This document shows, piece after piece, positions 1-64,000 of a stretch of 64,000 bases of DNA. The translations under genes and the position numbers were made by a program. Within the stretch, counting starts at the first letter, position 1. Every line of letters starts with the position of its first letter. The stretch covers positions 83,531-147,530 of the IMG/VR virus record IMGVR_UViG_3300049489_000321, one strand, 5' to 3'. Below the pieces are notes generated by a model. It was not told the origin of the DNA, searched no databases, and worked only from the letters and a program-made list of their open reading frames with translations. The DNA comes from a virus.

Positions 1-93
1 CTTAGACACGATACTAGGGTATTTTTAAAAATTGATAATAACAGCGATTCTCGTAGTAAGCCACCTGTTGCACGAAGCCAAACGAAAAGATAA
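1..93 (+). CDS. 3' end of upstream gene (partial)
   Basis: Open frame from base 1 (LRHDTRVFLK...QTKR) ends in TAA at 91-93, overlapping the next ATG (TAATG). Confidence 0.5.
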   Translation, partial: LRHDTRVFLKIDNNSDSRSKPPVARSQTKR

Positions 94-2549
94 TGTCTAC
101 CGTTAATATGAAGACGCGAGCAATCGCAGTGGTACATTCTCACGTTATAAAAGGAGATGATAACGGAATTATTGATCTTTCTAACGACTTAATTGCTATT
201 CAAACCAATAAAGCGTTAAAGGGCTCTGGCGGAATGTCTTTAACGTTAGTAGCGCGTAGGAATTATCTTAACTTGATATATCCTAACGATGTAATAAATC
301 TATATATAGATCCAGGTGATGGTAAACGTGGATTTGTAAGAACTTTTTTTGGCTATATAGATCGTATAGAGCGGTCGGTGTCTACCGACGACAAAGGAGC
401 CACCTCCACAGTATTTAGAATAGCCTGTACAGACATGACCAAGGTTTTTGATAGAACCGACGTTTATTTCAATCCAAATTTGGCTAATCGTAAAGATTTC
501 CTAGAAACACGCTTTGGACAATCGCAATTAGCTGGGCACGCGCTTAGAACAGCAGGTATATATGCGCACGGTTCTCCTGCTGATATGGTAGAAAATCTTG
601 TTACCATGTTGTTGGGATTCGGCGCGCAGTGGATACTGCCTTCGTCTTATATAAACAACGCCAAAGGCTTGGATAGAAATAAAGAAAACCGTATAAATAG
701 AACAAAAGCGCGAGTTCCTTCTACAGAGCAACAGTGGTTTACAGATCTTGGTGGAGTACCAAACAATGTTAGTAATTTGGATAAAGAAATAGAAGATCTT
801 TTAAAGCAACAGGACGAGTTAATAAAAACAGACGATCTAGATGCTTTAGCTAAAGTTAATACAGCTTTGGCCAACAGACAGGCAATAGCGGATCTTTTGG
901 AAGGTTCTCCGCAATTTAGAGCGTGGTTAACAGCGCAGTCGTCCGCAGTTAATCAAAAACCTACTATTTTAGATTTAATTGATCTTTCTTTTATAGAAGC
1001 TATGTCTATTGATGGGTGGATTGCGTCCACTTCTATTTGGCAAAAGCAAGGTAGTTTAGCTTCGTTGATGTATGGTTATTCCAATGAAGTGGTAAACGAG
1101 TTGTTCTTTGACTTAAGACCAGCGATGGTAGATGGCGGCGAAGGAATGTCAGACTCTTGTTTTGGAAAGACATATTCATACGAATCAGACGAACTTAACA
1201 TAAACCTAGAAGGTACTGACGGCTTTCCGGCTGCTGTGCCTGCTGTAAAATACGTGCCTGCTATCGTTATGCGGGAATACCCGTATTCTACTAGCGAAGG
1301 AATAGACTTAACAAATTTGTTCATTTCAGATATAGGCGGTGTTTTTGAGTTTGTACCGTTTGGACCGGTTTTTGGAATGGGGGTGTCTACTGAACCTGGT
1401 GAACCAAAGCGTGTTGTGTATGACTACAATACGGTTCCTTATGTTAAAGAGAAAGGCGGATTATCGCCTATATCTAACCAATTTACCTCTATATCTAAGC
1501 CGTTAAAACATTTAGATGTAATACCAATTACAAACCAAGACGTAAAAGAAGACAGTCTAGGCCGAAGTGATAATGACGTTTTTAATCTTTTTGCATTGTA
1601 CGCAGAAGACAGCTTACAACAACAATACAAATATTTACTACAAGACCTTTTTCCAATAGTGACGCCGGTTAGTATAGAACGTAATGGTTTGCGCGTAATG
1701 GAAATGTCTTCTATGTTCGCTAATTTCAGTGAAAGCAATAAAGTTGAAGGTAGTGGTATAGACACTGCGTCTATTAGACAAAATCTTGCTCGTTGGGCAT
1801 TTCTTTTAGATCACTGGAATCAGCACAATAATGAGTATTTAAACGGCGACATGACGTTACGAGGTATGCCTGAAATTCGCGTAGGTATGCGCCTAGATCA
1901 TGTAGATAGACACGAAAGTTATTATGTAGAAGAAGTAAGACACAACTGGAGCTATCCAGACGCGATGACCACTACGGTAACCGTTAGCAGAGGACAGAGA
2001 AACGATCCTTTTCCTGCTTACATACCTCCACTAGTAACCAGAGATTTTGGTAAACCTAAAACTTTACAAGACATCGAATACATTGCCTCTAAAGGTGGAG
2101 CCAAAATACCACTTGGAGACAACCTTGCAGATCAAGGATTTGTTTTAAGCGACGTTAGAGACGACGTTCAGTCGGTGACTAGTTTTGCGGGCGAATCCGT
2201 GGTAACTGAAAACGGAAACACAATATTAAGTGGAGGCGACCGAACAGATGCGGGACGCTTGTCTAAGTTTTTTCACGTCAACCCAGTACGCGCTACAGAA
2301 ACTAGTGAACAAGGAACTCCTGTGGATAGAGCGTTTCATAATACAAATTATATAGATTCTCCTACTGAAATTACTAACGGTGCGTATATACCTGCTTACC
2401 CAGCTGAGGCGCCCAGAACAGGATTTACTACATCAGAGAGCGCTGAAGTAGTAGCAATACGCGACATAGACCCTGAGGAATGGAAGACTTTGGTTGAAGA
2501 ACTGGGGGAAGAAGGCGCTAGAAACGCCCTAAACTTAACAGATGAATAA
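93..2549 (+). CDS. Baseplate hub / tail-associated protein (gp27/GpD-like)
   Basis: 818 aa. N-terminal 'FFGYIDRIERS' and C-terminal 'GMPEIRVGMRL...YYVEEVRHNW...TTTVTVSRG' match the hub fold pattern; lies directly upstream of the spike and wedge genes. Confidence 0.7.
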   Translation: MSTVNMKTRAIAVVHSHVIKGDDNGIIDLSNDLIAIQTNKALKGSGGMSLTLVARRNYLNLIYPNDVINLYIDPGDGKRGFVRTFFGYIDRIERSVSTDDKGATSTVFRIACTDMTKVFDRTDVYFNPNLANRKDFLETRFGQSQLAGHALRTAGIYAHGSPADMVENLVTMLLGFGAQWILPSSYINNAKGLDRNKENRINRTKARVPSTEQQWFTDLGGVPNNVSNLDKEIEDLLKQQDELIKTDDLDALAKVNTALANRQAIADLLEGSPQFRAWLTAQSSAVNQKPTILDLIDLSFIEAMSIDGWIASTSIWQKQGSLASLMYGYSNEVVNELFFDLRPAMVDGGEGMSDSCFGKTYSYESDELNINLEGTDGFPAAVPAVKYVPAIVMREYPYSTSEGIDLTNLFISDIGGVFEFVPFGPVFGMGVSTEPGEPKRVVYDYNTVPYVKEKGGLSPISNQFTSISKPLKHLDVIPITNQDVKEDSLGRSDNDVFNLFALYAEDSLQQQYKYLLQDLFPIVTPVSIERNGLRVMEMSSMFANFSESNKVEGSGIDTASIRQNLARWAFLLDHWNQHNNEYLNGDMTLRGMPEIRVGMRLDHVDRHESYYVEEVRHNWSYPDAMTTTVTVSRGQRNDPFPAYIPPLVTRDFGKPKTLQDIEYIASKGGAKIPLGDNLADQGFVLSDVRDDVQSVTSFAGESVVTENGNTILSGGDRTDAGRLSKFFHVNPVRATETSEQGTPVDRAFHNTNYIDSPTEITNGAYIPAYPAEAPRTGFTTSESAEVVAIRDIDPEEWKTLVEELGEEGARNALNLTDE

Positions 2550-3720
2550 GCTATTAGACGGTACAGCTATCCAGTCTGGTCACGCTAGAAATAGCGATGA
2601 TTATTCTAATGAACGCCTATACTATCCTGTTCTTGGTATTGTTTTAACTGTTTATTCTTCTGATGATAAACGCAACAAATCATCAGTCACTAAACACGAT
2701 GGTAGAGGATCGCGTTGGGAAGCTGAGGTTTTAGTAATAAATGATGGAAGCGATACTTATTGGAAAGTAAAAGACGCTATCATTTTATCCTCTGGTGTTA
2801 CTGGAATTGATGATTTTCACGAAGAACTACCAAGAGGGTGTTCACAGATGTTAGATGGTTCTGTGTATAAAAGTAATCTTGCTTCTATCGATCCAAACAA
2901 GCTTGACGGTGATCGCTGTCTAGTTTCGTTTGTTGGAGGTAGATTGTCACAACCAGTTATAACTAACTGGTTTCCACATCCTTCAAATACGTTTGATTCA
3001 AGCACGCAAGGATTGCGAGACAGCACGCTTACTCAAGGCAAGCGTTTTGCAAAGCGCTACTCAGGAACAGAACTAGTTGTAACTCCAAAAGGTTCTGTAT
3101 TCTTAGACACTAATAACAGTGGTTCCACAGTGGTGGGTACTAGTGGAGGCGTAAAACGTAAGAAAACAGATGTTGGTGGAGATGTTTGTTTAAGCGTTAA
3201 ACCAGGAAGAAAATTAGAGGTTAATTTCAACCCATCTGTTCCTACACCAACAACAGAACCGGCATTATTTCAGCCTAATCCGTCAATTGGTGAATTTACA
3301 AGAAATGTTGACAAAACTACGGTTACTTTTGATGAAGATTTTGTTAATGCAGTAGCTGGTAAAGTGGTACAATTGATAGGAAAACAAATACAAGACAGTA
3401 TTTTGTTAGGTGAAACTCCTACTGATCACGCTGTTTTGGGAGAACATTTGTTGGCTACTTTTAACGCAATGATTTCAGTATTTAACGCAAATGTAGCGGT
3501 GTTTAACTCTCATAAACATTTAGACAGCACTGGTTCACCTACTGGTTCGCCTATTTCGGCAGCTATTCCGAATCCAGGATTTATACCATTTCCAACGCCT
3601 GGAACTGCTGGTCCACCTAGTCTAGACACTAACCCAATGTATGTAGGTACTGGTACTGCACAAACCGATGGCAGTGAAATGCCTGAGTCGGATTTATCCG
3701 AGGTGGTTAAATTACAGTAA
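2542..3720 (+). CDS. Baseplate central spike (gpV/gp5-like)
   Basis: OB-fold-like N-terminus (GDRCLVSFVGG), beta-strand-rich middle, HxH tip motif 'FNSHKH'. Confidence 0.7.
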   Translation: MNKLLDGTAIQSGHARNSDDYSNERLYYPVLGIVLTVYSSDDKRNKSSVTKHDGRGSRWEAEVLVINDGSDTYWKVKDAIILSSGVTGIDDFHEELPRGCSQMLDGSVYKSNLASIDPNKLDGDRCLVSFVGGRLSQPVITNWFPHPSNTFDSSTQGLRDSTLTQGKRFAKRYSGTELVVTPKGSVFLDTNNSGSTVVGTSGGVKRKKTDVGGDVCLSVKPGRKLEVNFNPSVPTPTTEPALFQPNPSIGEFTRNVDKTTVTFDEDFVNAVAGKVVQLIGKQIQDSILLGETPTDHAVLGEHLLATFNAMISVFNANVAVFNSHKHLDSTGSPTGSPISAAIPNPGFIPFPTPGTAGPPSLDTNPMYVGTGTAQTDGSEMPESDLSEVVKLQ

Positions 3721-5444
3721 TGCGCGACACAATAACGCCTGACAGATCTAACTGGTTAGGCACAACAAACAACAAAGATAAGAAGAGTTTCTACAGCCTT
3801 GCGCTTGTTGTAGATGGTACGCTTTCTAGTGATTTTAACAACATTCCTTTAGAATTTTTATTCAACACAGATCCACAAGGCATAGATATTGAGGAACCTG
3901 CGGCGGTTCAAATTGTACCCACGCAGAATGGCGGACAGTTTGTTGAGAACCAAGGTACAATTTATAAAAATATTAATATAAAAGGTACTACTGGTTTAAG
4001 ACCTAACATAAATAAACCAGGTGGCTTCAGGGTTTCTCCATACACAGGAAAAGGCAAACCCGGCACTAACGTGCCAGATAACGAACAGACTGGTTTTGAT
4101 GATTTAGTAGCTTTGGTTAACTTTTTTAGAATCTATTCAGCCATTAAAAAAGACCCTATTAATGCTTATAAAGTTACGATGGTTTGGAAGAATGCCCGTG
4201 AGGGTGAGTACTATCGTGTAGAACCTATAAATTTCAAAACTTCCAGAGCTTCTAGTAGTCCTATGACCACTATGTACGACATAACCCTTCGTACAGTTGC
4301 TGCTTTAGATTTTAAAGACAAAATAGATAAACCAGTAACTAAACTCGGGTTTACAGCTAGGCTCAAGGATGCTACAAACGACATTGCTCGTGGATTCGCT
4401 ACGTTGTCTGCAAAACAAGATACTTTAATATCTGTTGGAGCAAAGTTTGTCACCGACTTGTTGCAGCCAATAAACGATTTATTGAATGCGCTGACGTTGT
4501 TTACTACCTCAGCTAGCAGGGTGCCTGAAATTCCGCGCTATATAGTGAGCAATCTTATTGATAACGTAAATCGTGCTAAAATTGCTTGTGAAGATCTAGA
4601 TCAAACTTACGAACAATTCAGCATAGTTGGCCCACAAAAGGCGGCTGCTAAGAACTTAAAAGACATAGCAGATGCGTTGATTAGAATATTTATAGAAGAC
4701 GGTCTTTTCGGAGCAGAATCTGGGGATAAAGCCCAGCGTAAAATAAAACGCTATGAAAATACAGTAAATTCCAAAGGTACGATTTCAAGCGATTTATCGT
4801 CGCTAGGAAGCGGTGCCAGTCTTGCGGATATTAACATAGGCGAAGACATAAGAAAGGTAGCAAAACGTCTTGTAGGCGACTACAGCGCGTGGAAAGCCTT
4901 GGTCCTGCTCAATGATCTTAAGCCGCCATACATAAGTCCTACTGGCGATGGAGTAAGTGTTTTAAGACCAGGAAAAGACAGCATTCTGTATCCTTCTAGT
5001 ACTGCCACAAGAAGTTCTTCTGTATCTAGAGATATTACTGCCAAAAGAGGATACGACGTACTCTACGGTAGAGACATTAAATTAACTAATAATCTTAATG
5101 GATTACGTACTATTTCTATTGATTCTAAAGGAGACATAGCGCGTGTTTCTGGTGTAGATAATGTGTCTCAAGCAATTGACATTAAATTCAACACAGAACA
5201 AGGAGAGCTTGGTGCTCATGAATCGTTTGGAATTAAGCTACCTATTGGGGTGCGTTCCAGTTCAGCGTTATCATTGGCAGAATTTGACATAAATGCCAGA
5301 AGCACCCTGCTTTCTGACAGTAGAATCGCGGCAGTAAATAGGTTAGAATTAGAAGTGCAGGGAAATACAACTCTTATAAAGGCAGACACCCAACTTATTG
5401 ACGGTGGAGACACTCTATCACTAAGTTTGGATGTACGTAAATAA
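3720..5444 (+). CDS. Baseplate/tail protein with LysM-like segment and C-terminal gp25-like wedge domain
   Basis: 'IRKVAKRLVGDYSAWKALVLLNDL' is LysM-like; C-terminal 'GVDNVSQAI...TEQGEL..H..FG...LLSDSRI' is gp25/W-like. Confidence 0.65.
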   Translation: MRDTITPDRSNWLGTTNNKDKKSFYSLALVVDGTLSSDFNNIPLEFLFNTDPQGIDIEEPAAVQIVPTQNGGQFVENQGTIYKNINIKGTTGLRPNINKPGGFRVSPYTGKGKPGTNVPDNEQTGFDDLVALVNFFRIYSAIKKDPINAYKVTMVWKNAREGEYYRVEPINFKTSRASSSPMTTMYDITLRTVAALDFKDKIDKPVTKLGFTARLKDATNDIARGFATLSAKQDTLISVGAKFVTDLLQPINDLLNALTLFTTSASRVPEIPRYIVSNLIDNVNRAKIACEDLDQTYEQFSIVGPQKAAAKNLKDIADALIRIFIEDGLFGAESGDKAQRKIKRYENTVNSKGTISSDLSSLGSGASLADINIGEDIRKVAKRLVGDYSAWKALVLLNDLKPPYISPTGDGVSVLRPGKDSILYPSSTATRSSSVSRDITAKRGYDVLYGRDIKLTNNLNGLRTISIDSKGDIARVSGVDNVSQAIDIKFNTEQGELGAHESFGIKLPIGVRSSSALSLAEFDINARSTLLSDSRIAAVNRLELEVQGNTTLIKADTQLIDGGDTLSLSLDVRK

Positions 5445-5447
5445 ACC

Positions 5448-7280
5448 ATGGCATTTCAGCCCAAACAATTTGCAAACATACTAGAAACAATGATTAATTA
5501 CATGCGTGCCAACACGGATGTAACTGATTACGAAATAGGATCTGTTGTTAGGTCAATCTTAGAAGCTTGTGCGCTTGAAGACGACGAAGCCTACTTTCAA
5601 ATGGTTCAACTACTTGATTCATTTTCGATATTCACCGCTACCGGTGCTGACTTGGTGCGTCGCGTTGCGGACTACGACGTGGTTCCTTTGCAACCAAACG
5701 CTTCTCTTGGGTACGTAACCATTAGAGATGAGCTACTGCCTACCTCTACTTTATCAATCGATAAACTAGCTGGATCTACTACTTTGCTTATCGAAGATTC
5801 TTCTGGGTTATCAACTAGCTATCCATACGACGTAAGGGTAGGTGAGGGAACTCTACAAGTAGAAGATGTTCAAGTTAGCAACAATAACACGCTTACTAAC
5901 ACATTAACAATTGCTCCACTAGTTAACAACCACAGCGCTGGAGAACGGGTATCTTTTGTTAGCGGTGCCGCCGACAAAACAATCACCGCAGGTCTACAAG
6001 TACAGTCACCAGCCGTTGGTAATGAGTCTGCTGTTGTGTTTTCTACTATTGAAAACGGTACTATAGTAAACGGCAATTACTCTTCTACATCTATCAAAGC
6101 AAGAGCAGTTTTACCTGGTCTTGCCGGTAACGTAGGTTCTGGTCGTATAACACAGTTTACATCTAGTGCTCCGTTTAGCGGCGCCTCTGTAACCAATCTA
6201 GCCTCGTTTGGCGCAGGTAAGGGCGAAGAACTACCTGAAGAACTTCGATCTAGAGCACTAGGAAAGAAACAAGCTGCGTCTAGAGGAACTCCTTTAGCTC
6301 TTAAAGAAGCCGTACGCGGCGTAACAGACGCTGTTACAAAACAAAGAGTTTCTACTTCAAATGTCTTAGAAGATTTTGAAAATGATGAAGTTATTGTTTA
6401 TATAGACGACGGTACTGGATTTACACCGGATCAAGTCCAACTAGGAACTACCACCGTAGGCACAGCAGTATTAGCTGGCGCAGGTACGGTAGAGATCGAC
6501 GATGCAGTCGATTTCCCAGACGCCGGGTATATTGTTATAAGTCCTGAAAACTCGTCGCAAATAGAGCTGCTTGAATACGACGGCGTAGACAGAACAGTTT
6601 CACCAGCGGTGGTTTCCCTAATCGGAAGCACTGTTAACGCACATGATGTCGGTGATGAAGTAGTTTTGGTAGACGTATTAGATTTGTCTGCTGAAGAAGG
6701 TACTAATTACTACGAAACATCAGATTTACCGATAGTTAGAAATTCGTATAGATTGTGGATAGATAACGGGTCAGGATTGACACTTCAGACTGAAGATGTT
6801 GATTATATCTTAAAACGTGGACTAGGACGGATACAACTAATCGGAGACGGCACAGACGCGGGAGACGTAGTTGTAACTACATACACTTACTACACGGGAT
6901 TAGTTGCTACGTGTCAAAAAATAATAAATGGCGATGAAACCGACGAAGTTAACTTTCCAGGTGTTTACACCGCTGGAATTCCTCCTGTTGTAGAAACTCC
7001 TACAATTAGAAGAATAACTATTCGTTTACTAATAACTGCTATTGAAGGTAAAGATAAAGACGATTTACTTCCACTCGTAAGGACTGTCGTGGAAACATAT
7101 ATATCTAGCCTAGGTATCGGAAATGACGTTATTTTGTCTGAAATTATAAAAAGAGCCATGCGTGTTCCTGGTATGTATAACTGCAAGGTTATTACTCCAA
7201 CATCAGACGTGGCTGTTTCTGAAAACGAACTGCCTGTTCCTTATGACACGCAAGGCGACTCTATCGTAACTATTGTCTAA
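5448..7280 (+). CDS. Baseplate J-like wedge protein
   Basis: 'TDYEIGSVVRSILEA', 'ATGADL', 'PGLAGNVG', 'EELRSRA...RGT...VYIDDGTG', C-terminal 'YISSLGIGNDV'. Confidence 0.85.
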   Translation: MAFQPKQFANILETMINYMRANTDVTDYEIGSVVRSILEACALEDDEAYFQMVQLLDSFSIFTATGADLVRRVADYDVVPLQPNASLGYVTIRDELLPTSTLSIDKLAGSTTLLIEDSSGLSTSYPYDVRVGEGTLQVEDVQVSNNNTLTNTLTIAPLVNNHSAGERVSFVSGAADKTITAGLQVQSPAVGNESAVVFSTIENGTIVNGNYSSTSIKARAVLPGLAGNVGSGRITQFTSSAPFSGASVTNLASFGAGKGEELPEELRSRALGKKQAASRGTPLALKEAVRGVTDAVTKQRVSTSNVLEDFENDEVIVYIDDGTGFTPDQVQLGTTTVGTAVLAGAGTVEIDDAVDFPDAGYIVISPENSSQIELLEYDGVDRTVSPAVVSLIGSTVNAHDVGDEVVLVDVLDLSAEEGTNYYETSDLPIVRNSYRLWIDNGSGLTLQTEDVDYILKRGLGRIQLIGDGTDAGDVVVTTYTYYTGLVATCQKIINGDETDEVNFPGVYTAGIPPVVETPTIRRITIRLLITAIEGKDKDDLLPLVRTVVETYISSLGIGNDVILSEIIKRAMRVPGMYNCKVITPTSDVAVSENELPVPYDTQGDSIVTIV

Positions 7281-7281
7281 T

Positions 7282-9729
7282 ATGGCCATTAAGATAAACC
7301 AGTCAGCTATAGCTGAAGCAAAAGATCAGTTGTTTTTGGACACTGCCGATGGGCAGCGCTTAAATAACGTTTCTTCTAATTTAGGGCTATTTAGACCGAT
7401 CTTAGGTATAGGAAGCGACGCTGAATGGCGTGCTATTGTTAAAAAAATAGCACATAATCCTAAACTAATTCAACGCGTTTTTAGACACATTATAGAATGC
7501 TGCATAGGTCCTAGATTTACTCGCACCGCCAACTTGTCTGCACCCACTGAAGTAGGAGACAATGTTCTATTTGTAAACAACGCAGAAGAATTAATACAGT
7601 TAGGAACATTGGTAATAGATTCTGGGCTTCCTACCGAAGAAACAATAACTTTTGATTTTGTAGACAGAATAACGAACAAAGTCATATTAACAAGAGGACT
7701 TACCTACGCCCACCAGGTACTGTCAGATGGGTCTGGAGTTTTGGCTGAAGATAAGGCTGTTTCTTCTATAGAACTTCCTCTTTACGACTCTAGTTTGTTG
7801 CCGACCACTAACTACCCTTATCCGCTGCTGGTGGGATCAGGTACAGAGAACGAAGAGATGGTGTTGGTGTACGACAACGACACCATTACTAATACGTTGA
7901 CTATTTCTGCTTTAACAAAAGATCAGAGTGGATTTAAGAGTTCTTTTCTTCGTAGAGAACTTCTACTGGAAACGTTTGCTGGTCGAACATTTATACGTTT
8001 CGATGTTAGTGAATCTAGGTGTTTCCCATCGGAAGGATGGTTGCGTTTAGACGCGAATAGTGTTGATGAAGAAGTAGTGTATTTTACTAGCAACGACGTA
8101 GATAATGACGTTATATATTTAAAAACACCTCTTAAATTTTCCCATGTAGCCGGTACTTCTGTGGAACTTCTAAGACCGGGAGCTAGTGTTAAGTCTGCGT
8201 CTTTGACACAACCGGGTATAGGTTGGGAAATTTTTGACGCAACCAATAGAGATCTAAAAATATACATTCCTCCAACGTATAGAGAATACAGAATTCTAGA
8301 CGTAACATATTTACACACTGCTTCTCCTGGAGCAGTGTCTACCACGCTTGACAGTAACGTCTCTATCGGCGACACGGTTATATCGCTTACAAGTATTGCT
8401 GGATTTCCTTCACTTGGTTTAGTACAAATAGATGGTAATGAAGTGGCTTTTTATTATGAACTAGACGAAGATAACGCCACGATTACGTTAATAAACGGAA
8501 CGCTATCTGCGTATTCGGCTGGCGATTCTGTAGACGTGTTGACCTACCCGTATTCCGGTTCTGATTTGGAAGATTCTAATGTATTTGATATATTAGGCGA
8601 CATCATACTCAACGTATTCCCTGGTAAATATTTGTTTGACGCAATACAACAGTCTCCTAGCTCTGTTTTCACAACGCTTGACGTAGCCGTACCTCCTCCG
8701 ACCAGACTGCTATCAAGTCAACTTTCTGGATTTACAAACATAGAAGTTGAAGACGCTAGTATGTGGGGTACTCCAATATTTTCTGCTAGAATAGGAAGCG
8801 GAACGGGGTCTCAAGAAGATTTGACTGTAACCGATGTTACTATAGCTAAAACTACTTCTGATCAATTAAACGGAGCAGTTTCTATAGGTGGAACATCTTT
8901 GGTACTTGACAACACTAGCGGGTTCCCCGAATCCGGTGTTGTAAATATGGCTGGGTACAGAGTTATCATAGACGAAGGAACCGTAGATGAAGAAATTGTA
9001 CGTATATTAGACAATGACGTAGGTACAAATACGTTTACTTGTGTTCCTTTAGTACTTAATCATGCGGACAACGCTGTTGTGTCTCTTTTAAATGACACCG
9101 TGACGTTTTCCACAGGGTTAAATAACTCGCACGACGGTGACAGCGTGTCTCCCACAGTCGTTGGTGATTCTGTAGAAGTATTGACGGAGTTTCTAGAAGT
9201 CGTTTCAGTTGCAGGGTTTTCTAATTCAGGTAAGATAATAATAAACTACGGAAACGCTAGATCTCCTGTAAGAGCAGAGATTATTGCTGCAAGTCCAGGC
9301 AGCTATACCATAGCAGACAGCTCTGTGTTACCTGAAGTTTACCCTTACCAACTAGTTTTAGGGCAAGGTCTGTCTACTGAAGAATACGTGTTTGTAACCA
9401 ATAACAACACAGGAACAGGTGTTTTAACGGTAACCGGCGATGTTAATACACATTTTGCTGGAGAATACATAGAATTTAGAGTAGAATCACCGGAAGTAGT
9501 AAATTATCAAGATATCGATTCTGGTAAACTACAATTTATTCCACCGGTAGTGTTGAATAAACACGAAATAGGTGAACAAGTAATGGTAACTAATCAACCA
9601 AGTGAACCTAGCCTAGATGGGTTTGATTACCCATTCTATTTGCCACCAGACAGGTTTCTTTGCTTGACTTACGCTTTTGGTTTAGTAAGAGGCGCTGGTA
9701 TTCAAGTTTCTATTGTTAATGAACGGTAA
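7282..9729 (+). CDS. Baseplate/tail structural protein with tandem ~70-aa beta repeats
   Basis: N-terminal 'LDTADGQRL...LGLFRP...SDAEWR' resembles the gpI-type wedge start; many repeats ending H..G..V; ATG 7282 preferred over TTG 7273. Confidence 0.7.
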   Translation: MAIKINQSAIAEAKDQLFLDTADGQRLNNVSSNLGLFRPILGIGSDAEWRAIVKKIAHNPKLIQRVFRHIIECCIGPRFTRTANLSAPTEVGDNVLFVNNAEELIQLGTLVIDSGLPTEETITFDFVDRITNKVILTRGLTYAHQVLSDGSGVLAEDKAVSSIELPLYDSSLLPTTNYPYPLLVGSGTENEEMVLVYDNDTITNTLTISALTKDQSGFKSSFLRRELLLETFAGRTFIRFDVSESRCFPSEGWLRLDANSVDEEVVYFTSNDVDNDVIYLKTPLKFSHVAGTSVELLRPGASVKSASLTQPGIGWEIFDATNRDLKIYIPPTYREYRILDVTYLHTASPGAVSTTLDSNVSIGDTVISLTSIAGFPSLGLVQIDGNEVAFYYELDEDNATITLINGTLSAYSAGDSVDVLTYPYSGSDLEDSNVFDILGDIILNVFPGKYLFDAIQQSPSSVFTTLDVAVPPPTRLLSSQLSGFTNIEVEDASMWGTPIFSARIGSGTGSQEDLTVTDVTIAKTTSDQLNGAVSIGGTSLVLDNTSGFPESGVVNMAGYRVIIDEGTVDEEIVRILDNDVGTNTFTCVPLVLNHADNAVVSLLNDTVTFSTGLNNSHDGDSVSPTVVGDSVEVLTEFLEVVSVAGFSNSGKIIINYGNARSPVRAEIIAASPGSYTIADSSVLPEVYPYQLVLGQGLSTEEYVFVTNNNTGTGVLTVTGDVNTHFAGEYIEFRVESPEVVNYQDIDSGKLQFIPPVVLNKHEIGEQVMVTNQPSEPSLDGFDYPFYLPPDRFLCLTYAFGLVRGAGIQVSIVNER

Positions 9730-9737
9730 AGGTTATT

Positions 9738-12242
9738 ATGTCTAAGAAAAACAATTGGTTACCAAACGTACGTGTAGATATAGTTGACATGAATCAAGCT
9801 TCTTGGGGCTACCTAGATTCTACTCAACAAGAATTATTAAATTCAGTTTTAAAAGACGATTATTCTCGTGTTTTAGATGGCTTTAGAATACAGATAGCAG
9901 ATCAGGGAAGTTTCCCTGGCGTATTCACTGTATACAACGGTTCGTCCGTAGACCATGATGGTGTGTTTGTTTCTAACAAAGAAGATCTAGACGCACAACG
10001 TTCTTCTACTATAACCGCTGACGCTACGTACTACATAGAAATAGAGCATCTAGAAACTCCCAGTGACACCGACGTGCGTGGTGTGTGGGATCCGTCTTAT
10101 GATAACGGATTAGACGATTCAGGTGATCAGCTACCACCTGGTAGAGAGTTTATACAAAATGTATCCACTAGAATTACAAAAGATTGGAAAATAGTAACTC
10201 CAATTTCTACGTCTGGTTTCGAGCTATCTACTAATCCTGATAGTACGAAGATTCCATTAGCTATACTGGTAGTTTCTGGCGGCGCAATCACAGGTGTAAC
10301 CACTTCTCCAGCCAGAACCTGTTTACTAGAGTCCGTGTTAGCCGGTGCTACTACTTTGAAGATGGTTAACACAAAGTTAATGCCGGATTCGTTTACTGCT
10401 ACGCTAGACATAGGTGGTCCTAATCAAGAAACGGTGTCAATCACTGCCAACGATCGTGTAAACAACCTGCTAACGGTTAGTGGCGGCGGCGTTGCCAACA
10501 ACCAAGCCGCTGGTGTTAGGCTTGCGGTAGCCGGCGTGTCACCAGCACAATTTCTTGTTGAGCGTACGGCAACTCTGCCTTATCTAGAAGACACATCCGG
10601 AGACGCCAGATTACGTATATGGCAGGGCAATGAAGACCGTGGTTATGTTCTAGGACAAGATCCTTCCGTTACTACAGGAAATTCAGATTCTCAGATTGCT
10701 AGTTTAAAAGATCGGGTAGATTTTCTTGCCGCTCAAATAAGAGAACTAAAGTTTGGTGCGCAACGCACTGATGATCTAGGTAGAATAGCCCCACCAAATT
10801 CATATAACGCTTCTCCGAGGTATTTTGACAGCGTACCAGGACTAGTAGGTGCGAAAGCGTTTTCTATCACCATTGGTGATGGAGTCACTCAATGGGGTGA
10901 TTTTAACAGAACGTCTTACGCTAGCGATGATTTGTTATTAGCAGACGCCATTGCTGCTTTGCCCGCTGATGGTGGAACTGTTTTTATTAAACAGGGTGTA
11001 GTTTTAGATAATTTTGCTGCTACCGTCGATGTTCCCGCAGATACTAAAGTATTGTTCAAATCAGAAAATTTTAGAAACACCTCCGTGGTAAACATTGATT
11101 GTACTGATGTTAGTCCTCTTTTTAATTGCTTAACCGCTAATACTACTGGATTTATTGGTTTCGAAAACATAACCATAAACACAGACAACGCCGCAACATC
11201 GGTGGTTGTTCTAAGAGATAACTGGGATTTATATGTAAGCGGATCGGCAATTGTTGCTGATGGCGAAGGTTCTAACGCTGTTATAGACTACACGAATGTA
11301 ACCACAACTACAGGAAGAACTACAATTCAACACAGTAGCTTTGATGTTACGTCTGACGGAACGACTACAACCAACGGTAGAGCGTTTATTGATGCCGACA
11401 ATTCACCGTTTAGTAATATAACGATATATGATTGTGATTTTGTATTTGAAAACACGCTTGGGTCTGGTTGCTTGGACACGTTAATTCAAAGTACAGAGTT
11501 GCGTGAAAACGTTAGACTCCTTAATTGCCACTTTGACATTACAGGAGACGATACCGTAGGTATTCGATTAGCAAGCAGTGTGGACTCTGGTGATACTTCA
11601 AGAGGAAGAGTAATACAAGGATGCTCTCACGTACGCAGTGGTTCCGATATCGCGTTTATTTCCTCTTCTCTGGTTACTTTAAACCGTATACATAACCACT
11701 ATAGCTCGGTTGGAAGTACTACTGATAGAGTAGTTGCCGACACAGATTTTGCTGCTAATGTTGACGTTGCTGGTAATCTAACCATGGCTATTAACCAAGA
11801 CATAGAAGTCAGCGGAACCGGGCTATATAAGCACGGTAGTAGATTAATGATGATTAGTCCTGTTGGCGGTTCACACAGTGGAGGAGGCACTGCAACCAGC
11901 TCCGCAGGTCAAATAACTTTAACTGACGCCACAGGTATTTGGTATGTTCCCCTTCATTTACAAGTTGGCTGGGAAGTAGAGTCTGTTTCTGTTTACCTAG
12001 AGCCTGCAGGGTCTAGTACTAAAACTCTTCGCGTCAGAAAAATAATAGAAGACGGAACAGCCACAAGTGCGGCGGTTAGAGTTTTGACTTCATCTACTGA
12101 GAGTGATTATCAAATAACACAAGGAGTTGGTACTGGTATACCGTTTATTGTAGAGGATGATGCTTCATATTGTATTGCTTTTGAAGCAGGTGACAATGGT
12201 GATATAATTCGTATTATTAAAGTGGTTTATAATCAACCGTAA
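9738..12242 (+). CDS. Tail fiber / receptor-binding protein
   Basis: 834 aa downstream of the baseplate genes; 'LADAIAALPADGGTVFIKQG' marks the start of a beta-helix-type region. Confidence 0.6.
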   Translation: MSKKNNWLPNVRVDIVDMNQASWGYLDSTQQELLNSVLKDDYSRVLDGFRIQIADQGSFPGVFTVYNGSSVDHDGVFVSNKEDLDAQRSSTITADATYYIEIEHLETPSDTDVRGVWDPSYDNGLDDSGDQLPPGREFIQNVSTRITKDWKIVTPISTSGFELSTNPDSTKIPLAILVVSGGAITGVTTSPARTCLLESVLAGATTLKMVNTKLMPDSFTATLDIGGPNQETVSITANDRVNNLLTVSGGGVANNQAAGVRLAVAGVSPAQFLVERTATLPYLEDTSGDARLRIWQGNEDRGYVLGQDPSVTTGNSDSQIASLKDRVDFLAAQIRELKFGAQRTDDLGRIAPPNSYNASPRYFDSVPGLVGAKAFSITIGDGVTQWGDFNRTSYASDDLLLADAIAALPADGGTVFIKQGVVLDNFAATVDVPADTKVLFKSENFRNTSVVNIDCTDVSPLFNCLTANTTGFIGFENITINTDNAATSVVVLRDNWDLYVSGSAIVADGEGSNAVIDYTNVTTTTGRTTIQHSSFDVTSDGTTTTNGRAFIDADNSPFSNITIYDCDFVFENTLGSGCLDTLIQSTELRENVRLLNCHFDITGDDTVGIRLASSVDSGDTSRGRVIQGCSHVRSGSDIAFISSSLVTLNRIHNHYSSVGSTTDRVVADTDFAANVDVAGNLTMAINQDIEVSGTGLYKHGSRLMMISPVGGSHSGGGTATSSAGQITLTDATGIWYVPLHLQVGWEVESVSVYLEPAGSSTKTLRVRKIIEDGTATSAAVRVLTSSTESDYQITQGVGTGIPFIVEDDASYCIAFEAGDNGDIIRIIKVVYNQP

Positions 12243-12257
12243 TTAAAGGAGAAATAC

Positions 12258-12707
12258 ATGAGTAAGAAATTTATAGGAATTTGTTCAACTGTTATTTTAC
12301 TAGGAATGGGTCTATTTACGTTTAGCTATGCGCAAACAGATCCTGCTTCCATGGATATTGGCGGTCTTTTTGCGTTCATCCTAGAGAAGCTTAAGTTAAG
12401 TCAATGGCTTGCTGCGTTTGGCGCTGTTCTAGTTGGCGCTGTTTGGCTACTTCGTGGACTAATTGCTCCAAGAGTCAAGTGGTTTGGTAGCAAGTTGGGT
12501 GGTTGGGTACTCTCGTTCCTAACTGCTGTTGCTTTAGCTGCGGGAACGGCACTAATGGCGGGCGGATCAGTTTCTGTTGGTCTACTAATGTCTGCTGTTT
12601 CTGCTGCTTTTGTTGCTGCTGGAGGTTGGGAAGGTGTTTCCGATCTTCTTGCTGCTAAAGAAGCCGCCAAAGCCCCTGTTGCCGTAGCCAGAAGAACTAA
12701 GAAATAA
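12258..12707 (+). CDS. Multi-pass membrane protein, holin-like
   Basis: Several hydrophobic segments, basic C-terminus (ARRTKK), SD AAGGAG. Confidence 0.5.
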   Translation: MSKKFIGICSTVILLGMGLFTFSYAQTDPASMDIGGLFAFILEKLKLSQWLAAFGAVLVGAVWLLRGLIAPRVKWFGSKLGGWVLSFLTAVALAAGTALMAGGSVSVGLLMSAVSAAFVAAGGWEGVSDLLAAKEAAKAPVAVARRTKK

Positions 12708-12728
12708 TAAGACTAGGAGATAAGGTAA

Positions 12729-13655
12729 ATGCTTCAAAAACTAGGCGCGGTATCGTACTGGTATCCAGGCGCAAAATGGGACTTGTTACTTGCGGAAGGC
12801 GACATTCAGGACATTTATCTTATCAATCCCAACTCTGGCCCAGGATACGGTACTTCGTTTGACGTAGGTAGTTCTAACCACGCTGCCTACTCAACGTACA
12901 TAAACAAAGCCAGATCAGCCGGGCACATGGTTATTGCGTATGTAACCACTAATTACCACGATAAAAATGGCGTTCAAAGTGACGGTATAAAGAGAGATCC
13001 GCTTAATATAGCGAACGTATTTAAGGAAATAGACGTTTATTACACTCGTTTTCCGGGAATGATTGACGGGATTTTCTTTGACGAGATGTCGCCTACTGGC
13101 GACGCCGTAGACATAGATTATTACACCAAGATTTTCAACTACATGCAGACTAAGCCTGGCAAACACTATGTAGTACAAAATCCAGGCGGTAACTTTCCTG
13201 AGGGCATGATTAACGTTGCAGATACGTTTATGTCGTTTGAAAATACCTATTCTTCGTACCTTACGTATACTCCACCGACATGGCAAGCGAAGTACCCTGC
13301 TAACAAGTTTTGGCACGTAGCACACACTTGTCCTGCTACGGAAATGAAAAACGCTGTTGCTCTTTCTAGAAAGCGCAATGCAGGTAGATTCTATTGTACT
13401 GAACTAGTTATGCCAAATCCTTATTCTGCTCCAACGACATATTTGAAGGGCGAGGCAGCCGAACTTAGGGCACTTAATGCGTTGGAAAACCCAGTCGTTG
13501 TACCTGCGCCAGAACCTGTTCCTCCTGTCGTGACTATAGAGCCTGTAACGACTACTATGACAGTCCAGATGCCGATTACGATAACTGTGGGAGTTTCGCC
13601 TACACCGGTGTCGGTAGAAATGGTTGTGCCTGTAACCATTACTATTACTAAGTAG
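12729..13655 (+). CDS. Spherulin-4 family (GH135) glycoside hydrolase with Pro/Thr/Val-rich C-terminal tail
   Basis: Motifs INPNSGPG, AYVTTNY, DGIFFDE, VQNPG, ADTFMSFE and NPY in the expected order. Confidence 0.85.
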   Translation: MLQKLGAVSYWYPGAKWDLLLAEGDIQDIYLINPNSGPGYGTSFDVGSSNHAAYSTYINKARSAGHMVIAYVTTNYHDKNGVQSDGIKRDPLNIANVFKEIDVYYTRFPGMIDGIFFDEMSPTGDAVDIDYYTKIFNYMQTKPGKHYVVQNPGGNFPEGMINVADTFMSFENTYSSYLTYTPPTWQAKYPANKFWHVAHTCPATEMKNAVALSRKRNAGRFYCTELVMPNPYSAPTTYLKGEAAELRALNALENPVVVPAPEPVPPVVTIEPVTTTMTVQMPITITVGVSPTPVSVEMVVPVTITITK

Positions 13656-13659
13656 ACAA

Positions 13660-15021
13660 GTGCCCGCTCTGATTACAAATTCTGGCGCGGCTTTAAAAAC
13701 CGCAAGTACCACTGCGTCACCCACCATGCCTACTGGGCTGAGGATTGGTGACGTGTTGTTAATGCACGCCAATGTATCGAGCGGAACTATCACAATATCC
13801 AACAATGCTACAGGCTGGGAGGAATTGTCTCACTTAAGCCAAGCTCTTACCAACGTTGTCGAGAGCTACGTATGGGCCATTAGAGTTACTGATATAGGCA
13901 TGCTAGGACCAGAGCTTACTCGTACAGGCGGTGACTACATGATTGCTAGGATATGGGTGGTTAGCAGTGTCAACGGTACCACAGCAACAGACGGTATTGT
14001 CGGATCCAGAAACACTTTGTCTGGTGGCAGTGTATTTACTTTGTCACACACAACGTTTAATACTACCGAGGATGACGCCACAATCGTGTATATAGGACAG
14101 ACTGGTTTTGACGGCACGGGATCCGATATGTCTAATGACGTTGATGACTCTGCGTCTAACGTTCTAGGGGCAGCGGTGCTGGCATACGACGGAACCACAA
14201 CCGGAAATGGCGGTGGCTACACGGTCGCACAAGGATACCTTCGCACTGCAGGAGCCACAGGTCAGCTTGATTGGATGCACGGATCTGCAAAAAGTTGGTG
14301 TAAACACGCTTTCGCGTTTCAGGGCACGGTACAAAACGCGGTGGCACCTGTAATAACAGAAGTAACAATCGAAGGTGCGATAGATTACAACGATCCGATA
14401 GAAGTGGGTGCGGTGGATGACGTATCACTTTCGTCTGTAATAATAACTGCTACATACGGAGCAGACTACGTAGGAGGAGCGATTACGGAGACTGTGTACG
14501 ACGGTACGGCATTTTCTACCGCGTTTTTGACAGACTCCACGGTTACAGGAACTTTGGTGGCTGGTCTGGACTTTTATCTTGATCGAGATGGCGGGTGGCC
14601 GTCAGAGGATGTGGACATAAACGTAATAGCCGTTGATGCACAAGGTAACGTCGCTACCGATACGTTTACGTACACTACAAACTTTGTGCCTGTTCCGATT
14701 GATGCTGTACCACCTACGATAACTAACTTTGTACCACCAATCAACACTGATTTAGATAAAATGGAGCCAATTCAGTTTGATGTACTTGATGATCTGGCAT
14801 TAGGTAGGATATTATTAGAAATATCGTTTCTAGGAATAGACATGCCTGAGCCGATATACAATGGTAATGGGTTTACTGCTAATTACTCTAACGGAGAAAA
14901 CAGTGTTACACCAATATCTGGTGGATTTAGATTTACGGTATTGCGTAACGGTGGGTGGCCTTCTACACAAATAACGGTTACTCCATACGCACACGATACT
15001 AGTGGAAACGAGAACACATAA
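13660..15021 (+). CDS. Virion structural protein with duplicated C-terminal beta domain
   Basis: Two copies of P.IT...DD..L...E..Y.G..F...R(D/N)GGWPS. Confidence 0.6.
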   Translation: MPALITNSGAALKTASTTASPTMPTGLRIGDVLLMHANVSSGTITISNNATGWEELSHLSQALTNVVESYVWAIRVTDIGMLGPELTRTGGDYMIARIWVVSSVNGTTATDGIVGSRNTLSGGSVFTLSHTTFNTTEDDATIVYIGQTGFDGTGSDMSNDVDDSASNVLGAAVLAYDGTTTGNGGGYTVAQGYLRTAGATGQLDWMHGSAKSWCKHAFAFQGTVQNAVAPVITEVTIEGAIDYNDPIEVGAVDDVSLSSVIITATYGADYVGGAITETVYDGTAFSTAFLTDSTVTGTLVAGLDFYLDRDGGWPSEDVDINVIAVDAQGNVATDTFTYTTNFVPVPIDAVPPTITNFVPPINTDLDKMEPIQFDVLDDLALGRILLEISFLGIDMPEPIYNGNGFTANYSNGENSVTPISGGFRFTVLRNGGWPSTQITVTPYAHDTSGNENT

Positions 15022-15024
15022 AAC

Positions 15025-15579
15025 ATGCCGGCACCAACGTCATATACTTGGGGAGTAGTACCGGGAGCAGATCCGCCAGAGCCTCCTCCGCCTCCTACAG
15101 TACCCGAAGAAACTGATGCAACTGTATCTAGCGTAGTGGTCGTAGCGCATGACATGGTGCAAGTATTTTTTAATATTCCAATGTTATCCAATAGTGCTAT
15201 GGCACTAAAGACAAACTATACCGTCATTCCACAAGGAGATGGGATCCCTGTAAACGTCGATAAAGTATTAGTACCAAAAGGAACCGTAGTAGACTACGTA
15301 CAGCTTGTTATCACTGATTTTAGTATAGGTGAAGAATATTTGGTAGTAGCAGAAAACCTAACTACACCGCAAGGTAACCCTATTTCTGAATTTAATGCAG
15401 CGCCCTTTATTGGCCGCCGAACAAAAGTCGATGCCATGATGGACAACATGCCCGCTATTTATGATTTAACGCCAACTTCGACGTTAAGAATGTTATTTAA
15501 TGCAATCGGAATGATGGATGACTTGATCGGCGGCAGCAGGAATGATACTCTAGTTGGAAGCATAGATCCAGACGCGTAA
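15025..15579 (+). CDS. Hypothetical structural protein
   Basis: Pro-rich N-terminus and Ig-like strand pattern; tightly coupled in the operon. Confidence 0.55.
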   Translation: MPAPTSYTWGVVPGADPPEPPPPPTVPEETDATVSSVVVVAHDMVQVFFNIPMLSNSAMALKTNYTVIPQGDGIPVNVDKVLVPKGTVVDYVQLVITDFSIGEEYLVVAENLTTPQGNPISEFNAAPFIGRRTKVDAMMDNMPAIYDLTPTSTLRMLFNAIGMMDDLIGGSRNDTLVGSIDPDA

Positions 15580-15580
15580 A

Positions 15581-16000
15581 ATGAGTGTTAAAGATTCAAT
15601 AGTAGGATGGTTAGCTACGCTAAAAAGCAAAGCCAACTCGTCAAGTGCCATAAAGAAGTGGATTCTTTATATGGTTGTAGCTATTGTTGCATTTTTTGCA
15701 CTTGCATGGTTGTCTAATAGAGCGTTTCGTCAGTGGCGTGAACTTGCTGAATTAAAGCATAAAATGGATGTTCTTAAAGAAGAGAAACACCAAGCTGAGG
15801 TAGCAAAGAAAAGCGCGCAAATTAAAGAAAAGATCGATGAACTTGACGTTTCCATTCAGCGTAAGCAAGCTGAAATTGATTTAGTTGACGATAGTATTAG
15901 AAGTTTAAATGAAAAATGGGAGTTAGAACGTGAAAAAATCACTGCACTCAATGACTGGGATAGCTTGGATCAGTACGTTCGTGATACTGAGTCTAAGTAG
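15581..16000 (+). CDS. Membrane-anchored coiled-coil protein (i-spanin-like)
   Basis: One N-terminal TM segment followed by a long coiled coil; overlaps the next ORF. Confidence 0.5.
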   Translation: MSVKDSIVGWLATLKSKANSSSAIKKWILYMVVAIVAFFALAWLSNRAFRQWRELAELKHKMDVLKEEKHQAEVAKKSAQIKEKIDELDVSIQRKQAEIDLVDDSIRSLNEKWELEREKITALNDWDSLDQYVRDTESK

Positions 16001-16388
16001 TGCTGCACTAGCTAATCCTTTCCCGCCAAGTCAGCGGAAAAACTTTGATGGTCAAACGTATCAGTGTTTTGACTTTGAAGGCTATAAATCTTTAGTCATT
16101 ACGCACCAAGAGTTAGAGAAAACTATAGACGAAGTTGATCTGCTTGAAGAAAAAAACCAACTACTTACAGATCAAGTAGTTAATCTACAAGAGATCCGTA
16201 AGCTAAACGAAGAAAAGATCGAACTTTTCCAGACGGAAAACGAACGCCTGTACAAGCTGTGGCAAGAAGAAAATAAGAAACGACATTTGGCTGAAGAACG
16301 TCCTACGTTTAACTGGTTGGCGTGGACCGCCGCAGGTACATTTGCCACTAGTACGCTGGTTCTATCTTTGGTACTGATCGCTAATTAA
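15930..16388 (+). CDS. Secreted coiled-coil protein with C-terminal TM (spanin-partner-like)
   Basis: Signal peptide (..SSAALA|NPF), coiled coil, C-terminal hydrophobic helix; start may be ATG 15951. Confidence 0.45.
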   Translation: MKKSLHSMTGIAWISTFVILSLSSAALANPFPPSQRKNFDGQTYQCFDFEGYKSLVITHQELEKTIDEVDLLEEKNQLLTDQVVNLQEIRKLNEEKIELFQTENERLYKLWQEENKKRHLAEERPTFNWLAWTAAGTFATSTLVLSLVLIAN

Positions 16389-16389
16389 C

Positions 16390-16824
16390 ATGGGATACGT
16401 TTTGGAGCTAAAGAGCCCCAAAACTGGGGATTCCGCGATCTTTATTAAATTAAAGGAGGTCTACCCAGAATGCCTGCATTTGATTTCAGATGAAGAACAG
16501 CTGCATCCTTTGATATGTCTTAAGAGTACTTGCCACAGAAATTTTAATTGCATGAGTACCCTAGCTAATAGGGTAAAATATATATTTGATACATTCGTTA
16601 ATGCTAGATTGTTGTTTCTTTACTTTAGCTACAGGGATTTTCCTAACAAACAGCGCGCTGGTATATTTACTAAAGAACTAGACGAACCAAGATATATTAC
16701 GTTTAATTTACATGCGTGGGAAAAGGTTAAGTCTTTGTCTACTATCTACGAATGGTCTTTACCTGATTCTGTGTTTTTGGCTAGTTCGGCTAATTTAGTG
16801 CAAATTGGTAAAAAGAATGGGTAA
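16390..16824 (+). CDS. Hypothetical protein
   Basis: 144-aa ORF tiling the operon; Cys/His cluster. Confidence 0.55.
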   Translation: MGYVLELKSPKTGDSAIFIKLKEVYPECLHLISDEEQLHPLICLKSTCHRNFNCMSTLANRVKYIFDTFVNARLLFLYFSYRDFPNKQRAGIFTKELDEPRYITFNLHAWEKVKSLSTIYEWSLPDSVFLASSANLVQIGKKNG

Positions 16825-18238
16825 ATGCAAAATAACCATTAAAAATAATGTAGCGTACATTACTGGTGACTACGACACAGAAGTTGTAAAGAACGTAACT
16901 AGCTACCCTGTTGCGGGTGCTTTTTTTTCTCCGTTATTTAAGCGTAAGCTGTGGGATGGGCGTAGCCACACTTTTAGCAAGAAAACAAAGTCCTTTCCCT
17001 TCGGCCTAACAAACGTCGTTGTAGAGGCGCTTAACGGCGTAGGTACGGAGGTAGAGGTGGTTGACGAGACGGAGTGGCCGGAAGTATCTAACAACGGCTT
17101 CGATCTACACACCATTGAGTTTGGTAAGGGAAGATACGACTACCAATTAGAGGCTGCAAAAACGTTTGTAGAAAAGCGTCGTGGAATACTTAAGATAGCG
17201 ACCAATGGGGGCAAAAGCGCAATCGCCGCTGCTATTACGCACCATCTTAATATTCCTACACTTTTCATCGTTCCCGGTATTGATCTTTTATACCAAACGA
17301 GAGCTATGTTTGCGAAATATTTAGACGTTGACGTAGAAACGCTTGGAATAATTGGTGATGGTAACTGTGTTTACGGAGACTGGATTACTTTCGCAGTAAT
17401 AGATAGCTTAGCGTCTAAGGTAGATAACGAAGACGAAGAATTCCTTAAAATTAAGGACACTTGGCAACTGTTGTTCACTGACGAAGCACATACCAGTGCC
17501 AGCGAAACCGCGTTTTCTACTTTATCAAAGATTCCGGCACCTTATCGTTGTGGAATATCTGGTACCCCGTATTCAAGGTCAGATGGAGCTAGTCTTCGCC
17601 TTACAGGACAAACTGGCGACATTATTTATGAAATAAAGAACAAAACACTAGTAGAACGCGGGATATCTGTACAGCCTCACCTACACATACTTACACATAA
17701 AGAACCTATACTTCCTAAAGGCTCGGCATGGGCTACCGTATTAGATAGAGGTATTGTAAACAACGAATCTTTAAATAGAAAGTTAGTTTATTACGCACAC
17801 GAACACATTAAAGAAGGTGCGCAATGCATATTCATGGTAGACAAAATCGCACAAGGTAATAATATACTTAGGATTATCAATAGTTTAAAACCAGATTACG
17901 AATGCTTCTTTATGAGAGGCGACTTGTCTTCGGATGAGCGCAAGCAGTGTTTAGCAGACTTCTCTTCTGGTAAAATACGCGTAATTATAGGTACTAGCGT
18001 TATGTCTACTGGTATCGATTTGTCGAACATAGACATGGTAGTGCTCTGCGGCGGAGGAAAAGCCACTATTCCCCAGCTACAAAGGATAGGGCGCGGACTA
18101 CGCTCAGGCAGAGGTAGAGATAAGTGTATAATTGTGGATTTTATGAGTTTTTCACATAAACACCTTATTAAACACTCACAAGCACGCTTAAAAACATATA
18201 AAGAAGAAGATTGCTTTAATATAAGTGTCGTTGATTAG
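16817..18238 (+). CDS. Superfamily 2 DEAH helicase (UvsW-like)
   Basis: Walker A ATNGGKS, DEAH, SGT, QRIGRGLR. Confidence 0.9.
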   Translation: MGKCKITIKNNVAYITGDYDTEVVKNVTSYPVAGAFFSPLFKRKLWDGRSHTFSKKTKSFPFGLTNVVVEALNGVGTEVEVVDETEWPEVSNNGFDLHTIEFGKGRYDYQLEAAKTFVEKRRGILKIATNGGKSAIAAAITHHLNIPTLFIVPGIDLLYQTRAMFAKYLDVDVETLGIIGDGNCVYGDWITFAVIDSLASKVDNEDEEFLKIKDTWQLLFTDEAHTSASETAFSTLSKIPAPYRCGISGTPYSRSDGASLRLTGQTGDIIYEIKNKTLVERGISVQPHLHILTHKEPILPKGSAWATVLDRGIVNNESLNRKLVYYAHEHIKEGAQCIFMVDKIAQGNNILRIINSLKPDYECFFMRGDLSSDERKQCLADFSSGKIRVIIGTSVMSTGIDLSNIDMVVLCGGGKATIPQLQRIGRGLRSGRGRDKCIIVDFMSFSHKHLIKHSQARLKTYKEEDCFNISVVD

Positions 18239-18247
18239 TGGTATAAT
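18224..18247 (+). promoter_or_regulatory. Putative middle-type promoter AGTGTCR-N11-TAYAAT (copy 1)
   Basis: AGTGTCG-11 nt-TATAAT, 8 nt before GTG 18256. Confidence 0.55.
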
Positions 18248-18255
18248 TGTAATGA

Positions 18256-18687
18256 GTGGTACTAAAACTCATAAAGAAAGACAACTGGGTTAAGTTCAAG
18301 CCCTGTTCAAGTTCATTTTCGAACCTGATCCGATCCGCTATTAAGCCGGTTAGCTATCGAAAGTTTGAAAATGAAACAGGCTATTGGTTTGTGCATAAAG
18401 ATCAGTTGTTGTCACTAATTGGATTGTCAAAGAAGTTTTACGAATCAGTAGACACTTCAGAAACTCCAGCGGAGTGGTTGATGGTTAAGAACGAAAAACA
18501 AACAGAAATCGATTCTCCGTATTCTAAATTATTTTTAACACACAAAGCACCGATAGAACTAGTAAAATTAGTTTACGAAAAATTGGTTACTACGTACCAT
18601 CCTGATCATAATGAAGGTGTTGGAGATTCAGAAAGATTGCAAGAAGTAATCAAAGCTTACAGAGAAATTTGCAGGTCGAAACTGTAG
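18256..18687 (+). CDS. J-domain (DnaJ-like) protein with HARP-like N-terminus
   Basis: C-terminal 'YHPDHN...LQEVIKAYREI' with the HPD motif; N-terminal 'RKFENETGYWFV'. Confidence 0.75.
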   Translation: MVLKLIKKDNWVKFKPCSSSFSNLIRSAIKPVSYRKFENETGYWFVHKDQLLSLIGLSKKFYESVDTSETPAEWLMVKNEKQTEIDSPYSKLFLTHKAPIELVKLVYEKLVTTYHPDHNEGVGDSERLQEVIKAYREICRSKL

Positions 18688-18694
18688 TCTGATC

Positions 18695-18723
18695 TTGACC
18701 AAAACGCTCATTGGGAGTAAACT
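18695..18723 (+). promoter_or_regulatory. Sigma70-like promoter
   Basis: TTGACC-17 nt-TAAACT in an intergenic gap. Confidence 0.55.
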
Positions 18724-18736
18724 AGTTAGTACAAAT

Positions 18737-18761
18737 CGCCAAGGAAAGCCTTGGCGTTTTT
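18737..18761 (+). terminator. Rho-independent terminator-like hairpin
   Basis: CGCCAAGG-AAAG-CCTTGGCG followed by TTTTT. Confidence 0.7.
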
Positions 18762-18768
18762 CTTATTT

Positions 18769-19395
18769 ATGCCAAAAATTTCTGCAAAACAACGAACAAC
18801 AACAAACCAACAAAAAGCCAAAGAAGTAGTAAACACTAAATCAGTAAAACAATTTTCAGAAGAAGAACTTAAAGCAAACGAAATGGCACAGGTGTATGAA
18901 AAAGCACTTGGCATTTATAAGAACAAGCCTGCCCTTAGATATTTAAAAGGTTTTGTAAGACAAGACACAACGTCGTTTAAGACGTGGTTGCGCGCTGCAA
19001 CTTTTGCGGAAGAATTAGAAGTAGACTATCCGACGTACATAACCGCACAGTTTTACTACATCGATAAATGGTACAGTCGTGCGCCTAAAGTACATGAGAT
19101 AGCTAGTTTTAAAAGTAATAATAACGCCAAGCACAGAGTCATGCTATACGTTGCAGAGCGTACTCATGATAGGTATGTGGTAGGACCTGTTGATGGGCGA
19201 CGATCAGAGTCTGTTGTAGTTGACACTGGTGCGTCGGAGCGCAATCTAAGAGATTTAGCACGTAATTTTAAAAAGTCTGAAGAAGAGATTTTGCGCGTGT
19301 TTGGTAAGCCGGGCGTTCGTGAGATCTATTTCGACTATAATTGGTTGCAAAGCAACGTGATATTTAAGAAACTAACAGAATTGGGAGAACTATAG
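18769..19395 (+). CDS. Hypothetical protein (replication module)
   Basis: Long ORF; ATG 18769 preferred because TTG 18751 lies inside the hairpin. Confidence 0.6.
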   Translation: MPKISAKQRTTTNQQKAKEVVNTKSVKQFSEEELKANEMAQVYEKALGIYKNKPALRYLKGFVRQDTTSFKTWLRAATFAEELEVDYPTYITAQFYYIDKWYSRAPKVHEIASFKSNNNAKHRVMLYVAERTHDRYVVGPVDGRRSESVVVDTGASERNLRDLARNFKKSEEEILRVFGKPGVREIYFDYNWLQSNVIFKKLTELGEL

Positions 19396-19398
19396 ACC

Positions 19399-21156
19399 GT
19401 GTACACACCAGAAGGATTTGCGTTAGAGATATTTAAAAAAAGATACACGATTCACGAAGAAGAGACGTGGGAAGAAGCGTGTGATCGTGTTGCTTCCCAC
19501 GTAGCTTCAGCGGAAGACGGCTCTAACATACCTAAATATAAGAATATGTTTGCTGATATTCTTAAGTTTAATCTATTCATGCCTGGTGGTCGTATTTGGT
19601 ACGGATCAGGTCGGTCAAAAGGACAGCTTTTAAACTGCTTTGTTGTACCCACAAAAGATAGTCGTGAGGGATGGGGTAAGACAGTAAGCGACATGATTGT
19701 CATTTCTGGCACTGGTGGTGGTGTAGGTATGAATTTTTCCCCAGTTCGTCCACGTGGTTCTAAGATTGCTGGAACAGGCGGATTTGCCACAGGCGCGGTT
19801 AGCCTAATGTCCGTTGTAAACTCTGCTGGCGAAGAAATCAAGGGTGGTGGCGGAAGACGTACCGCGTTGATGTTTTGTTTAAATCTTACCCATGGAGATA
19901 TTGAAGAATTTTTAGACAAGAAGCTAGACCTTCAACAACTTAATAACGCTAACGTTTCTGTAGTGTTCGACCAGAATCCAGAAGATTTCTTTAATAAAGT
20001 TAAGAATGACGAAAACATTCAACTTAACTTTAATGGTCACGTGGTAAGAGAAATACCAGCAAAACGTCTTTGGTACAAGATTGTAGAAAACGCGTTGAAG
20101 AGTGGAGAACCAGGATTGCTTAATGGGTATTTTGCCAATAAGATGAGTAATATATGGTACTACAAACCTCTTATTTCTACTAACCCGTGTGGTGAAATTT
20201 GGATGCCGGAATACGATTGTTGTTGTCTAGGCGCGCTAGTTCTACCTAGATTCCTTCAAGGACGTGATATTCCTGGTGATAAACTCTCTGTTGATTGGCA
20301 ATTACTAAAGGATACTGTACACAGTTCAGTACGTTTTCTTGACGACGTATTAACTGTAAATAATTACCCATTACCCGAGATTTCAGAAACTTGTAAGACT
20401 TTGCGTCGTATTGGTTTAGGAATCATGGGATTACACGACATGCTGCTGATGCTGGGGCACAAGTACAACAGCCCAGCGGCTTTAGAATTTGTCAACAAGT
20501 TGATGAATTTTATTAAAAATGCTGCTTACGAAGCTTCTATAGAATTAGCGAAAGAAAAGGGACCATTCCTTAAATTTGATAAGGAATTGTTTATGAAGTC
20601 AGGTTTTGTCAAAACTCTAAAACCTACGGTTAGGGATAATATTAAGCTTCATGGTATTCGTAACTGCGCCTTGTTGACGTTGGCACCGACCGGTACCACT
20701 GCGATGACTTGCGGGGTAACATCAGGAATTGAGCCGATGTTTGCCGCCGCTTACGAAAGACGTTGGTGGAACGGAGATAAACGCGAAATGGAAGTAGTCG
20801 TACATCCGTTATTTAAGCAATTTGTTGAAAGTGGAAAGGATGTTTCACATTTCCAGGGCTCTCATGATTTAAATATGCGAGATCATTTTGAGATGCAACG
20901 AGTGTGTCAGAAACACATCGATAACGCAGTGAGTAAGACAATTAACCTGGTGCAAGGCACGTCTGTAGAAGAGTTGTCTGAATTATACATGGAATACTTG
21001 CCAGAACTTAAGGGAGTCACAGTGTATCCTGAAGGTAGTCGAGAAAATCAGCCTTTGACGCCACTACCGCTTGAAGAAGCCATGCAGCACGCGTCTGCTG
21101 CCAGAGGTGAAGCAACGTCGCAGGATTCATGCAAAAGCGGAGTATGTGACGTATAG
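19399..21156 (+). CDS. nrdJ: Adenosylcobalamin-dependent (class II) ribonucleotide reductase
   Basis: FMPGGR, LLNCFV, TNPCGE, CCLG, LAPTGT and C-terminal CxxGxC; no beta subunit in the window. Confidence 0.85.
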   Translation: MYTPEGFALEIFKKRYTIHEEETWEEACDRVASHVASAEDGSNIPKYKNMFADILKFNLFMPGGRIWYGSGRSKGQLLNCFVVPTKDSREGWGKTVSDMIVISGTGGGVGMNFSPVRPRGSKIAGTGGFATGAVSLMSVVNSAGEEIKGGGGRRTALMFCLNLTHGDIEEFLDKKLDLQQLNNANVSVVFDQNPEDFFNKVKNDENIQLNFNGHVVREIPAKRLWYKIVENALKSGEPGLLNGYFANKMSNIWYYKPLISTNPCGEIWMPEYDCCCLGALVLPRFLQGRDIPGDKLSVDWQLLKDTVHSSVRFLDDVLTVNNYPLPEISETCKTLRRIGLGIMGLHDMLLMLGHKYNSPAALEFVNKLMNFIKNAAYEASIELAKEKGPFLKFDKELFMKSGFVKTLKPTVRDNIKLHGIRNCALLTLAPTGTTAMTCGVTSGIEPMFAAAYERRWWNGDKREMEVVVHPLFKQFVESGKDVSHFQGSHDLNMRDHFEMQRVCQKHIDNAVSKTINLVQGTSVEELSELYMEYLPELKGVTVYPEGSRENQPLTPLPLEEAMQHASAARGEATSQDSCKSGVCDV

Positions 21157-21212
21157 TATTGCGCTGGTGGTGCGTGTGATGTATAGTACTTGATTACTGT
21201 TAATAGGTTTCT

Positions 21213-21665
21213 GTGTCATCTAAGTTCCTTTTTGATAATAAACTGCCTCAAAGATTTTGGGATAAAGTCTTTCCTGAACCCAATACGGGTTGTTGGTTGT
21301 GGTCTGCGGGCGTAGACAGCAAGGGATATGGACAAGTAGTTTTGTGCGGCAAGATCCATTTGTCGCATAGACTATTGTATAAAACACTTGTAGGTGACCC
21401 TGGTAAATTGTTTTGTTGTCATAAGTGTGATCAGCCACTGTGTGTCAACCCAGATCATTTGTTTTTGGGAACGCAAAAAGACAATATGCTGGATATGGTA
21501 CAGAAAAATAGGCATGGCGGAAAGAACAAGACACATTGTCCACAAGGGCATGAATACACGGAAGAAAATACAAGATATTCAACTTATAAATACAAAGTAA
21601 GATACTGTAGGGAATGTAAAAAGATAAAAGCACTCGCCAGATACTACGCCAAGAGGAGTAATTAA
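21213..21665 (+). CDS. Free-standing HNH homing endonuclease
   Basis: GCWLW, HR..Y, CHKCDQPLCVNPDHL..GT..DN, plus KTHCPQGH...CREC zinc module. Confidence 0.9.
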   Translation: MSSKFLFDNKLPQRFWDKVFPEPNTGCWLWSAGVDSKGYGQVVLCGKIHLSHRLLYKTLVGDPGKLFCCHKCDQPLCVNPDHLFLGTQKDNMLDMVQKNRHGGKNKTHCPQGHEYTEENTRYSTYKYKVRYCRECKKIKALARYYAKRSN

Positions 21666-23134
21666 TGGCAAAGTTTTTATTTGATCGAGAGTTCCAGTGC
21701 AAGATAATAAAATTAATGCACCAAGATTTTTCTTTTTTAACACTGGCAACAAGTGTAGTAGAAGCTAGTTTTTTCGAAGATAAAGTATTAATAAGATTTT
21801 TTCAAATAATATGCGAGTATTACAAAGAGTACGGTAAATGTACCACAAAAACTGCCATTATTAACGAGATCGAAAAAGATTACGCCTCTGGTCGAATAAA
21901 AGATGAGTTAATACTCAAATTTAAAGAACTATACGATGAATTAGAAGAACCCGTAACAGATGCTGAGTATATAAAAGACGAAGTAATACGTTTTTGTAGG
22001 AGACAGGCGACTCGCAAAGCAATGCTAGAGTGTGCTAGTCTTACGGATTCTGAAGATGAATCGGTTTGGGATAAAATTTACTCAAAAATAGGCGAAGCGG
22101 TGCGTGTCGGCACGGATGCCAATGACCAAGGTCTCCATTACTTTAGAGACTATGACGACCGTATCAAACAGCGCGAGGCAGGCGATGATAGAATCATTAT
22201 TCCAACAGGAATGCCCGATATTGACGGATTCTTGAAGGGTGGACCACGTTCTGGTCAAATAGGCTTCTTCATGGCAGGTTCAAGCGTAGGTAAGAGTCTT
22301 GCTTTGTCTCATGTAGGTAAAAGAGCCGTTACCGGTGGGTTTAAGGTAGTTCATTACACCTTAGAGCTTTCTGCGTTAGAAATTGCAGATAGATATGATG
22401 CTTGTCTAGCGCACGTACCGTTTCAGAGCCTAATAGGCAACTCAACCAAAATTTCTAGCGAACTTGGTAAGATGCACGATAAATATGGAGATTCTTTGGT
22501 AATTAAGGAATATCCAACCAAGTCAGCTTCGGTAGCTACGATAGAATCACATTTAATTAATTTAATAAACAGTGGTTTTAAACCACATATGATCATAGTA
22601 GACTATCTTGACCTACTAAAACCTACTACCAATTATAACGATTTATACGCAGATCTTGGTTCGATTACTGGTGAGTTGAGGGGCTTAGGAGCTAAGTATA
22701 ATTGTGTCGTATGGACCGCTACACAAACCAACCGTTCTGGCTATGCTATGGAAATTGTGGATATGGAACAAGTTGGCGACAGCTTACAAAAGATGATGAT
22801 TGCGGATATAGTATTAGCCATTTGTATGAATAAAGAAGAAAGAGCTAATAATAGAGCACGCATATTCATAGCTAAGAACCGCAACGGACCAGCAAAAATT
22901 GAACGTCCAATAGCCACGGATTACGAACGCATGCGTTTCTACGATTACGTAGGCTCACAAAACTTGAAAGACATAGCAGACAATATGCAAACTGATGAGA
23001 AAGAAAAGACTAAGAAGAAAAAACCTGTCAAACTAGGAAATGCTCCTGGGTTACCCGCGCCAGCTACTAAATCTGCTCCACGACGTGTTCCTTTAAAGAA
23101 CGTAAATTTTCCAATTGACGAAAGTGATACATAA
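21665..23134 (+). CDS. Replicative DnaB-like helicase
   Basis: AGSSVGKS, YTLEL, IVDYLDLL, TATQTNR, AKNRNGP. Confidence 0.9.
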   Translation: MAKFLFDREFQCKIIKLMHQDFSFLTLATSVVEASFFEDKVLIRFFQIICEYYKEYGKCTTKTAIINEIEKDYASGRIKDELILKFKELYDELEEPVTDAEYIKDEVIRFCRRQATRKAMLECASLTDSEDESVWDKIYSKIGEAVRVGTDANDQGLHYFRDYDDRIKQREAGDDRIIIPTGMPDIDGFLKGGPRSGQIGFFMAGSSVGKSLALSHVGKRAVTGGFKVVHYTLELSALEIADRYDACLAHVPFQSLIGNSTKISSELGKMHDKYGDSLVIKEYPTKSASVATIESHLINLINSGFKPHMIIVDYLDLLKPTTNYNDLYADLGSITGELRGLGAKYNCVVWTATQTNRSGYAMEIVDMEQVGDSLQKMMIADIVLAICMNKEERANNRARIFIAKNRNGPAKIERPIATDYERMRFYDYVGSQNLKDIADNMQTDEKEKTKKKKPVKLGNAPGLPAPATKSAPRRVPLKNVNFPIDESDT

Positions 23135-23719
23135 ATGAGTTCTGCAGGACGTACAAAAGGTGTAAGGAAAAAACTAGACTTTTACCAGACACCATCTTGG
23201 CTGACGGAATCCATTCTTCCGTACCTTAAACCACATTTACCTGAATGCACGTACATGCTAGAGCCTGGTTATGGAGATGGAGCCATAGCGCGTGTGGTTG
23301 AACAGAGTTGGCCTAATTGTGATGTTACTGGAATTGATTTAGAGAAACGCACCGACAACAACAAAGTTATTATCGCAGATTATCTTACTTATAATTTCGG
23401 TGATACGCGCTACAACCTGATATTGGGTAATCCGCCGTACAATCTAGCGCAGGAGTTTGTAAATAGATCACTGCAAATTGCTGATGTGGTTTGTCTTCTA
23501 ATGCGCGTAAACTTCCTTGGATCGCAAAAGAGAGCGGAATGGTGGCGTGATAAGTTACCAAGTATATATGTGACTCCAAGACGACCGCCGTTTTCTACCA
23601 ATAAAAACGGTAAGATCGGAACAGATTCTACCGAATATGCGTGGTACGTATGGGGATTGCCAGATCAGGGAACGGTTCATATTCTAGAAACAGAAGATAA
23701 AAAACATAGGAGTAAGTAG
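23135..23719 (+). CDS. DNA amino-methyltransferase
   Basis: DFYQTP, EPGYGDG (SAM-binding), NPPY catalytic motif. Confidence 0.85.
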   Translation: MSSAGRTKGVRKKLDFYQTPSWLTESILPYLKPHLPECTYMLEPGYGDGAIARVVEQSWPNCDVTGIDLEKRTDNNKVIIADYLTYNFGDTRYNLILGNPPYNLAQEFVNRSLQIADVVCLLMRVNFLGSQKRAEWWRDKLPSIYVTPRRPPFSTNKNGKIGTDSTEYAWYVWGLPDQGTVHILETEDKKHRSK

Positions 23720-23720
23720 T

Positions 23721-24023
23721 ATGCCTTGGAAAATGGTTGATGCAATATGCTTAAGCGCTGAATGCGGTGAAGAATTCGAGTTCTTAACAGCAGATCCTGA
23801 GGAAGTCATAGAGTGCCCGAGATGCGAGCATAGTGCCGCTAGGAAAGTCAGCGCACCAATGCTAGGGCTTATATGTAACGACCCTGAGAGACGTAAGGAA
23901 GCACTTAAGAAGAGAAGCGCGGATCATACCGCGTCAGAGCAGCGTAAGGGTAACATGATGTCTCCAAAGGACTTAAAAGACGGCAAGCCACCTATTATTG
24001 GTAGAAGACGTAAAAAATTTTAG
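23721..24023 (+). CDS. Zinc-ribbon protein (FmdB-like)
   Basis: C..C.EEFE...CPRC...RKVSAP. Confidence 0.65.
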   Translation: MPWKMVDAICLSAECGEEFEFLTADPEEVIECPRCEHSAARKVSAPMLGLICNDPERRKEALKKRSADHTASEQRKGNMMSPKDLKDGKPPIIGRRRKKF

Positions 24024-24045
24024 TGTCATAGTTAAACGGTACAAT
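24022..24045 (+). promoter_or_regulatory. Putative middle-type promoter (copy 2)
   Basis: AGTGTCA-11 nt-TACAAT, 7 nt before the polymerase ATG. Confidence 0.6.
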
Positions 24046-24052
24046 TTGTAAC

Positions 24053-26296
24053 ATGTATCCTGGTAAAGAATATATCGGACATGCCGGTGGAATCTACCGT
24101 CTTGTCCAAAACATGAAGCAATTTGAGTGGTTTTACGAACGTGCTCGTAAACAACCTAAACTAGCGGTTGATACAGAAACCAGCGGTGTTAGCTGGGTTA
24201 TCGATCATGTTGCTGGGATGGTCATAGGCTGGGGGCCTGATAACAACTATTATTTGCCAATAGACCACATCGACAGCGATACAGGCGACAGGATACCCGA
24301 TCAGTTGAGTTGGTTAGATATCTTCCAACAGATGAAAATTCTGTTGGAAAATCCTGACATTGTGATTTATACACACAACTGGAAATTCGATAACCACATG
24401 TTAATGAATCTTGGAATACACGTAACATGTTTATTCCACGATAGTCTTATATCTTCGTTTTTACTTGACGAAAACGTTAGTCACAAGTTAAAAGACTTGT
24501 CCAAGTTGTACGTACACGAAGAAGCTGACTACTATGAAGATCGAATAGATAAGTGGCGTCATGAAGAAGCCAAACGACGACGCTCAGCCTTAAACGCAAT
24601 GATATCTGCACGGGCGAAGACATACAAAACGGACTTAAACTACATGTCTTCGGTAACCAAGGAAGCAGTAGATATCATAGGCTACTATCCTGATGAACAC
24701 GGAGTTTACCCGGTTGATTTAAAGCGTAAGTTAACAACCACCATAACTAGGTTGTTAAAAACACGCGCTGCAACAGAATTTGAAGGTCATTGGTATAATA
24801 AGAATCAAAAAGACGACATAAGCTACGACTGTATTCCTCTAGACGAAATAGCTCCATATGCCTGCGCAGACACTCACTATACTTGGATAATTAACGAACT
24901 ACTAATTCCTATTATTGTGGAAGACGAAGCTTTATTTAGTCTATACATAGAGGAAACCACTTTGTGTAGGAATCTATGTGAAATAGAACGTGTTGGGTGT
25001 CCCATCGACAAGGAGTACCTAGAGTCATGCGGACCAGAGCTAGAGGCTGAGGCGGGTCGCCTTGAGAAGCGTATTTACGAGCAGATTGGTTATGAATTTA
25101 ACATCAATTCTCCCGATCAGTTGATTAAAGCACTACTAGACGCTGGCTGCGAGTTAACCAAAATAACTAAGGGATCTAAGGAGAAGGTAGAAAAGACAGG
25201 TAACATTGATTTTGCTAAACTAGCGTCTGATTCCGAAGTATTGGAGAGCCTGGCAGCCGAGCATCAATTTGCTAAAGACATTCAAGATTATAGACGTGCC
25301 AAGAAGATTAAGGGTACCTATGTAGACGGTATTCTCGGTAAGCTAGACAAGCGCAATCGAGTACACAGTACGATAGGACAGTTGAAGAAGACCGGTCGTA
25401 TGGGTTCTTCGGATCCTAACTTAACTAACATTGACAACAAAGATACCCGTATTCGTAGAGCGTTTACCGCTCCACCAGACACCGACGATTTGTTGGTGTT
25501 TATGGACTTTTCTCAGATTGAACTTCGTTTAACGGCGCACGAGAGTCAAGATCCAGAACTTCTTGCTTGCTATCCCATGGTAGGAAAAGGTAAAGATGTT
25601 CACTCGTTAACTTGCGCAGAAGTAATCATGGGCATGGATTACGATGAATTTCTCGCAAACATGAAAGACGACACTGGCCATGACTCAAACAACATTATTT
25701 GTGAGTGCAACCAATGTGTTTACGACTTTAAAAGAAAGATTGCAAAGCGAGTCAACTTTGGTATTATCTATGGCGCTGGACAGTATGCAATACAGCGACA
25801 GGTATCAACTCCTCAGCGTTACGTATCTGCTCTAGAATGTAAGCACTATATTACGGGATATCTAGAAAAGTATTACGGTGTTAAGCAGTGGATGGATAGG
25901 ACCGGTCGTCAACTTAGGCGAGACGGCTACGTACAGGACGCCTTTGGTAGATACCGCCGTTTACCAGACATTCTTGTAACGACTGATACAGGTTATCAAC
26001 ATAGAATGATTAGGCAAGGAATCAATTTTCTAATTCAGGGTCTTGCCGCAGACATCTTTAAGGCTTCTATTAACAGAATTAAGAAAGTTATAAGAAATAC
26101 TGATATTAAATTGATTAACTTAGTGCATGACGAACTTCAATTTATTTGGCCTAGGAAAGAATTACACATGATACCGGAAGTTAAGAAGTGTATGGAAACG
26201 TGGGATTTTAGTGTTCCAATTGTTGCAGATGTGTCGTATTCCGAAACTAACTGGGCTTCCAAATCTAAGGGAGATGTAATGGAGTTAGCAGCGTAA
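24053..26296 (+). CDS. polA: Family A DNA polymerase with 3'-5' exonuclease
   Basis: DTET, HNWKFD, YACAD, TGRMGS, DFSQIELR, KRVNFGIIYG, VHDE. Confidence 0.95.
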   Translation: MYPGKEYIGHAGGIYRLVQNMKQFEWFYERARKQPKLAVDTETSGVSWVIDHVAGMVIGWGPDNNYYLPIDHIDSDTGDRIPDQLSWLDIFQQMKILLENPDIVIYTHNWKFDNHMLMNLGIHVTCLFHDSLISSFLLDENVSHKLKDLSKLYVHEEADYYEDRIDKWRHEEAKRRRSALNAMISARAKTYKTDLNYMSSVTKEAVDIIGYYPDEHGVYPVDLKRKLTTTITRLLKTRAATEFEGHWYNKNQKDDISYDCIPLDEIAPYACADTHYTWIINELLIPIIVEDEALFSLYIEETTLCRNLCEIERVGCPIDKEYLESCGPELEAEAGRLEKRIYEQIGYEFNINSPDQLIKALLDAGCELTKITKGSKEKVEKTGNIDFAKLASDSEVLESLAAEHQFAKDIQDYRRAKKIKGTYVDGILGKLDKRNRVHSTIGQLKKTGRMGSSDPNLTNIDNKDTRIRRAFTAPPDTDDLLVFMDFSQIELRLTAHESQDPELLACYPMVGKGKDVHSLTCAEVIMGMDYDEFLANMKDDTGHDSNNIICECNQCVYDFKRKIAKRVNFGIIYGAGQYAIQRQVSTPQRYVSALECKHYITGYLEKYYGVKQWMDRTGRQLRRDGYVQDAFGRYRRLPDILVTTDTGYQHRMIRQGINFLIQGLAADIFKASINRIKKVIRNTDIKLINLVHDELQFIWPRKELHMIPEVKKCMETWDFSVPIVADVSYSETNWASKSKGDVMELAA

Positions 26297-27117
26297 TGTA
26301 TTCTTGTAGAATAGAGAAGGATTCGGTAAACGAAAAAGGTAATCGTTTAACTACGTTTGTTTGTACATATCCTCGTTTCGTCCACTCAGAAATGATGACG
26401 CATCGTATGTTCTCTAGAAACAGCTCTAGTAGCAGAGCTATTCCAATTGAGAAATTAATCCAACAAGTTATAGATGATCCTGTTATGCCCGTAGAATGGG
26501 GTAAGAACCAAAAGGGAATGCAGGCTAGAGAAGAAATATCCGACACTGCCAAAAAAGCAGCAGAACAAGGATGGCTAGGTGGAAGAGACGAGGCTGTGGC
26601 TACTGCTCGTTATTTGTCTAATCTAGGTGTACACAAACAATTAGTTAACCGTGTGCTTGAACCGTGGATGTGGATTACCGTAATTATCAGTGCCACAGAG
26701 TACGAAAATTTCTTTAAACTTCGTTGTCACGAAGACGCACAGCCTGAAGTTAAGCGCATTGCTGACATGATGTGTAGTGCGTACGAAGCCAATACTCCTG
26801 TAGAATTGGAATTTGGACAATGGCATCTACCGTTTATAAATGACCACGAACTTAGTCATTACAGTGAACGAGAATTGTGTTTGCTAAGTACTGCAAGAAG
26901 TGCTAGAGTTTCGTACCTAACTCACGACGGAGCACACGATCCTGTTCGTGATTTTGAATTAGCAAGTTCTCTTATGGACAACAAACACTGGTCTCCTACC
27001 GAACACCCAGCCATGGCTAATCCTGGTTCAATGTATGGTAATTTCAACGGATTTACACAGTTTAGAAAAACATTCCCAGATGAATCAGGGAAGTGTCAGA
27101 GCCCAGTGCTACAATAA
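26296..27117 (+). CDS. thyX: Flavin-dependent thymidylate synthase
   Basis: THRMFSRNSSSSRA, HKQLVNR, LRCHEDAQPE. Confidence 0.9.
   Translation: MYSCRIEKDSVNEKGNRLTTFVCTYPRFVHSEMMTHRMFSRNSSSSRAIPIEKLIQQVIDDPVMPVEWGKNQKGMQAREEISDTAKKAAEQGWLGGRDEAVATARYLSNLGVHKQLVNRVLEPWMWITVIISATEYENFFKLRCHEDAQPEVKRIADMMCSAYEANTPVELEFGQWHLPFINDHELSHYSERELCLLSTARSARVSYLTHDGAHDPVRDFELASSLMDNKHWSPTEHPAMANPGSMYGNFNGFTQFRKTFPDESGKCQSPVLQ
27092..27115 (+). promoter_or_regulatory. Putative middle-type promoter (copy 3)
   Basis: AGTGTCA-11 nt-TACAAT upstream of the UvsY-like/SSB/RecA genes. Confidence 0.6.
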
Positions 27118-27127
27118 GGACTATTAA

Positions 27128-27658
27128 ATGCAAAATTTAGACAATTTAGAATTTACTATTAAAATAAATGGTAAAGATTATGAAAACGATGCGATTGATT
27201 CGTTAAGGGTAGACAGAACTAACCTAGATGAAGAGTTCGCTACACAGCATGTGAAGTTTGCTTATTATTCTACGCTTCATGAAATGGCGAAGGACAAGGT
27301 AAACCGATTAAAAATGGCAATTGAAACTGTATACGCGCAATTGGATCATGAAAAAAGGTCTGCGGCAACAAAACTACAGGAGGTAAATCCCAAGTTTAAA
27401 TATACAGAGACGATGTGTGAAAACGAGATCAAAACAGATCCTCGTTATTTATCTAAACAAAACGAATACTTAGATGCCCAACAATTGTCTGGTATGCTAG
27501 GCGCGCTTAGAGACGCGTTTTTACAGCGAAAAGACATGTTAATCAGCCTTGGAGCTAACGCTAGAAACGGTAGCGCTGATTTACGTATAATGGGTGATAG
27601 AGCAAAATACGAAACACAAACTAAAGCGACGAGTCGTCGCAAACCCAAAGAAGACTAA
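27128..27658 (+). CDS. UvsY-like recombination mediator
   Basis: Helical protein with 'NLDEEF', 'AFLQRKDMLISLGA'; adjacent to SSB and RecA. Confidence 0.6.
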   Translation: MQNLDNLEFTIKINGKDYENDAIDSLRVDRTNLDEEFATQHVKFAYYSTLHEMAKDKVNRLKMAIETVYAQLDHEKRSAATKLQEVNPKFKYTETMCENEIKTDPRYLSKQNEYLDAQQLSGMLGALRDAFLQRKDMLISLGANARNGSADLRIMGDRAKYETQTKATSRRKPKED

Positions 27659-27694
27659 CTTAGTCAAATAAAGAAAGAAAAGGAAAATAAACAT

Positions 27695-28849
27695 ATGGCG
27701 ATCAATTTCGACAAAATCAAAAACAAGCAGACCGAGGAAGCGTCCAAAGGGCGCAAGAGTTACGAGTATGTACAGAGATTTAAGCTAAAGACCGGCGAGA
27801 ATCGTATACGTCTCATGCCTCCGTGGACTGATGAAGGCGTTAACGCCGACCAGTTTTGGGTGGAAACCTACACTCACTGGAACGTAGGCCAGGGTGGATA
27901 CGATGAAGAGAACGGACGCCGTTTTACGTGCCCGGTTAAGACTCCAAACGGTCCCGGTGGTGCCTGTGAGGTGTGTGACCTAGCGGCTACACTTCGCGCC
28001 TCAGATGACCCAGCGGATCAAGAGTTAAGCAAGCTACTATATGCTAAGCGCTCTTTTATTTCCAATGTTATCAACCTCAAAGATCCGGTTATCAAGGATG
28101 CCGACGTTGAGGCGTGGCAGGAAGCGCAGAAGGAAGGCAGCGAAGAAGAGTGTCCCTTTGAAGTCGGAGATACCAAGGTTCAAATGTGGAGCTACCCAGC
28201 TTCTATCTATAAGGACCTATTGGATGTATTCAGTGATGGACTAGACATTACGGATATGGAAAACGGTAATGAGGTAATTGTTACCAAGGAAGGTAGTGGT
28301 CTAAGCACGCGTTATCGCGTACGTATTAATCCCAAGTCTAGTGCTGTTAAATTCCAAGGTGATGCTACCAAGCTGACTTACAACCTAGACAACCAGATCC
28401 GCTTCCCAGAGCCTGGTGACATGGTGCGCGCACTAAACGGCGAGACTTCACGTCCTGTCCTACCAGCCGCGAAGGCCAGCATTCCTTCCCTACCCCCAAA
28501 GAAGGCTGCCAAGGCGGTTAAAACCGCTCCTGCGGCACAGGTAGAGGAAACGTCAGACGACGAGGACCCTGAACCAGCGGTTGAAGCGTCTGTTGACGAC
28601 CCGCCAGCTTGTTTCAAGGATTCTTCCGTACACAGCGCCACTGATCCACAGTGTGTGGGAGGCGTAGATGAAGATGGTAACGAGTATGATGCGTGCCCTC
28701 ATTTTGAACCCTGCAAGGAAGCGGTTCAGGCACAGACGACTACTATTCGTAGATCAGCCAGGACACCCGTTACCAAGCCAAAGACTACTATTAAGCCTAA
28801 ATCAGCTATTGAAGACATGGAGAAGCGTCTAAAAGACGCGTTACGCTAA
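27695..28849 (+). CDS. Single-stranded DNA-binding protein (gp32-like)
   Basis: GENRIRLMPP, H...C...CEVC zinc site, 'DITD..NG..V.VTKEG.GL.TRY', acidic low-complexity tail. Confidence 0.75.
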   Translation: MAINFDKIKNKQTEEASKGRKSYEYVQRFKLKTGENRIRLMPPWTDEGVNADQFWVETYTHWNVGQGGYDEENGRRFTCPVKTPNGPGGACEVCDLAATLRASDDPADQELSKLLYAKRSFISNVINLKDPVIKDADVEAWQEAQKEGSEEECPFEVGDTKVQMWSYPASIYKDLLDVFSDGLDITDMENGNEVIVTKEGSGLSTRYRVRINPKSSAVKFQGDATKLTYNLDNQIRFPEPGDMVRALNGETSRPVLPAAKASIPSLPPKKAAKAVKTAPAAQVEETSDDEDPEPAVEASVDDPPACFKDSSVHSATDPQCVGGVDEDGNEYDACPHFEPCKEAVQAQTTTIRRSARTPVTKPKTTIKPKSAIEDMEKRLKDALR

Positions 28850-28963
28850 TGGTAACCGTGATTCAAATTACCCTTGGTATCTACGGCGCTGTTTGGCTAG
28901 GCTGGATTCTTGCCAATGCGTTATGTAAGCCTAAGCTACATGATCTAAAATTGGAGGATAACG

Positions 28964-30061
28964 ATGGCTCGGAAGGTTAAGCTAGAAATAGTTGAAGGTG
29001 AAGCGTCTATTGACGATATTCTTGCTGAAATTCAAGAATCATTAAACGACGAGTTTGGCAAAGACTCCGCTCAGCGTTTAAACGATGAGTCTGCTCTTTC
29101 CAACGTATCCACGTGGTGCAGTACCGGCTCTATTATTGTAGACGCCGTTATTGCTGGTGGTCGTACGTTACCGTGTTCCATTATTCCATTTGGTCGTCAA
29201 GTAGAGATTGCAGGACTTCCTGGCTCTGGTAAAACTACTCTTTGCGCCCAGATTGCAGCACAAACCCAGAAATTGGGTGGAATAGTAGTTATGGTAGATA
29301 CAGAAGAACGCGTGGATTCTGACTATTGGACTGCGCTAGGCGTAGATTGCAGTAAAATCATCAATCTACACGGTAAGACGTTAGAAGACGTTTTCACCAA
29401 GCAGGCACACTGTATTCAGCTTATGCAGGAAAAAGCCCCTGGAATTCCGTTACTTATGATATGGGACTCTGTTGGAGCTACGTCCAGTGACTCAGTAGCT
29501 ATGCCCAATAAAGATCAAAGCTTTATGGAGGCGGCTGAAAAGAACATGGGACGCGATGCTAAGGTTATTGGTGCTGGTATGAAGGTAATCAATAAATTAG
29601 TAGCTGAGAGCAAGTGCTGTTATTTATACACCAATCACGTATACAATAAGGTCGGTGTAGTGTACGGAGCCAAGACAACAACGCCAGGTGGCGAAAAGCT
29701 AAAGTTCTTTGCTACCTTACGTTTAGAACTAACCCGTGGACAAACCATTCGTGAAGAAGACGAGTTTGGTAATGAATATGACGCTGGTTGTCACGTTTGG
29801 GTTAAATCTAACAAAAATAGCATGGCCCCTAGACTTATGAAGAAAGAGGCTATTATTATTGGTGGCAAGGGGTTTAGCAATGAACACTCTGTGTTTGAAG
29901 CTGCCAAGACTTTAAAACTAATTGAAACTAAAGGTGCGTGGTCATCTTGGGTAGCGTCCAACGGAGAAGTCAAGTTTCAGGGGCTGCAAGGTTTCTTTGA
30001 CCACGTAGTTACTCACCCTGATTATCAAGTTCTTGTTGACGCTGTAGTCGCTTCGCTGTAG
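28964..30061 (+). CDS. recA: RecA/UvsX recombinase
   Basis: STGS..VD, GLPGSGKTT, DTEE, WDSV, TTPGG..LKFFA. Confidence 0.92.
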   Translation: MARKVKLEIVEGEASIDDILAEIQESLNDEFGKDSAQRLNDESALSNVSTWCSTGSIIVDAVIAGGRTLPCSIIPFGRQVEIAGLPGSGKTTLCAQIAAQTQKLGGIVVMVDTEERVDSDYWTALGVDCSKIINLHGKTLEDVFTKQAHCIQLMQEKAPGIPLLMIWDSVGATSSDSVAMPNKDQSFMEAAEKNMGRDAKVIGAGMKVINKLVAESKCCYLYTNHVYNKVGVVYGAKTTTPGGEKLKFFATLRLELTRGQTIREEDEFGNEYDAGCHVWVKSNKNSMAPRLMKKEAIIIGGKGFSNEHSVFEAAKTLKLIETKGAWSSWVASNGEVKFQGLQGFFDHVVTHPDYQVLVDAVVASL

Positions 30062-30068
30062 TGTATAC

Positions 30069-30098
30069 CTAGTTAGCCACGATTTTGTGGCTAACTGG
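30069..30098 (+). terminator. Stem-loop after recA
   Basis: AGTTAGCCAC-GATTTT-GTGGCTAACT, perfect 10-bp stem; no clear U-tract. Confidence 0.5.
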
Positions 30099-30121
30099 TT
30101 AAAAACATTGAAAGGTTGAAA

Positions 30122-30595
30122 ATGCGTAACTGTCTACTGTTTCTATTTTTTGTTGTTGCGTGTACTTCGTCAAATGATTTGGTTTCTCAAGATGTTAAGG
30201 TAGAGGAGTCTCCGTGTAGTGTTGACAATGTTTGTCGCCTACCTAATGGACAGCCTGGAATCGCTATCTGTCACCTGCCACCAGGCAACGAGGATAATCC
30301 TCTAAGTCTGTGTGTAGGACAGCCGTCTGTCGCTGCAGGTCACTTTAAGAACCACGAAGGAGACTACTGCGGTGCCTGCGAACTTCCACAGGAAGATTAT
30401 GGTGACGATGACGTTGGTGACGACGAACAGTGCCCAGAAGGCGTCGATGGTTGCTGGTACTGCGCAAACTGCGAGTGTGTGAATTTCTGCGAAACGCCGG
30501 ACGCGGGACTAACCGATCCAGGCTGCACTGACCCGAACGGATGTGAGGAACTACCTCCGGTCGAGTGTACAGATCCAAACGGCTGCGAGGTCTAA
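30122..30595 (+). CDS. Cys-rich acidic lipoprotein
   Basis: Lipobox-like VVAC; CHLPPGN...H..H.GD..G.C module; two CTDPNGCE repeats. Confidence 0.65.
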   Translation: MRNCLLFLFFVVACTSSNDLVSQDVKVEESPCSVDNVCRLPNGQPGIAICHLPPGNEDNPLSLCVGQPSVAAGHFKNHEGDYCGACELPQEDYGDDDVGDDEQCPEGVDGCWYCANCECVNFCETPDAGLTDPGCTDPNGCEELPPVECTDPNGCEV

Positions 30596-31054
30596 ATGTC
30601 TATTGATCATGAGGAAGACGAGGAAGATGCTGGTCTTCCTCATGATTTAACTAAACCTTCGTGGGTCGATGTATCTAGTTGGAATTTAAGTACAACTTGG
30701 TGCTTTGGCCCACAAGGACACCCTGCGTCGATGCGTGTTCATTTGGACGCATTTAAAGATAATGGATGGAAATTTTATCTATATGCAAACGGTCCTTTAC
30801 ACCGTTACGGTTTTGGTGATTTGCAAGAATTTAATGGAACTGATTATTTAATCAAATTACTTGTTTATGGTAGATCGATAGACGAGCGATTTGGGTGTGC
30901 ATGGGATTGGTGGCGATGTGCGGACAAGACTTGTACAGGGTATAAGTCTGACGCTCCTCCACCTTACCGTCGCTGTATTGATTGTGAAAACACAAGTAAA
31001 CAAGCGGAAATAGATACTAAAGAGTGGCTTGAAAACAATCCACCACCTACATAG
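30596..31054 (+). CDS. Hypothetical protein
   Basis: Abuts the previous stop; CxxxxC...CxxC. Confidence 0.55.
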   Translation: MSIDHEEDEEDAGLPHDLTKPSWVDVSSWNLSTTWCFGPQGHPASMRVHLDAFKDNGWKFYLYANGPLHRYGFGDLQEFNGTDYLIKLLVYGRSIDERFGCAWDWWRCADKTCTGYKSDAPPPYRRCIDCENTSKQAEIDTKEWLENNPPPT

Positions 31055-31061
31055 GAGATTT

Positions 31062-31529
31062 ATGCATATTAAAGACTTTACTGTCAAACAACTTATGGTT
31101 CATGTAAACCAAGCCGCTAAACAAAAGGGCTGGTGGGATGGATGGGAAGACCTTTCTGAAGAACAGAGGTTTGACAAAGCGGCAGGCAAACTTCTTTTGG
31201 TACACGCCGAAGTGTCGGAAGCTGCAGAAGAAATGCGCAACATTAATCAGTTACGTGAGATGGAATTCGATTTGTCCGACATCTACTACATGGATGATGT
31301 TAGGGCGGATGTTTCTTCTCATTTTGTAGGAAAAGAATACGATGACGATGGTGTTATTGTTAGAGAATGGTACAACAAGCCAGAAGGACTAGCTGTAGAA
31401 TTGGCGGATGTAGTTATTAGAGTATTTGACCTTGCTGAGCAGCTTAATCTGCCTCTGGATAGAGCAATTCAGGAAAAGATTACGTTCAACAATACCAGAA
31501 GTCGCAAGCACGGCGGAAAGGCGTTTTAA
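31062..31529 (+). CDS. MazG-like nucleotide pyrophosphohydrolase
   Basis: HAEVSEAAEE...ELADVVIRVFD...KI.FN..R; SD GGAG before ATG 31062. Confidence 0.85.
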   Translation: MHIKDFTVKQLMVHVNQAAKQKGWWDGWEDLSEEQRFDKAAGKLLLVHAEVSEAAEEMRNINQLREMEFDLSDIYYMDDVRADVSSHFVGKEYDDDGVIVREWYNKPEGLAVELADVVIRVFDLAEQLNLPLDRAIQEKITFNNTRSRKHGGKAF

Positions 31530-31605
31530 TGAACTGGCCAGAAACTGTTGTTGCTTGTGTGGCTATTGTCTGTGGTGCGTATCTATTTAGGGATTTTTTC
31601 GTACT

Positions 31606-31860
31606 ATGAAGGTAAGACTAACTAGGATTATCGGTGGATCTAAGCTTCGTACTGATTCTGTAGACGGAGAGGCTACTTATCCTCCAATGGTAGGGCGCTG
31701 TTTTGAAATGTCTGGACAAGGACTAGATTTCGGAACTAGACTAGTAAGCACTTCACCAGTAGTAGAGGTAAGTGGTGACGGTAAGTTTACTACTGAATCT
31801 GGCTCTGTTTATCATATAGAACTGCTAGAAAGACCTGGAGATGTCAAACTTACCAATTAA
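31606..31860 (+). CDS. Hypothetical protein
   Basis: 84-aa ORF ending 'TSPVVEV...FTTESGSVY', a recurrent phage pattern. Confidence 0.55.
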   Translation: MKVRLTRIIGGSKLRTDSVDGEATYPPMVGRCFEMSGQGLDFGTRLVSTSPVVEVSGDGKFTTESGSVYHIELLERPGDVKLTN

Positions 31861-32179
31861 TCCGTGTCATGGGTGTTCTCACGATATGTGGGATCATCCA
31901 AACGATAGCGGTTGCAATGCGTGGCATTATTCAAATGGTATGAGTACAATACCGGATACACACTGGATCCAAGATCAGCTTGACTGGTTAGACGGTAAGG
32001 CTGAAACTGACAATATTAGACTGCGTAAAGAACGCGATCACTATCGTGAGTTGTATTTGACCGCCAAAGTATGTAGTTGTGAACAGTTGATTAAGCAATT
32101 TATAAAACACGGTAAATGTCTTGAAAGTTCGTGTGAAATGCACGAATGGAGATTAGTGAATCTTTTCATTGGTCCATAA
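31841..32179 (+). CDS. Hypothetical Cys/His-rich protein
   Basis: SD GGAG; ends in TAATG overlap with the Mre11-like gene. Confidence 0.55.
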   Translation: MSNLPINPCHGCSHDMWDHPNDSGCNAWHYSNGMSTIPDTHWIQDQLDWLDGKAETDNIRLRKERDHYRELYLTAKVCSCEQLIKQFIKHGKCLESSCEMHEWRLVNLFIGP

Positions 32180-33222
32180 TGGCAAGAATAATAGTATTTA
32201 GTGACCTACACCTACACCCGTTCCGCCCATATAGCGAGTTAGATGAGCACGGGATGAATTCTCGACTTATGCACGGTGTGTCGTGTATTGATCAAGTACG
32301 TGAATACGCTGACAAAGTAGACGCTAAGATGGTGCTTTTTGGTGGTGATTTTTGGCATGTAAGGCGTAACATAGACACCGCCGCCCTAAACGAAGGTCTG
32401 AACGCTGTTGCAAAGTTTTCGCAACCAGTAAAGATCATTCACGGAAACCATGATCAGGCGAATTCTTCCGGTAGCATACACGCTGCTAACCCGTTCAAAT
32501 ACCTTAGTAATGTACAAGTTATAGACAAGCCAGGCTGGATTGAATGTGACGGTGTTGATATACTAGGAATTCCTTACACAGAGAATAAGGACGACGTTAA
32601 GCAACTATGTAGGTTAAAAGCTCCGAATAAAGACAGTGTAAAGATCTTATTAGCACATCTTGGCATTCAAGGTGCTTCTGTGGGCGCTGATTTCGTGTAT
32701 AACAACGAGGCTGACTGTGAGCTTAAGGATTTAAACTCAAAATCATTTGATTACGGATTTCTTGGGCACTATCACCTGCATCAGCAACTAGCTAAGAATA
32801 TTTGCTATGTCGGTGCCCCTCTTCAACATAATTGGGGTGATAAGTTTCAAAAGCGCGGCTTTGTAGAGTACGACACAGAAACTAAAAAGATTAAGCACAT
32901 AGAGTGCGTAGCTCCTAAGTTTGTGGAAATGGACGACGTAGAAGGATGGGAAGCTGTTGTTGATCCTGGCAACTACGTCCGCTTGATTAGTGATAAAGAG
33001 TATTCTGCCGATGAACGAGAAGACATTAGGCAGAGGATTGGCGCTCGTACTTTCGAAGTGTCTACCTACACGACCGCACCAGAAATCACTGCTAGAAGTA
33101 CTTTGACTCCTAACGAATCCTACGATAAGATTATCGAGAAATATATAGAAAGTAAAGGAACTGACCTAGATCTTGGTGTTCTAGCTGAAATGGGTCGGTC
33201 TATCCTTCAAGAAGTTTTGTGA
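32179..33222 (+). CDS. Mre11/SbcD-like nuclease (gp47-like)
   Basis: SDLH, GGDFWH, GNHD, LAH, GHYH metallophosphoesterase motifs. Confidence 0.9.
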   Translation: MARIIVFSDLHLHPFRPYSELDEHGMNSRLMHGVSCIDQVREYADKVDAKMVLFGGDFWHVRRNIDTAALNEGLNAVAKFSQPVKIIHGNHDQANSSGSIHAANPFKYLSNVQVIDKPGWIECDGVDILGIPYTENKDDVKQLCRLKAPNKDSVKILLAHLGIQGASVGADFVYNNEADCELKDLNSKSFDYGFLGHYHLHQQLAKNICYVGAPLQHNWGDKFQKRGFVEYDTETKKIKHIECVAPKFVEMDDVEGWEAVVDPGNYVRLISDKEYSADEREDIRQRIGARTFEVSTYTTAPEITARSTLTPNESYDKIIEKYIESKGTDLDLGVLAEMGRSILQEVL

Positions 33223-35159
33223 AATTTGAACTACTGAAAATTACTAATTTTCTCAGCTACAGAGCCCAAAATCGAATATATCTAGATAACGTTGGGTTGG
33301 TTGGCATATTCGGTGTAAACACTGATAATTCCTTTGGTTCTAATGGAAGTGGCAAATCGTCCCTATTAGAAGCTATAGTTTGGGCTATTTGGGGTGAGAC
33401 GCTTCGTGGTCTGAAAGGCGACGAAGTTATCAATAAGGACGAAGGCTGTAATTGCGAGGTAGAACTCCACCTAACGGAAGGAGACACCTCGTATAAGCTC
33501 GTCAGAACGCGAGGGACGAAGGGATCGAAACGACCTAACGACCTTACGTTGATGCGTTGTAAAGCTCCTACGCGCGGCTACATCGACTGTAGTGCCGGTA
33601 TCATGTCTGACACCCAAAAGCTGGTGGACGACATCGTAGGAATGGATTTTAACACCTTTACCCAGTCTGTGTTTATTACGGATAAAACACAGTCTTTTTG
33701 CACGCTAACCGACGCTAAGCAGAAGGAATTACTAGAAGATATCCTTCAAATAGGCGTTTTATCAGAAGCACGGAAGGTGGCAAAGAACAGAATTATAAGT
33801 GTTGAGAAAGAAATTGCCGATATCGAAGGCGAAGCGCGACAGTATAGAACTTTAATACAAAACGCTGTAATTAATAAGAAATCCCTAACTGACAAGTCCG
33901 AAAACTGGCTTGTGTCTCAGAACACAAAGATAGATAAGCTAAAGCTAGAGATTAAACAAAAAACTGAGTATATAAAGAAAAACGAACATCTTAACGAGAT
34001 GCTGGTGAAGTCCACTAAGCAACTAGAAAACAATTCTTCAGGTAGCGAAGAATTGTATAATGAAATCAAAGAGCTTGAAAAAGAAGTATATAAAATCAAA
34101 GCTCGTACTGAACAGCATAGAAACGAAATAAGACTTAAGTCCAAGGAAATAGAAGTAACTTCTAAGGCTATTCGTAAAGACTGCGAAAGCGTCTCTAGAT
34201 TAGCCGGTACGGTTTGTACGAACTGTAAACAAAGCGTAGATACAGACGTAGCTCAAGCTCAACTTGAAGGATGGAATGTCCAACTACTTGCGTTATCTGA
34301 AAAATACGACAAGTTACAGGAATTATTAGAACAGTTAAATGAAGCTGAGGTAGTGGACCTTGAAGAAGTTACCAACGATTTGACACAAAAGAATAAGGAA
34401 TATAGCGACAAGAAGTCTGAAAACAGTAGACTAGCTTCACAGATTCAAGTTCTTCAAAGAGACTTGTCGGTGATGAACAACGTCGCAAATGAGATAGAAC
34501 GCCTCAATAGTTCTATAGAAACGATTAAATCAGAAGAAAATCCATATATTCAGCTAATTACTGAAGTAGACGCTTCTGTGGAAGGCTGCGAAGACAAGAT
34601 CGCAGCGTTATCAGCAGTAGTTGAGGAAAAGCAGAAAAAGCTCAAATATCTTCATTTCTGGGACCATGGATTTTCCAATGCTGGTATAAAATCCTACATG
34701 ATGGATAATGTCATTCCGTTTTTAAATGAGCGTGCGCAAAGGTACGCTGATATCATGAGCGGCGGTAGTTTGCGTATTAAATTCAATACACAGACTACTA
34801 ATAAAGGTGGAGATACTAAAGACAAGTTTTCTGTTGATGTCATTAACGCTAGAGGCGGCGAACTATATAAAGGAAACAGTAGCGGTGAACGACGCAGAGC
34901 CGATTTAGCGATAAGTTGGGCGTTAGCAGACCTTGCTGGTTCTAGAGCCTTAAAGCCCATGCAGTTACTAGCCTTAGACGAACCGTTTGAGAACCTAGAT
35001 GCAGAAGGAGTAGAGTCTGCCTTCAGATTATTAAACAGTGCCGTATCAGAACGTGGTAGTATCTTAGTTATAACACATAATCAAGAATTGAAAGATATGT
35101 TTGCAAAGTACTGGACTGTTGAAAAACGCAATGGAGCCAGTTGGATAAAGGAAAATTAA
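33219..35159 (+). CDS. Rad50/SbcC-like ATPase (gp46-like)
   Basis: GSNGSGKSS, coiled coil with CTNC zinc hook, SSGE, LDEPF, ITH. Confidence 0.92.
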   Translation: MKFELLKITNFLSYRAQNRIYLDNVGLVGIFGVNTDNSFGSNGSGKSSLLEAIVWAIWGETLRGLKGDEVINKDEGCNCEVELHLTEGDTSYKLVRTRGTKGSKRPNDLTLMRCKAPTRGYIDCSAGIMSDTQKLVDDIVGMDFNTFTQSVFITDKTQSFCTLTDAKQKELLEDILQIGVLSEARKVAKNRIISVEKEIADIEGEARQYRTLIQNAVINKKSLTDKSENWLVSQNTKIDKLKLEIKQKTEYIKKNEHLNEMLVKSTKQLENNSSGSEELYNEIKELEKEVYKIKARTEQHRNEIRLKSKEIEVTSKAIRKDCESVSRLAGTVCTNCKQSVDTDVAQAQLEGWNVQLLALSEKYDKLQELLEQLNEAEVVDLEEVTNDLTQKNKEYSDKKSENSRLASQIQVLQRDLSVMNNVANEIERLNSSIETIKSEENPYIQLITEVDASVEGCEDKIAALSAVVEEKQKKLKYLHFWDHGFSNAGIKSYMMDNVIPFLNERAQRYADIMSGGSLRIKFNTQTTNKGGDTKDKFSVDVINARGGELYKGNSSGERRRADLAISWALADLAGSRALKPMQLLALDEPFENLDAEGVESAFRLLNSAVSERGSILVITHNQELKDMFAKYWTVEKRNGASWIKEN

Positions 35160-35170
35160 GGAGATGTTTA

Positions 35171-35617
35171 ATGGAAAATAATAGCGATGACGACTACATG
35201 TTAGAAGATCAAACAGAATCACTAAGCAGCTTTTTAGCAGGAATGACGGAAGGTCAGAAGATGTATGATTTAACCGTGCTATACCTTCTTAAGTCGTCAA
35301 AGAGGTTCATTGATTTTGTTAATGAGAACTTTGACGTTCAACACAATATTGATAAGGAAACTAAGGCTGTAGATATTCGTGTGGTTGAAAAGCCTTTCAC
35401 TCAACCACCTTTCAAGATCTCGGATGAAGCAGCCGCTAGAGTGTCTGCTATGTTAGGACGTAAGTACGACGTAGAGAATCCTGGTCGTTGTATGATGGAC
35501 GTGTTAGCTATTATCAACGGTAAGGACGTGTCAGAGCCTTCTCTGATTGCTACAGAAGCAGACATTGAAGCTGAGCTTGCTGCGAGCCGCGTTGCTTCTA
35601 AACTAATTAAGGGTTAA
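35171..35617 (+). CDS. Hypothetical protein
   Basis: SD AAGGAG before ATG 35171. Confidence 0.55.
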   Translation: MENNSDDDYMLEDQTESLSSFLAGMTEGQKMYDLTVLYLLKSSKRFIDFVNENFDVQHNIDKETKAVDIRVVEKPFTQPPFKISDEAAARVSAMLGRKYDVENPGRCMMDVLAIINGKDVSEPSLIATEADIEAELAASRVASKLIKG

Positions 35618-35824
35618 ATGTCTTTAATTACGGACGAAGATAGAGAACGCATTAAATCTCTTACTAAACGTTGGAGCTTTAATGCGGTTATGATGAAGTT
35701 TGATGAGTACCAGCCTTTTGAAAACATCAAAGACGCGAAATTACACATGTTAATTAGTATCTGGCAAATGTCGTATGAATCTTTGTGTGAATACTTAGAC
35801 ATTGATCCGGTAACCGGTGAGTGA
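35618..35824 (+). CDS. Hypothetical protein
   Basis: Tiles the operon. Confidence 0.5.
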   Translation: MSLITDEDRERIKSLTKRWSFNAVMMKFDEYQPFENIKDAKLHMLISIWQMSYESLCEYLDIDPVTGE

Positions 35825-36260
35825 GCTAACCGTTTATTGTGATGGTTCCGTAACAAAGTCCCGCTACGGCGATGCCGTGTCGGCGTGGTGTGTGTTTGAC
35901 GAAAACAACTACGAAATAGCGTGTAACGCTAGATTCGTCCGCAGAGGTACGATAGACGCCACAGTCAACGTAGCGGAGCATTCAGCGGTACAGTTGGCTT
36001 TATATAACTGTAGAAGCCTTATTCGTCCTGGCATTACTATTAAGATAAACGTACGTACTGATAGTGATCTTGTAGTAAAACAAATAAACGGCAAATACCG
36101 TTGTTTGAACAAAACGTTACAGCCGCTGTTGCAGGATACTCTTGAATTGATTAAAGAATTCAAGAGTATGGGTATCAAGATATCTGTCGAATGGATACCA
36201 AGAGAGTTGAATAAAAGAGCGGATTTCTTATCTAAGTCATTGTACCCAAAGGAAAAATGA
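35817..36260 (+). CDS. Ribonuclease HI
   Basis: YCDGS, NVAEH.A, TDS.LVV.Q..G, WIPRE.N..AD. Confidence 0.9.
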   Translation: MSELTVYCDGSVTKSRYGDAVSAWCVFDENNYEIACNARFVRRGTIDATVNVAEHSAVQLALYNCRSLIRPGITIKINVRTDSDLVVKQINGKYRCLNKTLQPLLQDTLELIKEFKSMGIKISVEWIPRELNKRADFLSKSLYPKEK

Positions 36261-36526
36261 ACTTCAAACGACTACATATTGAAGCAATAGCAGACGCCAT
36301 AAAACACTCACAAATTGCCTCAAATCCTAGCTTTTTACTAAAAGGTTGCCAAAGGCTATTGCAGGAAGTACGTGATTTACTTGAATTTACACAGTATGTG
36401 GCTGATTTTGCTTGCTTTTGTGATAAATTAGAAGATAATAAAGAGTGCAGCAGTTGTTTAGCCGAAAGAGTGTTATCTGGAAATGACAAAAAACCCGACA
36501 AGAGTAGCGGCCGGCAAGAAAAGTAA
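36257..36526 (+). CDS. Hypothetical protein
   Basis: ATGA overlap; CxC...CxxC. Confidence 0.45.
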   Translation: MNFKRLHIEAIADAIKHSQIASNPSFLLKGCQRLLQEVRDLLEFTQYVADFACFCDKLEDNKECSSCLAERVLSGNDKKPDKSSGRQEK

Positions 36527-37043
36527 AAATAAGGGTGCTAGTTTCGAAAGAAAGATAGCTACTCGTTTACAAGAGTACTGGCGACAAGTTCGTCCTGAGT
36601 GTAGCTTTAAGAGGACACCAGGATCTGGCGGATGGGCTAGAGCTAACTCTACCTCCTTCAATGCCAGTGGAGACATCATTTGCGATGACAAGTCGTTTCC
36701 TTGGTGTGTAGAGCTTAAGCACTATAAGAATTTTTCATTAGATGTCCTTTTGTCAAACGATGCTGCCCCTATATTAGAGTGGTGGAAGCAAGCAGTTGAT
36801 GAGACTCCACCAGGAAGTTTTCCGCTCGTAATATGTAAGCGTAATTCTGTGGAAGAAATGGTTATTTTTGATTACTTATTATTTCCGACAGCGGACAAGT
36901 CTGTAGCTGAGTTGATTTATGGATTTAATCACTACAAGTTCGTAAGACCAGGAGTCAACTCATTGATAATGATGACACTAAACGATTTTCTTCGTATTCC
37001 GCCAACTGAAATAGATTGTCGAGTTAACAATGGACACATGTAA
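36483..37043 (+). CDS. Holliday junction resolvase (PD-(D/E)xK)
   Basis: SKNKGASFER, RTPGSGG, GDI, VELK. Confidence 0.8.
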   Translation: MTKNPTRVAAGKKSKNKGASFERKIATRLQEYWRQVRPECSFKRTPGSGGWARANSTSFNASGDIICDDKSFPWCVELKHYKNFSLDVLLSNDAAPILEWWKQAVDETPPGSFPLVICKRNSVEEMVIFDYLLFPTADKSVAELIYGFNHYKFVRPGVNSLIMMTLNDFLRIPPTEIDCRVNNGHM

Positions 37044-37106
37044 GACATGTAACCAGATACTTTTGAAGTGTACCTGTCAAAAAAAGGATTTAAATAAAAC
37101 TTTTAA

Positions 37107-37718
37107 ATGCAATTTGAATCTCCGAACCTAAGAATCTCATTAAACAAACTAGATTTTGGGCGCTGGTCTAATCAGCTAAGCAGCGTCAGAGACAACGATC
37201 AGATTCTATCCGTCTCTCAAACAAAGGGAGACAACGTGTATTGTCCTAACGGGCACGAATTGCATAGTTGGGACTATCTTGAAGGTAAAAATACTTTAGA
37301 TTTTCCTAGTGCTACCTATGACCTTGTTTATCTTTGGAAGGTTCTAGAACACAGAGATTGGGATGCCCAAAAAGCGCTAGTTAGAGAATCGCTTAGAGTA
37401 GTTAAGCCGGGCGGCAAAGTGTTTGCCTTATCCGTAGCGTGTAACGACCAAGAAGAGGTATTCCTTTTTTTACAAAAACACGGTTTTGATACAAAACAGT
37501 TTGAACAAACGAGGCTAAGCAACCGATGTATAGCACAACTGGGTCCACACGGAGCAGCCTTCTTCCAGTCCCATATTATAATTCCTAATAGAAAAAGGTT
37601 CGTTAGTTATCTGGCGGAACAGGGATTCACTGCTACGTTAGAGCAGATGTGGCATGTAAGAGATAACTTCGGAATAAATCGGTTACACGTGGGGTTGTGT
37701 TGGGTGCGTGATGTCTAA
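37107..37718 (+). CDS. SAM-dependent methyltransferase-like protein
   Basis: LDFPSATYDLV...VLEH...RVVKPGG; glycine-rich motif I not evident. Confidence 0.55.
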   Translation: MQFESPNLRISLNKLDFGRWSNQLSSVRDNDQILSVSQTKGDNVYCPNGHELHSWDYLEGKNTLDFPSATYDLVYLWKVLEHRDWDAQKALVRESLRVVKPGGKVFALSVACNDQEEVFLFLQKHGFDTKQFEQTRLSNRCIAQLGPHGAAFFQSHIIIPNRKRFVSYLAEQGFTATLEQMWHVRDNFGINRLHVGLCWVRDV

Positions 37719-39558
37719 AAACACCGATAAAACTTCCGATAAAAAGGATAAGAAAAAACCCGTGCCTGGCAAGCCTAGACAAGCTCCTGCTATTGTCGAA
37801 GGCATAAAGCCTTTGGACACGGCTTCCTTACTCAGAGCCGCTGGAGACGAAGAACTACGCATCCTTCAGTCCAAGAGCTTAGCTGTATGGGCGCAAACCG
37901 CTGGACTTAAGGTAGACGGACACTTATTTTCGTTTGACGAACACCGTTACTTACTTCCTATTTACTTGGATCGTTCACCTGAGATGGTGTGGCAGAAGGC
38001 CGCTCAGCTAGGTGCTACGGTTTATCTACTTTTAAAACTACTTCATTACTGTCGTTACAAGACCGTCAAGACCGCTCTGTATTTTCCTACCTCAGACGGC
38101 GTAGAAACGCTTTCTAAGGACCGTTTAGGACCATTACTGCGGTCTAACGAGGAGTTGTTTAGAAACGTCTCTGACGGTAAAGACGGAGGCGTAGATACAC
38201 TAGGTCTTAAGCACATACGTAATATTAACGACGAAATAAGTTCACTATACATGTTGTTCATGGGTGGTAGGGCGTCTAAGGACTCTGTTCCTCTAGACGT
38301 TCTTGCGTTTGACGAGGTGCGTCTAGTCGAAGAACGCGACATCGACCAGTGTATGGAGAGAATCAGCCACAGCACAGTAAAAAATAGAACGTTTATGAGC
38401 ACTTCTGGTCTTCCATCCAGAGATATTAACAAGCGGTTTATCCACGGTACTCAACTTACCTGGCACAGTAAGTGTAATTGCACTGATGGTGTCGTTTTAG
38501 CAGATAATTGGCCGGATTGCATAGTTGAGCGAAAAGGTGAGGTATTTTACCGTTGTCCAAAATGTAAATACATCATTACAGATCCACAAAACGGTTGTTA
38601 TGTAGCACACAACCCAAGGGGTGACTATCCAAGCTACTCCGTTTCTCAGCTAGAGTCTAAGTTTATCAGCGCTAAGGACATTTGGACGTTCTACAAGAGA
38701 ACAACAAATATGCAGGAGTTTTACAATGCTAAGCTTGGTAGACCTTATATTGACGAGAAGGCGCGTCCCATTACTGAAGACGTGTTCAATTCTTGCATAA
38801 ATCCTGATATTAACTGGGCTGTTCATGACCGAGGAAACAAGGCTGTTAGGGCCATGGGCGTAGACCAGCACAGCGGTAACTGCTATGCAACCATCTTAGA
38901 AAAAGGCAAAGACGGTAAAAAGAAGATTGTCCATTTCGAGATAATTGAGAGTGATAACCCTCGTTATTGGAAGACAAATAAGGTAACTGGTGCGGTTGGT
39001 CCTACCTCTCCGTTTGGAAGGTTGTACGAGATGATGCACGAATTTAACGTAGGTATTTGCGTAGTAGACGCTATGCCTAACGCTAATGAGGCACAAGAAT
39101 TTGCACGTAGCTTTCCTGGCAAGGTCTTCATTGCCTGGTACCGAGACACCGGAGCCGACCTAGTATTGTGGCAGGATAAGACAGTTACCAAGGAAGCAAT
39201 TCGTAAGGGTTCCAGGGAGTTACGCCTAAAATGGCAAGTAACAATCAACAGATTCATGGCCTTGGATTATGCTTTACGTATGTTTGCTGAGGGTGTGTTG
39301 CAACTTCCGCCGCCTGGTAAACTACTTCAGGTAGTTAGAAGTGAAGAATCTGGTATGTTTGAGACCGAAGCTATTATAGAGCGCTTCAAAAAACACGTAT
39401 GTAGCGTAGTTAAACAGGAAAAAGTGCTTAATGACGAAACCGGCAAATTTAAGATGGAATTTGTCTATTTATCCGGCGACCCACATTCCCTTCATTCGTA
39501 CAGCTACGCTAATATTGCGTTAGAAAGAGTTAAGAATAATTCCATGTGGGTGTTATAA
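37711..39558 (+). CDS. terL: Terminase large subunit (GpA-type)
   Basis: KAAQLGAT Walker A variant, YFPT, FDEV Walker B, MST coupling motif, FYNAKLGRPY, nuclease MGVD. Confidence 0.8.
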   Translation: MSKNTDKTSDKKDKKKPVPGKPRQAPAIVEGIKPLDTASLLRAAGDEELRILQSKSLAVWAQTAGLKVDGHLFSFDEHRYLLPIYLDRSPEMVWQKAAQLGATVYLLLKLLHYCRYKTVKTALYFPTSDGVETLSKDRLGPLLRSNEELFRNVSDGKDGGVDTLGLKHIRNINDEISSLYMLFMGGRASKDSVPLDVLAFDEVRLVEERDIDQCMERISHSTVKNRTFMSTSGLPSRDINKRFIHGTQLTWHSKCNCTDGVVLADNWPDCIVERKGEVFYRCPKCKYIITDPQNGCYVAHNPRGDYPSYSVSQLESKFISAKDIWTFYKRTTNMQEFYNAKLGRPYIDEKARPITEDVFNSCINPDINWAVHDRGNKAVRAMGVDQHSGNCYATILEKGKDGKKKIVHFEIIESDNPRYWKTNKVTGAVGPTSPFGRLYEMMHEFNVGICVVDAMPNANEAQEFARSFPGKVFIAWYRDTGADLVLWQDKTVTKEAIRKGSRELRLKWQVTINRFMALDYALRMFAEGVLQLPPPGKLLQVVRSEESGMFETEAIIERFKKHVCSVVKQEKVLNDETGKFKMEFVYLSGDPHSLHSYSYANIALERVKNNSMWVL

Positions 39559-39566
39559 TAGGACAA

Positions 39567-40232
39567 ATGTCTGACGACGACGTAATTACTGCTTTGGAAA
39601 AGAAGCTAGAAGAAGGTCTAGAAATAGACGAGCAAACTATTATTGATCCTGATGATCGGCGTATGGTGGCGTATAAGCTACGTCTTAGAGGCCATAATTT
39701 TAAAGACATAGGTATAATGCTTAATGTGACTCCTGCGACTGCAAGCAAGTACGTGGATTCTGCCGCTAAGGCCACTAAACTAAGCATAGATAACTACGAT
39801 CCAAAGCAGCACGTAGCGGAAATGGCACAATCATTAGAAGACATTATCCATACTGGGTGGGACATAGTGAACAACACTGCCGATCCAGAGGTTAAATTAA
39901 AAGCACTACAAGAAGTTAGAAAAGCTATAAACGACAAGCAAAAAGCAGTAATGAACGCTGGTTTGATTAGTGGAGCGGCTCCCACCACTAATAATACGTT
40001 GAATTTCAATCTAATGGGAGATTGGACTGAGGACAACATAGACAACGCAATCGCGGCTGTTTTAGGACTAAGACTAACGACTCCTTTAAAACCGCCTCAG
40101 CCTGATTTAGAAGAGGTTGTTGAAGAATCTGCTGTAACTAAAGTTATTGATATTGCTGATGTTGTCGAAGTGATACCTGTTAAAGTGTCTACTGATGTTG
40201 AAGACGAAGATGAAGACGAATATGAGGATTAG
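39567..40232 (+). CDS. HTH protein, candidate terminase small subunit
   Basis: HTH 'LRLRGHNFKDIGIMLNVTPATASKYV', helical core, acidic tail; adjacent to TerL; TGTTATAAT ends 7 nt before the ATG. Confidence 0.55.
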   Translation: MSDDDVITALEKKLEEGLEIDEQTIIDPDDRRMVAYKLRLRGHNFKDIGIMLNVTPATASKYVDSAAKATKLSIDNYDPKQHVAEMAQSLEDIIHTGWDIVNNTADPEVKLKALQEVRKAINDKQKAVMNAGLISGAAPTTNNTLNFNLMGDWTEDNIDNAIAAVLGLRLTTPLKPPQPDLEEVVEESAVTKVIDIADVVEVIPVKVSTDVEDEDEDEYED

Positions 40233-40235
40233 CTT

Positions 40236-40412
40236 ATGGATGATAAAAACGACGGCCGTATATGGTTAAATTGTAGATCTTGTAAAAAAGAATTTTATCT
40301 AGCTGAAAAAGAGATTAATTTCTTAAAAGAACGTAATTGGGCTTTACCAGCGCGTTGCTTTGGGTGTAGACAGTTTGAGAAGGCCCTAAAAGAACGCGAC
40401 AAGCAAGGCTAG
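40236..40412 (+). CDS. Small zinc-ribbon protein (not in ORF track)
   Basis: MDDKNDGRIWLNCRSCKKEFY...E..F...LPARCFGCR, 58 aa. Confidence 0.65.
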   Translation: MDDKNDGRIWLNCRSCKKEFYLAEKEINFLKERNWALPARCFGCRQFEKALKERDKQG

Positions 40413-40426
40413 TATAGATTTGTCAT

Positions 40427-41065
40427 ATGATAAGTGCTAACACAGATTTAATAGTCATTTTAGTTATTGGTCGTATAGGTGCAGGGAAATCGACTTTTTG
40501 TCGATTAGCTCAAGAAGAATTTGGTGCGCACGTTATCTCTATGGCGGATCCGCTAAAAGAGTTAACTAAGAATGTATTTGATTTTACTCATGATCAAGTT
40601 TATGGTGATTTTACTTCTAAAGAAACGATAGATCCTAGATACGGCGTCTCTCCTAGACATATGCTTCAAAAACTTGGAGAGCAAGCCAGAGCTTGTATAT
40701 CAGAAGATGTATGGGTTAATGCTGTTTGGAAACGTATTATAGATATAGATAGACACGGTTATAAAGAAGGAAAGAGATCATTGGTTGTGGTAGATAGTGT
40801 TCGGCACTACAACGAAGTAGAATCCTTTGAAAGACTTCAAAATAGAGGTGCATTAGATCTACAGGTCGTAAAACTGGTGCCTCTCAATCATGGGCGAGAG
40901 TACGGTACCATAGACGCTCACACATCGGAAGCGGCTGTGGACGAAATTCCTAACCATAGCATAAATGCTGTTTTTGCAAATGACCATGCCATAGGCATAG
41001 ATGTGTTCCACCATAGCATAAGATCTTGGCTTTTAAGAACCTTGGCGGTGTGGAACCATGCGTAA
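40427..41065 (+). CDS. Deoxynucleoside monophosphate kinase
   Basis: GRIGAGKST, MADPLKE, SPRHMLQKLG, DSVRHYNE, HTSE. Confidence 0.85.
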   Translation: MISANTDLIVILVIGRIGAGKSTFCRLAQEEFGAHVISMADPLKELTKNVFDFTHDQVYGDFTSKETIDPRYGVSPRHMLQKLGEQARACISEDVWVNAVWKRIIDIDRHGYKEGKRSLVVVDSVRHYNEVESFERLQNRGALDLQVVKLVPLNHGREYGTIDAHTSEAAVDEIPNHSINAVFANDHAIGIDVFHHSIRSWLLRTLAVWNHA

Positions 41066-41480
41066 GATGGTGTTGGGATTTATGCTTGACCATAAGCATG
41101 AATTCGTCGCTATGATTAGAAAGCCAAATTCTACAAAATGGAATGGAATTGGTGGAAAAGTGGAAGATAACGAATCTTTCCACAACGCCATGGTTAGGGA
41201 GTGTAAAGAAGAGACTGGTTTGGATATTCCTTTCTGGATGTACGCTGGTAAGATGTATAAACTCGGTACAATGCTTGATATTCACGTTTTTGTAACCGCT
41301 ACTGACGACGTGTTCAAGGTATTAAGCCAAGAAGAAGGCGTAGTACACTACCAAAGCGTAACCAGTGTTATAGACAACACGTTAGAAACAACAGATCATA
41401 CTCCTGATTTACTTAAAAGAAGTTTAGCTTGTTTTTATTTTGCGCGCCGAATCCCGTTTGACATATTTGTGGACTGGTAG
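41058..41480 (+). CDS. Nudix hydrolase
   Basis: Nudix box GGKVEDNESFHNAMVRECKEETG. Confidence 0.9.
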   Translation: MRKMVLGFMLDHKHEFVAMIRKPNSTKWNGIGGKVEDNESFHNAMVRECKEETGLDIPFWMYAGKMYKLGTMLDIHVFVTATDDVFKVLSQEEGVVHYQSVTSVIDNTLETTDHTPDLLKRSLACFYFARRIPFDIFVDW

Positions 41481-41781
41481 TAGTGTGAGCGAGTACCCAG
41501 ACAGATTTTGTGGTCACTGTGGACGCAAGATGCTGTTGCTGTATCAGTTTTATTATTGTCCAAAGTGTGATCCACCAAGATCAGGTAAAAGTGACTGGGA
41601 CGACGACGAAGTTACTCCGGTAATATCATTTGATTTGAAATGGGAAGAAGACGAAGACGAATATGATTGGCTACCTCTTAAATCGCCAAAACCCACTCTT
41701 CCCTTAGTTGCGTGTACGACGTGCGGAACTGTAGGATACGCAGGCAGTATGTGTGTGAATTGCGGATTATTTAGACCATGA
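41466..41781 (+). CDS. Zinc-finger hypothetical protein (start uncertain)
   Basis: Four CxxC pairs; the listed start is approximate. Confidence 0.4.
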
Positions 41782-41978
41782 AAAATTTTCCAATAAGTGA
41801 TAGGCTTCAAGAAGCTATAAGAAATCTTGCCATTATTGCTATGGAAGAAAACTATAGAATCCTAAAAGGAATTCAATTAGTAAAAGGATACCATGGACTT
41901 AGGGATCAAGACAGTTTGTATGATGAAATCGAGCTATATGTAGATACTGGGATTGTTAAAATAATGCTTGAATATTAA
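41778..41978 (+). CDS. Hypothetical protein
   Basis: ATGA overlap. Confidence 0.5.
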   Translation: MKNFPISDRLQEAIRNLAIIAMEENYRILKGIQLVKGYHGLRDQDSLYDEIELYVDTGIVKIMLEY

Positions 41979-41983
41979 TCCAA

Positions 41984-42003
41984 TAATTTTGTAGATGATT
42001 CTT
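41984..42003 (+). promoter_or_regulatory. Phage promoter-like motif (class TAAYTTTGT-N7-TCTT)
   Basis: TAATTTTGT AGATGAT TCTT; ATG at 42009. Confidence 0.7.
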
Positions 42004-42008
42004 GATAT

Positions 42009-42560
42009 ATGAAACCTGCCGCTGCAAAGAAGCATTCTCTCGATCTTCACGATTCTGTTGATCTTGTTGACACTATTGTCAGCAACACCGACCGTCTGAC
42101 TGCAATTCAGGCCGATATTGCAGAAGCTAGGGCTGTCCTGGACGAACAGGTGTCGTCTATGCGTAGGCTTGCTTCCTATAGCGGCGTACTGATTGGTACG
42201 GTCAACGTCCGTGGAAGTAATCGATCTGTAAGCTATACTTTTTCTAATCACCTGACCCGCACCTCTGTTACGGCAGAGGACAAGATCCGCGCGGATCTTG
42301 GCGAGCACTATGAAACCCTTTTCACCCGTGAGAAGACGGTTAAGGTTCGTGAAGGTGCGATGGACACTCTTAGAGAGCTACTTGGTGACAGGTTTAACGA
42401 CCTTTGCGAAGTGACGGAGACCATCGTTCCTAAGCCGGAATTCCGTCAAAACGTTCACGAAATTCGTCAAACCCTTGACCCTACCTCTCCTGTTAGGGAA
42501 AAGCTGGATACTTACGAGGTTTCGTTCACTGCGAAGCCAAGCATGAAGGTAGGAGGTTAG
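42009..42560 (+). CDS. Hypothetical protein
   Basis: 183 aa directly after the promoter motif. Confidence 0.7.
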   Translation: MKPAAAKKHSLDLHDSVDLVDTIVSNTDRLTAIQADIAEARAVLDEQVSSMRRLASYSGVLIGTVNVRGSNRSVSYTFSNHLTRTSVTAEDKIRADLGEHYETLFTREKTVKVREGAMDTLRELLGDRFNDLCEVTETIVPKPEFRQNVHEIRQTLDPTSPVREKLDTYEVSFTAKPSMKVGG

Positions 42561-42725
42561 GTGTCTTTTTTCAAAAAGTCTTGTTGGGCTTGTAAGGGAA
42601 ACGGATGCGTATTGAACTACGCAGGAATTCCTATTGAGTGTCCTATTTGTGACGATCCTGGTAGTCCGTACTACGGCTTTTCGAAGAAGCAGTATGTAAA
42701 GCGTCAGAAGGAGGCATTTGGATAA
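42561..42725 (+). CDS. Small zinc-finger protein (not in ORF track)
   Basis: GTG start with SD GGAGG; CWACKGNG...CPIC; TAATG overlap with next gene. Confidence 0.6.
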   Translation: MSFFKKSCWACKGNGCVLNYAGIPIECPICDDPGSPYYGFSKKQYVKRQKEAFG

Positions 42726-45441
42726 TGCTGTACCACAAGAAATTGCCTCTTGATTGGAAGATTATAGAGTATGTTGATGATAAAGAAGTCCGTGCTTTTA
42801 CATACGATTCAGAATTGAATATAGTGGAGTTTTTCTCTGCTTATTATTCCGATGGTTATTGGAGGATGTGGCAAGATGTAGGTTTTTCGTTGTACTGTGA
42901 AGAACTGGATAATTTTATTCGTACTGTGAACAAGGAACGACAATTAAATGGCAAAGACTCCCTTTAGAATGCGTAATAAGCCGGTTAAGCCAGTGCGTAA
43001 AACACTGAAACACGGAGAATCTCTGTGGCGTGGTCGCTATTCTTTGTCTGAGCTTCTTGAAAAGGCTAACGCATACAACGCTAGCTATGATTTCTGTTTT
43101 CTAGAATTTGATGAGGGTAGTTACGGAGACGGTCCTTCTATGTCCATGGAAATTAATTGCTCGGAATCAGACGACAATTTTCAGCGTCGTATGGACGAAT
43201 ATCATAAGAATCTAGAAAACTACAATGAATGGGCAAAAAAGAACGCTACTGAAATAGCTAAGCGTGAAGAAGAAGATAGATTAAAAGAAGAACAGAAGCG
43301 TCAAAACGCCATTGTAGAGACAGAGAAGCAACGCCTAGCACAGATTAAGAAGCTTGAGAACGAACTTAAAAAACTAAAGGACGAAAATGTATAAGAAAGA
43401 AGTTGAAATACCACCGCCTGAGAAACCTACTGAATGGTGGGTTCCTGTTGTTGGTATTGGTATTATAATTGCCTTGGTCGTAGTAGGTATTTGGACAGTA
43501 TCTGTTGTATTTAATGGATTCAAGTGGCATTATACAGAAGACTACGATACCGGCGAACATATTAGGCACAAACCGCATTGGTCTTTGAATCCCGAGTGGT
43601 AACATGGACATAGACCAACGATTACGCACATTAATGATGGAAGTAGGTTGCTGCGGAACTGACTGCACGGAAACGTGGAAGTTAGTTCGATCAGTTTTAG
43701 CTATTGGCGAAGAACTTGGACGCGAAGAAACAAAACAAGAAATCATGAATTTGGTATTGGATAAAACGGTAAAAACAACTGTTGATCCAAAAAGAGATTT
43801 AATAGATCCTGTGTACGTGTTAAACGATTTATTTAGACTGATAAAAGAAGATATCTAAATATGATTACACTGTTTTTTATGATGATTGCGATGCTGTTTG
43901 TAGGAGCAATGATTTGCGATGCCCAAAAGCATAGTTGTTGTTACGACGGTCCTTGTGTGTCTACCCTAGACTGTGATATCTGTGGTTGTGAGATTACGTG
44001 TCAAGAGGAAGACGGTACGTGGCAACCAGATAAGGACGTTATTTGTGACGAATGTGGTGCGTCATATATCCTAAATGTTGACGAAGATAGCGAAGACGTT
44101 TGGCTAAATCTAAACCAAACAGGTTACGAACGAGTTGTTGAGTTGGAGAAAACCATTAGAAAGTTTGCTAACAAATGAAAAATAGCTGGAAAACAGAAAC
44201 CAAAGCACTCATAGAAATGGGTGCTAAAATGATTGCCGTAGATCTAGGCCAATCCGCTTTAGACGAAGTGGAGAACCTATCTGCGGCTTTGTCGGTTGCG
44301 GAGGAGCACGTTACAGAGCTTAAAGCAATGCCCCGCTGGGCTCTGTCCGAGAAGCCACACAACCTGTCGATGGCAGAGATGACTGCGCTGGTGAAGCGCG
44401 AGCGAGAAAAAGGTGCCACCGACGAGCGCGCTCGCATCGTGGCGTGGTTGCGCGCCAAAAAGTACGGACCCGACGCGAACGGTTACTCGAAGCACTGGGC
44501 CGATGAAATCGAATCCGGCGCCCACCTTCCGAGCGCGACCGAGGGGGAGTGATGAGCACGAGCAAGCCATGGTTCGAGGTCCAGTTCTGGTATTCGGGCC
44601 ACGAGCGGTGGTCTACCGACGAGAAGTATCGGACCGAGGCAACCGCTAGGCGCGCCCGCGAGAAGCTCAAGCAAGGCATGCGAGACGACGGACTCCCTGC
44701 CCGCACGCGAATCATTCGCTGCGAGGTGCTCCAATGACCGCCCACACCCCACCTCCCACGGATAATGATTCTGATGTGCTATATGAGCGATTAGCGACTG
44801 TATTTGAAAAGCACGTAGAAGCTATGATTGAGAAGGCTGTGGCGCCGCTTGAGAAGCGCATCAAGTGGCTTGAAAAAGCAACCAACCACGTTTGGAAGTG
44901 TAGGTAAGATGTGAATAATCCGGTATTATGGTTATTGTGGACAGTTGTTATATCTTCACCGATTGTTATAATTTTCTTTGGTCACAAAATACTTGGTGTC
45001 GATAAGGTCGATAAAACAGAACTTAGTGAAGCTTTAAATAAATTAGGAAAACTTTAGATTTATATGGCTTTTTTAGTTAAAAAAGAATGGAATAATGGAT
45101 ACTATTGCTGTTGTCATAGAACTTGGGACGACGACGGAGAGTGGTATGAGGACAAAGAAGAAGCTTTAGCGCAATTCGTAGTACCACCGTGGGATGATGA
45201 AGTAGCGCGTGTTCTTGATGTTCACCTAAATCGTATTACAATTGAAGACGGCTCCAGTGGAGAGCTTGTAGCAGAGGCTGAGCTAAACTGGTTATCGCGA
45301 GATTATGACCACTTTTGTTGGAGCGGACAGGTGGAGGGAAAGACTTTTGAAATCGTAATAGGTGGTAACGAAGGAGAGTCTTGGGTAGAGCTAGAGGCTA
45401 GGCTTAGAGAAGAAAAAGGTACTTCTATGGGGAAACGATGA
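42725..45441 (+). other. Run of small coupled hypothetical ORFs (42725, 42948, 43387, 43604, 43861, 44175, 44549, 45064)
   Basis: Tiled + strand ORFs with start/stop overlaps; no function recognised. Confidence 0.6.
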
Positions 45442-46256
45442 GCGAATACGACGAATTGGTTATTCAACGTGGTATAGAGAATAGACTGTTGGCCCGAGAG
45501 AACGACCAGCTCCGCGCCCAGCTCGCGACCGCTGAGAGTGAACTAGACCTCGCGCTGCGGAATCTTGAGGCTGCCGAGCAACGCGCTGCGGAGGCGGAAG
45601 AGAAGCTGCGAGACGCGGACGCGCAGTGGTGGAGTGTGCGCAGTGCCGAGTTCGGCGCACTCACGTCCGAGCGCGACGCCTTGCGCGCCGAGGTTGAGGA
45701 ACTGCGATTCGTGCATCTCAATGCACCTGAAACAGAAGTCGAAAAGCTTCGTGTTCAGTTACATGAGTATAAGCAACGTGCTCGTGACTACGCTGAATCG
45801 AGTGACAGGTATCAGAACCAACTTAAAGCTGGTGAGGAGCGTGCAAAGAACAAGATGGTCGAGCTTATGCAGCTGCACCTCGATGAGAAGAATGCTCTAC
45901 TCGCTGATGTCGATGGATTACGCACCGAACAAGCTAGGCTCCATGGCATTATCACCGACCTGACTAGCGACAATATCAAGAAGCATGCCGAGGTCGAGCG
46001 GTTACGCAAAAGTGCGGACCCTGAGTTGACATTCAATATTCAGGCTGTCTGGGGGTTGACAAAGAAATTGTCAGCGGTGAGTGAGCATAACGACCACCTG
46101 TGGACTTCTCTGCTGGACGCAAAGCTATGGCTTGAACGGATGTACGGCATTGCAAGCGGCAATGCCCAGGTGTTTCCGAACAACTGGACGCTACAGGCGC
46201 TTGAATGCCTCAGGCGACTCGATAAAGTATTAGGAGATAAAGATGGAAGCAAATAG
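45438..46256 (+). CDS. Mosaic coiled-coil protein in GC-rich island
   Basis: Shares DQLRAQLA, AAE.RAAEAE, ERDALRAEVE and AEVERLR blocks with 50561..51220. Confidence 0.65.
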   Translation: MSEYDELVIQRGIENRLLARENDQLRAQLATAESELDLALRNLEAAEQRAAEAEEKLRDADAQWWSVRSAEFGALTSERDALRAEVEELRFVHLNAPETEVEKLRVQLHEYKQRARDYAESSDRYQNQLKAGEERAKNKMVELMQLHLDEKNALLADVDGLRTEQARLHGIITDLTSDNIKKHAEVERLRKSADPELTFNIQAVWGLTKKLSAVSEHNDHLWTSLLDAKLWLERMYGIASGNAQVFPNNWTLQALECLRRLDKVLGDKDGSK

Positions 46257-46956
46257 TCCTATAGCTCTTTGTGAGCACAACGTAGATAAGCAATATCGTT
46301 GTGATTTCTGTGAGGAACAGAAATATTGTGAATCTAAACAACAGATTAAGACTTTAGAAGACGCTCTAACTGATAGAAGTTACGCGTATGTTAAGAAATA
46401 CGAGAAAACCAAACAATGGGCTTTACTATGGAAAGCTTTAGCTAAGGATCTTTTTGAAGAACTTAACTGGCACGTAGATGAACAGTTAGCGGACGATATC
46501 ACTTATTTAGCTGTAGAAAACGAAAGCTTGAAACAGCAACTAGAACTTGCTAATAAAATGTATGAGCACGTAGTTATTCAAAGAAACGTAGCTTGGAAAG
46601 AATGTGAATTCCTAGAAGCTAGGTATGCTACTTTAGAATCGGCCTTCTATCAGGAAGGTAATGCTGAGGGCTACAATAAGTTCTGTGAAGATAAGGATGA
46701 AGTCTAGACAATGTGGTATGTAATAGCTTATGTTGTAGGAATGTTCCCGGCAGTTGCCGTAGCAGGATATCTTAACGGCGTTGATCGTGAAGTTGGTAAC
46801 CACTATGCCTGTGATAGTGCTTTTGGTTTTGCAGTTTTACTTATGCTTTTTTGGCCTTTGATAGTTTGCGGTTTGATAATCAGTATCCCCTTTACTGTAG
46901 CTGTAATGCTTTACGATTACGGTGAAAAAAGAGGAAGAAAGAAGAATGAAAAATGA
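46243..46956 (+). other. Two hypothetical ORFs (46243..46707 coiled coil; 46711..46956 two-TM membrane protein)
   Basis: ORF track; hydrophobic segments in the second. Confidence 0.55.
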
Positions 46957-47327
46957 AGTATCTGATTAGTGTTTTTGCGTGGTGTTTATTGGTATCGTGC
47001 GGCGAAGACAAGTACACGTGGGAAGATGCCTATGGTACGATTTCTGCGGAATTCTGTCATTTTCAGTCAGAGTGTTCTTACCTAGGAGATAAGACTAAAG
47101 AGGAGTTTCGTGACACCTGTGAAGATCATGCCATGTACCATGAGTGCGAAATCAATGATCTTTGTGACTATTCACTAGCTGAAGGTGCGGAAGAAGCTGT
47201 AGACAAATGTGTGGAAGCCATGCATCAGCCAGAGTATGCAAGTGCTTGTGTTTACGCGTTTTACGGCATTCTACCCGCAGAGTGTGAAGATTTTTGGGCT
47301 TTTAAGCCTGATCCAGACGCAGAGTAA
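46953..47327 (+). CDS. Cys-rich lipoprotein
   Basis: Lipobox-like LVSC followed by eight further Cys. Confidence 0.6.
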   Translation: MKYLISVFAWCLLVSCGEDKYTWEDAYGTISAEFCHFQSECSYLGDKTKEEFRDTCEDHAMYHECEINDLCDYSLAEGAEEAVDKCVEAMHQPEYASACVYAFYGILPAECEDFWAFKPDPDAE

Positions 47328-47344
47328 CTTTGTAGGACTCTCCT
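47325..47344 (+). promoter_or_regulatory. Phage promoter-like motif
   Basis: TAACTTTGT AGGACTC TCCT; ATG at 47349. Confidence 0.65.
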
Positions 47345-47348
47345 TGAC

Positions 47349-47510
47349 ATGGAGAAGCTAAAAGAGGTACTACTGGTTATCGCCAAAGTGGTTGCTTGGA
47401 GTTTCGTCGGAATTCTACAAGTTACCGCTTGGCTACTGAATGCTGTGTTTTTTATTCTTATGTGTTTTTTGGCCGGATTCGGCCTCGGAAGCCTAGTCAA
47501 CAGGAATTAA
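47349..47510 (+). CDS. Small membrane protein (not in ORF track)
   Basis: MEKLKEVLLVIAKVVAWSFVGILQVTAWLLNAVFFILMCFLAGFGLGSLVNRN, 53 aa; starts 24 nt after the motif. Confidence 0.65.
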   Translation: MEKLKEVLLVIAKVVAWSFVGILQVTAWLLNAVFFILMCFLAGFGLGSLVNRN

Positions 47511-47518
47511 TTAAAATT

Positions 47519-48880
47519 ATGACTTATTTTGAACGACAAATCCTACTGATGATTCAAACCAAGGTTAATAGCACCGTGTCTAGCGATGCTAGGACTGCTC
47601 TAGAGGCTCTTTATAGAGACATTGAGCAAGGACTGCATTTGGAAGCAAAAACGCCTCCTAAGCCAGTAGGACGAACTACCCTTCAAATTAAGGCAAGTTA
47701 ATGGGAACTAACTATTATTTGCGAGTAGACCCGTGTACTAAGTGTGGGCATAGCCCCAACGAGCTACACATTGGTAAAAGCAGTGGTGGTTGGTGCTTTT
47801 CTCTGCACGTAGACGCTCGTAAAGGTATCAATAGTTTAGACGACTGGAAACCGTTGTTTAAAACAGGTACTATTTTTAATGAGTACGGAGATCAGATTAC
47901 AGGCCAAGAAATGTGGTCCGTTATAACTGAGCGCGGTAGTGATGGTCCGCATGATTGGGCTGGATTTGACTTTGAAAGAAACCACGCGGAAAAAGGTCCT
48001 AGAGGACTGGCTAGACATAAACTAGGTCCATACTGTGTAGGACACGGAGAAGGTACCTGGGATCTAATACCAGGCGAGTTTTCGTAGAAACAACATAAAC
48101 TAGCACAGCTATGAAATATAGTAAAACTTACAACATCTCTGCTAAATCCTTTAATAAAGCAGTTGATGGTCTAAAAGAAAATATTGAATCTGAGTTGTGG
48201 AAACTTAAAGATCCTAAAAAATACGGATATCCAGAAGTCTACGAACTTCATGCTAAACTTATATCCGCAGAAGTTAATTACAGGAGAGCCGAGAACGACA
48301 AGCCGTATATTGTATGGACTGTTGAAGTAACGGCTGGATACGAATACAGGTAATATATGAAAAGCATTCATTCAAAAAACTATAAGTGCAAACAATACGC
48401 GCACGAAACTGATTATGAAGATATCGAAGCTATTACCGTTGGGGACGCTGCCGAATGCTTCGTTGAATCTATCTTTACGTACGAAGCAGATTACTACGAG
48501 GTTGAAGTTAGAGATCCAGAAGACAAGAGATGGTTAATTGTAGTTGACGTAGAATCGTCGCCTTCATTTCGAGCATCTAAAGTTAAGTTGCTACTAAGCT
48601 AATGCCTAAAATTACCGGTTATAAAGCGAGTAAGTTTGTAAAACGTTCTTATGGCGAAGACAATTTTGTCGCGGTTTACGGAGTGTACCCAACGTTTGAA
48701 GCAGCAGAGAAAGAACTTGTTAAATCAGGCAAGCTAGAGTTGTCTCCGTGGGAAGAGTATTTGCCTGGTGCTTGGAGAATGTATGTAGAAGATAAGTGGA
48801 CAGAAGCTTTGTTTATCGATAAAGTTGAAGTAGACGATATTTGGCAACGCAGTTGGGCAAAGATGGGGTACGACGTTTAG
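47519..48880 (+). other. Hypothetical ORFs 47519..47701, 47701..48087, 48111..48353, 48357..48602, 48602..48880
   Basis: Tiled ORFs; 47701 has the recurrent phage pattern MGTNYY...HIGKSS.GW.F. Confidence 0.6.
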
Positions 48881-48887
48881 ATTTTAC

Positions 48888-48959
48888 GGGCTGTTAGCTC
48901 AGGGGTTAGAGCACGCGGCTTATAACCGCGCGACGGGTGTTCGACTCACCCACGGCCCA
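48888..48959 (+). tRNA. tRNA-Ile (anticodon UAU)
   Basis: GGGCTGT/ACGGCCC acceptor, GCTC/GAGC D-stem, CGCGG-CTTATAA-CCGCG, GGGTG-TTCGACT-CACCC, A73; CCA not encoded. Confidence 0.9.
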
Positions 48960-48972
48960 CTAGGGAAAATAT

Positions 48973-49526
48973 ATGGCAAAGAAAGTAAATACCGCTGTTT
49001 CTGAGATTGTAAGAAAAAAGAACAAGGAAATTAAGAAGCTTAAAAGCGTTCTTAGAGAAGTTTGTACTTGGCTAGAGCAGGCTAACGACATCATCCAAGA
49101 CGGATTAGACGCCGAAGAAGGCGATGACGAAGACTGTAAAGCCTTGCTTGAATACGCTAGAAGCTACGCAAAGTAATAGTGTTTAATCCAAAACCAAGAG
49201 ACTGGATCGCTGCTGGCTATACCGAAAAACCTTGGTATGACTATCAACAGTTGCTAGCACACTTCGGAATTGAAGTGGAATACCCTCACGAAAGCTTCCA
49301 CGGACCAGCATATACAGCGGAAGAAGAACATCTAAACAAAGTAGCTTTAAACAAGTTCTACCACAATATGAACGATGAAAAAATAGCTGGACTTCGTAAG
49401 CTATTGAATGATCTAGCGTGGTGGAATAATACTAGTCTTAGTCATATTTGGGGTTATTTCGCAAAGCTAGATGACGCGACTATGTTGAAAGTTTGTTATC
49501 CTTTGTTTTTCATGCTCTGGGATTAG
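48973..49526 (+). other. Two hypothetical ORFs (48973..49176, 49179..49526)
   Basis: ORF track. Confidence 0.55.
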
Positions 49527-49528
49527 AG

Positions 49529-49548
49529 TAATTTTGTGAAACACTCTC
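49529..49548 (+). promoter_or_regulatory. Phage promoter-like motif
   Basis: TAATTTTGT GAAACAC TCTC; ATG at 49554. Confidence 0.6.
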
Positions 49549-49553
49549 AACAC

Positions 49554-49871
49554 ATGAATCGTTGGCTTGAATTGGCTCATAAGTTGAGTTTTGATAGTTG
49601 TCACACTAAGCAGCCTATGGCAGCAGTTGCTATTAGGGGTGGCGTAGTTATTTCCGTAGCCTCAAATCATCGTAAAAGATTTGGGCATGCGGAGCTTAGA
49701 CTCGCTAGTCGTACAAACGACCTTACTGGTGCTACTGTTTATGTTATGCGCTGGAATAAGCGAGTTTCTAGACCGTGCGCAATGTGCCGTGAAACAATGA
49801 AATTTCGTGGAGTAAAGAAAGCCGTTTTTATTGACGAAAACGGTAAGGTTGCGGAAGAGAGGTACACATGA
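49554..49871 (+). CDS. Zn-dependent cytidine/dCMP deaminase-like protein
   Basis: HAE...PCAMC; start reassigned to ATG 49554 from the motif spacing. Confidence 0.8.
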   Translation: MNRWLELAHKLSFDSCHTKQPMAAVAIRGGVVISVASNHRKRFGHAELRLASRTNDLTGATVYVMRWNKRVSRPCAMCRETMKFRGVKKAVFIDENGKVAEERYT

Positions 49872-50086
49872 ATCGTACCAAAAGAGACACTCTTCGTCTT
49901 GAACCAAACAATAACATTCATTTTAATGTTCTTTGTGAAGAGATTCATAGGCTTGGTGGTGTGGTTAAGTGTGTTGATGGTTATGTAGATATTTCTGTGC
50001 CTATGGAGCACGCTGATAAAGCTCAGCGAGCTATTTTTGATTATGTTAAGATGTCAAAACACTTTGAAAAGTATACGTTTAAGTAG
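49868..50086 (+). CDS. Hypothetical protein
   Basis: ATGA overlap, SD GAGG. Confidence 0.5.
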   Translation: MNRTKRDTLRLEPNNNIHFNVLCEEIHRLGGVVKCVDGYVDISVPMEHADKAQRAIFDYVKMSKHFEKYTFK

Positions 50087-50094
50087 GATAACAT

Positions 50095-50568
50095 ATGAAT
50101 AACAATTTTAAAATGAACCCGCCTCCACCCGATGCGGCCCAGGCGCTGGAGGAGAAGCTGCGGGCGCTGCATGACGAAGGCTCCGAATGCGACTACTGGG
50201 ATATCAGCGTGTGCATAACTGGTCAAAACGGCAGCCATAGAACTCCCGTGGTTCCGTACAGTTGCTCGCTTATGCGCCGGCTTCGCGCTGCTGCCGCCCT
50301 CGGTGCAGCGCAGGCAGCCGACCGCATTGCTGCGCTGGAAGCCATCGTCAGTCTCTACGAGCAACGGGCCATTAACGAGGACACAATCGAGCAGGCCAAC
50401 GCCGACCGCAACTATGCCCTCGGTGCAGCGCAGGGCCGGGCTGAGGCGTTCGAGGAGGCGGCGCATCTTGCGGAGTCGCATGACGTGTCCAGGTGGGGTA
50501 GAGGCCCCGCCCATGCCATCCGTGACGCCATCCGCGCCCGCGCGGCGAAGGAGGGCGGGGATGAGTGA
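50095..50568 (+). CDS. Mosaic helical protein in GC-rich island
   Basis: KLRAL, two ALGAAQ and IRARAA blocks shared with 54512..54763. Confidence 0.6.
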   Translation: MNNNFKMNPPPPDAAQALEEKLRALHDEGSECDYWDISVCITGQNGSHRTPVVPYSCSLMRRLRAAAALGAAQAADRIAALEAIVSLYEQRAINEDTIEQANADRNYALGAAQGRAEAFEEAAHLAESHDVSRWGRGPAHAIRDAIRARAAKEGGDE

Positions 50569-51220
50569 ATGCATGAACTGCTGCGCCAAGCCGTGCGAGT
50601 GCGACCAGCTCCGCGCCCAGCTCGCGGCGGTGGAGTCCGTGTTGAAGAACGGAATTGAGGCCGACTACGTGGTGGCCGCTGCCGAACGCCGGGCTGCGGA
50701 GGCGGAAGCGGAGGTCGGGCGACTCAAGCGCGACCGTGAGCGGCAGGAGCGTGTTAACGCCCGCCTTGCTACTGAGCGCGATGCCCTGCGCGCCGAGGTC
50801 GAGATGCTGCGCGGTGTCGGTTGCAACGAAGACGGCGACGGACCCTGTGGTGCATGCCTCAAGTGCGCGCGCGCCGAGGTCGAGCGGTTGCGGGCTGAGC
50901 TTGAAAACAAAGAGGCATACGTCGAGTACATCCAGTCGCTGGACGCTGCCGACCTGAGCTTCGACAACGACCGCTTGCGCGCCGCGCTGCGGAAGTACGG
51001 GCATCACGTGCGCCCTTGCCCGTGGCATTGGGCCTTCGGTCGGGAATACCCAAGGGTTGACCTTGGCGAGAAGCCATGCACCTGCGGCCTCGATGCCGCC
51101 CTAAACGGCGCGGGCGGGGCGGGGGAGTACGGCCACCACGAAGAGTTCTGCGGCCAGTGTGGCTGGAGCGGGACTGGCTTCCATGCCTGTCCGGGCCACC
51201 CCGGAGAGAACGAGGGATGA
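50561..51220 (+). CDS. Mosaic coiled-coil/zinc-finger protein in GC-rich island
   Basis: ATG 50561 after GGAGG; coiled-coil blocks alternate with Cys/His clusters. Confidence 0.65.
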   Translation: MSECMNCCAKPCECDQLRAQLAAVESVLKNGIEADYVVAAAERRAAEAEAEVGRLKRDRERQERVNARLATERDALRAEVEMLRGVGCNEDGDGPCGACLKCARAEVERLRAELENKEAYVEYIQSLDAADLSFDNDRLRAALRKYGHHVRPCPWHWAFGREYPRVDLGEKPCTCGLDAALNGAGGAGEYGHHEEFCGQCGWSGTGFHACPGHPGENEG

Positions 51221-51830
51221 TGCGTAGACACCGCTGTTCTGAGTGTGGAGAATTGGAAAAAGTTGAAGATCTACCGATTGTTAATCGAGATGCTGGTAAC
51301 AATCTCCATCGTTGGCATCTAGTGTGTTGGCGCCAATTTCTTTGGTGGTTAAAGGGACACCACACTGATTTACCGAAAAAGTACAGAGAGGCACCTATTA
51401 ACGCAGATCTCGACATGCCACTTGCAAGAAAATAGTGTAAATGTTTAATAAGTATAACAAACCAGCACATTTCTGCGATCTTCATAAAAGAGAGTACACA
51501 GGGTTTACTACGCTGTTTTGCCCCGCTTGCGAAAATGAACCGTCTGTGGCGTCTTTACCGTTTGAAGGAGAGATGTTGTCTGCATATATGGACGGTAGTG
51601 GAGTATCTATCCTGGTTAAGATATGTAGGTCTCCTAACAATGAAATGAATAACAAAGACATGCTTTTAGAAGTACCTACTGCTGTCTACGAAGAAGCTAG
51701 AACTGCTGTTTGCTTCGGCAAAAGGTTTGCTTCGTTTAACGCAATTAAACTATTTGATAGATCGTGTTTTAGTTTAACGTCAACTATTACGTACACGGAG
51801 GAATGTAGCCTTGACAAAATATCTCGATAA
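51217..51830 (+). other. Hypothetical ORFs (~51217..51435 CxxC..H..C; 51441..51830)
   Basis: ORF track; start of the first reassigned. Confidence 0.5.
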
Positions 51831-51979
51831 GAGTTTTAATAGCCCTGCAAATTCAAAGAAATACATTTCGAATTATGAAAGAGTCTTTGGTAGAAAATGT
51901 GTGGATTGTGGTACGGTGGTATTTCCTAACGACAAAGGTGAGTTCGAGGATTGCGTGTGTATTAACACACTAAAATAAC

Positions 51980-52801
51980 ATGATTTTACGATTTTGCTCG
52001 TGTGGATGTGGTAAAATACTTAAGAGATACAAAAACAAGTTTGGCAAAGATGCTGGCTACGGATCTGGAATTTACGCACCAGACTGTGATCGCAAATTCA
52101 CAGAAGAGAAGAGTAGGAATATATCGTCTGTTGATCTGTCTTGGGTTGCTGGTATTATAGAGGGTGAAGGACACATAGGTATAGCCAATCCTAAAGTGGC
52201 AGGAACAACGCGAAGGAGGTACGTGCTAGGCTTGTGTGTTGATAACACAGATTACAGAATAATAGATAAACTTCATAATTTATTCGGTGGATATGTTGGC
52301 GTAAATAATAGAAAAATAGTTAAAGACAAAAACGCCAAATGGCAGTTTCGATGGCAAGTTTCGTCGGTCAAGGCTGCTACCATACTGAGGATCATACAAC
52401 CTTTTGTCGTTTCAAAAATCGAAGAAGTAAACCTAGGTATTGAATTTTATTTAGCATCAAGAGAATCTTGGCAGAACGACGCGACAAAGCCAAGGCTAGA
52501 ACCCATGCGACTTAAAATGCTGGAACTCCACAAGAGGCGCCCCGAACCTACGCAGGATAGTAGTTTATATCATAAATATAAGAAAAGTTTAATGGAGGTT
52601 CAAATGGGTAATAAGAAGAAAGACGCCAAATCACAACCAGAGGAAGGGGATCCTACAGAAGCCTACGTTAACCAAGACGGCTCTGCCGATACTCCTGACA
52701 AGTCTTTCTTAGATACTGTCAACGAGTTACCAGAACTACCGACTTCCGTAATGGCTGTTTCCAAGCCTAAGAAGTCTAGAAAAAGAATAAATAAACTATG
52801 A
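51980..52801 (+). CDS. LAGLIDADG homing endonuclease with in-frame C-terminal extension
   Basis: WVAGIIEGEG, VDNTD..II..L..LFGG, IQPFVVSK; N-terminal CSCGCG. Confidence 0.8.
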   Translation: MILRFCSCGCGKILKRYKNKFGKDAGYGSGIYAPDCDRKFTEEKSRNISSVDLSWVAGIIEGEGHIGIANPKVAGTTRRRYVLGLCVDNTDYRIIDKLHNLFGGYVGVNNRKIVKDKNAKWQFRWQVSSVKAATILRIIQPFVVSKIEEVNLGIEFYLASRESWQNDATKPRLEPMRLKMLELHKRRPEPTQDSSLYHKYKKSLMEVQMGNKKKDAKSQPEEGDPTEAYVNQDGSADTPDKSFLDTVNELPELPTSVMAVSKPKKSRKRINKL

Positions 52802-53097
52802 ATACTAATGTAAAAGAAACCTTACACAAACTGCATAAACACGCTTGTGGTTATGAGGAAGAATGCGCCGCTAATGAAGACGACCCAAAGGAATCAGGAG
52901 TTTGTGACAATTGGGACGCTTTAAGGGATGCGTTTAGTTTAGGCGTGAAAACAGAACGCGAGGAAGTGATTAACGATCTTCGATCAATTAGGTTTAAAGT
53001 ACGTACGGTACCTTTTGAGGTTACGCATGTAGAGAACTTTATCAAATCCATAGCTGATTACTATGAGTGTGGTGATTGGAACAAAGATCTAGTTTAG
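52798..53097 (+). CDS. Hypothetical protein
   Basis: ATGA overlap. Confidence 0.5.
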   Translation: MNTNVKETLHKLHKHACGYEEECAANEDDPKESGVCDNWDALRDAFSLGVKTEREEVINDLRSIRFKVRTVPFEVTHVENFIKSIADYYECGDWNKDLV

Positions 53098-53109
53098 TAA
53101 AACATACAG

Positions 53110-53129
53110 TAACTTTGTAAGATCGTCTT
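53110..53129 (+). promoter_or_regulatory. Phage promoter-like motif
   Basis: TAACTTTGT AAGATCG TCTT; ATG at 53134. Confidence 0.7.
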
Positions 53130-53133
53130 GTAT

Positions 53134-53376
53134 ATGTTCGATTTTATTACAAAATGGAAAGAGCGAAAGCAACAACGACTAGCGCTAGAAACTGCGAGAA
53201 ACGCTGACATTGGAGACGTTGTGTTGCTTTGTCCTAAAGGTAAGAAAAGACCTAAAAGCTATGAAATCGTTGGAAAAAGCGCAGAGCATCATGGCACGAT
53301 CGTTTTTTCCTTGAAAGCGCTCCACGGAAAGCGTACATTCAACACCGTCGCAACCAACCACGAACTTGTCTTCTAG
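53134..53376 (+). CDS. Hypothetical protein
   Basis: ATG 24 nt after the motif start. Confidence 0.55.
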   Translation: MFDFITKWKERKQQRLALETARNADIGDVVLLCPKGKKRPKSYEIVGKSAEHHGTIVFSLKALHGKRTFNTVATNHELVF

Positions 53377-53396
53377 TAATTTTGTATAAAGTTCTT
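53377..53396 (+). promoter_or_regulatory. Phage promoter-like motif
   Basis: TAATTTTGT ATAAAGT TCTT; leader has hairpin AACCAGG/CCTGGTT and SD AAGGA. Confidence 0.7.
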
Positions 53397-53451
53397 AGAC
53401 ACCAAAACCAGGAAGTGCCTGGTTAGTCAATTAAAGAAAGGATTTTGTTAA

Positions 53452-53730
53452 ATGTCTACCCGTGTTACCGTCGATCAGCTTATGTCCCACACCAACCTGG
53501 ACCGGCCTTCGTGCTATGGTCTTCTTCGTTTCCTTGAGCAGTCGGGGCTCGCGACTGTCGAAGCGGCGCCGCGTGACCCAAAGCAGCGCGGCAGGTCGCA
53601 GGCCCTTTACCGTATTCGTGAGGACGCTGCAATGAAGCTTCATCAGCTGCTTTCCAACTTTATGGTTGATAGCGTTGTTTCTGAGGAAGTTGTTGACGCT
53701 GATCTTGACAGCGTTGCTGCTGTTGGGTAG
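53452..53730 (+). CDS. Winged-helix DNA-binding protein (putative)
   Basis: TVDQL...LDRPSCYGLLRFLEQSGLA...RGRSQALY pattern, acidic tail. Confidence 0.6.
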   Translation: MSTRVTVDQLMSHTNLDRPSCYGLLRFLEQSGLATVEAAPRDPKQRGRSQALYRIREDAAMKLHQLLSNFMVDSVVSEEVVDADLDSVAAVG

Positions 53731-54040
53731 TATATAGGGTGTAAAGCCCTGTTGCGTTCGTTTCCCCCTCTTGAGGCCGGTTCCTCTACCAACTCTTGAG
53801 GCAATAACAGAGGGTCGCTAATAATTGATACGCTTATTAGGACTAAACTTAATACTAGTATCCGGTCATACTCTCGCGGCCACACAATTACGTAGCCAAT
53901 CGTAACTCTGTAATGAGCCAGGATCGTTATAGCGCAACTTGGGAAGTTGCGTAAGAGAGTCCTTTTCTGGTAGACTGTGTTGCCCTCGGAAGTTGTACAG
54001 TATACCTGCGTCCTGAGTAAGACGGTAAACTGCTTATTTA
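53731..54040 (+). ncRNA. Putative structured non-coding RNA
   Basis: Non-coding gap in a gene-dense region with several stems (CTAATAA/TTATTAG, GCGCAACTT/AAGTTGCGT, ACTCTC/GAGAGT) and a 3' pseudoknot. Confidence 0.5.
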
Positions 54041-54041
54041 T

Positions 54042-54099
54042 ACCGTCTGAGAACCTTAGAGTTCGGCTAGCTCTGGTGAGAATCCAGCAGACGGTTCCA
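54042..54099 (+). ncRNA. tRNA-like mini-element without anticodon arm, CCA-ended
   Basis: ACCGTCTG/CAGACGGT 8-bp acceptor, GAAC/GTTC hairpin, CTGG-TGAGAAT-CCAG T-arm, then T-CCA. Confidence 0.6.
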
Positions 54100-54112
54100 T
54101 TTTAAATAAATT

Positions 54113-55055
54113 ATGAAATATTATATTAGACACGGTTATTACGGATGTGAAACCGGTTGTTGTGGTACTACTTTTGAATCCGAAGACGGTAAGCATGAAG
54201 GATTCACTTTTTGGCACCCGGATACCGATGATCAGACTTTAGAAGCTGCTAAGAAGCACTTTAAAGACAGAATTCCGTTAGATGCTGAGCTTGTTTGGGA
54301 ATACGACGGTTGTTAGGGAACAAGAATACTATGAAGTCTAAGAACATTGATCTTGAGGTTAATACTACCGTTAATTTTGCTGCTGTTTACGAAGAGATGC
54401 TACATCAGTTTGATTACGACGATTGGTTCAAGCTTATCGTAGACATCGAGGATACGGTCTGCGACCTAGATTTTACCAAGAAGCTCCGAGATCATCTTAA
54501 CGAAGTTATTAATGAAGCCAATGAGTAAAGACCTAGAAACGAAGCTGCGAGCGCTGGTCGAGAACGCGATGCGCGACTACAGCACGCCACTACTCGACAC
54601 CCTACGCCAAGCCGCCGCCCTCGGTGCAGCGCAAGCGTATGAGGACTGTGACCAAATCGTCCGCCTTGAGCCTATCGAGGTCGGCGTGTTCACGACCGCC
54701 GATGTTCGGTATGCGCTGTCGCGACTCATCCGCGCCCGCGCCGCATCGACGGGGAAGCCGTGAGGAACTTGCTTTGGTTTACGCTGATGGTCGTGTCTCG
54801 GTCCGTTGTCGAGTTCATTGACTATGCCCGCGCTTCGACGGGGAGCAAGCCGTGAGCAAGCCCAGGACCGAGTGGCGAATCGAGCAGTTCATCGGCTTCG
54901 GCACATGGGAGGACATCGGGATTCGCTTTGGATCGCAGCGGTATGCAAAGGCGCGGGCAAAGCGATTCACGCTGCTGGATGAGGGCGAGAACAAATATCG
55001 CGTGATCCGCATCACGCGCTGGCCTCCGCATAAGTATTTAATATGTGGCAAATGA
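54113..55055 (+). other. Small ORFs 54113..54316, ~54331..54528, 54512..54763, 54760..54855, 54852..55055 (last three in a GC-rich island)
   Basis: Tiled ORFs with GTGA overlaps. Confidence 0.55.
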
Positions 55056-55492
55056 TTTCATCTTCACTTATTGCTGTTTGGATTCAAACAGCTAATCCTA
55101 GTATATCTTTTAGACGAGCACTCAGTTATGCTGATGTAATTGCTGTGGAATCCAAGAAATACGATGTTGATCCAAAACTAGTCGTTTCTATCGCTTGGCA
55201 TGAATCTGGTTTCCGTAGTAAATTGGTTAGCCCTACAGATGACTACGGCCTGTTACAAGTTCACTGGAGTCCTGGCGCTCCCTGGCTTAAAGGATTAGCT
55301 AAAGAAGATTTGCTTAGTCCTTACACTAACTTGAAGGTAGGCATCAGGGAACTAGCCTGGTGGCGGAAGCAGCATGAAGAACGTTGTAATGGAGAACACC
55401 CGTATTTTTCACACTACAAATGGGGTTACAAAGTAAAGAACGCTAAATACGGCGATTCTATTGATAAAAAGCAGTTAATGCTTGCACAGTAA
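55043..55492 (+). CDS. Lytic transglycosylase (SLT domain)
   Basis: YDVDPKLVVSIAWHESGF...DYGLLQV...PYTNL..G; start may be 55052. Confidence 0.8.
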   Translation: MWQMISSSLIAVWIQTANPSISFRRALSYADVIAVESKKYDVDPKLVVSIAWHESGFRSKLVSPTDDYGLLQVHWSPGAPWLKGLAKEDLLSPYTNLKVGIRELAWWRKQHEERCNGEHPYFSHYKWGYKVKNAKYGDSIDKKQLMLAQ

Positions 55493-55836
55493 TGAATAAG
55501 CCTATAACTACATTCGGACAGGCACGTTTATACAAAGGCGTATTGCTTGTATTTGTTCTAAATACCATAGATGCAATAGCCACGGCTGTATTTGTACATA
55601 AAGGGTGGGCAAGAGAAGCAAACCCTTTGATGAAGCACCTTTTGGATTATAGCACGTGGTTATTTATAACAGTAAAACTAGTAGTTGGACTGTTGTTTCT
55701 AACTGTGTTTTCAATAGCTTATGAATTAAAGATAACTAAGATTTTAGTGTGTGTTTTGATTGCTATATATGGACTAATTGTGTTCTTGCAAGCAATTATT
55801 GGTCTATCTGTTTTGTATGATTTTCTTATTTATTGA
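55492..55836 (+). CDS. Three-TM membrane protein (DUF5658-like)
   Basis: LNTIDAIAT...G..EANPLM...F...K. Confidence 0.65.
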   Translation: MNKPITTFGQARLYKGVLLVFVLNTIDAIATAVFVHKGWAREANPLMKHLLDYSTWLFITVKLVVGLLFLTVFSIAYELKITKILVCVLIAIYGLIVFLQAIIGLSVLYDFLIY

Positions 55837-55847
55837 TCCTTATTGGA

Positions 55848-55867
55848 TAACTTTGTAAAGGATTCTT
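55848..55867 (+). promoter_or_regulatory. Phage promoter-like motif
   Basis: TAACTTTGT AAAGGAT TCTT; ATG at 55872. Confidence 0.7.
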
Positions 55868-55871
55868 AGAC

Positions 55872-56780
55872 ATGAAGACTAAGTACACTTCTAAGGCGTT
55901 TTTCGAGGTCGATAACACTGAGTATGTCTTTGTCGGTCGTGGCTGGTCTACGGCTGCCTCGTATTGGGATCCGTCTGATCAAGAGATGACCATTGACGGT
56001 TGCGAGCGGTACATCTACGCAGAGTACGAGGGTAAGGTAGTGCAAGAAAGCGCTAATAAGCACTTTGATATCGATGAGGCTATTAAGCACATTGCCACTA
56101 GTCAAGGTACGTCTGATGACGACGCAGCAGATACGATTATCCAACAGCTTTGGGACAATGCTGAAGCAGACGATTTTGACGACGAAGGGTTTGCTTGGGA
56201 TGAGTAATAACGACGACGATCAGGACACCAATAACAGTCTAAATCTAATTAAGAATGAGGTAAATAGTGTTCTTGGATATGCTCTAAAGGATTTGGAAAG
56301 TCTTGTAGATCATGCTGTAAAAGTTGGCTATTCTATGGCCATTGAACAGAGCGCCGCCGCAGAGCGTACTGCAATTGTAGCCTTTATTCGTAGGCACTTT
56401 GCTAGTACCCTTTGGCACGTAGATACCAGGGCTGGTGAGAAACAGTCACTCGCTGAAGCTATTGAGGACGGAATTCATCACAAGGATATCCCATGAATAA
56501 ACTTAGAACCTACGAATTTATCCAGAAGGCAGGCAATGGTGGGTTTCCTGTTCCAAACGAAGGTCCGTTTACGCACGGTGAATCTGTGTTAGTAGTTAGT
56601 ACGCGCGAGCTGGTTGCTTTGTTTAAGATGATGACGCTTAAACTAGAAGCTGGTATGCGTCATAAAATGAGTCCTCAACGTCGTGATAGGTATGCGCGTG
56701 CTGTTGTTGCTATGAAAGAAATTACTGACGAGCACAATATGTGGGTAGTTCCGCCTGATTGGGATGAGGATTACCCATGA
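55872..56780 (+). other. Hypothetical ORFs 55872..56207, 56200..56496, 56493..56780
   Basis: Tiled ORFs with overlaps. Confidence 0.55.
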
Positions 56781-57259
56781 GTCGAGACCCACTGCTTTTA
56801 GCCAAGATGTTCGCTACTATGAAGCACGCCGATCAGAAGTACGGCGTGTTACCCTACACTCACCATTTACAGGACGTAGAGCGTGTTCTGGTTGAATTCG
56901 GCTATACCGATCTTACCCTCCGCACAGCGGCTTGGCTGCATGACGTAGTAGAGGATACTCCAACAAAGTTGAAGGAGATTTATGAAGCCTTTGGAGATGA
57001 GGTTGCCGAGCTTGTAAACGCTGTTACAAATGAGCCTGGACCTAGCCGTAAGGTACGCGCTGCGCTCACCTACCCAAAGATTAGAGCTAGTGATAACGCT
57101 ACCAGGCTAAAACTGGCTGATCGCATTGCAAACGTCCGCTCTGGTGGTAGATTAGTGGAGATGTACCGTAAAGAGCACGATGATTTCCACCGGATGATTT
57201 ATCGTCCTGACGTTGCAGACAACATGTGGGCAGAATTGAATAATCTTCTACGTACTTAA
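56777..57259 (+). CDS. HD-domain (p)ppGpp hydrolase (small alarmone hydrolase, Mesh1-like)
   Basis: H.DQKYG..PYTHH...AAWLHDVVEDT...FG.EVA.LV..VT...KLADRIAN. Confidence 0.85.
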   Translation: MSRDPLLLAKMFATMKHADQKYGVLPYTHHLQDVERVLVEFGYTDLTLRTAAWLHDVVEDTPTKLKEIYEAFGDEVAELVNAVTNEPGPSRKVRAALTYPKIRASDNATRLKLADRIANVRSGGRLVEMYRKEHDDFHRMIYRPDVADNMWAELNNLLRT

Positions 57260-57284
57260 GGAGTTAGTTAATGGATTATGATAG

Positions 57285-57759
57285 ATGACTCCATATAAGC
57301 GTCCTGAAGGCGAAAACCTATACAAGTGGAAAGATGTAGAGAATCTAGCGCGTAGATTTGCAGAAGAGTGTACTTGTCCTAGATCTGCAATTATGTATTG
57401 CGGTCCTTGTGAAAGATGCGTACTAGCTTCCGCTATTGTAGAAATTGAAAAATTGAGGAATTACAATGGATTATGATAGAGAATTTGGTATAGACCTTCG
57501 CTTAAACATGAAGGATATGATCTTTGGGATGATGAAGCATCTTATTGACCATAACGATAAGTTACTTACGCGCGTTCGCCAAGAGCTTGAAAGACTGTTG
57601 ACGGGTGAGGAATTTGAGCGTCAAGTAGTCCAAGAGGTTCGGCACGCAGTAGATGAGCAGATTAGAAAATCTGCACAATTTGTTGCAATGAATTATGCTG
57701 ATGGTTATAAGGCCAAGATTGACAAAGCAGTGCAAAAAGCACTTGATAAGCTAAAATGA
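57285..57759 (+). other. Two hypothetical ORFs (57285..57476, 57466..57759)
   Basis: ORF track. Confidence 0.5.
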
Positions 57760-58247
57760 AGGTTTTGTTTTTAGATGTAGATGGCGTTTTAAATTCCTGG
57801 GATTGGGTAGCCAGAAGAGTTAAGGATCCGCTTTGGCATCAATTGCGTAAAGAGGAACGTGAAGCCATGGAAGGGCTTGATCCCGACGCTATGGCTAGAC
57901 TTAACCGTATTGTTGATGAAACTAAATGCCTAGTGGTCCTTTCTTCTACGTGGAGAAAAGATCACTCACTTACCCAACTAAACAGAATGTTTAGACTTCG
58001 TGGCTTTAAGCACACTCTATTTGGTACGACCCCCTCTATTTGGCTAGATGGGGACGATCGTGGACGTAAGCAGCGTGGTGGAGAGATTCATTGGTGGCTG
58101 TCACAGCTTGACACTATGCCGGTTTTCGCTATTGTAGATGACGACTCCGACATGGAGCCTCATATGGACCGCTTGGTGAAGACCCACTACCAGTACGGAC
58201 TTACAGATGAAATTGCTGACAAACTGGTACAGTTGTTAAACGAATAA
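57756..58247 (+). CDS. HAD-family phosphatase (RNA-repair-associated type)
   Basis: FLDVDGVLN, LSSTWR, RGGEI..WL, IVDDDSDM, GLT. Confidence 0.85.
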   Translation: MKVLFLDVDGVLNSWDWVARRVKDPLWHQLRKEEREAMEGLDPDAMARLNRIVDETKCLVVLSSTWRKDHSLTQLNRMFRLRGFKHTLFGTTPSIWLDGDDRGRKQRGGEIHWWLSQLDTMPVFAIVDDDSDMEPHMDRLVKTHYQYGLTDEIADKLVQLLNE

Positions 58248-58253
58248 ATATAA

Positions 58254-58475
58254 ATGACTAGAATCCCACCTAAATTCTTTACTACTAAAGCATACCTTAA
58301 CTGTGTTGTGCGTGGAATACCAGACGAACATGCCGATGAGCTTGTGGACAATAGTGTAAGAGCTTGTTTTGGTGTATGGTCTGTGACTTTGCCTTATCAG
58401 ATTTTTCAATACGATACTATTCAAAAGGAAAGATTTTTCTTTCGTCTAAACGCTAACTCTGTGAAGGAGTCTTAA
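58254..58475 (+). CDS. Hypothetical protein
   Basis: ORF track. Confidence 0.45.
   Translation: MTRIPPKFFTTKAYLNCVVRGIPDEHADELVDNSVRACFGVWSVTLPYQIFQYDTIQKERFFFRLNANSVKES
58454..58473 (+). promoter_or_regulatory. Phage promoter-like motif
   Basis: TAACTCTGT GAAGGAG TCTT; ATG at 58478. Confidence 0.65.
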
Positions 58476-58477
58476 AT

Positions 58478-58657
58478 ATGAAAGTTAGGTGGAATATCTC
58501 AACAGGATACGTAAATAGAATGCCGGGTTGGGTAGTAGAAATACCTGATGAAGATCTAGAAGATTGCACTGAATCTGAACGCGACTGCATTATTGACGAT
58601 TACGTCAATAATGAATTTAACAACAAAATCCAAACTTATTGGGATATTATTGAATGA
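58478..58657 (+). CDS. Small acidic protein (not in ORF track)
   Basis: MKVRWNISTGYVNR...EIPDEDLED...WDIIE, 59 aa; ATGA overlap. Confidence 0.65.
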   Translation: MKVRWNISTGYVNRMPGWVVEIPDEDLEDCTESERDCIIDDYVNNEFNNKIQTYWDIIE

Positions 58658-58929
58658 TCATTAACGTAACAAAAGAAGACATTAGATTAGGACGCCGGAA
58701 CAACTGTGAGCGATGTCCAATTGCTAGGGCTATTAAGCGCGTTTTTAGGCTTAAAAAAATAAAGTTCGAAAACGTGCAGGTTTTTAATGCCTACGCTAGA
58801 TGGTGGAGTGGCGACAAGTTCATGCAACGACGCCTACCGGCTAAATGTGACAAATTTATCGACAAGTTTGACGACACGTTTGATAAGAAACCTATGGTAA
58901 AGCCGTTTAAATTCAGGATTGGACTATAA
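58654..58929 (+). CDS. Hypothetical protein, paralog 1 (CxxCPIA)
   Basis: VTKEDIRLG...CERCPIARA...LP...FI.KFD...VKPF.F. Confidence 0.65.
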   Translation: MIINVTKEDIRLGRRNNCERCPIARAIKRVFRLKKIKFENVQVFNAYARWWSGDKFMQRRLPAKCDKFIDKFDDTFDKKPMVKPFKFRIGL

Positions 58930-58933
58930 CCAA

Positions 58934-58953
58934 TAACTTTGTGAAGGAGTCTT
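58934..58953 (+). promoter_or_regulatory. Phage promoter-like motif
   Basis: TAACTTTGT GAAGGAG TCTT; ATG at 58958. Confidence 0.7.
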
Positions 58954-58957
58954 AAAT

Positions 58958-59245
58958 ATGAAGATTAAAGTAGAAGTGACTGAGAAAGACATTAAGAGAG
59001 GTAAGCCTGTTTCCTGTAGTGGTTGTCCTATTGCGCTAGCATTTAGACGGGCTACCAAGACTACTAGTAGTTCTAAGAGAATGAAATACGTCGATGTAAG
59101 TGGCGGTTACGTCGGATTTGTCTATAAGAATGACGATTATTGGGTTGACCTGCCGAGGCGTGCGCAAAATTTCATTCATAAGTTTGATTTAGGCAAATCT
59201 GTTAAGCCGTTTAGTTTCGTTGTTAAGTTTAACCCGTATACATAA
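58958..59245 (+). CDS. Hypothetical protein, paralog 2 (CxxCPIA)
   Basis: VTEKDIKRG...CSGCPIALA...LP...FI.KFD...VKPF.F. Confidence 0.65.
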   Translation: MKIKVEVTEKDIKRGKPVSCSGCPIALAFRRATKTTSSSKRMKYVDVSGGYVGFVYKNDDYWVDLPRRAQNFIHKFDLGKSVKPFSFVVKFNPYT

Positions 59246-59273
59246 ACCGTTGTAAAAGAAAGGAAAATGACAA

Positions 59274-59468
59274 ATGACTAATATTATCAAGCGTTTTAAG
59301 AATGAGGATGGAGCTACTGCTATTGAGTATGGGCTGTTGGCTGCGCTGATTGCGGTGGCTATTATCGTAGTTGTGTCCGCAGTTGGACAGCAACTCGGTA
59401 ATACGTTTAGCAACGTTAACGACGAGCTTGCTAACGCGCACGCCGTTCAGGTCCAGCCTAATAATTAA
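59274..59468 (+). CDS. flp: Flp/Fap (Tad) pilin
   Basis: KRFKNEDG|ATAIEYGLLAALIAVAII: class III signal with E+5/Y+6 Flp motif; 64 aa. Confidence 0.9.
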   Translation: MTNIIKRFKNEDGATAIEYGLLAALIAVAIIVVVSAVGQQLGNTFSNVNDELANAHAVQVQPNN

Positions 59469-59737
59469 TGGCTAAGTTTACCTTCGTAGTTGGGTGCGGT
59501 ATAAGCCTTCATTTAGAAGTAGAAGCGGATAGCATCGAAGATGCGATTGATAAGGCTAAGGAAGCACCTGTTATGCAATTGTGCGGTCACTGTGCAGAAG
59601 GCTTCGAAGGCGAATGGTCAACCTCCGGTGAGCTAGACGGCACTCCAGGTGAACTTATCGAGCTTTGGAAAGACGATAAGCGCCTAAGCGCAGGCTCAGA
59701 CGAGCTTGAAGAGGCTATGTTGGCCTTTCTGAGTTAG
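59468..59737 (+). CDS. Hypothetical protein
   Basis: TAATG-coupled to the pilin; EVEADSIEDAI.KA; CxxC. Confidence 0.55.
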   Translation: MAKFTFVVGCGISLHLEVEADSIEDAIDKAKEAPVMQLCGHCAEGFEGEWSTSGELDGTPGELIELWKDDKRLSAGSDELEEAMLAFLS

Positions 59738-59747
59738 GTAGTTGAAA

Positions 59748-59810
59748 TTACCGATCGGGAACAAAGCTACAATTAGTCTAATAACTTTGTAGGATCTTCC
59801 TGATCGGTAA
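59748..59810 (+). repeat. Inverted repeat overlapping a promoter motif (59782-59801)
   Basis: TTACCGATCGGGAA ... TTCCTGATCGGTAA (13/14); motif TAACTTTGT AGGATCT TCCT. Confidence 0.7.
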
Positions 59811-59818
59811 GACACTTT

Positions 59819-59900
59819 GGGTCCTTGGCGTAACTGGCAGCCGCGCTCCGCTTAAGATGGAGTCCCGTAAGGGGTATCGGTTCGACTCCGATAGGACCTA
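59819..59900 (+). tRNA. tRNA-Leu (anticodon UAA)
   Basis: GGGTCCT/AGGACCT, CTCCG-CTTAAGA-TGGAG, long variable arm, ATCGG-TTCGACT-CCGAT, A73. Confidence 0.9.
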
Positions 59901-60070
59901 CTTTAGTAGCATTTTGATCTGTGCTACTTAAAACGAGGCTAATTGATCACTAGCAAAGTCCACAATAACACCAATACAGGCGAGTATGGATCTTTACCGG
60001 CTTACCGTGACCCCGTACGTGTTGTTGACTGAAAAGGAACAATGGAAGCTTGGTGAGTGCTTCCGCCTAC

Positions 60071-60141
60071 TCAGGGATCGTCTAATGGCAGGACCGGAGC
60101 CTTTGAAGCTTCTTATCTAGGTTCAAATCCTAGTCCCTGAA
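60071..60141 (+). tRNA. tRNA-Gln (anticodon UUG)
   Basis: TCAGGGA/TCCCTGA (U1-A72), GGAGC-CTTTGAA-GCTTC, CTAGG-TTCAAAT-CCTAG. Confidence 0.9.
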
Positions 60142-60163
60142 CTAACGTATAAAGGAATAAAAC

Positions 60164-61370
60164 ATGAGAAATATCTTAAACAAAGAAGCTGAGATTGGTT
60201 ATGACTACAGAGAAAGACGCTTCATCTTTGGAGCGGGTATGACAACATTCGTGTTTATGGTTCTTTTGTTTTATTGTCATGCTTGGAACAGCGGTCTTGA
60301 TAAAGGCTGGTCGTCAGGCTATCAAAGAGGCTACGACGACGCTGAAGAGAACCTCAAGTTGATTTACGACACGCAACTTCTTTTCATGCAAGAAGGAGAT
60401 GAAAATGAGTGACGATGAAGACTACGATCGTACCAAGGAGCTTGGTGTTATTGAAAATGTTTTTGTCGGTAAGGAAGACCACGGTATTCCTACCGTGAGT
60501 ATTATGATTACGTTTAATGACGGATTCACCAGCCAAGGATTCGGCAACCTCTGTCTTACCAAAGAGACTCAACCTGTCTACTTAGATAAGGTTTGTAGCC
60601 TTTTTGGAGTAGATCACTATAAGGAGCTAAAGGGTAAGAAATGTTATGCCCTTCGCTCATTTGACTGCTGGAATGAGTATATCGAAGGTATTGAGACTCT
60701 AGACGGTAAGCGGTTCACGCACACAGACTTTCGCTACGATGTACACGGTAGGAAAGACACCGTTCTAGAGCAACGTAAGAAAGACATGGAAGAACGTATT
60801 GCTCGTCACCATGAGGATATCAAGCGTCTAAAAGAAGAGATGAAGCACCTTGACGACGATTACGTACCATGGTCTTATATGGAGCAGCGTAAGCGCAAGC
60901 CACAAGCACGAAAGAAGCGTAAGAAGTGAAAGTAAATGGCAAGCGTGTTACTGATCGCAATCGTGTTCTATACAAATGCCAAGCACTTAGCGATTCTGGT
61001 AGGCGATGTAATAGGCAGTCTACTAGGAGCCCCAACGAGTACCTTGGTGACCCTACTGTAGTGTCTTGGACGGATCACAGAGTAGTTGAACAGCACGGCG
61101 GTGTTTGGGCAGTTAAAGTGTATCTGTGCCAAAAGCACGAAGATATGCTTAATCACGTAGAAGATTATGACTAACGAGCAGCTTCAGTGGTTAACAGAGT
61201 TTTTGCTCGCTAATAACCTAACTATAGATAACTTACCAATGTTATCACAGCTAGTGCTATATTCATACAACCAAGGTTGGAATTCTGCTATAAAAGAAGC
61301 GTCAAACGAATTAGCTAATATCGGCTGTGACTATGGTTGTAGGTTTGTTGTAGACCACCTAGTCAAGTAA
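60164..61370 (+). other. Hypothetical ORFs 60164..60412 (TM), 60399..60929, 60926..61174, 61167..61370
   Basis: Tiled overlapping ORFs. Confidence 0.55.
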
Positions 61371-61387
61371 CTTTGTGGAGTGTTCTT
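61368..61387 (+). promoter_or_regulatory. Phage promoter-like motif
   Basis: TAACTTTGT GGAGTGT TCTT; ATG at 61392. Confidence 0.7.
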
Positions 61388-61391
61388 GGAC

Positions 61392-62523
61392 ATGACTACT
61401 GTACTTAAGCCAGGTGTGTATGTTCTTTCTGAAGATGTGGAGAATCCTTCACCGGATCGCCGCCAGAAGTATGATTGGCGAGCCCACGCTGTTTGGCGTA
61501 AGGGTGATAGGTTTGACGTAGTTACTCGAATGGAGTATGGTTGGCCTGATAGGGATGAACTCGTTGAGAGCACACGCCTTCAGCGTTGTCAAGCACACGC
61601 CTCCCTTTACCAGTTTGGGCCTGGTTGCGAAGGTTGGGAATTGCTTGCTGCTAAGCTTACTCCTGTTGATGAGAATGTTGATGATATCCTGCGTCTGACT
61701 TATGATAAGACTTTCCTCGATGGTGACGACCTTGTGCGTCATATGGTGAACACTGGTAAGTGGTCGGTAGAGTACGTTAAGAGCCTTTTTACTGAACTTG
61801 ACGAACTTTCGAATAAGGAAGAGTAATTATGGGAATCAGGGTTTTTGAGGACAGTACGGGCGAAAAAGCTGTGCTTTATTGCTCTACTACCAACATGGCA
61901 TTTGGGCCTGTCATTCAGGACTATGCGTGGGCCAATGCAGTAGATGTTGCTGAGTGTTTTCTTGCTTGGTCCCGTCCTTACGGTGACCTTCGTAGGTTGC
62001 CATTTGACGATCTTTCTGGCCTTTATTCAAAGTTTTTGAATAGGCTTGAGACTAGACCTTTTACTTTAGATGCTTGTTTTACGTGTGGTAATATTCTTTG
62101 TGATACTGAGGTAGACGGACTGCCTTATCACAAGCATTGTGTTGACGTAAAGGAATAACCATGACTATTAACGACGTTTTTGATAAAGTTGTTGAACATA
62201 TGCTTAAGCAAAATCAGCGCGCTGTTGACAAAGACAACCGGTGCATGTACAAAACTGAGGATGGTCTTAAGTGTGCGGTTGGTTGTCTTATTAACGACAC
62301 CAACTACAGCACTACCCTTGAGCACCAGTCTATCAGGTCTATTGAAGCAGCGTTGAAACTGTCTGGCGTTCCTGTGGAGTCTAGTAGGGTTTTGCGTCTA
62401 CTTGAGGATCTTCAAGAGGTTCACGATCACACCGATCCTAATATGTGGTATTTCGCGCTTAAGGGTGTCGCGCAGCAACACGACCTGTTTTGTAAGCACT
62501 TGTCAAATGACGTAACTGTGTAG
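61392..62523 (+). other. Hypothetical ORFs 61392..61826, 61829..62158, 62161..62523
   Basis: Tiled; the last has the recurrent phage motif C.Y...G.KCAVGCLI...LQ.VHD. Confidence 0.6.
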
Positions 62524-62532
62524 TGGATTCTT
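62513..62532 (+). promoter_or_regulatory. Phage promoter-like motif
   Basis: TAACTGTGT AGTGGAT TCTT; ATG at 62539. Confidence 0.55.
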
Positions 62533-62538
62533 TGACAA

Positions 62539-63500
62539 ATGGATAATAAAGATCTTGAGAAGAGACTTAAAGAAATGGTGGATGAAGAGGCATACGTGGC
62601 ATGCGCGTTTGGATATGATTGGGCAATGGATGATTACTACCGCATTGCCTCGCGCGTAGCAGAGCTTGCTTTTGAGGTAGAGCGCAAAGAATGTGCGCTA
62701 ATTGCAGACGAAATTCGTGCTTTAAATCAAGGCGATCCAGGCGGTATCATGGCTGCTGCTGAAATTGCCCGGCGAATTTACCTACGATCTTCGTAACGTT
62801 AACGCTCACAACGCGATAGTAATTTTGTATAAAACTCTTAACCGGAGGTTGTCATGAGTCAATATACTAGGTTCCTGGCTGTTGGTCCCCACGTGTTTGG
62901 ATTTGGTAATACTCCTGAGGAAGCAATTAAGGTGGCTAGACGTTATGGCGCACCACGGGGTATGCGCTCTAAGGCATTTGGCGTGTATCACGCTAATAAT
63001 GAAACGTGGGTGGACGATTATGGCCGAGTTGGGGGCCTTGGCCCCCTGGTTGAAGGCTACAAGGATTGGCGCGATGAGTAAGTTCTATAAGGTTACGTGG
63101 GAGATTGATCTTGAAGCGAATAACCCTGAGCACGCTGCTAAGATCGCCGCTAGGTGGCTTGCAGAGGGCTCTGGTGACGGTGGTTGGTATCTCACCGTGA
63201 CGGACGAAAACAAGATTTCTACGGATTTTGACACTTCTACAATGGATTGGGAGGATTGCAATGGATAAGGGTATTATGATTTCTATTAACGATAAGGCTG
63301 CGCCTAACGCTAACCCTAACCGTGGTTACCATCCGTCTGTCTGCACGGTTGTCTTTCCTGATAACCTCACTGAGAAGGGGCAAGAAGCGTGGATTGAGGT
63401 AATTCGCCAGCGATTTAAGAATGACATGTGGAATTACCCACCTGTTCGTGTTAACGCTACTACTTGGGAAATCCATCACGGATACGATTCAGGCGACTAA
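62539..63500 (+). other. Hypothetical ORFs 62539..62796, 62854..63081, ~63074..63268, ~63261..63500
   Basis: Tiled ORFs. Confidence 0.55.
62820..62839 (+). promoter_or_regulatory. Phage promoter-like motif
   Basis: TAATTTTGT ATAAAAC TCTT, then SD GGAGG and ATG 62854. Confidence 0.7.
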
Positions 63501-63501
63501 G

Positions 63502-63521
63502 TAATTTTGTATAAAACTCAT
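63502..63521 (+). promoter_or_regulatory. Phage promoter-like motif
   Basis: TAATTTTGT ATAAAAC TCAT, then SD AAGGA and ATG 63550. Confidence 0.65.
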
Positions 63522-63549
63522 AACCGTACATTTTGTTAAAGGAAATTCG

Positions 63550-64000
<451 letters not shown>

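Follow-up and report, generated by a model that had tools for sequence, protein, structure and literature searches.

In plant mitochondria, transcripts contain non-canonical tRNA-like structures, known as t-elements, at the borders of mRNAs; the termini of these structures match those of the mRNAs, and t-elements are considered to guide cleavage by RNase P and RNase Z (Forner et al., 2007, PMC1920247). In the non-coding RNAs MALAT1 and NEAT1, a small tRNA-like module (mascRNA and menRNA, respectively; Rfam RF01684) lies at the 3′ end of the longer RNA, and RNase P cleavage makes the 3′ end of the upstream RNA and frees a small CCA-ended RNA (PMC11693755). YrlA-type Y RNAs of bacteria and phages have no decoding arm but imitate the acceptor stem, the D arm and the T arm of a tRNA; the M. 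smegmatis form, with an acceptor-like stem of 7 bp, is a substrate of RNase P and acquires CCA (Chen et al., 2014, PMC4201824). The 8/4 tRNAs of bacteria and phages have a 12-bp acceptor branch split into 8 and 4 bp; these and other irregular tRNAs occur in polycistrons of irregular tRNAs, and for some of them a non-translating, regulatory role has been suggested (Mukai et al., 2017, PMC5389517).

The element described here, 58 nt in length, occupies positions 54042-54099 (plus strand) of the window, that is, of the whole stretch of DNA analysed, which is the final 64 kb of an IMG/VR virus contig of 147,530 bases from an uncultured phage (completeness 86%). It lies at the 3′ end of the region's largest non-coding gap (53731-54112, 382 nt), and its surroundings are an accessory region of orphan genes in which tRNA genes are scattered. 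The DNA polymerase of this phage has 49% identity to that of one IMG/VR viral contig and at most 31% to those of cultured phages; judged by this comparison, a close relative of the whole contig was found neither in IMG/VR nor among cultured phages. The features of the locus are as follows, in window positions.

48888-48973: genuine tRNA-Ile, ending 12 nt ahead of an ORF start codon.
53452-53730, plus strand: upstream ORF of 92 aa with a weak winged-helix (TrmB) match.
53705-53733, plus strand: candidate sigma-70-type promoter, TTGACA-17-TAGTAT, with 10/12 matches (consensus match only).
53731-54041, plus strand: non-coding stretch upstream of the element, potentially a 5′ leader or a separate RNA freed by a cut at 54041/54042.
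54020-54027, plus strand: competing strand AGACGGTA, a direct repeat of 54089-95 (repeat search).
54042-54049, plus strand: acceptor 5′ strand ACCGTCTG, positions 1-7 and G8, which pairs with C65; the U at -1 is 54041 (sequence).
54051-54064, plus strand: central hairpin GAAC-CTTAGA-GTTC at the D-arm position, 2 nt past the 7-bp acceptor (sequence).
54065-54072, plus strand: 8-nt linker GGCTAGCT at the place of the anticodon arm and variable loop (sequence).
54073-54087, plus strand: T-arm-like hairpin CTGG-TGAGAAT-CCAG, with T54, R57, A58 and the closing pair G53:C61 (sequence).
54088-54095, plus strand: C65 and the acceptor 3′ strand (66-72), CAGACGGT (sequence).
54096-54099, plus strand: discriminator U73 (T 54096) and encoded CCA (54097-99) (sequence).
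54100-54112, plus strand: A/U-only trailer TTTTAAATAAATT, which is also the 13-nt leader of the next ORF (sequence).
54113-54316, plus strand: downstream Cys-rich orphan ORF of 67 aa, with no family and no homologue.
56777-57259: HD_4-domain protein gene (Pfam match to HD_4), 2.7 kb downstream of the element.
60071-60164: genuine tRNA-Gln, ending 21 nt ahead of an ORF start codon.

The neighbouring small genes are all orphans in homologue searches; a search with the flanking ORFs gave a single relative (51%), on an ENA contig, for the ORF at 53452-53730. A 273-aa ORF at 51980-52801 with a weak LAGLIDADG match (E 0.006, under the Pfam cut-off) is apparently free-standing among small orphan genes, and relatives of the SLT gene of the phage were not found. 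The HD_4 protein, which from its family we take to be a candidate phage alarmone hydrolase, has more than 300 relatives in viral contigs with identity up to 64%; the loci around these HD-domain homologues have neither synteny nor similar DNA in common with the phage. The candidate promoter overlaps the stop codon of the ORF at 53452-53730 and is among the three best sites in 20 kb, and as judged from this consensus match an RNA of about 360 nt could extend from it to the CCA of the element. No credible ORF and no Rfam match was found in the stretch at 53731-54041, the fold z-score of which (-1.55) is not significant, and a Shine-Dalgarno sequence is absent from the leader of ORF 54113.

The first-pass annotation had read the element as a CCA-ended tRNA mimic with a 12-bp acceptor/T stack and without a decoding arm, and this structural description is borne out by the sequence; all of its pairings and coordinates proved to be correct on re-reading of the sequence and in a repeat search. 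The strands ACCGTCTG (54042-49) and CAGACGGT (54088-95) form 8 perfect pairs, and the T-arm-like hairpin, consisting of CTGG (54073-76), the loop TGAGAAT and CCAG (54084-87), abuts the acceptor 3′ strand, which gives 8+4 = 12 stacked pairs. All 16 pairs of the element are perfect Watson-Crick pairs and no decay is visible. Among the hallmarks of a tRNA, the 7-bp acceptor stem, the discriminator and the 3′ CCA position are present, as are U54, A58 and G53:C61 of the T-arm; the T-stem has 4 bp, and 49:65 is a T:C mismatch, C65 being paired with G8 instead. The canonical UUC at 54-56 and the D-loop G18 G19 are absent, since the T-loop is UGAGAAU and the central loop is CUUAGA. An anticodon arm with a 7-nt loop is also absent, its place being taken by just the 4-bp/6-nt hairpin and the 8-nt linker. 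The central hairpin (54051-64) could be a stunted anticodon-like arm instead of a D arm, and because no 7-nt anticodon loop stands on a 5-bp stem whichever arm this hairpin represents, decoding is not credible.

The search that identified t-elements relied on the canonical GGTTCRANYCC T-arm motif, and t-elements do not encode CCA (PMC1920247); in the phage element the loop is UGAGAAU, CCA is encoded, and processing is predicted. The mascRNA and menRNA modules are eukaryotic and receive CCA after cleavage, whereas the phage element encodes it, and the RF01684 model gave no match to the element in an Rfam search. YrlA has a Ro60-binding helix, lies beside rsr and carries the canonical T- and D-loop nucleotides (PMC4201824), whereas the loops of the phage element are non-canonical; a Ro60 (TROVE) gene was not found in the phage contig (86% complete). 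The 8/4 allo-tRNAs keep the anticodon arm and mostly have a long variable arm, whereas the phage element has the 8/4 arrangement without either. The tRNA-like domain of tmRNA, like the element, has an acceptor stem, a T-arm and CCA but no anticodon arm; unlike tmRNA, the element has C3:G70 rather than G3:U70, no tag reading frame and no pseudoknot body joined through the domain.

Standard tools do not recognize the element. The first-pass annotation had proposed a check by Rfam and ARAGORN, and neither calls it: 4,227 Rfam models at E up to 10 gave just two chance snoRNA matches and no RF00005 match, and ARAGORN reported no tRNA there at default and nothing credible at a lowered threshold. The "tRNA-Tyr" at 54007-54099 in the low-threshold output is junk with a mismatched acceptor stem. 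Further copies of the element were not found in the phage genome, and neither the region nor the element by itself had a homologue among 50,697 phage records in blastn searches. Exact scans of IMG/VR with a 23-mer and an 18-mer were in one case empty and in the other returned one unrelated coding match. Since no homologue was found in the phage, viral, metagenome and genome collections searched, there is no covariation.

Several known kinds of structure were considered and rejected. The ARAGORN search for tmRNA, permuted forms included, was negative even at a lowered threshold. Neither an Rfam intron match nor a further 5′ acceptor strand upstream was found that would point to a tRNA interrupted by a group I intron. 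An attP fragment of a host tRNA does not suit an element that retains its 5′ strand, and no integrase was seen in the 6 kb around the element. A tandem duplication was discarded, local alignment of the element to the upstream region being no better than that of shuffles. An intrinsic terminator, a short-looped GC-rich hairpin with a U-run adjoining it, was not found here by the terminator scan; 38 nt are enclosed, and in the tail UUCCAUUUU the U-run is broken by CCA. The 20 kb around the element hold no excess of terminator-like sites.

Kinship with tRNA was assessed by descriptors and covariance models. A strict Watson-Crick descriptor (7-8 bp acceptor, an abutting hairpin of 4-5 bp with a 7-nt loop, and NCCA; both strands) is expected to match 0.05 times per simulated 147-kb genome and was observed twice in the real one. 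The second match is a plain A/T hairpin, so real DNA yields more false matches than the simulations, and when G-U pairs are allowed the 8 matches seen against 10.4 expected are at chance level. The 15-mer of the T-arm with the same spacing to CCA (15-mer + N9 + CCA) matches 7 viral, 69 metagenome and 30 genome stretches, and of the 81 distinct flank sequences of T-arm matches, 19 contain tRNAs recognized by ARAGORN; several more are visibly tRNAs missed by this program. At least 19 distinct full-length tRNAs at other loci carry the identical 15-mer and CCA spacing, with T73 in 15 of 19. The bearers include tRNA-Cys(GCA) of Acidimicrobiaceae MAGs as well as tRNAs for Ile, Gln, Thr, Arg and Leu in large phage arrays (L085, L087, L095 with 28 tRNAs, and L129 with 25 tRNAs and tmRNA), and the loop TGAGAAT (UGAGAAU) belongs to a set of only 42 T-loop variants in the 257 full-length CCA-encoding tRNAs of the fetched loci. 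As this 15-mer recurs in real tRNAs, the hairpin of the element is a genuine, minority T-arm.

A geometry descriptor (7-bp acceptor, T-stem, T54, A58 and NCCA) applied to about 1.5 Mb of fetched loci gave 384 matches, all of 68-103 nt save the element at 58 nt, which is 16-21 nt under the 74-79 nt usual for CCA-encoding tRNAs, or short by approximately one anticodon arm. When a covariance model built from 40 CCA-encoding tRNAs of other loci (R1) was run over the whole window, it ranked the three true tRNAs first and the element fourth, at 18.5 bits (E about 0.017), the next match scoring 9.4 bits; there is partial circularity in this result, since the T-arm of the element itself served to fetch the loci from which R1 was built. 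In the R1 alignment, 16 nt take the place of the 34 model positions that make up the D and anticodon arms, and the central hairpin is unaligned. A second model (R2), built solely from canonical TTC-loop tRNAs, scores the element at 8.9 bits (E about 3), which is noise. On this evidence, the element is very probably derived from a tRNA or mimics one rather than being a product of chance, and its most likely ancestor would be one of the minority of CCA-encoding tRNAs that combine a UGAGAAU T-loop with U73.

The tRNAs of the phage itself are of another kind. It had been claimed that the true tRNAs lack an encoded CCA, which holds for all six tRNAs that ARAGORN finds in the phage, and canonical TTCRA T-loops are present in all six as well. 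Since the T-loop and CCA of the element are unlike those of any of the six, the element is not a broken paralogue. In position they are alike: the element ends 13 nt ahead of ORF 54113, compared with 12 nt for tRNA-Ile and 21 nt for tRNA-Gln. As these two tRNAs end 12 and 21 nt before ORF starts, tRNA processing must cut their operon transcripts just ahead of genes, and for this reason the best reading of the element is a t-element-like processing mark. By position and predicted structure, its acceptor/T stack lies at a gene boundary within a putative longer transcript, and the processing tag proposed by the first-pass annotation is consistent with this context, in which the element ends 13 nt ahead of an ORF without a Shine-Dalgarno sequence. 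A second short shell with the same T-arm, on L120, likewise precedes a small ORF, at a distance of 32 nt, and speaks for this reading. By analogy with t-elements and the mascRNA module, we put the probability that the element is a cis-acting processing signal at roughly 40%.

From the observed sequence, geometry and operon position, we infer both transcription and every enzymatic step of the following scheme. The element itself is a tRNA shell, composed of the acceptor stem, T-arm, discriminator and encoded CCA in the 8/4 arrangement, with one short central hairpin at the place of the D and anticodon arms. Host RNase P would cut between U54041 and A54042, and an endonuclease would cut in the A/U-only trailer, after which trimming would halt at the CCA. 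Three products would result: an upstream RNA of about 300 nt with a defined 3′ end, ORF 54113 with a short leader and without a Shine-Dalgarno sequence, and a released 58-nt CCA-ended RNA. RNase P recognizes U at -1, the 12-bp stack, the T-loop and the 3′ CCA, all of which the element has, and its A1:U72 and U73 are suboptimal for the bacterial enzyme. If this scheme is true, "tRNA punctuation", known from mitochondria, would also be a means by which phages split operon transcripts into units with set ends, and it would account for genes without a ribosome-binding site and without a promoter of their own. Phage annotation would overlook such elements, which neither tRNA finders nor Rfam detect.

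The upstream sequence adds a second possible fold. A competing pairing had been claimed there, and indeed AGACGGTA (54020-27) is perfectly complementary to TACCGTCT (54041-48). The chance of an upstream 8-mer complement is estimated at about 0.001 (60 positions x 4^-8), which makes a chance origin of the competing pairing unlikely. In the ensemble of 382 nt, the competing hairpin has a probability of 0.66 against 0.33 for the acceptor stem (about 2:1), whereas in a 96-nt context the tRNA-like fold is preferred (-25.7 vs -21.5 kcal/mol); the predicted stability of both folds is similar. For the element, the cloverleaf-like fold has -17.1 kcal/mol against -17.8 kcal/mol for the minimum free energy fold, and the fold z-score is -1.76. 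Nearest-neighbour pair probabilities in the isolated 58-mer are about 1.0 for the acceptor stem, 0.07 for the T hairpin and 0.14 for the central hairpin. Folding likewise fails to give a cloverleaf for the genuine tRNA-Gln, so misprediction of the interior is weak evidence, and thermodynamic modelling neither supports nor refutes the interior of the element. The segment TTATTTA (54034-40), which belongs to the loop of the competing hairpin, could pair with TAAATAA (54103-09) in the leader of ORF 54113, a weak match of A/T only that may be due to chance.

The main rival of the processing mark is a decaying tRNA gene, in which the phage would have taken up a tRNA that encodes CCA and deletion of the anticodon arm would have left a functionless remnant, any processing being a leftover. 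The shortfall of 16-21 nt against a tRNA of 74-79 nt is close to the 17 nt or so of an anticodon arm, and a location in an accessory region, with orphan genes and scattered tRNA genes around it, within the largest non-coding gap of the region, would suit such a relic, as would a single copy without detectable relatives. Against it speak 16 of 16 perfect Watson-Crick pairs and no visible decay, a T-loop and CCA unlike those of all six phage tRNAs, and the upstream competing 8-mer, which is unlikely by chance and is unexplained by duplication, given an alignment no better than shuffles. A relic is the less likely reading, though one to be taken seriously. A nested hairpin arising by chance, or an unusual terminator, that ends in TCCA by accident is improbable. 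The noise-level score of the canonical-tRNA model R2, the chance-level result of the G-U-tolerant descriptor, the plain hairpin that is the other strict match in the genome and a fold z-score of just -1.76 speak for such an accident, but many real tRNAs carry exactly this T-arm with an identical distance to CCA, the terminator scan is empty here with no enrichment of terminator-like sites in 20 kb, and the U-run is broken by CCA.

The remaining rivals assign a function other than marking a cleavage site; the first-pass annotation had suggested a possible RNA switch and a possible decoy for tRNA-targeting defences or uncharged-tRNA sensors. An RNA switch, in which 54041-48 would pair with either 54020-27 or 54088-95 and thereby gate processing or the translation of ORF 54113, would draw on the three-segment layout with perfect 8-mers, on two folds lying within about 4 kcal/mol of each other with a context-dependent ranking, and on the ability of 54034-40 to pair with the ORF leader at 54103-09; we consider it doubtful, since no ligand or partner is evident, no Rfam riboswitch matches, and the A/T 7-mer pairing is weak and plausible by chance. 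A trans-acting mimic, by which the released CCA-ended minihelix would titrate an enzyme that reads the acceptor end, such as an immune toxin modifying the CCA end, is about equally improbable. An acceptor/T minihelix suffices as a substrate of the toxSAS FaRel2, a modification that is reversed by a phage alarmone hydrolase (PMC11559606), and this sufficiency, the HD_4-domain protein gene 2.7 kb downstream, and C2:G71 and G4:C69, which the element shares with the FaRel2 determinants (PMC11559606), speak for such a role. Nevertheless, positions 1:72 and 5:68 differ from these determinants, a decoy would compete with abundant cellular tRNA, no partner protein gene is adjacent, the link to the HD_4 gene is by proximity only, and Ro60, a CCA-adding enzyme and RtcB were not found in the contig (86% complete). 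The more specific version, in which an abundant 58-nt minihelix acts alongside the HD alarmone-hydrolase-like gene as bait for tRNA 3′-end toxins (toxSAS FaRel2/CapRel and MenT-type nucleotidyltransferases) and its release is set by the competing pairing, is slightly less probable still. As a CCA-ended minihelix is the minimal substrate of several immune toxins that target tRNA ends, a counter-defence role is testable.

Irregular tRNAs and short tRNA-like units also occur at the fetched loci. In Acidimicrobiaceae MAGs (L091, L159 and L164-L167), chromosomal tRNA-Cys(GCA) genes have CTGG-TGAGAAT-CCAG, U73 and an encoded CCA, and several of their near-identical copies are missed by ARAGORN. The arrays of L087 (110-6256), L095 and L129 lie on large phage contigs (160-290 kb), and that of L129 is accompanied by tmRNA. 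L087 and L100 contain many tRNAs with non-canonical T-loops (UGAGAAU, UGCGAAU and UGAGAUU), D-loops without GG and an encoded CCA. L100 (1-1183), a metagenome contig of 1.18 kb, is a dense array of at least 7 irregular tRNA-like units, each CCA-ended, mostly with a short T-run (TTT or TTTTA) behind the CCA; a TTT(T)A stretch stands behind the CCA of the element as well. One unit of this array (443-505) is a D-armless RNA of 63 nt with the T-arm of the element and a hairpin loop, CTCAGA, that R1 aligns to the anticodon arm, and another of about 160 nt (513-673) has a GGGG start, a wobble of the G3:U70 type and a CCACCA end. A second short tRNA shell, of 60 nt and with the same T-arm, is encoded on the minus strand of L120 (720-779), with one mismatch and one G-U pair in the acceptor; it lies in a non-coding gap of an A/T-rich contig, 32 nt ahead of a 69-aa zinc-ribbon-like ORF.
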